DNA of 33,451 bases, from assembly GCA_900291995.1 (NCBI GenBank), contig OLMU01000258.1:1-33451 (forward strand). The letters run 5' to 3'. How positions within the stretch are numbered: position 1 is the first letter of the stretch; each line of letters begins with the position of its first letter. Below are positions 1-33,451 of the stretch, in pieces. Both the position numbers and the translations under genes were made by a program. The notes under the pieces were generated by a model, which searched no databases, was not told the DNA's origin, and saw only the letters and a list, made by a program, of their open reading frames with translations. The stretch is from Licmophora abbreviata (lineage: Eukaryota).

Positions 1-245
1 TTGCTCACAAGACTGAATAAGTATTTCTATCCATTTTTACTTAAAGAATGACATCATTCAGCCTAAGCCCCTCAGGAGGTGCAGAAATTTTGGAACGCTG
101 GAGTCTTGTGAGGTTGGGCCACATCGCATTGGTGTCGACATTGCACTGCATTGATTGCACTGCCTCTACTACGATAGAGAGCAGGAAACGCAAGAGCATC
201 CCACACAGTCTGCGGAAGTCGTTTCGCATTGCTTTGGTCGTTACA

Positions 246-2362
246 ATGTCCGAACCTTTCGATGAGCTCATGGGCCCTCCCCCGTCCAAAAAGTCAGCGC
301 CTGCTGGCCCCTCTCCTACAGCTGCTGTGACAAGGAGTTCATCGTCTCTTTCGAGCGGCGCCGCACCTCCCTCCAACGCCTTTGTGCACACCAAGTCGGC
401 CGACCGCTGGGCACAGTACGAACGCGATGGAGATCAGCTCCAGAGAGACTCGGCACAAGCAAACGCCAATGCTGTACTGGCGGCTGCAGAACGTGCCGCA
501 GATCGGGAGCCTGTCGCCATGCCGTCGAAGCCTTACTACGACGATCCTGAAGAAGAATTTCAAGATCGTCTCCAGTCAGGAGGGGCGTCGCTCGATCCAC
601 CGGAGCGTCGTGCTCCCGCTCGACGTGCAGCCAAAGCAGGCATGTTCAGCAACATGCTCAACAAGTCGTCTCGAGCCATCTCTTCTTCAAGTAACAGGTA
701 CGAAGAGGAAACGATCAATTACAGCGATTCTCACGATCGTGTACGGGCCGAAGCGATGAAGGTACTGAAAATGGCCAACAGCAGCGATTCGCATGATGAA
801 GGACCCGGTCGCATTCGTCGTACTGCCACCGGCGGCTACACTACCGAGGAGCGAAGCAACGGGCCTCGTCGCAGGCCTGCAGCCCTGGCCGGACTCGACC
901 TTTCGGCGGCCAGCAATCGTCCATCTCGCGTAAGCCACAGCCGTTTCACTATTGACGACCACGACTTGGACGAGGAGGAGGATGACATGGTTGACATCAT
1001 CAATATGGAGAGCCGGGCCTCCTTACCTACGGACCCAAATACCGGTGGTTACACGGATGACACGGATGCTATGGCGGGTACGACGCGATCGTCCACATGG
1101 AGTTCTCGATACTCCATGGACACTCATTTGCGAGCCTTGAATGGAATGACTAACAGTGAAATGCTAGCGCGTATGGAACAAGACCAGGAACGCAACCACG
1201 TTAGTGCACGCAACATGTTTAGTACTTCGCCGCATGAAAGCACTCTTCGCAGCCCCACTAAGATTTTTGGAAGCGGATTTACCTTTCGCAAGAAGCACGT
1301 CTTTGACCCAGCTTCGCCACCGTCTGATTTCAACTTGCAGAGCCACAAGACGGTATGGACGGATGGAATCGGAACGGACTGGTCGCCCGACAGCGGAGGC
1401 TCTCCTCACTTTCCTCCGCAAATGCCGAGTCCGTCGCATCATTGGCAAGAAGGTTTGGCCCGCAAACGGAGGTACCGTCGTCGTGCTTGTCTCTTGGCGT
1501 GTCTTGCCATTCTAGCAGTCATCATTACAGCGGCTGTGATCGGGACCAAGTCTGGTGGAGGCGGTACTTCCGCCAGTGTGGCGCCTGTCTACCCCGAAGG
1601 TAGTTCCACCTTTTATGTGACTGCCGATGTGCCATTCAGTCTTGAAGAGGAAAAGAAGATGAACTTGGACTTGGTCTCCTTGCCCGACACGGGTGATTTT
1701 GTCGTCCATCTCGGAAACATTCAGCAAGCGGCGGTCACCATGTGCCCGCCTACGATTTACCACGATGTCGGTGTCGTCCTCCGCACAAGCAACTTACCCA
1801 TGTTTTTGGTTCCTGGTGAGGATGACTGGAACAATTGTCCCAATCCGACCCGTGCTCTGACGGAGTGGAAGGAAGAGTATGTCCCTTTTGAGCGACACTG
1901 GCGTCACCCTTACAATGTCGATCGTATGTTGGGTCAAGAGGAGAACTTTAGTTTTGTCAGTAAGGGCGTCCTGTTTGTCGGGCTGCACTTGGTGGCCGGT
2001 CGCATCGACGATCCTGATCAGTGGACCTTCGTCACGCCAAGAATGCCCGATGGCTGGCAGATCAGCTTCATTTATTCAACCAGAAAGGCTTCCGTGCGGT
2101 CGTCTTGTTTGGAAACGCCCGTCCCAGCTATCACCAGAGAGAATTCTTTGCTGACGCCGTTGCAACGATTGAAAAAATTGGCAAGCCTGCACTCTACGTT
2201 CACTCCAGCTCCGGTGACGGTAGTGAAACCAATGTGTACCAACCATTCAGCAAGTTGAATAATTTCATGGCTGCCGAGATCAGCGATGGTGGCAAAACGC
2301 GGCCGCTACTAATCAATGTCGGATTCGGAAGGAAGCCATTCACCATCGGCGAAGAGCCGTGA
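246..2362 (+). CDS. Type II membrane protein with a long disordered N-terminus, one TM helix and a C-terminal calcineurin-like (metallophosphoesterase-fold) domain; apparent 1-nt frameshift at ~2023
   Basis: ATG at 246 (MSEPFDELM) in ORF 48..2258. A polybasic RKRRYRRR stretch precedes the hydrophobic ACLLACLAILAVIITAAVIG. Motifs FYVTADVPF, FVVHLGNI, LVPGEDDWNNC and ENFSFV follow. The domain continues in another frame (ORF 2021..2362: LRHAKNARWL...VVLFGNA...LYVH). Confidence 0.75.
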
Positions 2363-2785
2363 GCTCCCGCACTCGCTCAAGAGTTGGGCTGTCACTTTGG
2401 TTCGAGTAGAAATTTGTGTCACGGTCTTCATGTAAGTCTACTGTAGTTGGATGGAGATAAATAAGTTAACGACTAATTTTATCCATCACGACGAGTTGTT
2501 GTTGGGATTGTTGGTTCCCCAGCTTCTTTTGTCGTGCATACTTATTCGTGCCGTATAACATACCGGTAAATGGTCTAGTCGGCGCTCGTCAATATGCAAC
2601 AGTAGCTATGCTAGCATGAAGGACGGTAGATGTACACAGTCGCTTACTCTATCGCTTCGCTATCAAGAGTTCTATCATAAACACAGCAACATTGTCAAGA
2701 CGCAGTTTTACAGTTTAATTCCGTTAAGCGTTTTAGTCTCTACTGTTATCGTATGTATGAAAGGCTTCCTTTCGTTGCTAGTTTA

Positions 2786-3196
2786 CTACTGGGCGTGATG
2801 AGTGAACTCAATGCGGCAGCCGGAGGGCTCGAAAACCATAGCGTGGGTAAGAGGGGTTCCCTTGAGCGGATTGGGAGCGAAGTCACTCTTGACGCCTTCG
2901 ATGGACATGACGGCGTCGTAAACAGTCTGTAGAGCCTCAAGGGAAGAGACTTTGATTGCGAGGTGGTGAAGTCCGACATTATTGCGGCGGTCAAAGGGAG
3001 TAGCATCAGCATCAGTCTGCCAGAGCGTCACCAAGGAGTTTCCATCGGAAATAAAGATAGAAGGGTAGCTGTCGTCTCCCCCAACCTTCTTAAAACCTGT
3101 CGCTTCGAAGAACTTAAGTGATGCATTCAAATCACTGACAGCAAGTCCAGCATGGGAGATTCCTGAGGTCAGCTGCGTAGTCGTTTCGGCAGTCAT
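2786..3196 (-). CDS. VOC (glyoxalase/bleomycin resistance/dioxygenase) superfamily protein, intronless
   Basis: 136-aa ORF with GISHAGLAVSDLNASLKFF, GLHHLAIKV and FEPSGCRIEF, the typical VOC beta-alpha-beta-beta-beta motifs with His/His/Glu ligands. Confidence 0.9.
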   Translation of the reverse strand: MTAETTTQLTSGISHAGLAVSDLNASLKFFEATGFKKVGGDDSYPSIFISDGNSLVTLWQTDADATPFDRRNNVGLHHLAIKVSSLEALQTVYDAVMSIEGVKSDFAPNPLKGTPLTHAMVFEPSGCRIEFTHHAQ

Positions 3197-3750
3197 GATG
3201 ATGAGATGATGGCAAGAAGGAAATAAGTGTGCGTGATGCGTGGGGATGTATTGGACGTTTTATGTTCGCTTTTGAACCTTCGAGTCAACTTTCACGAGTC
3301 TTTCGTATGTGTTCCTGGCTTGTGACAACCGTTCGACGAAGATCCAACAAAGAATGCTTGTGCAGCAACAGGATCATGCTTGTGCAGTTTTTCATCTTAT
3401 GCATCGAACATTTTTTTCAACATCTCTCGCATCTCGCGTCGCCATCACATCCGCGGTCTTGATTGATTCGATTCATTCCATTCATCGTCTTGATTCGACT
3501 CGATCGACTATAAGTCAATTTTTGCTTTAAGTGATGATGTTTCTGATGTCTCATGTGACACAGAAAGCAGACACGCAAACTCAAAATCGACACAGGCGTT
3601 TTTGCGCTCGTGGTGACCATGATGATGAAGCGATGAGCTTTTCTCATCACGAGAACCACGAGAAATATCCGCAAGCAACGCATTCTAATTCGCAACTATC
3701 TTTTGATCGACGTCTGTTTTTATCCTTTATCTACGAAGCTAGCGTGAAGC

Positions 3751-5292
3751 ATGGATTTCCTTCACAAGGATCCTGCTTCGGGTTCCATCGGGTCGTTCCT
3801 GCTGGCGGCTGTCTCTGTCCTTTGCGTCGTGATGCTCCTCCTTGCAGAGTCTCTATTCCGAGGGTGGCTATACTGTCGGAACAGCCGATCTAGCTTCAAA
3901 GGACTCCCACCAGCTCTTCCTCTCTCACTACTCGGAAAAGCTATTGGATCCTGGTCGAATCCGCCTACGATTCAAGGATGCTTCGATGCGGCAGAACTGT
4001 GGTTTAGCAACCGAAAGGATCGAACTTGGTCACTAGAACTTTTCCCGGGTCTCTGTTTACGCCGTTTTGTCTTGGTTGCCAACGAAGAGCTGCTCACGCA
4101 CATTCTAGTTTCAAAGAACTCGCGCTACACTAAACACCATGCTCACGGCATCTTGGAGCGTTTTCGGATGACGACGCTGCCGTCAAGTGGCGTTGACGCT
4201 TGGAAGGAAGTCCATCGATTGATTTCCAAATTTGGAAGAGGCCTTCCGCAGCTGCAGGCAGTGCTGACACCCTTGTTGGACGACTGGATCGAGAACAGTT
4301 TCGGTAAACAGTGTCAGAATGGCCACTCGACTTCCAATGCAGTGTCAGACACCGCTGCAACACTTCGAAAGTTTTATTGGAAGGTGGTCATGATTATGGT
4401 TCTCGGCGACTCAGCCGACGAGGCTGCGGAAGAGTATGGAGACGCGTGGACGACATGCATGGCTCGCTTGGATTCGCCCACCGCGTTTCTCTTTTGGTGG
4501 GCACAGTACATTCCCACACGACTGAACATTCGCTACGCAACGCAAACTAGGTGTCTACGCCGGAGAGTACGACAGGCAGTTGACAATGCCTGGGATGATT
4601 CGTCTCCATCAACGGGCCCCCGGGAATGGTCCTTCCTTGGCATGTTGCATAGTGAACCGATAACCTCGTCGCATTGTCTCTCACGCGAGGACGCGACCGA
4701 GGTCCTATTGGAAGTGTTGTTCACAGGTGCCTCCAGCGTCACGACAACTCTGTTGTGGCTCCTATGGCATCTTGCGACCCATCCCGAAGCGCAGACACGG
4801 GTACTCGAGGAGCTACAGACTTCGAACCACCAAGACATTCTCTCCGCTGGTTCGTCTCTCAAGTTGCCGTTCCTAGATGCGTGCATTCGCGAAACGCTTC
4901 GTCTGTACTCTCCGATTCATGTCGGACGGAGTTGCATTCAAGACGATGAGTTTCAGGGTATCGATATACCCAAAGGCACCGATGTTGCCTCCAACATGTG
5001 GTTCATTCATCGCGACTCAGCCCATTGGGAAGATCCTCACGAGTTTCGTCCGGTACGATTTCTGGGAAAGCCGACGAATCTGCCGTACTACCATCCTTTC
5101 AGCATGGGTCTAAGGGGCTGTCCAGGTCGTGCCATCGCATTTTCCATGATCAAATACGTTGTTGCACGTGTCATAGTGCGCTTTGAATTGTCTCCTGCTC
5201 CCGGATTGCCGACGCCTCAATTTGATGGCTCTGTGGTGCTCAGCAACACACCGACCGGTGTTTACTTGAAATCTAACAGGAGGAGCCTCTAG
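3751..5292 (+). CDS. Cytochrome P450, intronless, with N-terminal membrane anchor
   Basis: 513 aa. N-terminal TM segment and Pro-rich hinge, K-helix ExxR (ETLR), PERF-like FRPVRF, heme motif FSMGLRGCPG. Confidence 0.95.
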   Translation: MDFLHKDPASGSIGSFLLAAVSVLCVVMLLLAESLFRGWLYCRNSRSSFKGLPPALPLSLLGKAIGSWSNPPTIQGCFDAAELWFSNRKDRTWSLELFPGLCLRRFVLVANEELLTHILVSKNSRYTKHHAHGILERFRMTTLPSSGVDAWKEVHRLISKFGRGLPQLQAVLTPLLDDWIENSFGKQCQNGHSTSNAVSDTAATLRKFYWKVVMIMVLGDSADEAAEEYGDAWTTCMARLDSPTAFLFWWAQYIPTRLNIRYATQTRCLRRRVRQAVDNAWDDSSPSTGPREWSFLGMLHSEPITSSHCLSREDATEVLLEVLFTGASSVTTTLLWLLWHLATHPEAQTRVLEELQTSNHQDILSAGSSLKLPFLDACIRETLRLYSPIHVGRSCIQDDEFQGIDIPKGTDVASNMWFIHRDSAHWEDPHEFRPVRFLGKPTNLPYYHPFSMGLRGCPGRAIAFSMIKYVVARVIVRFELSPAPGLPTPQFDGSVVLSNTPTGVYLKSNRRSL

Positions 5293-5430
5293 AGGATTGA
5301 TTGTTCCTTTTAAAAGACTATGTAAATGTACACCATGCTGGTAGAGGGCTGCCATCTCGATGGCATACTGTAGAGCTACAGCTCATGGATCGACATTATC
5401 AGACATACTCGCAACGGCGCCACGGTTCAT

Positions 5431-5926
5431 TCATGTTCTTGACTGAAAGAACGATTCGATACTCGTTTTCAGATCATAGCTATGCGATTCCAATAGCGCA
5501 ATACAGATATCGTCGTCGGCTCCGGTCACGCTCTTCATCTTTACCAGAACGGCTCGTTCCAGCTGGTCCTGGTTACCTGATTCGGTCGTGGCTACATCCT
5601 TTTCTCGATCTTCCTTCTTTTTCAGTATTTTTCGTTCTGTTGAAGTATAGTAATGACAAAAATGAACGTGAGAAGCGAAAGTTTAACCATTCAAGCGCTG
5701 TTGAAGAAGTCATCGAGTCGTGTCGAGTATATCTACACCGTTGTTTACCTAGGGCAAAATCGTAGACCGGCGGGATTGTCACATTGACAGCGCTGCGGCA
5801 TTCCTTCGGCAGGGATATTGGTGGAACTCCCCCTCCAGACATATTTGGGCTCTTCAAGGTGATAGAGCAACCAGCCAAATTGGGATAGTGGAGCGTTTCG
5901 TCCGAAGGGCTCGGCATCATGGTCAT
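5431..5926 (-). CDS. 127-aa two-exon protein with a UMA-like (UBAP1/MVB12-associated) N-terminal region and a C-terminal UBA-like domain; exons 5926-5749 and 5636-5431
   Basis: A GT..AG intron at 5748-5637 (112 nt; CTAG|GTAAAC ... TTCAACAG|AA) gives a 384-nt frame: ...PPVYDFALERKILKKKEDREKD...QLERAVLVKMKSVTGADDDICIALLESHSYDLKTSIESFFQSRT*. Confidence 0.75.
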
Positions 5927-6154
5927 GTGCACAAAAAAGAAGTGTGAAAAAAATCGGACTGGGTTTTTAGAAAGCGCGGAGCTCCATACCTCGTGAGTCG
6001 AATCATTCAAACTTCGTTTCCCGCCACGGAAGTTTGTCGCCCGCTGAAACTCCACACACAACAAGAACAATTCCGTGCAGGAAACACAGCGGCGGCTTCG
6101 TTGACAAGGATGACCAATCGTCGGCCCCGCCCATGACCCAGAAACGCTAGTGAT

Positions 6155-6352
6155 ATGGGCTGCACAGGATCTAAGGAAGAGCCATGTGGAGCAGATAGCT
6201 ACGGTGCTAGAGATAGTATGTATGTGATGAAGAAAAAGGCAAAAGAAATAAAAGAAGAGACGGGATCGTCCGTTAGATACAAACCGCGAGAGGAGTTTGT
6301 GCCGTCGACAGATAAGGATCTGACAGGTCAGTCGAGCGAATCAGAAAAGTAG
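6155..6352 (+). CDS. Small (65 aa) putative N-myristoylated/palmitoylated protein
   Basis: Starts MGCTGSK (Gly2, Cys3, Ser6, Lys7 consensus) and has a charged, protein-like body. It lies divergent from the 5926 gene. Confidence 0.6.
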   Translation: MGCTGSKEEPCGADSYGARDSMYVMKKKAKEIKEETGSSVRYKPREEFVPSTDKDLTGQSSESEK

Positions 6353-7321
6353 AGTCGAATGCATGGGATATTTTATGGGCGTGAACACAACGACGTTTCG
6401 AAGAGAAGGCACTGAGTCGGTCATCGTAATTGCACATGCATGGCACTCAATTTAGGAAGCCTGCGCGATCCAAGAAGCAAGATGGATTCACATGAACTAG
6501 AAAACTACATCATCCTAACAAAACCTTCTATCCAAAAGATGCCAACTTGATTCTTATTGGCAAGAAACGATTCTCGTTTGTGTTGGTGCTTCAAGTTATA
6601 CATACACCCGGTGCTGACGATGATTCCGTTCAGCAGAGCGGACTTTGCTCATGGCGGACAACAGTCCCTCCGGGGACTTGGTTGATGGAAACCCACTATC
6701 GGAGATGTAACTTGCTATTTCAGTATGAGATCATAGCCAAATTGAAGGCAATGGTTTCGGATGAGCCTCCGACTTTCACCAAGGTCTCGCTGCATAGGCA
6801 AGTAGGTTCGTAGGTGTTTGTTTTCTCTGGGTGCGCCTTCCAATAGACGCTCCGTCCACTGCTTTACAATTCTTGTAAGCTACAAGCTTGGAAGGCATGT
6901 ACTCGTAGGCGTCGCTGAGTTTCCCTTCGTAGACAACGCATGTACCAGGTATGATACTCTCACTTTCTCTTTCGTTTGGAATCGCCATAGCTTGGCGGAA
7001 GTCCTATCGTCAACCGTGTGGGTGTGTTGAGTATGATACAGAAAACCCGGAGGTGAGGTAGAAAATATCACGTAGATTCTACGCGGCGTGCGAACGCGGG
7101 AAAGAGGCAGGAAGTTGAAAATGGCGACGCAAGACAACACGCGGTGCCGTCGCTGTAATTCTCTTTCGCGGCGACGCCGACCTTGATGCCTACTTGAAAC
7201 TGTTCATTGCATCATAGTTCAGACAGAAGCTGGACGTATTTGTCGTTGGTGGGATCACTCTGGATTTTGCGAAGGCAATACAGTTTCCAGCCCCCTAGTG
7301 TCACAGTAATATTATTGGACT

Positions 7322-10300
7322 ATGGCGACGGGTTCAATTCGATCTACACGTCCCGCCAGTGATTGTCCGTCGAGGATAAATCAAGATAGGCAAGTTATTA
7401 GGGAAGAAACAGCACCGTCTTCCGACCTTGGATTTCAATATCATGCTCCCCGTGTACCCCCGACACCATCATTGAGCTTCTATCGAGGTCCGAGCCTGCC
7501 GCTAGTGTATGTTGGGGTGTCACTTTCCCGTTCTCCGACAGTCGAAACTAGATTGTCTGTATTCGAGTTGGGAAGAGACTTTCTCGTCGTTGGTGAGATA
7601 TCCAATAAGGCACAGACATCATCTGCATGGGTAACTGCGACGACGCCGTCGCCCTGGACTCTCTACTACAGCGGAAGATCCCTGCCTGACTTCCAGCGGT
7701 CGTTTCGAAAGTATACCTTACACTCGACCCCGATCCTACAGATTATCCCTGGCGATGTGATAATCTCCATAAATGGCCAGCCTGTGTCGACGTTTGGCGG
7801 GCGGAAGCATGTCGAACAATTCTTGAACGAGTCGACTGAGCTCCGTATCGTGGCGGTCCGTCATGAAGCTATCAAACGGGAGGTAGAGCGCATCCTATGT
7901 TGCTCGGGGCGCGGCACCACTGTAGCGGATTTGGAAGCTCGAGTAGCTAGCGCGGCCTATCGCGAGCTATCTTCCATGCTTCATCTACTGCCTGTCCCAG
8001 CTGGATACCTCGATCAGGGACGACTCCCGCATCATCTTCCTGACAAGAAACCTACGCCGACGTTGACTCGAATGGTGACACCGGAGAAGGCGATCGATGG
8101 CACGTGTTTGCCGCCACACAGTGTACTGGTAAACAAGCGAACACTGGATGAGATGTCGTTACTGAAGACACCAGAACCGAAGCGAGCTAGAAGTGAGTCT
8201 CCGGCGAAACTCTCGACGGCAAGCCCGCCGAACGAGCTTCCCTCCATTCTTGACTCCTTTCCAGAGTGGCTGGCCGTACGCAAGCAGTCTTGGCGAACAA
8301 AGCGGTACAAGACAGGACCGTTGGTCTATTTAGCAATGGCGCTTCACCGAAATCGTGCTGTCTCGCCATCTTGGGGGTTCGTCATATCCCTGTTTGAACG
8401 ATCTTGGCTGGGAGTTGGGTCCGTCAGCATCGAGCGCAACCCGCCGTGGATACTCGCTACCGACACTCTGCCGCCCCCGAGGATTGTGCGAGCTCAAACA
8501 GAACGTGAGCTCCAGTTGGCGTTTCAAAGTCTTCCTGTATCGGAACGAAAAAGCACGACGCGAGGCATAGTACCAGGAGACATTATCTTAGCAATCAATG
8601 GAAAGCCAGTCTCATCGTTTGGGGGTATGTCTGGAGTTGCCGGCTATCTGAAGGAGTCCAGCAGTCTTCACCTCCTGATTGTACGAGACGATCATGCTCG
8701 ACAACGGGTCGGTGCTGAAATTACTCAGAGAATGCAGGGTTGGAAAAGTCGAGCTCACGATCTTGCAGAGAGGAGTCATTGCCTTCTTATTCGGAGGCTA
8801 AAGACAGACTCTGCGCTAGTCAAGCTGCGAAGCGAGCTACTAGTGAACTCCCATCATTGGCCTTTGAAGATGCCACCTGGCCAGTTGTACGGCTCGGAAG
8901 CGATGTCATCGCGGAAAGTTTCTGGTATTTTGGATCAAGCCAGTCACTGGTATAGGGGGCCTAGTGCCAGCCGGCGAACATACGCCACGAAGTCAATTAC
9001 TGTGTTGAGGAACCCACTTTTTCGAGGTCCGAACGGGACGCAGATTCCGTACGACGATGACTCCGATATAAGTCCCTATGAAAGTATGTTCAGTGCTGAG
9101 GATACGGTAAGTGCGCAGTGAGAGTTGCGATGCCTAACCAAGTTTGGATCGTCTAACTCCATCGAATCTTCCTTGTGGTTGTTTTCAGGTCTTGGTTCCA
9201 ATTTCAACGGCATTGTTCATAGATTGGATAAGAGACCGCAAGAAGACGTGGCGCGCAAAGTGGAGAGGTCACAATCTAGTGCACGATACGGACGGGGCCG
9301 ATTTCTCCGATCCAGAGGACGAGCATTGGGATGTGCCAGCAGGCTGCGAGTTTTGGACTCACCGCGGCTTTCCCAGCTTCCCGCACTGGCTTGCAGCTTC
9401 AACCAAAAAATGGAAGCGCTCTTTCACATGGAACAGAGAGAAGATGCGTCAGATCGAAAAGGCATGTGAAGAAGTCGTAACATTTCCTTCCCTTGGCGGT
9501 GTGCGTCCTGCACTGAAATTGCAGCGATGGCTTCGAGTGCGGAAGAGTCAATGGCGACTCCAGAGGCGAAAGCGTCGTAGGCGCAGTATCGAAGAAGACG
9601 CATTCCAGCAGGAAGATGCAGCCTCCGAGGATGTCTGTTCTGGAAATAGTCGGCGACCAGAGCTTCGCTCCTTAACGGATCTGAAGAGCGAGAGTGCTCT
9701 GGGTGATATGATTGTAATTGATGCCTTACTTGAAGAGCAAGAGAGGCGAAACCAGGAAGAACAGAGGAGCGAGCCTTTCGATATCTCCTTTGTCTTTGAT
9801 GCCCGTCGTGGAGCACCGGATGATGTCATCGCGTACTGCCTGTCCTTCTTGCCGCGATCTGAGCATGGAAAGTTACTATGCGTGAGCACCGCTACACATA
9901 CATCGCTGCGACAGCGAGGTAGTGTCTGGCGTCAGTTGTGCCCTTCACATTGGATACTGCCGCGTAGACCGAGGAAGCCATGGCATGAGCTATATATAAC
10001 GAGGATCCGACAGGAAGAAACTGTCGCACGGAAACGAAGCGATGATTTGATAGGAAAAGTATGCGGCATCCTTTGGAAAGGCGATCACCTGAACAAGATC
10101 GAGAAACTGGTGAATGATGCCCAGGCGAAGTTTAGCTTCGATGTCAACTACATGTCAGGGGTTATCTGCGAGAGAAATTCGATTCTGAATCTTGCTGTCA
10201 TCAACGGACGGCCCAAAACAGCACGATGGCTTGTTGACGAGAAGGCGGCAGACGTAGAAACGAGTGATAGAGGGAACTTTACACCCTTAATCAATGCGGC

Positions 10301-10484
10301 GTGGGCAGGTGATCGTCAACTTGTGCGCTTCTTCCTCAGTCACGGCAGCGATCGAACCAAAATAGGAACTGGTCACTACACGGAACCTTTGGCTTCGCCT
10401 GATTTTGAGGGTCTGACCGCGGAGGGATGGGCGGAAAAGAAAGGGCATTATGAACTAGCGGAACTTATTCGTCTAGGACTGTAA
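7322..10484 (+). CDS. ~1026-aa protein: two PDZ-like domains, W/R-rich repeats, F-box-like motif and C-terminal ankyrin repeats; exons 7322-9106 and 9189-10484
   Basis: A phase-0 intron at 9107-9188 (ACG|GTAAGT ... TTTTCAG|GTC) joins ORFs 7322 and 9144 in frame. PDZ signatures IIPGDVIISINGQPV and IVPGDIILAINGKPV; F-box-like APDDVIAYCLSFL...CVS...VWRQLC; ankyrin motifs SILNLAVING and FTPLINAAWAGD. Confidence 0.8.
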
Positions 10485-10522
10485 ACATATAAACAAGAAC
10501 TTATAACGACTTTACGTGGCCC

Positions 10523-13093
10523 CTATCCAAGAAGGGGTGGTGTGTCTTGCTCGAATTGCTCACAAAAAGGGGAGGAAGCAACGGATGTGGGAGATTTCCC
10601 GCCTTTCATGGGAACGCGGCTCGCATTCAGCGACCAGGGGCACTCTGTCTTGTCCTGTCGCACACGTTCAGAGAGTTGTGGGTTGGTGACCGTGTTTACC
10701 GTGACCGACACACGAAAATTGGAGGTTTCATTATCCACGCCCACAGACTGCACCTCTGCGACAGATGCTCCGGCGCTTGACTTGGAGATGGCTGTCAGCT
10801 TGGGCGAAGGGTTAAACGGGTTGAAGACGGTGGAGCTGTCGAATTCCTCCCACGAAGAGTCAAGTTCGCTGTCACCCGCACTCGTGACGAATCGTAGAGG
10901 ATCTAAAGTCGAGTGCGATGGTTTTGCAATGGCAGACAAATCGGAGCCCAGGCGACCAAACAGAGGCTTCTCGTCTGCAATGGATGAGTACAACTCTTCA
11001 GCCATCTTTTCAATACTGTCATCGTCGATGTTGTAGCATGGTTCGAACGTTTCGTCTTTTGTGGTAGAGAGCCTGTCCAAGTTGCGGATGATATCGTTTG
11101 GGTTGTGCGCATCCAAGAACACCTCCGAGTCCGTCCGAGGAACGTAGTCGTCCAACCCACAAAGATCGCGTCGACGTGCCACAAGCTGGAGCGTCTCGAT
11201 ATCGGAGAACTCAACACGAGTCGTAAGCTGAATCTCGTTTGGTTTGTTAGGGACATCTTTGATATTGCTTTTCAGAACTGGAAAGATCTTCGGCGTGGAG
11301 GCCTTGTTCGTTTTGCTCTCCGTCTCACTGGGATTGGAGCGGGTGAGCAGTCGGTTGGACCGCTTCACATCCCGGTGTTGCAGCACAGAGTTGGAAGGCG
11401 GCAAAGCCCAGGCAGGATTGATTGGTGAAGGTTTTGCGGAAGGTTTCATGGGATTCGCCTTGCTCTCAATCTGGGAACAATTTTCCGAGAACGGGTCGTC
11501 GTTGAGTGTGACAATCGACTTTGTCGGACTCACGCGACGACTCCTGGGCGGTTTCGTCTCTTGATCTGCAGTTCCATCCGCTGCCGCTGAGTCCACTAGT
11601 ATGCTCGCGCTCGGCTGTTCGACCGTCTTCGTGCAGATCGCCGTTTCCTGGTCGGCCTTTTCGTTCGAAGCCGAAAAGGCAGAGGTGCAGTCGCCCTTCA
11701 TGTAGGCTTCGTAGCTTTGGCCAAATGGGGTGTAAATATGACCTTCAAATAGTCCACGGAGTCTTTCGAACAACATGTCATCGCGTTCGCCATTTGCAGC
11801 CGTGCCACCTTCAGAAGAAACGCCAGGAAAGCACATGCCGACATCTAGTATTTTGGAGGAAGTTTTGATTCCGTCACAGAGATTGTGGCTTTGAAGCTTC
11901 CAGGCGCCACAAACATTTGTGATTTTTCCGAATGGGATAAAGTCGAGTGGATCTGCGTTGTCTCCAGCGCTCGAAGTGGAAGAGGATTTCATGTCATCTG
12001 TCGCCACGTAGTCACCATTCTTTTCGTCGCTAGAGGACTGAGTGCACTTTCGTTCGTACTCGGGGAGGCCTGGTGTTGTGTTCGCAGAAGCAGCCTTCCC
12101 GTGGTGAAGGACAAGCTCAACCTGGTCGTCGACGATCAAATCCGATTGTCCGTCGCCAAGCTGCGGCACAGCCTTGTTCACATCATGGACCTCGTCGTCA
12201 TCTTCGGATGCCTCCAGCGTATCGTCGCTCACTTCGCTGCCGTCCTCTTCGACCATCCCAGAAAAATCCTCGATGAGTGAAGCCTCTTCAAGTCCACCAG
12301 AAAGGAACGGAAGCCACGCGTTTACTTTCTTCGCATCGTCGTCTTCTTCACCGAAGTCCTCATCTGTGGCCTCTTCACCTACTCCAGAAAAGAACGGACG
12401 CCACATCTTCACTGCCTCCGTTTGGGTGCACGGGATGACAGATGTTTCGTAGTCATCGTCATCGCCATCGCCTTCGAAGCTCTCAATTGCTGTCTCTTTA
12501 TCTTCATCAGAAAAGAACGGAAGCCACTCGCTAATTTTCTTGGTGTGGGGGGACGAAAGACAAGAGGTGTCGCCTTTTTCGCCCTTTATCTCACAGTCTT
12601 CATCTTCAAAGCTCACATTCTCTTCGTCTCCGTCATGATCGTCCTCGAAACCGAAAGCTTTCGCCCACATTCCGCATGGATCCAGCTGTGGACGATCAGT
12701 GGTATCGCCAGATTGCAACCCTTCTTCAGATTCCAACGAGAATTCGAAGCTGTCAGAATAGTTCGTGTCGTCGGTGTTGCCACTGTCGGAGCACGGGAGC
12801 GACTCAATGCTTGAATTCAGAGACATGGAAGTACCAACCTGCTCTGCTGCTGCATGATTTGGACTGTCGGCGATAGACGTCGACGACTTTCGTCCGAGAC
12901 GCACGAATTTCGGACCGACCTTCCGTTTCGCCGCACCTGCAACGATTGCCGGTGTTGCGCCAGTGATCCTCTTCTGCTCCGTCGCGTCGCTGGAAGGTTC
13001 AGCTGCACTTTTGCTACTTCGTGTACGGCGCAGGATCGACTGGAATCGTTTCAATGAGCCTGCGCTTCGGGTTCTCCTCGTCTTGCTCGTCAT
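10523..13093 (-). CDS. Large acidic, Ser-rich, intrinsically disordered protein of unknown function (~856 aa)
   Basis: Uninterrupted 2.7-kb ORF. First ATG at 13093 (MTSKTRRTRS). Basic N-terminus, D/E-rich middle with repeated WxPFFS motifs, S/P-rich C-terminus. Confidence 0.75.
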   Translation of the reverse strand: MTSKTRRTRSAGSLKRFQSILRRTRSSKSAAEPSSDATEQKRITGATPAIVAGAAKRKVGPKFVRLGRKSSTSIADSPNHAAAEQVGTSMSLNSSIESLPCSDSGNTDDTNYSDSFEFSLESEEGLQSGDTTDRPQLDPCGMWAKAFGFEDDHDGDEENVSFEDEDCEIKGEKGDTSCLSSPHTKKISEWLPFFSDEDKETAIESFEGDGDDDDYETSVIPCTQTEAVKMWRPFFSGVGEEATDEDFGEEDDDAKKVNAWLPFLSGGLEEASLIEDFSGMVEEDGSEVSDDTLEASEDDDEVHDVNKAVPQLGDGQSDLIVDDQVELVLHHGKAASANTTPGLPEYERKCTQSSSDEKNGDYVATDDMKSSSTSSAGDNADPLDFIPFGKITNVCGAWKLQSHNLCDGIKTSSKILDVGMCFPGVSSEGGTAANGERDDMLFERLRGLFEGHIYTPFGQSYEAYMKGDCTSAFSASNEKADQETAICTKTVEQPSASILVDSAAADGTADQETKPPRSRRVSPTKSIVTLNDDPFSENCSQIESKANPMKPSAKPSPINPAWALPPSNSVLQHRDVKRSNRLLTRSNPSETESKTNKASTPKIFPVLKSNIKDVPNKPNEIQLTTRVEFSDIETLQLVARRRDLCGLDDYVPRTDSEVFLDAHNPNDIIRNLDRLSTTKDETFEPCYNIDDDSIEKMAEELYSSIADEKPLFGRLGSDLSAIAKPSHSTLDPLRFVTSAGDSELDSSWEEFDSSTVFNPFNPSPKLTAISKSSAGASVAEVQSVGVDNETSNFRVSVTVNTVTNPQLSERVRQDKTECPWSLNASRVPMKGGKSPTSVASSPFCEQFEQDTPPLLG

Positions 13094-13911
13094 GAGGCCA
13101 GACCAGCTCTCTCGTGCCACTACCTGCAGTAGAATGGCTTCTCTGTAAGGACAATGCACAGGCGTTCTCACTCTCAACCCAGAGCCAAATATCTTTTGTG
13201 TACCGGTATGGTCCAAGCAGGGCACCAAACAACTCTAATGTCAAGGAACTCTCGAAATCTCCCTTCGAATTTCAAATTCTATTCTGGCTGGCTTTTCTCG
13301 TGTCACAGATTGAAATTCAAATGTAGTTTATTATCCTCCATGCACGATTTTGAATTATTAAAAATGACATTCCGACCCATCCATGATTCGACTCGCACGA
13401 CTGACTCCATTCGAAAAGGTGAGAGCGCGGAACACAGAACAAAGAGTCTGTCCTTCAGGCCAATCATAAAAGTTTCTGCGACGCGCGCAAAGTTCCGGAA
13501 CTGTGTTTTGTTTTCCTTTTTACTTTTCTTGCTCGTCTCCACCGGTTTATATAGCGAGAGGTAGAACCGAGGCCGTAGTCAAACGCGAATGCGATGACGG
13601 CCCAACTTTCACCCTTTACTCGAAACGCTTGATGGGACATGTAAGGCGGTGAAACTTGTTATCTACCTCGTAATAACAAGTGGCACTGCAACGCGAGTGC
13701 TCCCGACTTCGACTCAAACCGGTTCGGGCATACTGTTAGAGGCGCTGCAGTTGTGGCATACTGGTATAGCGATGCAAGTCTTGAGCTAATGTTATGTACT
13801 GTCCAAGCTAAACAACATCCCACCGACGATTATCGCGACAGACGGACAGAGTACCGATATGTCGGTGGCGGCGACGCGCCCCCTCCAAACAAAACGTGAA
13901 TTCAGTATTAC

Positions 13912-14862
13912 TCACTTTTTCGAGGATGTGGCAACAGGTTCCTTTTCAGATTTCTCATTTTTCTTGGTCGAATATGATCGAATAGTATTGCCAAAATCCG
14001 TCATGCGCCTTGTTATCTGGCGACTGAGAAGAAGTTCTTCGTCGTCCTGGCGAATGAACCATTCACGGAACTTGTTGTTGGAGTAGGATCCAATACCAAA
14101 GGCTGGAAGAATACGCAGTCCACGTGCAAAGCAGACTTTGCCCATTTCTTCCTGAATCCGTACGATCCGCTCAGCAGTAGTAGCCGAGGGTCGGCTGTAG
14201 TAGTCGAGGGCATGAATGTGAAGCGGCGCCGTCATGAACTGAGCTACGACAGGGATCGATAAAGCACAGAATATCTCCGCCTTCTCTTGGTCCCAGTCGC
14301 GTTCGTAGACGAGATGTTCACAGGCCAATGGGGCCGCCCAGAACGTCGCTGCCATGGTGACTGTATCGCGTGTGGCAAAGAGAGAGACTGTGCGTATGGG
14401 AGTCTTGGCTGGTGTGTTTGTCTTGGTGCCCGAGAATGCGCGTGCAAAAATGGAATCACGCCACGCAAGAAGACCCACGTTGGCAGCTGAGGCGCATCCA
14501 ACTTTGTAAAATTTCCGTGTTTTTTCCTCTTCCATTCTCATGTAATCAAGAGCAGCTTCGCTGAGGTTCGCAACAGCATACGTTCCGAAGTAAACTCCAA
14601 AGGTCAGTCGGAACGATAGCCCACTGAAGAATGTCTTAGGTTTCAAGACCATATCCTTGCAGGCGTTTCCCATGGAAACAGTCAAGCTTTTGACACTGGT
14701 GATTTCCTGAACAATCGCCTTGTCGATGATTGAGACCAGAGGACTGACCAGGAAAGACGCGGTGAACGCACATCCCAGCTCCTTCGGAACACGCGCGTAT
14801 GGTCCCTCCAAGAAAGTATGGTACGTCGACTTGAAGTCGAATCCAAGAGGATGGTAAGGCAT
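13912..14862 (-). CDS. Conserved multi-pass membrane protein resembling a divergent mitochondrial-carrier-like family of fungi and protists
   Basis: Likely ATG at 14862 (MPYHPLG). Blocks ASFLVSPLVSIIDKAIV, VYFGTYAVAN, FATRDTVT, QFMTAPLHIHALDYY and RILPAFGIGS. PxxxxD/K-like helix ends and basic loops. Confidence 0.6.
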   Translation of the reverse strand: MPYHPLGFDFKSTYHTFLEGPYARVPKELGCAFTASFLVSPLVSIIDKAIVQEITSVKSLTVSMGNACKDMVLKPKTFFSGLSFRLTFGVYFGTYAVANLSEAALDYMRMEEEKTRKFYKVGCASAANVGLLAWRDSIFARAFSGTKTNTPAKTPIRTVSLFATRDTVTMAATFWAAPLACEHLVYERDWDQEKAEIFCALSIPVVAQFMTAPLHIHALDYYSRPSATTAERIVRIQEEMGKVCFARGLRILPAFGIGSYSNNKFREWFIRQDDEELLLSRQITRRMTDFGNTIRSYSTKKNEKSEKEPVATSSKK

Positions 14863-15159
14863 GGTTGTTGACTGATCGAAGATAATAACAATGCAATTGA
14901 CTTCTGATCGCACCAGGTCTGCGAGAACTTTAACAGATGCCACGTCGACGCTTCAAGTCACAACCAACGTGTTCAGATTTACAGTTAGTGTTGTTGCTGC
15001 TTCCGGAAAATCAGAGTGATGAATGCATGATGAATGCGTGGCGGTTTGCTGTGGTACACAAGCCACGAGGGAGCTACGCACGCGAAGCAAAAGTGGAGAC
15101 CGTGATGTGTCGTCATCAGTTTCATCAAAAAGCCCCGCATCTCATTTGTACTTATCATA

Positions 15160-15286
15160 TGACGTGTCCGATATCATATGAACACAGTATTCATCATGAC
15201 AACTTGAAGTTCAGCTGGTTGAGCTTGAACTTCAAAGATTGTTGTGCTTCGCAGTTTGATTTTGCGCCTTCATCTGTAAGTGACGT
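15160..15286 (+). promoter_or_regulatory. Two TGACGT (CRE half-site/CCRE-like) elements upstream of the LCIB/theta-CA gene
   Basis: TGACGT at 15160-15165 and 15281-15286, about 100-230 nt upstream of ATG 15387. Confidence 0.35.
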
Positions 15287-15386
15287 TTCCATTTCGCTCT
15301 CACTTTTTCACATCAAACACCGCCACTAAGGTGAAAGAATTCAAGTTCTTGCAGCCAATCCCCCCATTCAATCCTATCGTATCAAC

Positions 15387-16277
15387 ATGTTGCGAGTCAG
15401 TATTCTCCGTTTGTCTCATGTGAATGGGGCGAAGCGAAAAGCGATGTTTTCCACGGTAAGCAGGTCAGAGACAGAGGCGGCACACGGCTTTTGATGCACT
15501 CTTTCTCACTAGATGCCAATCTCCCAGTCCATTCACGATATGGTGACAGAGGCTTTTCCTCGTGCAATCACCAACGCAGATCTCGTTGCGAACGCCACTG
15601 GCGCATTGAAGGACTACGGCTACGGTGAGACAACTCTCTTGGCCTCCAGTCTGTGCTGCGACGAAGTATCCAGGAAACTTGAAGAAGACTTCATGCCCCA
15701 CTATGGCCCCAACTTTAGCATGGGAGGCTTGGCAGGATTCCCACACGGTGGTGTGGTGAGCTTCGGAGCTATGGCGCACCACATTCCCGATGGTGGATCT
15801 TGCTTGATTTGCTTTGGACCTCATGTCGGCGTCGACTACGATGGCAAGGTCGGATCCGTCAACCGACGAGGCATGGCCAAGCCGGGTGCTTGCTGTGGTA
15901 GCGCATGTGCAGCTGCTGGACACGTCGGCTGCGTCCTCAAGGGTGAAGCTGAACCCACTGACCCAGCCGTCTTCTCCGACCCTGTCCATTCTCAGCAAGC
16001 CATGGTGAATACCCTCCTCATGCCCTACGCAGAGACGCTCGCGAAATCCCCCGAGCCCATGGTAGAGCTTCCCTTGAGTCTGTATGATGCGCAGAAGAAA
16101 ATCATGGACAAAATTGTCGAGGCTGGCTGTCAGGAAGTCGGAGGTGACGGAATGATTGCTCTTCTTGGTGGAGTTCAGATCAACACCCCGGAAGCCGAGT
16201 CGGACTATTTTTTGCCTCTCAGTTTCGACATCCGAACAAACAAGAACGAGCTCGTCAAGGATCTCATGTGGGCTTAA
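15387..16277 (+). CDS. LCIB-family / theta-type carbonic anhydrase; main exon 15513-16277 plus a probable short 5' exon starting at 15387
   Basis: Family motifs ASSLCCDEV, FSMGGLAGFPHGG, FGPHVG, ACCGSA and LLGGVQINTP, with Cys/His/Cys Zn ligands. A pyrimidine tract and acceptor (CTTTCTCACTAG) end at 15512, immediately before ATG 15513. Confidence 0.9.
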
Positions 16278-16559
16278 GAGTGACTTCAGATTTTGTTGCA
16301 CATACAGGAGGCGACTGCGCTTCAATAAATCTCAATCTCTCAGTTTCAAACTGTCTCATACGAGCCTCATAGCTATCGTACATTCCGTGTAACGCGCGAC
16401 CGATTAGCCTTAGGATTCTGTATGTCCCTCTGAAGTGGTGTGTAGGTGTTCTGTTGCTGACTGTGGGGATCGCCTTGACGATAAGAGATTGCACCATATA
16501 CTAGCTATCGTCGGAGTGAGTCCACTAGAAGAGCGCGGTCTAGACTAAAACATTTTGCA

Positions 16560-17965
16560 CTACTTGGCTGCTCCAGGCACGAATGCGGGAATCCCAGTAA
16601 TTGCGCGTCCGAGGATTAGGGCGTGTATGTCGTGCGTTCCCTCGTACGTGTTGACGGCTTCCAGATTCATCATGTGTCGAATCGCTCCGTATTCGTCAGA
16701 GACCCCGTTGCCGCCTAACATGTCACGTGCGATTCGGGCAATGTCGAGGGCCATGCCACAATTGCGACGCTTGATCATGGATACCATATCAGGTGCGGCC
16801 TGTCTTTGTTCCATGAGACGACCGACCTGAAGCGCCGCTTGTCGGCCAACCGCAATGTCGGTCGACATGTCCGCTAGTTTCTTTTGTACGAGCTGGTTGG
16901 CAGCCAGTGGCGCTCCGAACTGATGCCGTTCTAGGGTATATTGTCGAGATGTGTGCATGCAAGATTCGGCTGCCCCAAGAACACCCCATGCGATACCATA
17001 CCTAGCGCGATTCAAGCAGCCGAATGGTCCTTTCAGGCCTTGGATAGCAGGGAACTCGTTGTCTTTAGGGATGCGGACGTCGTCTAGGAATATCATACCG
17101 GTCGTCGACGCTCGCAGACTGAATTTTCCTTCAATCTTTGGGGCTTCTATTCCCGGCGTCCCCTTTTCTACCAAATAGCCGCGCACCTTGTTTGCCTCGT
17201 CACGAGCCCAGACAACAAAGATATCCGCAATCGGTGAGTTCGTGATCCAGCTTTTGCTACCACTGAGAATAAACTCGTTCGTTCCGGCGTCGTATCGGGA
17301 CTTCGTCTCCATTGTAGATGGATCTGATCCATGATCTGGCTCCTGCGTTGGGCGAGGCATCAAAGTCAGTGGATGTTTGTCCTTATTATCCATCACCGCA
17401 AAGAACACTGTCAGACACGCACCGTGAGACCAAAACATCCAATCAGGGTCCCTTTAGCTAACTCGGGAAGGTACTTTCGTTTCATTTCCTCTGTCCCGTA
17501 CGCATATATCGGATACATGACAAGCGAACTCTGTACCGACATCGCAGAGCGATAAGACGAATCTACGCGCTCGACCTCGGTTGCCAGCAGACCATACGAC
17601 ACGTATCCGAGCCCAGAGCCTCCGTACTCTTCAGGAATCGTAGCTCCCAGTAACCCCACATCTCCCATCTTCTGCATGAGGTCGTGATCCAATGTCTCCT
17701 CGTGGCGATTGGCATGGATGATACGAGGTTGAAGTTCACCTTGGCAAAATGCACGCGCCGCATCCCACAAAGAGACTTCTTCATCTCGAAGCTGTTCTCG
17801 GAATCGAAAGGGGTCCTCCCACTCATATTCCTTCCCAGAAAAGGCGTCATGGGCCGCAGCTGCTATGTGTTTGTCGTGTTGCTTCGCGGTGGACCGATTT
17901 CGTGCAAAACGCAAGAGCCCGTGCCGGGTCAAAGCACCCTGATGGCGCCGACAGATTGCAAGCAT
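16560..17965 (-). CDS. GCDH: Glutaryl-CoA dehydrogenase, mitochondrial; exons 17965-17423 and 17342-16560
   Basis: Motifs [49 protein letters not shown] and [29 protein letters not shown] intron at 17422-17343 (80 nt). Arg-rich presequence. Confidence 0.95.
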
Positions 17966-18259
17966 TGTCTCGTTCGCACATGAAATATCACCAGCGAAAC
18001 GAGGGAGACCCTTGTCTTTGGCGACGGCTTCAGGGCGAACAAGGCGGACATCGAGGTTGTGTCACCGTGTCGTACTAGTACAGTTTCATCGTCGCAGCGT
18101 TTGTCATGTTGATGTGTGTCGCATCGTCGCATCATCATCACATCATCGCTCGAACTCGAAATTGTGAAAGTACGGAGCTCGAGATACCGGTATGACATCT
18201 GACATCTCGCTCTCATCCCGCTTGGCAACAAGCCTTATCTCATTGCATTTCTATTTCAG

Positions 18260-19993
18260 TTATAAGCTGTTTGTGTTGTGCTCACTGTAGTTGGAAGCAA
18301 TACCGACTTGACCGGGGATTGCCGCTTGCACTGCCGTTTCGCCCAGCTTTGTTTCGAGTCCCTTGTATTCTCGGTTCTTCAAGAACTCGGAGGCTTCACT
18401 CTTATACGCAGTTATCTGCCCTTTTCCTGGAAGCGCAGCTAAGTTCAAGTCGTCTTCGGATGATCTGCCTTTGGCGTCCATGTATTTTCCCTTGACTAGT
18501 GAAAAGTACGGAGCATCGGCATCGTCTTCGTCTTCGACGTGGTCACTAGCGCCTTCGCCGCCATTTTCGTGCATCATAAGAAAGTCGTTGTAATCCAGGC
18601 TGTACGCCGAGGATCCCCATGTGACGTATCCAAGGGCAATATTCAACTCCAGCGGAGTAATGACCGGAACGTGGAGATCTCGTTCACCATCGAGCAAACT
18701 ATTCTCGCCACAAGCCACCAAGACATAGCAATCCACCTCTCCAAAGTTGGCCAGCTTGGCGGGGTTGATTTTTCCTACAGCAAACGTGTAGCAGGATCGA
18801 TCCTTGTCCTCAATGATGCGCCGAAGAGATGATACAACGCGTCGGAAGTGCAGCTGGGACAAGGTTCCCACCAGAATCCCAAACACGGACGCATCCCGTG
18901 CCTTTTGGGTCAAATAAAACCGACGATTCAGCTGCCGATTCAAGTGTGATGGAAGTTCCGTCCCAACAGTCCGATTGGCTGGTGAGTATGTCCAGAAACT
19001 TGATGGACCTGATGGAGCCGAGAGAAATCGTAGCATGGTGTTAACATACTGCCGACTGCCAGTTCCCCCCTTCTCACTGGTGGGGTCGCCAACAAAGAGT
19101 ACGGTATACAGAGTCAAGTCGAGGTCTAGAGAAAGCTCAAGGCCTCCCACCACGAATGTTGTACTTTCTTTTTCACTTTCGTTGGCTGTTTGATCTTCCT
19201 TGCCTTTCCGACCATCAGCTCCACTGCATCGTTCAGGGTCGTCTCCACAACAAGTCGGCTGAACATTGGCGCGTATTGTCCCTGTCTCGGTCGGTTCCGG
19301 GATGCGTCCAGCGACAACCAGCACATCACCTCGTTCGCGCAGCTGCGTCTGCAGATCCCCAATAGCATGGTGATATCGCACTTCGTACAGCAGTAGAAAT
19401 CGACGGTTTCCATGTTTCTTCGTTTGCTCCAATACAGTATCGACACAGTGCCCTACATCAATGTCGGTCATGCCGAAACTGTACAATACTGGGAGTGACA
19501 TTGCCGGTGATAGACAAGCATGCCCATAGTGAACAAGGACATCAGCCTCCAAGTGTAAGGCAGATACTTCATCTGGACAACATGGTCCAAAAGTCGTGTC
19601 TCCCAGAACAAAGACAAGTGGTTCCAGATGATTGGGGTTCAATGTGTGATGCAGGAGAGTCTCCTCTATTGCCCAACAGACCTCCGCCGCATCTCTCAGG
19701 AGCTCGTCCGGAAACTGAAGTGCAACTCGACACAACCATCCGTCGTCTTGATTCTTTCGATGATCCACATCGATAGTTTCAAGAATGCGTTGGGATAGAC
19801 GGGTAACTTCATAGTAACTTTCAATCGTCATGGCACCGCGCGGGCTAGTCGTCGTCGTCGTCGCAGCTGAACTTGAACATGTTTGTTCCACTTCCGCCAC
19901 TGTCGTCGTCTCCATGATGCGTGATCCATCGTCAAACATGAGCTGCGGAGGAGCAGCGCTACTGCTTCGTCCCGTCATGGTGGCGACTGGCAT
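18260..19993 (-). CDS. DPH2: Diphthamide biosynthesis protein 2; start codon uncertain (19993 or 19978)
   Basis: Motifs RVALQFPDELL, LGDTTFGPCCPDEVSALH, VHYGHACLS, FGILVGTL, VGKINPAKLANF, PVITPLEL, FLKNREYKGL and GQVGIASNY. The C-terminal motifs are DPH2-type rather than DPH1-type. Confidence 0.9.
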   Translation of the reverse strand: MPVATMTGRSSSAAPPQLMFDDGSRIMETTTVAEVEQTCSSSAATTTTTSPRGAMTIESYYEVTRLSQRILETIDVDHRKNQDDGWLCRVALQFPDELLRDAAEVCWAIEETLLHHTLNPNHLEPLVFVLGDTTFGPCCPDEVSALHLEADVLVHYGHACLSPAMSLPVLYSFGMTDIDVGHCVDTVLEQTKKHGNRRFLLLYEVRYHHAIGDLQTQLRERGDVLVVAGRIPEPTETGTIRANVQPTCCGDDPERCSGADGRKGKEDQTANESEKESTTFVVGGLELSLDLDLTLYTVLFVGDPTSEKGGTGSRQYVNTMLRFLSAPSGPSSFWTYSPANRTVGTELPSHLNRQLNRRFYLTQKARDASVFGILVGTLSQLHFRRVVSSLRRIIEDKDRSCYTFAVGKINPAKLANFGEVDCYVLVACGENSLLDGERDLHVPVITPLELNIALGYVTWGSSAYSLDYNDFLMMHENGGEGASDHVEDEDDADAPYFSLVKGKYMDAKGRSSEDDLNLAALPGKGQITAYKSEASEFLKNREYKGLETKLGETAVQAAIPGQVGIASNYSEHNTNSL

Positions 19994-20246
19994 GACGATG
20001 GCGATGATGTGTGTGTCAACTCTTTCGAACTCTCGTTTCTCTTCGAGATGTGGCGGCAAACATTCGTGCGGCTGTCGCGCGTTGTAGAGTCCGTCCTTCA
20101 TCTTGAGTTTTGAGTTTGGCGCGCCGCTCACGCACAAACGACGACTTTCTCGACGGAGCTTTTGAAAGGTGTGTCGCGACGACCATGAGCTTGTGTTCTC
20201 GTAGACGTTCTTCAATCTTTTCTCCTTCCAGATTTCGGAATCAATC

Positions 20247-21969
20247 ATGTCTTCCGTTGTCATATCCCGAGTGTTATTCTCGCTGGGAGTGACAGTGACA
20301 GCCTGTCTGTATCACTATTTCGGGAGCTTGACGACGCATCAGCACTTGCGAGATCCAAACTTGGAAGCACTGCAGGTCGAGCAAGAAGGTCGCCCATATT
20401 TGCCTCCCGACAATCCTTCGCAGGACAAGGAAGTGCTTCTTGACGCACTATATACCCCTGAAGCCAATAGAGATCGAATCGTCGACCTGCCCGGGCTGAA
20501 CTACGAGCCTGGATTCAATCAATTCGCGGGGTACCTCACAGTCGACGAAGATCACGGGCGGCACCTCTTTTACTGGTATGTCGAGAGTCAAAGCAATCCA
20601 GTGAACGACCCTGTAGTCTTTTGGACGAATGGTGGACCCGGGTGCTCAGGGCTGTTCGGACTTGGCGTAGAGCACGGCCCATTCTTTGTCGATCATGTAG
20701 GCGAGTTGACTGCGAATCCATTCTCTTGGAACAAGGTCGCATCCATTTTGTACGTCGAGCAGCCTGCTGGGGTGGGATTTTCTTTTTCAGAAACGAAGAG
20801 TGACTATCACACTGGGGATTCGAAGGCGACTTCGGATAATTTCAAGCTGATACGAGAGTTCTACCGACGATACCCTGAGCGCCAACAGAACGACTTCTAC
20901 GTCGCCAGCGAATCGTATGGGGGACATTACATGCCGCAATGTGAGTGACCAGCAATTTGTTTCGCAACAATTTGAATCTTCTAACCTCGTGCTTCTCTGG
21001 TGTACATTTCAAGTGACAATGGAAATTTTGAAGCACAACCATAAGGACCGCATAATCCCCAACTTTGCAGGAATGATTCTCGGGAACCCGTACGTAGACC
21101 TATTCACCAACACAGTGACGCAGTTCGCATCCATGTACGCTCGTGGACTCTTGGCCAAGCCACTATATGATCAATGGAAAAATGTATGCATACATCGGAA
21201 GCAGTACCAATCACCGGTGCGTGGAAAGATCGACTGGAGGGGACGTAGTGTCTCGCTTATCGCGCTCATAGTGCTCACTGCTCTCTTGGCTGGACGCACA
21301 TCAGGAGTGCGCAGAGCTCGGTCAGGAGATGCTACAACAATTAGGAAAAGGAATCAATCCGTACGGACTGGATTTTCCTGTCTGCAACGACGAGGGCCAC
21401 CATCGAGGAAGGGGCAAGATATCATTGGCTCAGTCGATACAAATATTGAACCGTACGACAGGCGGGCCTCCTTTTCTTCCGGCTGAGGACGACTACAAGC
21501 CGTGCTCTGAGGTTCGCTTTACGAACTACCTGAGTCGGGGGGAAGTTCGAGAGGCCCTCCATGTAAATACCACGTCGAAATGGAAGCCTTGCTCATCCAA
21601 GATCCATTATTCGTACAAAGATTATGGAACGACACAGGTTGACCTGTTTCGCGAATTAATACACATGGGAAGAAAGGCAAAACACAATCTGAGGATTCTC
21701 ATCTACTCAGGAGATGACGATTCCGTCTGTTCGACAGCGGGAACGCAAGAGTGGATCTACGACTTGGGCGCGCCCCCGAAGAAGCACTCTTGGAAATCGT
21801 GGCATGTCGAAGGACAAACTGCCGGATTTCTTACGCACTTCGACATGGGGAAGCGATCCGATGCGAGCTTTATTTTGCCACCGTCCACGGTGCAGGACAT
21901 GAAGTTCCTAGCTTTCGACCAATGGAGGCGTTTGAACTGTTCAGCTACTACCTACGCAAGGAACTGTAG
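20247..21969 (+). CDS. Serine carboxypeptidase (peptidase S10); exons 20247-20940, 21014-21216 and 21305-21969, with an apparent 1-nt frameshift at ~21873-21876
   Basis: WTNGGPGCSG, EQPAGVGFS, ASESYGGHY (catalytic Ser), YSGDDDSVC (Asp), and ATVHGAGHEVP (His, in the shifted frame). GT-AG introns at 20941-21013 and 21217-21304 keep the frame. Hydrophobic N-terminal signal or anchor. Confidence 0.9.
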
Positions 21970-22289
21970 AAATCATATTTTTTCGGTTGTCGATGTACCT
22001 CGACTTCTGCCTGGCTATACTCTAGGTTTATCTATGTAGCTCATGCATGTCACGAATTTTTTCAGCAGACAGCAAACTCTCACCTCATCTTAAAAGGAAA
22101 AAAAAGAATTGATGGATAGCTATAGTGTCTATCTTCCCAGGGACCTGGTAGAAAAACAAAAGTGTCACGCAACTTTCAAGAGCTCCCCAGTCTTGGATGG
22201 AGAATATAGCATTATCATGCCCAAAAACTAATACACAGTATTTAGGAGGACACAACGTACATAGGGAAAGGCAAAAGACCAGTCACGCG

Positions 22290-22303
22290 TAGTGACGTCA
22301 CTA
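22290..22303. promoter_or_regulatory. Perfect 14-bp palindrome TAGTGACGTCACTA containing a full CRE (TGACGTCA)
   Basis: Read directly; about 170 nt upstream of ATG 22475. Confidence 0.45.
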
Positions 22304-22474
22304 TGAGACGGCTGTCACCAGATCCGGCCGAACGCGAACCCTTGGCGTCTTTCAACAACAAAACACGGCGTCGAGTCCTTCGCGTCGCGTTGCAAAGGAC
22401 ACGACTTTGCCCATAATGCAGAATTCTTTTGGATATCAATCAAACGTTGTTGCTTCCATCAGCCCATCTCTTAC

Positions 22475-23870
22475 ATGTCGGACGACAATTGGGAATACCT
22501 GCCCGTGCTGAACTCATGCATTAAAATTTTGTTCACAATCAGTCTCGGGACTGTGTTAGGAAAGTGGGGCGTCTTCGACAAATACTTTGTAGCTCACGCA
22601 ACGAAGTTCGTATTTCATGTCGCCCTTCCTTGTCTTGTTGTGAAAGGTATTGGTGTAGGCATTGACTTCTACGCCGATTCCAATATTTGGAGGTTCATTG
22701 CTGCTTTCTTGACCCTTCGACTAGTCACGCTCGTGGCCGCCTTCGGGTCGATGTTCCTCCATCTTGATAGGACGTGTGTGGACATTGGTGATATTGCGGT
22801 ACGTTGGCTGTGTCTTTCGTGGATCTCGACGGTCATTCTAGGTATTCCTATCTTGACAGCAGTCTTGAACGATCCAGGGAAAGGGAACAGGTATGGGATC
22901 CTCGCGGCCGTCAGCAGTTTCATCTTTCAACTTCCCCTTCAGGTACGCCGTCGACGATGCCGTTACAAATCTTGTCCTGATGTCAGAGTTTGCATTTTCT
23001 AAAAACAACCTTACTGCTACGCAAGTATAGCTTCTCTTTCTTGAGTGTTACGCTGTCGAGAAGCAGAGTTCGAGCACCGAACCTCATGTCGACGACAAGC
23101 GTGACGAAAGTGGGTCTCTTACGCACGCTCCAAACACGTCAGAAGCCGTCGAACGACAAGGCGTAGATATTACTGTCGCGGCCGAGGAAGGTGACATAAT
23201 GTCCGAAGCTCTACAAGCAAACCTTGAAAGCAATGTCGCCGCGAAGCACGTACCACAGAATCGCTGGGCACTGTTCCTCAGTCTTTCCATTAGCAAACAC
23301 ATGTGGAAAAAGATTGGTCTGCGATTGCTTCACAATCCGGTTCTTTGGGGGATAATATTTGGTTTTCTCATTTCGCTTTCGACTTTCGGGGTCACCTTCC
23401 TTCGGCCGGTCATGGAAAGCGGTGAGGCCAACGAAGATTATGTGGAAGGGCTTCAGTGGCTAGTCGATTCTCTTGAATGGTTAGGCGCTACTGTTTCGCC
23501 ATTGTCATTATTTGCGATGGGTTTATGGATGCAGAAACAGGGCCGTCGACTCTTTAACATCGGCATGATTCAGGTATCCCTCTTCATGCTATCCAAGTTG
23601 TTCTTTGTCCCTCTTCTTATGGTCGGGCTGGCGTATGCTTTTGATCTGAACGAGTCGGACGACGAACCAGCAAGGGCTGCTGTGCTCATCGCGGTACTCC
23701 CGATTTCAATGGCATCATTCTCGCTTGGCAAAACGTATAACGCTGGCGAGGATGTTCTTTCTGCCAACGTCGTTGTAGGGACATTATTAATGCTCCCGTC
23801 TCTTCTCATCTGGAATATGTCGATGGATAAACTAGGCCTCTTTGATAATTTTGCTGTCAAAGGGAATTGA
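22475..23870 (+). CDS. AEC / PIN-like (membrane transport protein family) transporter; exons 22475-22942 and 23031-23870
   Basis: Motifs KFVFHVALPCLV, STVILGIPIL, LLHNPVLWGI, SPLSLFAMGL, KLFFVPLLM and AVLPISMASF. Two TM bundles separated by a hydrophilic loop. Phase-0 GT-AG intron at 22943-23030. Confidence 0.85.
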
Positions 23871-23995
23871 ATCTCCCAATTCTTCGATGTACAGTACAAG
23901 CACAAGGAGGCATCCATCGTGGCGTGCTAACAATTGTATTCTAGGCACTTATAGTTACCAGAAAGAAGTATACAATGGGTGTCTCCCTAGAGTGT

Positions 23996-26900
23996 TTACG
24001 TTCTCCACCTGGGATTCTTTGGTGTGTAGAGGCTAATGACCATCTCTTGGTCAGCGGCAGCGAGAACAGGCTTGAACGGATGGAAAGCCAAACCTGTTAC
24101 TGGCCCGATCCGATGGCCAAGGTCCGTTATTGTTTGAAGAGTGTCCCCGTCATGGGAAACAACCTTGATAAACTGAGCGGATGATCCAGTTGCAAGAATG
24201 GGGAGCTTGCGGTGAACGGTGAGCATCGTGAGTGCACTCCTTTGAACATTGTATGTTCTCAAGCTCGCCGATACACGCATATCCCAGACCTTAATTACGC
24301 CGTCAATACTTCCGGATACAATCTGTGATGCCGACACGAAGAGGTTGAGTGACATGTCGTAAGGATGGTCGTAAACATGGAATTTAGCATAGGAATAACT
24401 GGCGTACCTCATTCCGTCCACCGTATGTGGTGTAAGACGCGTCAACGATCCAATTCCGGTGTTCGTCGTACTGCATCCTTCTACGCTGGGGCAATCGTGC
24501 GGTGCCAAGTGTGGCCGCAGTGACGTTGGCACGTAAGTCAAAAAGCTTGACTATCCCATCACTTTGACCTGTAACAATAATGTCAGGGCTGTTCACGTGG
24601 GAGAAGCTGTCAGTGTTGCCTTCCGTATCGGTGTCCCATGCTGTGTCCAGCGATGTTACGCAAGCCGTACTTCCTGTTTTTAGCACAGTTGTTGGCTTGT
24701 CCACTGCTAGATCCCAACACCAGATTGCGTCGCTGTTGCCACCAGCAATCAGCCGTCCACTATATTGCTGCCATTCCAGTATAAGCCCACTGAGTCGGTC
24801 ATTTACAAGCATGTCTGGCACCGCGACGAACGATGTAGACAACGAGGGCGTGGATGTAGCAACTCGTCCGTCTCTTTCAAGGAACCCATCCCAGATTCTC
24901 ACCGATCCATCCTCACTGCCGATCATAAAGAGGCTGTTCGACGTCTCGTTGATCCAGCTACCGGAAGTCATCCGTGTTCCTTTTGGATTACCGTTGTGAA
25001 AAAAGAGGTGACTCGACATATTATGGTAGTCCCAAAGCGATACCCCACCTTCCACGTCGCAAGAAACGAGAGCATTCTCGTATGCGTGGAATCTCAATAG
25101 TGTTGAAATAGACGAATCACTCTCACGAAGCAGCCCTGTTTGTTTGAATTCAAGCTCTCTCTTCTTTTCTGTCATGTCTTCGTTTGCCTGACGTTTTGTC
25201 TCTTCGTCCTCTGGTTCAATAAAGTCGAGTCGGTGACGTTTCAGTCTTGGAGGTTCAGGAGCCAGACTTGCGTAGTGATTGGAGATTCGTTTGCTGTATT
25301 CGTGGGCTTTCCTATTACGTTGCTCTCTGTATGACTCCGCGGCGCCATTGGGGCTCAAAGGGTCCATTCCTTTGGGGTCAACATGCTCGGTAGAACAAGT
25401 TTCTGCAAATGAGGACTTCTTCCAGGCGTAAAACTGTGACTTCGGAAAATCGTAGTCCATTTTCGATCGCAACGTGTCCGACAGAATAGACATTACATCG
25501 CGGCTTCTATGATCTCGATCACTGTCTGGCAATCGATAGTCCGTAGCGCCTCCGGTCGTAACCTGGTAATCGGAGGATATGCGTCTCAGAGGAGCCTGCT
25601 CATCCGGTGATTGAGGTGCAAGGCCAGAAAATCCCGCGACTAACCGTGGCGAGACGTCGAGATCTTCGACTGTAGTACCTTCATCGAGACGACCTATCTG
25701 CGCATCGCTAAGAATTCTTCTGAATGCATCAGATTTGTCTTTCGTGTTGGTCTTGGTGATTTCCATTTTAATATTCAAAATATGCTCGTGAACGACGCTC
25801 ACAATGGCGTTCGCCGCTAGTGAGACAGCCGGGTGCGGGTCATGGTGTTGAGAAGCGCGAATAGCTTGCCAAATATCAACAAATTTAGACAAATCTTCCG
25901 CTTGCACCGCTGAAGGGAGCGGGATTCTTCCTTTTCGCACGTCCATATCAGATGTTGCATCTGCGCTCGTGTTCTCCGGTAGCGACGGGTCTCCTACAAT
26001 TGCTGAGTCATCCGCAACGGCCAAGAACACAGCTAGGTATTTTTCGATAATGCACGACAGCGATGTGGTGCATTCGTAGCGAACCACAGGCGTTGCGTCC
26101 TTGATTGTCTTCAGCAGAACTTCCGCTACCTCCAAATCCAACTTCAGCCTTTCTGCATCTTGGAAAACAGAGAGCACCAGAGGAATATTGTCGAAAGGCA
26201 ACCCTCCGAAATGCATACCCGAGCCAAGATTCGCGGCTGTACCTGGTAGATTCAACCTGCTGGTCATACCTGCCGACTGGACTTGCACACCTGTTCCAAT
26301 TGGTATATGCTGTGGCCGCCACTGCAAGCTGCTCGGTCCCGGTGCGTGACCAGACATGAAAGTCGGCTGAAACTGCCTGGGAATGCCACCTGACGCAACA
26401 GGTGTCACAGGTCTCCCTTGTCCCTGGTGATGTGGCAACCCAACGAGTCGAGTTGGGATGAGTGCAGTAGGCAAGACAGCTCCGCCACTCGCGACAACCG
26501 ACACTGCGACCGGCGACGCGGTTGCCTGCTGACCTGCTCTTGGATCTCGGCTCATATCCATGGACCCTGTCAGACATCCTAAAGCATAGCATGCCGCTGC
26601 TCGCACATCGTGGGAATCATCGTCCGTGCGCGCAAACAACCGACGATGCACCCCGACGCCGTAAGCCTCGCCTTGAACAACCGTGTTCGCCTTGACCAGG
26701 TTTCCAAGACAGATACAAAGCCACATTCGAAATCGGGGAGGGATCCGCTGCTCTGAGATGGACTTCTTCGCATCGTATCCTGGTTCAAGCTCCGATCCTT
26801 CGTTGAATTCAATTGACGATAGCAGGCTGCAACATGTGCCATGAAGATTATATCGGATACATTCGTTTTGGCCATGTGAGTATCCCAAGCACGTCGCAGC

Positions 26901-28970
26901 CAAAATGAAAGCTGCCATACTGCGTTGATGGCCGCCTTCCTCCATAGTCGTCGTCGACATTGCATTTCCTACACCAGTGGTATTTAGACCCCAAGTCAGG
27001 TGATTGACAAAGTGCGAAAGGACGTTGTCCCGAACCAAGTCGTCCTGGATGCTGGGGTCGAAATTCAGAATGCTTGTCCATATTCCTACCAGATCTCGTT
27101 TATACTCTGTGCTCTGAAGAAGCTTCAGAACGTAAGGAAGTGTGCCCAGACACAGCGCAACATTTACTGCCCAGGGTCCCAACGCAAGGAAGCGTCTGAG
27201 CAGATTTAAGGCCCGAACACGATGGGCGGGCGACAGCAGGGCCTGAAGGAGAATAGGAAGCTGCTCAGGGGCGTCATGCGAATCTTCACTATAAACATCC
27301 GATGGGGAGATCTCGTTGATTGCTGCAAATTTAAGCCATACTTCGAAGGCAATCAGCTGCTCTGAGAAAAACGGAGACGATAGATTTGAGGCTGGTCCGG
27401 TCGGAGGACTGGCAGCGTTGGAAGCGGGAGCGACAGAACCATCTAATGCCTCCTCTTTCCGATCGCTATCGGGGGGCATTTGTCCGACTGGAGACAACTG
27501 ATGATTTCCGATCAAACCGTCTCGCACCAAATCACTCAGGCAGGTTTCGCAGGCGAGGTCCCAGGCTTCCCAAAGGGGATGTACATGCGTACCGGATGGC
27601 AAAGCCGGGAAACTCTGCGGTGTACAGCCTAGAGTGCGCATGATTCGATCCGCAAGCAAGAAATTTCTGAAGATACCAGCAAGCATATGATCTTGTCGAA
27701 ACAAGCGCTGGAAAAGTGACTTCGGAAGCACATTCCAAGCAATGCAGTCAGTCACTGCCGCAAAGATCCAGTTGAGCTCCCCGAGTGGAGTCTTGCGGTC
27801 TCCCCGAGTCCCAGGAATGTAATCGACAACATCCGGTGAGAGTGTGCCCATACTATGAGGGTTTCTTCTAATAAAATAGCGCAATGCAATCTTGAGAGGC
27901 GTCGTCAGGCAGGAAGTGAATATGTCAGCAGGATACTCTGGGTGCATTGGGAGCAAATCGCCTTCAGAGGACGCACACAAGACAATCGTATCTCGAATGA
28001 TCTGTTCAGATGAGGCTTCCATATCAGGGCCAGAAAATGGGGATGTTGAACGTGACGGCGTCGTCGAATGAGGTGGTGTGGACACAGGCGTCCCGCCGTT
28101 GTTGCTGTCTTCCAAAGGTGCCGTCAAGAAGGGAATGAGGATACCAGCGCTACTGCAGTCCAACACCATTATGCTCGGTTTCCCGACCCACTGCCGGAGA
28201 TCCGTTGCACAAAGAGGAATGTATTGCGTGTGACCCGTATCGAATACCCATATCTCGCCACTGGGTGTCGGTCGAGGCACGCCATGCCCGTTGTAATGCA
28301 GCAAGACTCGCTCGTGTCGTGCCTGACGGCGAAGCATAGAGCACATGGTTCGCACATCATCGACTGTCGGATCAGGCGCATGTTTATATTTCACTTTCAC
28401 TGATTGAGGCGCTCGCTGCGGCTGCCACTGGGAGTACTGTGCTTGGAGCCTTTCCCCTATTGCATCCTTGGCCGTGGAACGACTCGTCGAGGTTGGATCC
28501 ATCCAACATTGCAAGCGTGCGCAAGGGTGAGGTTTGGTCACATCAGGTGGATCTGTCCCAACATTGAGGGACATGATCATGCCTACTCCAGTTGTCCGAA
28601 GGCGAGCCCGGAGTCTCCAAGTTGGCTTTACCGCGGCAGCCTCGTCCCTTGGAGGGTCGATTGTCGGGGGTTCTTGTTTGGGTGGTTCGATCGACCGTTG
28701 CGGAGTCGGCGATGCTCTGAGGATGCCCAAGGAACTCACGCGCTGTAACACTGAAGATGTCCCTGCTGCTGCATCAGCTTCTCCAGATGCGTTAGATGAG
28801 CCCAACGCCGCATTCTTGCTTCTGCCAATTGACCCTGGAGCCGTATCGCGTCCAGCAATAGATCTATGCAGAAGATACGGCGCAATTTCTCGCCGATCGA
28901 AATACTCTTTCCTTTTCCTCTTTTCATCACTTGGCCCGATTTTACCAAAGGACAAGTCCTGGGATGTCAT
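23996..28970 (-). CDS. RPTOR: Regulatory-associated protein of TOR (Raptor/KOG1); exons 28970-24408 and 24322-23996
   Basis: RNC domain (LNVGTDPPDV, LLHYNGHGVPRPT, ADIFTSCLTTP, LGELNWIF, FRNFLLA), HEAT/ARM region (GPWAVN, DVRAAACYALG) and C-terminal WD40 repeats. Phase-0 GT-AG intron at 24407-24323 (85 nt). Confidence 0.95.
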
Positions 28971-29145
28971 GGTTAAAACGAGTGAACGAGAAAGAGAAGA
29001 GTTAGGAAGACAAGATCCTCGAAGGTCGTGCTTTTCTGAGTACTTTCAACTTTCGTCGCAAGTCACGACGTCTCATCACGTCGCTATACAAAAAGTTGAA
29101 GAAGTATGATACCGCGGAGCGAGCAGGTTTCCCGCCATCGTCAAG

Positions 29146-29155
29146 CTGACGTCAG
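29146..29155. promoter_or_regulatory. 10-bp palindrome CTGACGTCAG (full CRE) upstream of Raptor
   Basis: Read directly; about 176 nt upstream of ATG 28970 on the minus strand. Confidence 0.4.
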
Positions 29156-29362
29156 GTGACGAAAGAGCGCAAGGTCCATTGTCAACCTTTAAAATAGAGC
29201 TCGAACGTTATCGAACATTCCGGCCTCGATCCTCGATTGTGCAATAGCAACAAAGTTCACTGTGGAAGTACCATAGTTAGACTGGTCATCAATCAAAAGT
29301 GAGTCTTAACACTACCCTACGATAGATTTCCCTGATGTGGTTCTGGTGGGTACCCACGCGCG

Positions 29363-32300
29363 CTAATGAATCCGCGATCCGCTCCATGGCTGCTGGCAAA
29401 CTACACACTGACTCTTGCCGCTGCTGTGGAACCACTTGTGGAGACACGAAGAATGAAACACATTGCTGCATGTCTTGCATTCCAAGTTAGGCAGTTCGTG
29501 TGTCTTGACTGACAAAACGGAGTAACAAATCACACAGGGTTCAACGCCCGCGAATTCTTGATCCACGTTCTGTTTCCAGAGCATCAAGGCATCAAGCAAA
29601 CTACCATCTTGATTGTTGAGCATCAGACGAATCTGTAGCGCCCAGCGCTTCAAGCGCTTGTCGGCTACACCGAGTGTCCTAGAACTATCGACCTCAACAT
29701 TTCGGAGAGGAAAGGAGGGCGGGATGGAAATCGTGACACTCAACTTGCACTGTGGGATACGCGACAAACGCAACATGGTTAGTAGGTAAGATAGCAAATG
29801 ATTGTATCAAATGTTGGGCCACTTGCCTCATCCTGCATATACGTTGCCGTCACTTCACGGGTCATTGCGCTGCCGCTGACAGTCATCTCGCCGAGATTTG
29901 CGGACATGATGCGGTTGAGGTCTCGACTCAGGATTGCAGGCGCCACGTTCGTTTCAACAAAGTGGAGTACTGCGGAGGACATAGCCCTGGTACAGTTGTG
30001 CTCCCACCAACGTTTCAAAAGCGAGGGAAATACTTCCGCCGTTCGAAAAAGCACTAGTGCGGGTAACATTGTCAGGTTCATTGATGCCTTGTCTTCGCGT
30101 ATTTTGTCAACCGTTGATAGATCCATCCGAGCTGCCTTGCGATCAGTACCAAAGTCGATGTGGCTCAGCGTCAAGTCCAGAGTGGTAGCAGCAGCTTGGC
30201 ACTTGTCGACGTAGACGCTGAAGGATCCCCGGTTTAGAGCATCGGCGTTAGCCGAAGATTCAACGAAAGAAAGCAATGATAGCCACGAAAGCATTCGACC
30301 AATAGAGTCATGCTCGTCAACAATGGGGCTCTCGTTGTCGGCCCATTGCTCCAGCTCTTCCATGAGGGATTGCGGAATCCATTGGCTTACCACGAATATG
30401 TCGCTTGCCAGTTCTTCTTTCTCCTCTTCTTCCAGATCGTGCCCCCACGACTTCTGTCGTTCCAGCGTTGACTCACTGATTTCACATTCATCTTCCATGT
30501 AGACAGGTTTGCCGGTACAAGCTGCCGCATCAAGCATCCGAAAGGCAAACCATCGCTTGTTCCGATCGAACAAAAGTCGCGCTAACTCCTCGGAGCTAGA
30601 ACTCGCCGCTGCGCCAATTCTATCTTTCTTGTGGACCAGAGCTATGCAAAGAAAGTCGTCGAACGCGGCCGCCCAAAGCGGTTCTTGTTCGTGTGTGTAA
30701 GGCATACACGTTAAAAGAGCCGGTTGCGCTGCTGACGACCAGGAGCACGCGAACTCTCTCACCAAGGCCAGGAAGACATTTCCTTCCAACAAGGCGACAT
30801 CAGCTTCATTGCCACCCGTGAAATCCACGAGTAGAACCGATTGCACCGCTCGCATTGCCAAGAGTGCATTCGTCGTCGACGTATGCACGTTGTTTTCAAC
30901 AGAGGCCGAGCCCCCGGTACAAAGCAAGCGAGTCGCCAGTTTGAAAGTAAGCCAGTTGCTCCGAGCTCGCAGATCGTTGTCTTTAAGGTGACTCAACGCG
31001 ACTGAAAGCCACTGCAGAATGGATCTATCAAGCCCACTCACAGAAATGTCTTGGTGGTGTCTCTCTTCAAAATAATCGAATATTGCGGCGGTCATACGTT
31101 CGGCACTGAAGCCGAGCAGATTGAAATTCAAGGTAGAAACGGGGGAAACATGCCCGTAGCCCATAGCCAACGAGAGCGCTCGTAGCGACAAAACCAATTC
31201 GTCAGATACATCATCTGACCCCAAGGCGTCGAGAACCTTTGTCTCCAAGGATTTCAGCCATCGAAAAATATCGTACTGTATACTGCCAATGCCAGCCTTT
31301 TCGTACAAGCCAGATTGAGAGACGACCATGTTAATGACCTCTGCAGTCGTCGCCAAGTTTCCACCTGCCTCCAAAGGCAGATCCAAATGAGATTTTAGAA
31401 GCTGGTTTGTCATCAGTGTGCTTATAAGCTGCCTCTGGCCTTTCTCGGTGGAGTCTTGTAACTCGTCGCTTGACTGCGACAATCGTAGCCTCGAAGGGAC
31501 GGTCTGTCGTTCTGGATGTTCGCCACCCGAGTCTAGCAGCACAGTGAAGTACAACCTCGGGAAGTCGTCAGTGTGAACTTTGGCAACAACAGCCAGCTCG
31601 CGGTCGTTTTCGTCCGCAGGGTCAGTCACATACCACACCATCTGCCCTTCGTAAATATCTTCCGCGTGGGGAAGTTCCCTTTTGGCAGCCACCCTGTCGA
31701 ACAGGACACCTAAGATCTCTGATTGCACTGACATGCAACCGTCGATACCAGTGCCTACACGCATACTGTCTTTCAAAGCCATAACGGTCGCTCGACACCA
31801 CCCTTCAAGTACACCACTTTCTCTGAGACGAACACGATCGAACAACGCAAGGATGTGCCTCACTCTTCGGTCCTGCCTACGGAGGGGGTCTATCACACTT
31901 GATTCGCTCACGTCGGACATCGCGACGAACATCTTGACTACCAGACTGGATGGTAATTCGCTAAACAGCTCGACCCGCTTTGTCTCAATGTCCGTCTGTT
32001 CGAGAAGATAAGACAGGCATAGGTACCGGAATTCAACAGCAAAACCAGCCCCGGTTGACACAGCTTGTTCCCATTGAGTAAGGTCAGCAAGACCAACGCT
32101 TTCGAGGAACGGGCACTCGGAGGTTGCTCCCTCGTTCAGCCTATGTTGCAAATCGAGGATCCGGGATGCTCGCTCTGACCAGACGTGGCAAGACAGAACA
32201 GTCTCGATCCGATCTTGAGACAAGGAGAAGGCCTCCAACATACCACGAAGCTCTTTTGTTGCATGGAGCACGAGCATCTGACTAATAAGCGGCAACCTTG

Positions 32301-33451
32301 GGTGTGATTCAACGAGCCATGCGAGTGCATGTGCATTCCACGAGCGACCACCGTGTCGCCAAGCAGTTATCATGATTTTGGAAGTACTTTCTGAGTCGAC
32401 CAAAGGAGACTCGTTCTCAACAAGCGAGATAACGGTCATAAGGAGTACGTTGTCTATGCTGGTATGGCCTCCCAACGAGATGGCAGGATCATTTCTTTCT
32501 TGAAAAAGCGAATCAATCCACGTGTCAACTACTCGCTTCTGCACAAAGACGAGAGATGGTTCTGCCTCAAGCCCGACGCAAGTTCGCAGAAACATTGCTA
32601 TCTTCGTCGTGTCTGCACTGTATTGGTCCCGCTGTCTGTCCTCTTCTTCTATCTCCTCATAGGCGAGGCGATAATTATATGCATAATGCTGTGCTACGGC
32701 ATCGAGGCCTATGCCAGAGACGAACGCCTGAAGCGAATTACAACGCAACATGCCTGCCCACGCCGGGTCGTCGCTCGCCTCTGCAAGGATTGCAAGTCCT
32801 GCCGCGAAGAGTTCAAGATCACACTCCGCGGCGACGATTTCTCGAACAATTGACTCCCACAGCGTTCGACGTTGTTGCAATGCGATCGTTAGGAACATAT
32901 GAAGGAGCGTGAAAGCTTTTCGGACGAGACTATCTCGTTCACTAGTGAATCCTTGCGATGAGTGTGATGACGTGTGAATGACTAGCCATCGAAGCAAGTC
33001 GTTAATGATGAACCCGTCCATTGTTGAATGACGAATCTCTTGCATAGCATCGAAGGCGTATTCGGCACCGCAAAACTCCATGCAAGTTATCAAGAGTTCA
33101 TAGCCATGCACATCTGGCACGCTTCCGGAGTCACCCTGATATCTAGTCAGAGTAGAATGGAATTCATCACGGACGATAGGATTCAGGAGACTCCTACCTT
33201 TGTCTAGCACTCTCGACTGGGACTGTGTCCGCAACTTTAGTACGTGACGTAGAAGCAGAGAGAGTCGATGATCTACTCTCGAACCTCGATGTGCTTTCAT
33301 AGTTGACGGAACGGATTCAGACCAGAACCAAGTTTGAATGTCATAGATAGCGCTCTGCGGTCGACCCGTAGAGCTGGTATCCAATAGCGAAAATCCACGT
33401 CCAAGGCTCTGTAACAGCCCTTGATCAGCACCGATTGCGGAGCTGGACAAC
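29363..33451 (-). CDS. LTN1: E3 ubiquitin ligase Listerin (ribosome quality control), 5'-truncated by the window edge; exons >33451-29827 and 29749-29363
   Basis: C-terminal RWD-like region (REVTATYMQDE|CKLSVTISIPPSFPL, NQDGSLLDALMLWKQNVD) and RING domain (FAGVEPCVICYSV...CKTCSNVFHSSCLHKWFHSSGKSQCVVCQ). A long helical region lies upstream. Confidence 0.92.
29750..29826 (-). other. Non-canonical GC-AG intron in LTN1 (77 nt)
   Basis: GAG|GCAAGT donor, TACTAAC branch point (29784-29778) and CCCACAG|TGC acceptor. Removal joins the two ORFs in phase 0. Confidence 0.85.

Follow-up and report, generated by a model that had tools for sequence, protein, structure and literature searches.

Theta-type carbonic anhydrases (theta-CAs) of diatoms are placed in the thylakoid lumen, the stroma, or the cytosol, and gamma-CAs are placed in diatom mitochondria, in the accessible parts of PMC7215798, PMC8119650, PMC13655443, PMC5876011, bioRxiv 10.1101/2025.06.11.659125, PMC12227789, and PMC12785164; the same placements recur in the accessible parts of PMC12145874, PMC7464044, PMC9614477, PMC7596299, PMC8329260, and PMC6723447. 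In Thalassiosira pseudonana, TpthetaCA1 and TpthetaCA3 are stromal, TpthetaCA2 resides in the thylakoid lumen, and TpthetaCA4 is cytosolic, with none described as mitochondrial in the available text of that preprint (bioRxiv 10.1101/2025.06.11.659125). The theta-CA rows available from the PMC8329260 supplement assign two of four proteins to the plastid and two of four to the cytosol, and all four are MitoFates negative. According to its legend, Figure 5B of PMC6723447, a paper available in part, is a theta-CA tree whose labels give the predicted location as chloroplast, endomembrane, and/or mitochondrial; because of this legend, the bare prediction of a mitochondrial theta-CA may already be in print. 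Our literature search, with most subscription journals outside its coverage, returned no paper on a mitochondrial theta-CA. Acid-tolerant freshwater diatoms show an enrichment of LCIB/C-domain genes at low pH, according to the accessible part of PMC12145874.

We analyzed a 33,451-nucleotide stretch of Licmophora abbreviata DNA (GenBank assembly GCA_900291995.1, contig OLMU01000258.1, forward strand), here called the window. Its named closest relatives suggest that the window stems from a compact genome of the diatom type. A sequence-only reading had proposed that its theta-CA gene (15387-16277) carries a cryptic 5' exon for a mitochondrial-type presequence, possibly with a switch to a cytosolic isoform. 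Our comparisons indicate that the gene probably encodes a pennate-diatom theta-CA of the mitochondrial matrix, that short leaders of a similar kind occur in Attheya, and that the gene is separate from the lumenal type represented by Pt43233.

The catalytic exon has an LCIB-type fold

The open reading frame from 15513 to 16277 (254 amino acids) matched the LCIB_C_CA domain (PF18599) in a Pfam profile search with an E value of 4e-64 and a score of 216 bits against a cut-off of 25, covering positions 1 to 222 of the 223 in the profile. The theta-CA/LCIB domain itself lies on a single catalytic exon (15528..16277, forward strand), with no further intron and with an in-frame ATG at 15540. The putative zinc-site residues Cys48, Asp50, His104, and Cys127/Cys128, together with His90 (15654..15896, forward strand; numbered from ATG 15513), were invariant in 23 of 23 aligned sequences and also align to the solved structures. 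We take the Cys, Asp, His, and Cys residues to be zinc ligands. The structure model of this reading frame had a pLDDT of 80.7, with low confidence at residues 1 to 3 and a first predicted helix at residues 7 to 14. Foldseek matched the model to 6kfs (E value 7e-29, TM score 0.90) and to PtLCIB4 (TM score 0.86), which establishes an LCIB-type fold. The product of 15387-16277 would be expected to have CO2-hydrating activity.

A conserved first exon encodes a basic leader

The coordinates given in the sequence-only reading all held. A 23-codon leader with five Lys/Arg and no Asp/Glu begins at ATG 15387 and ends at a strong phase-0 donor, ACG/GTAAGC, at 15456. A TAG ending at 15512 closes a 57-nucleotide (nt) intron, and ATG 15513 follows directly, in frame with the catalytic reading frame; retention of the intron runs into a stop, so that the read-through ends at codon 36.

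We compared this exon (15387..15455, forward strand) with its relatives at the protein and DNA levels. Its 23 amino acids align with the N terminus of the ortholog P0128 at 16 of 26 identical positions (pairwise E value 5e-8). The DNA of P0128 (L001, a 1027-nt, intron-free contig that we took as a transcript) differs from the 23 codons at 5, 5, and 13 sites in the first, second, and third codon positions, and 8 of the 16 identical residues use different codons. A protein search gave 933 matches; among the best 120, which we examined, the two best and the other members of their clusters have an exon 1-like N terminus that runs straight into the domain. Searches focused on the leader gave two matches each, all among relatives already found by the domain search. 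In contigs L001, L002, and L004, the leader opens at the first ATG after an in-frame stop, which marks it as the genuine N terminus in these orthologs. The context of ATG 15387 resembles that of the ortholog, with A at -3. Leader homology, codon pattern, and conservation across the clade establish a real coding exon with a mitochondrial-type presequence, as had been proposed, and the 23-codon exon is more than a chance reading frame. Internal ATGs within the exon (15418..15446, forward strand) were absent from the earlier reading: those at 15418 (a start-stop) and 15424 are out of frame, and that at 15444 is in frame.

These observations bear on an alternative in which exon 1 is unused in the source species and the product is a cytosolic theta-CA translated from ATG 15513, like TpthetaCA4. 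The 254-amino-acid frame is complete from 15513, T. pseudonana and N. inconspicua have theta-CAs that are reported or predicted to be cytosolic, and the 57-nt intron is shorter than all seven other introns in the window (73 to 88 nt). Against it stand the amino acid conservation with third-position bias in exon 1, the strong donor, and the ortholog-like start context, and a 72-nt form of the intron would remove the length problem. We consider an unused exon 1 very improbable.

We examined leader character in 37 distinct Met-starting leaders of at least 15 amino acids from the gene's clade, a set that includes near-duplicates and gene-caller artefacts, and in 117 leaders from outside it. A net charge of at least +3 in the first 20 residues was found in 27 of 37 in-clade leaders versus 14 of 117 outside, and a signal-like hydrophobic window in 0 of 37 versus 32 of 117. 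A home-made presequence filter, set after the leaders had been seen, was passed by 26 of 37 in-clade leaders (11 of 37 failed, and two of the passes, P0005 and P0188, are probably intron read-throughs) versus 11 of 117 outside leaders, or 2 of 25 outside leaders of similar length; the window's own glutaryl-CoA dehydrogenase, a mitochondrial control, failed this filter on its motif rule. The strict cleavage motif R-x-[FYLM]-[SAT] occurred in 14 of 37 in-clade versus 14 of 117 outside leaders. The window leader has a loose K/R..F-S pattern in place of the strict R-3 motif. It is basic, acid-free, and Ser/Thr-containing, and it has no hydrophobic core (best 9-residue hydropathy, 1.36), in agreement with the earlier statement that no signal peptide is present. 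Its hydrophobic moment is modest, at 0.39 versus 0.56 in the glutaryl-CoA dehydrogenase control. Peroxisomal targeting was considered and set aside: by eye, there is no PTS1 at the C terminus and no PTS2 pattern in the leader.

The leader could instead be the transit-peptide portion of a bipartite signal for plastid import, with the signal peptide coming from an upstream exon. Many diatom theta-CAs are plastid targeted (434 in 48 of 86 species, from the accessible part of PMC6723447), and a candidate 79-nt intron lies upstream (15276..15354, forward strand; TCT/GTAAGT ... CTAAG ... CAG), its length and branch-like spacing (25 nt) fitting the seven other window introns. Excising it, however, adds no coding N terminus and still leaves an in-frame stop upstream. 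None of nine upstream ATG peptides was signal-like (seven were long enough to score, with a best value of 1.46), and the upstream stops in contigs L001, L002, and L004 also speak against an earlier start. An upstream signal-peptide exon was rejected on the in-frame stop and the lack of a signal-like peptide among those nine ATGs, and we find a plastid leader scarcely credible. The candidate intron at 15276-15354, with its perfect GTAAGT donor, would then be a 5'-untranslated region intron, and a mitochondrial presequence remains the preferred reading of exon 1.

Several features of the surrounding DNA were also recorded. The gene shares a 525-nt divergent promoter region, with TGACGT hexamers at 15160 and 15281, with a 316-amino-acid neighbor on the reverse strand (13912-14862) that has no Pfam match. 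The hexamer, which we take to be the CO2/cAMP-responsive element of diatom CA promoters, occurs 10 times on the forward strand of the window, and the copy at 15281 overlaps the donor of the candidate 5'-untranslated region intron. In the Atlas, the 316-residue neighbor resembles eukaryotic proteins from fungi and oomycetes (score 0.97, with recognition below the usual threshold). On the other side lies a convergent acyl-CoA dehydrogenase gene (16560-17965, reverse strand), which we read as the glutaryl-CoA type; it has an 80-nt intron and encodes a mitochondrial-type presequence of its own. A probable GC-AG intron of 77 nt (29750-29826, reverse strand) lies in an LTN1-like E3 ligase gene.

The junction between presequence and domain

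The acceptor at 15512 does give an in-frame splice to Met-Pro-Ile-Ser-Gln, as the sequence-only reading held, but it is not the sole acceptor, since a second in-frame CAG ends at 15527. Intron 1 thus has a short form (15456..15512, forward strand, 57 nt) and a long form (15456..15527, forward strand, 72 nt), and the five codons between the acceptors (15513..15527, forward strand) encode Met-Pro-Ile-Ser-Gln, whose first three residues are the low-confidence ones in the model. Either choice keeps the presequence and the fold; only this five-residue linker differs.

The long form would give a 4-amino-acid linker, as in P0001 and P0128, where Ser-Thr joins directly onto Ser-Ile-His-Asp; P0132, on a 17-kb contig and with the domain start of P0128, has Gln just before Ser-Ile-His-Asp. 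The seven other window introns, which were inferred from Pfam frame jumps, measure 73 to 88 nt and have a branch-like motif 23 to 32 nt from the end; in intron 1, CTCAC lies 4 nt from the end in the 57-nt form versus 19 nt in the 72-nt form. The short form would give the 9-amino-acid linker typical of raphid orthologs (P0005, P0022/P0150, P0122, and P0002, in register), and linkers of 8 to 10 amino acids are usual in the raphid-type relatives P0002, P0122 (9 amino acids by eye), P0005, P0022, P0018, P0019, P0036, P0024, and P0155. The P0022 linker is in register, with four of nine residues in common, the second exon of P0005 likewise begins with Met-Pro, and a weaker branch-like TTGAT lies 18 nt upstream of 15512. 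Both acceptors have comparative support; the choice appears nearly even, with 15512 slightly favored, and both may be in use. A micro-exon within intron 1 was rejected, as the stretch between the two acceptors contains no GT and a pair of introns would not fit.

Relatives divide their genes at the same point. P0005 reads through an 87-nt phase-0 intron after Ser-Thr, and the pair P0150/P0022 shares this junction. The araphid-type genomic contig L003 has a presequence exon, an 88-nt intron, a 6-nt micro-exon, an 83-nt intron, and the domain (599-832); the two micro-exon residues are also found in P0224 (the matching sequence group), P0055, P0189, and P0200. The intron position in relatives is established by these sequences, and the phase-0 position is old and common to araphid and raphid relatives. 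Other relatives (P0157, P0004, P0011, P0014, P0015, P0027, P0031, and P0363) carry an FFxxLFG segment between presequence and domain, which the window gene lacks. This amphipathic-looking segment could be a membrane anchor. It differs between the two annotated Mayamaea isoforms P0157 and P0024, both of which keep the presequence.

The sequence-only reading had also pointed to a second phase-0 donor, CGA/GTCAGT at 15396, which would define a 117-nt intron ending at 15512, and this description is accurate. Its proposed role as a splice switch did not survive comparison: L001, the one ortholog with DNA in which we could judge conservation, reads GTTGCC at the same codons and has no donor, and the C at +3 departs from the purine found at +3 in seven of seven other window introns. 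None of the homologs compared joins M-x-R directly to the domain, as use of this donor would require. The GTCAGT (15396..15401, forward strand) encodes Val-Ser and is probably no used donor.

The dual-location alternative is broader, in that a matrix form would be accompanied by a cytosolic form translated from an internal Met (15444, 15513, or 15540), by means of a downstream transcription start, intron retention, or donor 15396. Of 29 full-length leaders, 14 have a Met between -6 and +2 relative to the domain start, versus about 21% expected from the Met frequency of the leaders, and the second exon of P0005 also opens with Met-Pro; however, 15 of 29 leaders have no such Met, and of the 14 Mets, 2 belong to the cleavage motif and the others cluster on the tree. 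The exact hexamer GTCAGT is uncommon (4 in 23,217 nt of window coding DNA), with a chance of about 0.004 of a phase-0 occurrence in 69 nt, or 0.02 to 0.05 for looser donor patterns, but it is absent from L001. The family splices the junction alternatively in the Mayamaea isoforms P0024 and P0157, yet the presequence is kept in both, and alternative forms in the comparative data lie only downstream of the presequence. A short Met-start form from Grammatophora (P0047) clusters with a complete presequence-bearing reading frame (P0382). Two ATGs that are out of frame, at 15418 and 15424, lie ahead of the internal starts, and a start at 15540 would cut the first predicted helix. From the donor, Met, clustering, and upstream-ATG evidence combined, we therefore regard a cytosolic isoform of this gene as possible but unsupported, and on balance unlikely. 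The matrix form remains the favored product.

The clade and its comparison with described carbonic anhydrases

In a FastTree phylogeny of the domain, the gene belonged to a 118-row group with a support of 0.97. When 82 selected rows were analyzed in a quick IQ-TREE run, the five-member group containing the window gene had a support of 99 and the wider group 83 to 92, and two rows without a leader were nested inside the clade. Named clade members are Mayamaea, Fragilaria (F. crotonensis), Grammatophora, and Synedropsis, and Attheya, whose basic leaders are shorter, belongs to a sister group. A metagenome scan gave 76 loci, of which only L001 to L005 lie in or beside the clade, and none of these is genomic DNA of the nearest five-member group. 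No Phaeodactylum or Thalassiosira source name appeared among the best 120 of 933 protein matches; because most of these matches carry no source name, absence of the clade from these genera is only a hint.

We noted further features among the relatives. The clade paralogs P0029, P0150, P0151, and P0168, some with non-presequence starts, each have a longest contig of 117,953 nt, a common size that hints at a tandem array, and the locus tags MHU86_11823 and 11824 of F. crotonensis are adjacent. Members of another theta-CA clade (P0061, P0065, P0074-P0076, P0078, P0081, P0082, and kin) share a conserved hydrophobic stretch at the N terminus that resembles a transmembrane segment, with no obvious signal peptide, which suggests that these theta-CAs are membrane anchored. 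Loci L049, L050, L051, L058, L061, L065, and L071 encode theta-CAs with short Cys-rich N termini (M-N-C-F-C type), which are possibly acylation sites.

In the pathway we propose, the presequence comes from exon 1, is basic and free of acidic residues, and closes with F-S-T; an intron in phase 0 parts it from the single catalytic exon, and splicing to 15512 or 15527 would alter only the five-residue linker. The theta-CA would be imported into the mitochondrial matrix and cleaved near F/ST by MPP/Icp55-type peptidases. There it could convert CO2 from respiration and photorespiration into bicarbonate that would feed matrix carboxylases such as PEPC2, and it may buffer matrix pH, as proposed for CAH4/5 of Chlamydomonas. 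Pyruvate carboxylase and the urea-cycle carbamoyl-phosphate synthetase are further matrix carboxylases that use bicarbonate.

A more far-reaching interpretation, for which we hold out only slender odds, is that pennate diatoms, and probably Attheya too, have an undescribed mitochondrial theta-CA clade that is possibly missing from laboratory models. Its first exon would be a targeting module, and the junction would be a splicing hot spot, with tandem acceptors, a 6-nt micro-exon, an optional amphipathic FFxxLFG segment, and retained internal Mets, that switches among soluble-matrix, membrane-bound, and cytosolic forms. If this is true, mitochondria would be an active, regulated part of diatom CO2 recapture. 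For the matrix theta-CA itself, an intact active-site pattern together with a conserved presequence makes it a concrete candidate for an anaplerotic role near PEPC2, and respiratory CO2 recapture in pennate diatoms becomes testable. The gene points to an overlooked route for supplying or recapturing inorganic carbon within diatom mitochondria, and gene models that begin at the second exon would mislabel such theta-CAs as cytosolic.

The nearest described proteins are Pt43233 and PtLCIB3/PtLCIB4 (6kfs and 5b5y; also 9vzj and 9w05), which likewise have a PF18599 domain, match the window model with TM scores of 0.85 to 0.90 and 50 to 54% identity, and share its Cys/Asp/His/Cys pattern. Pt43233, however, is lumenal and has a long plastid leader (from the accessible parts of PMC6723447 and PMC13655443), whereas the window gene has a 23-amino-acid basic leader and no signal peptide. 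The Pt43233 domain type, represented by L017 through a match of its first 45 domain residues to the Pt43233 row, falls outside the gene's clade, in a separate branch of the quick IQ-TREE run. TpthetaCA1-4 of T. pseudonana are of the same enzyme class as the window gene. LCIB and LCIC of Chlamydomonas share the family and the fold (5k5w and 5b5x, E values of about 1e-11) but have 16 to 21% identity to the window protein and form a chloroplast stromal complex.

The likely job is closest to that of the Chlamydomonas mitochondrial beta-CAs CAH4 and CAH5, which are functional analogues and not orthologs: matrix pH buffering, CO2 recapture, and bicarbonate supply for anaplerosis (available text of PMC5876011). 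Solved beta-CAs are only distantly related to the window protein in fold (E values of 0.01 or worse, TM scores of about 0.4). The gamma-CAs of diatom mitochondria occupy the same compartment but are an unrelated class and part of complex I; in the available text of PMC7215798, their activity in diatoms has not been studied, and an anaplerotic role beside mitochondrial PEPC2 is considered likely but untested in diatoms. Set beside these systems, the window gene belongs to the theta-CA family but has a new, clade-wide address that is probably mitochondrial.
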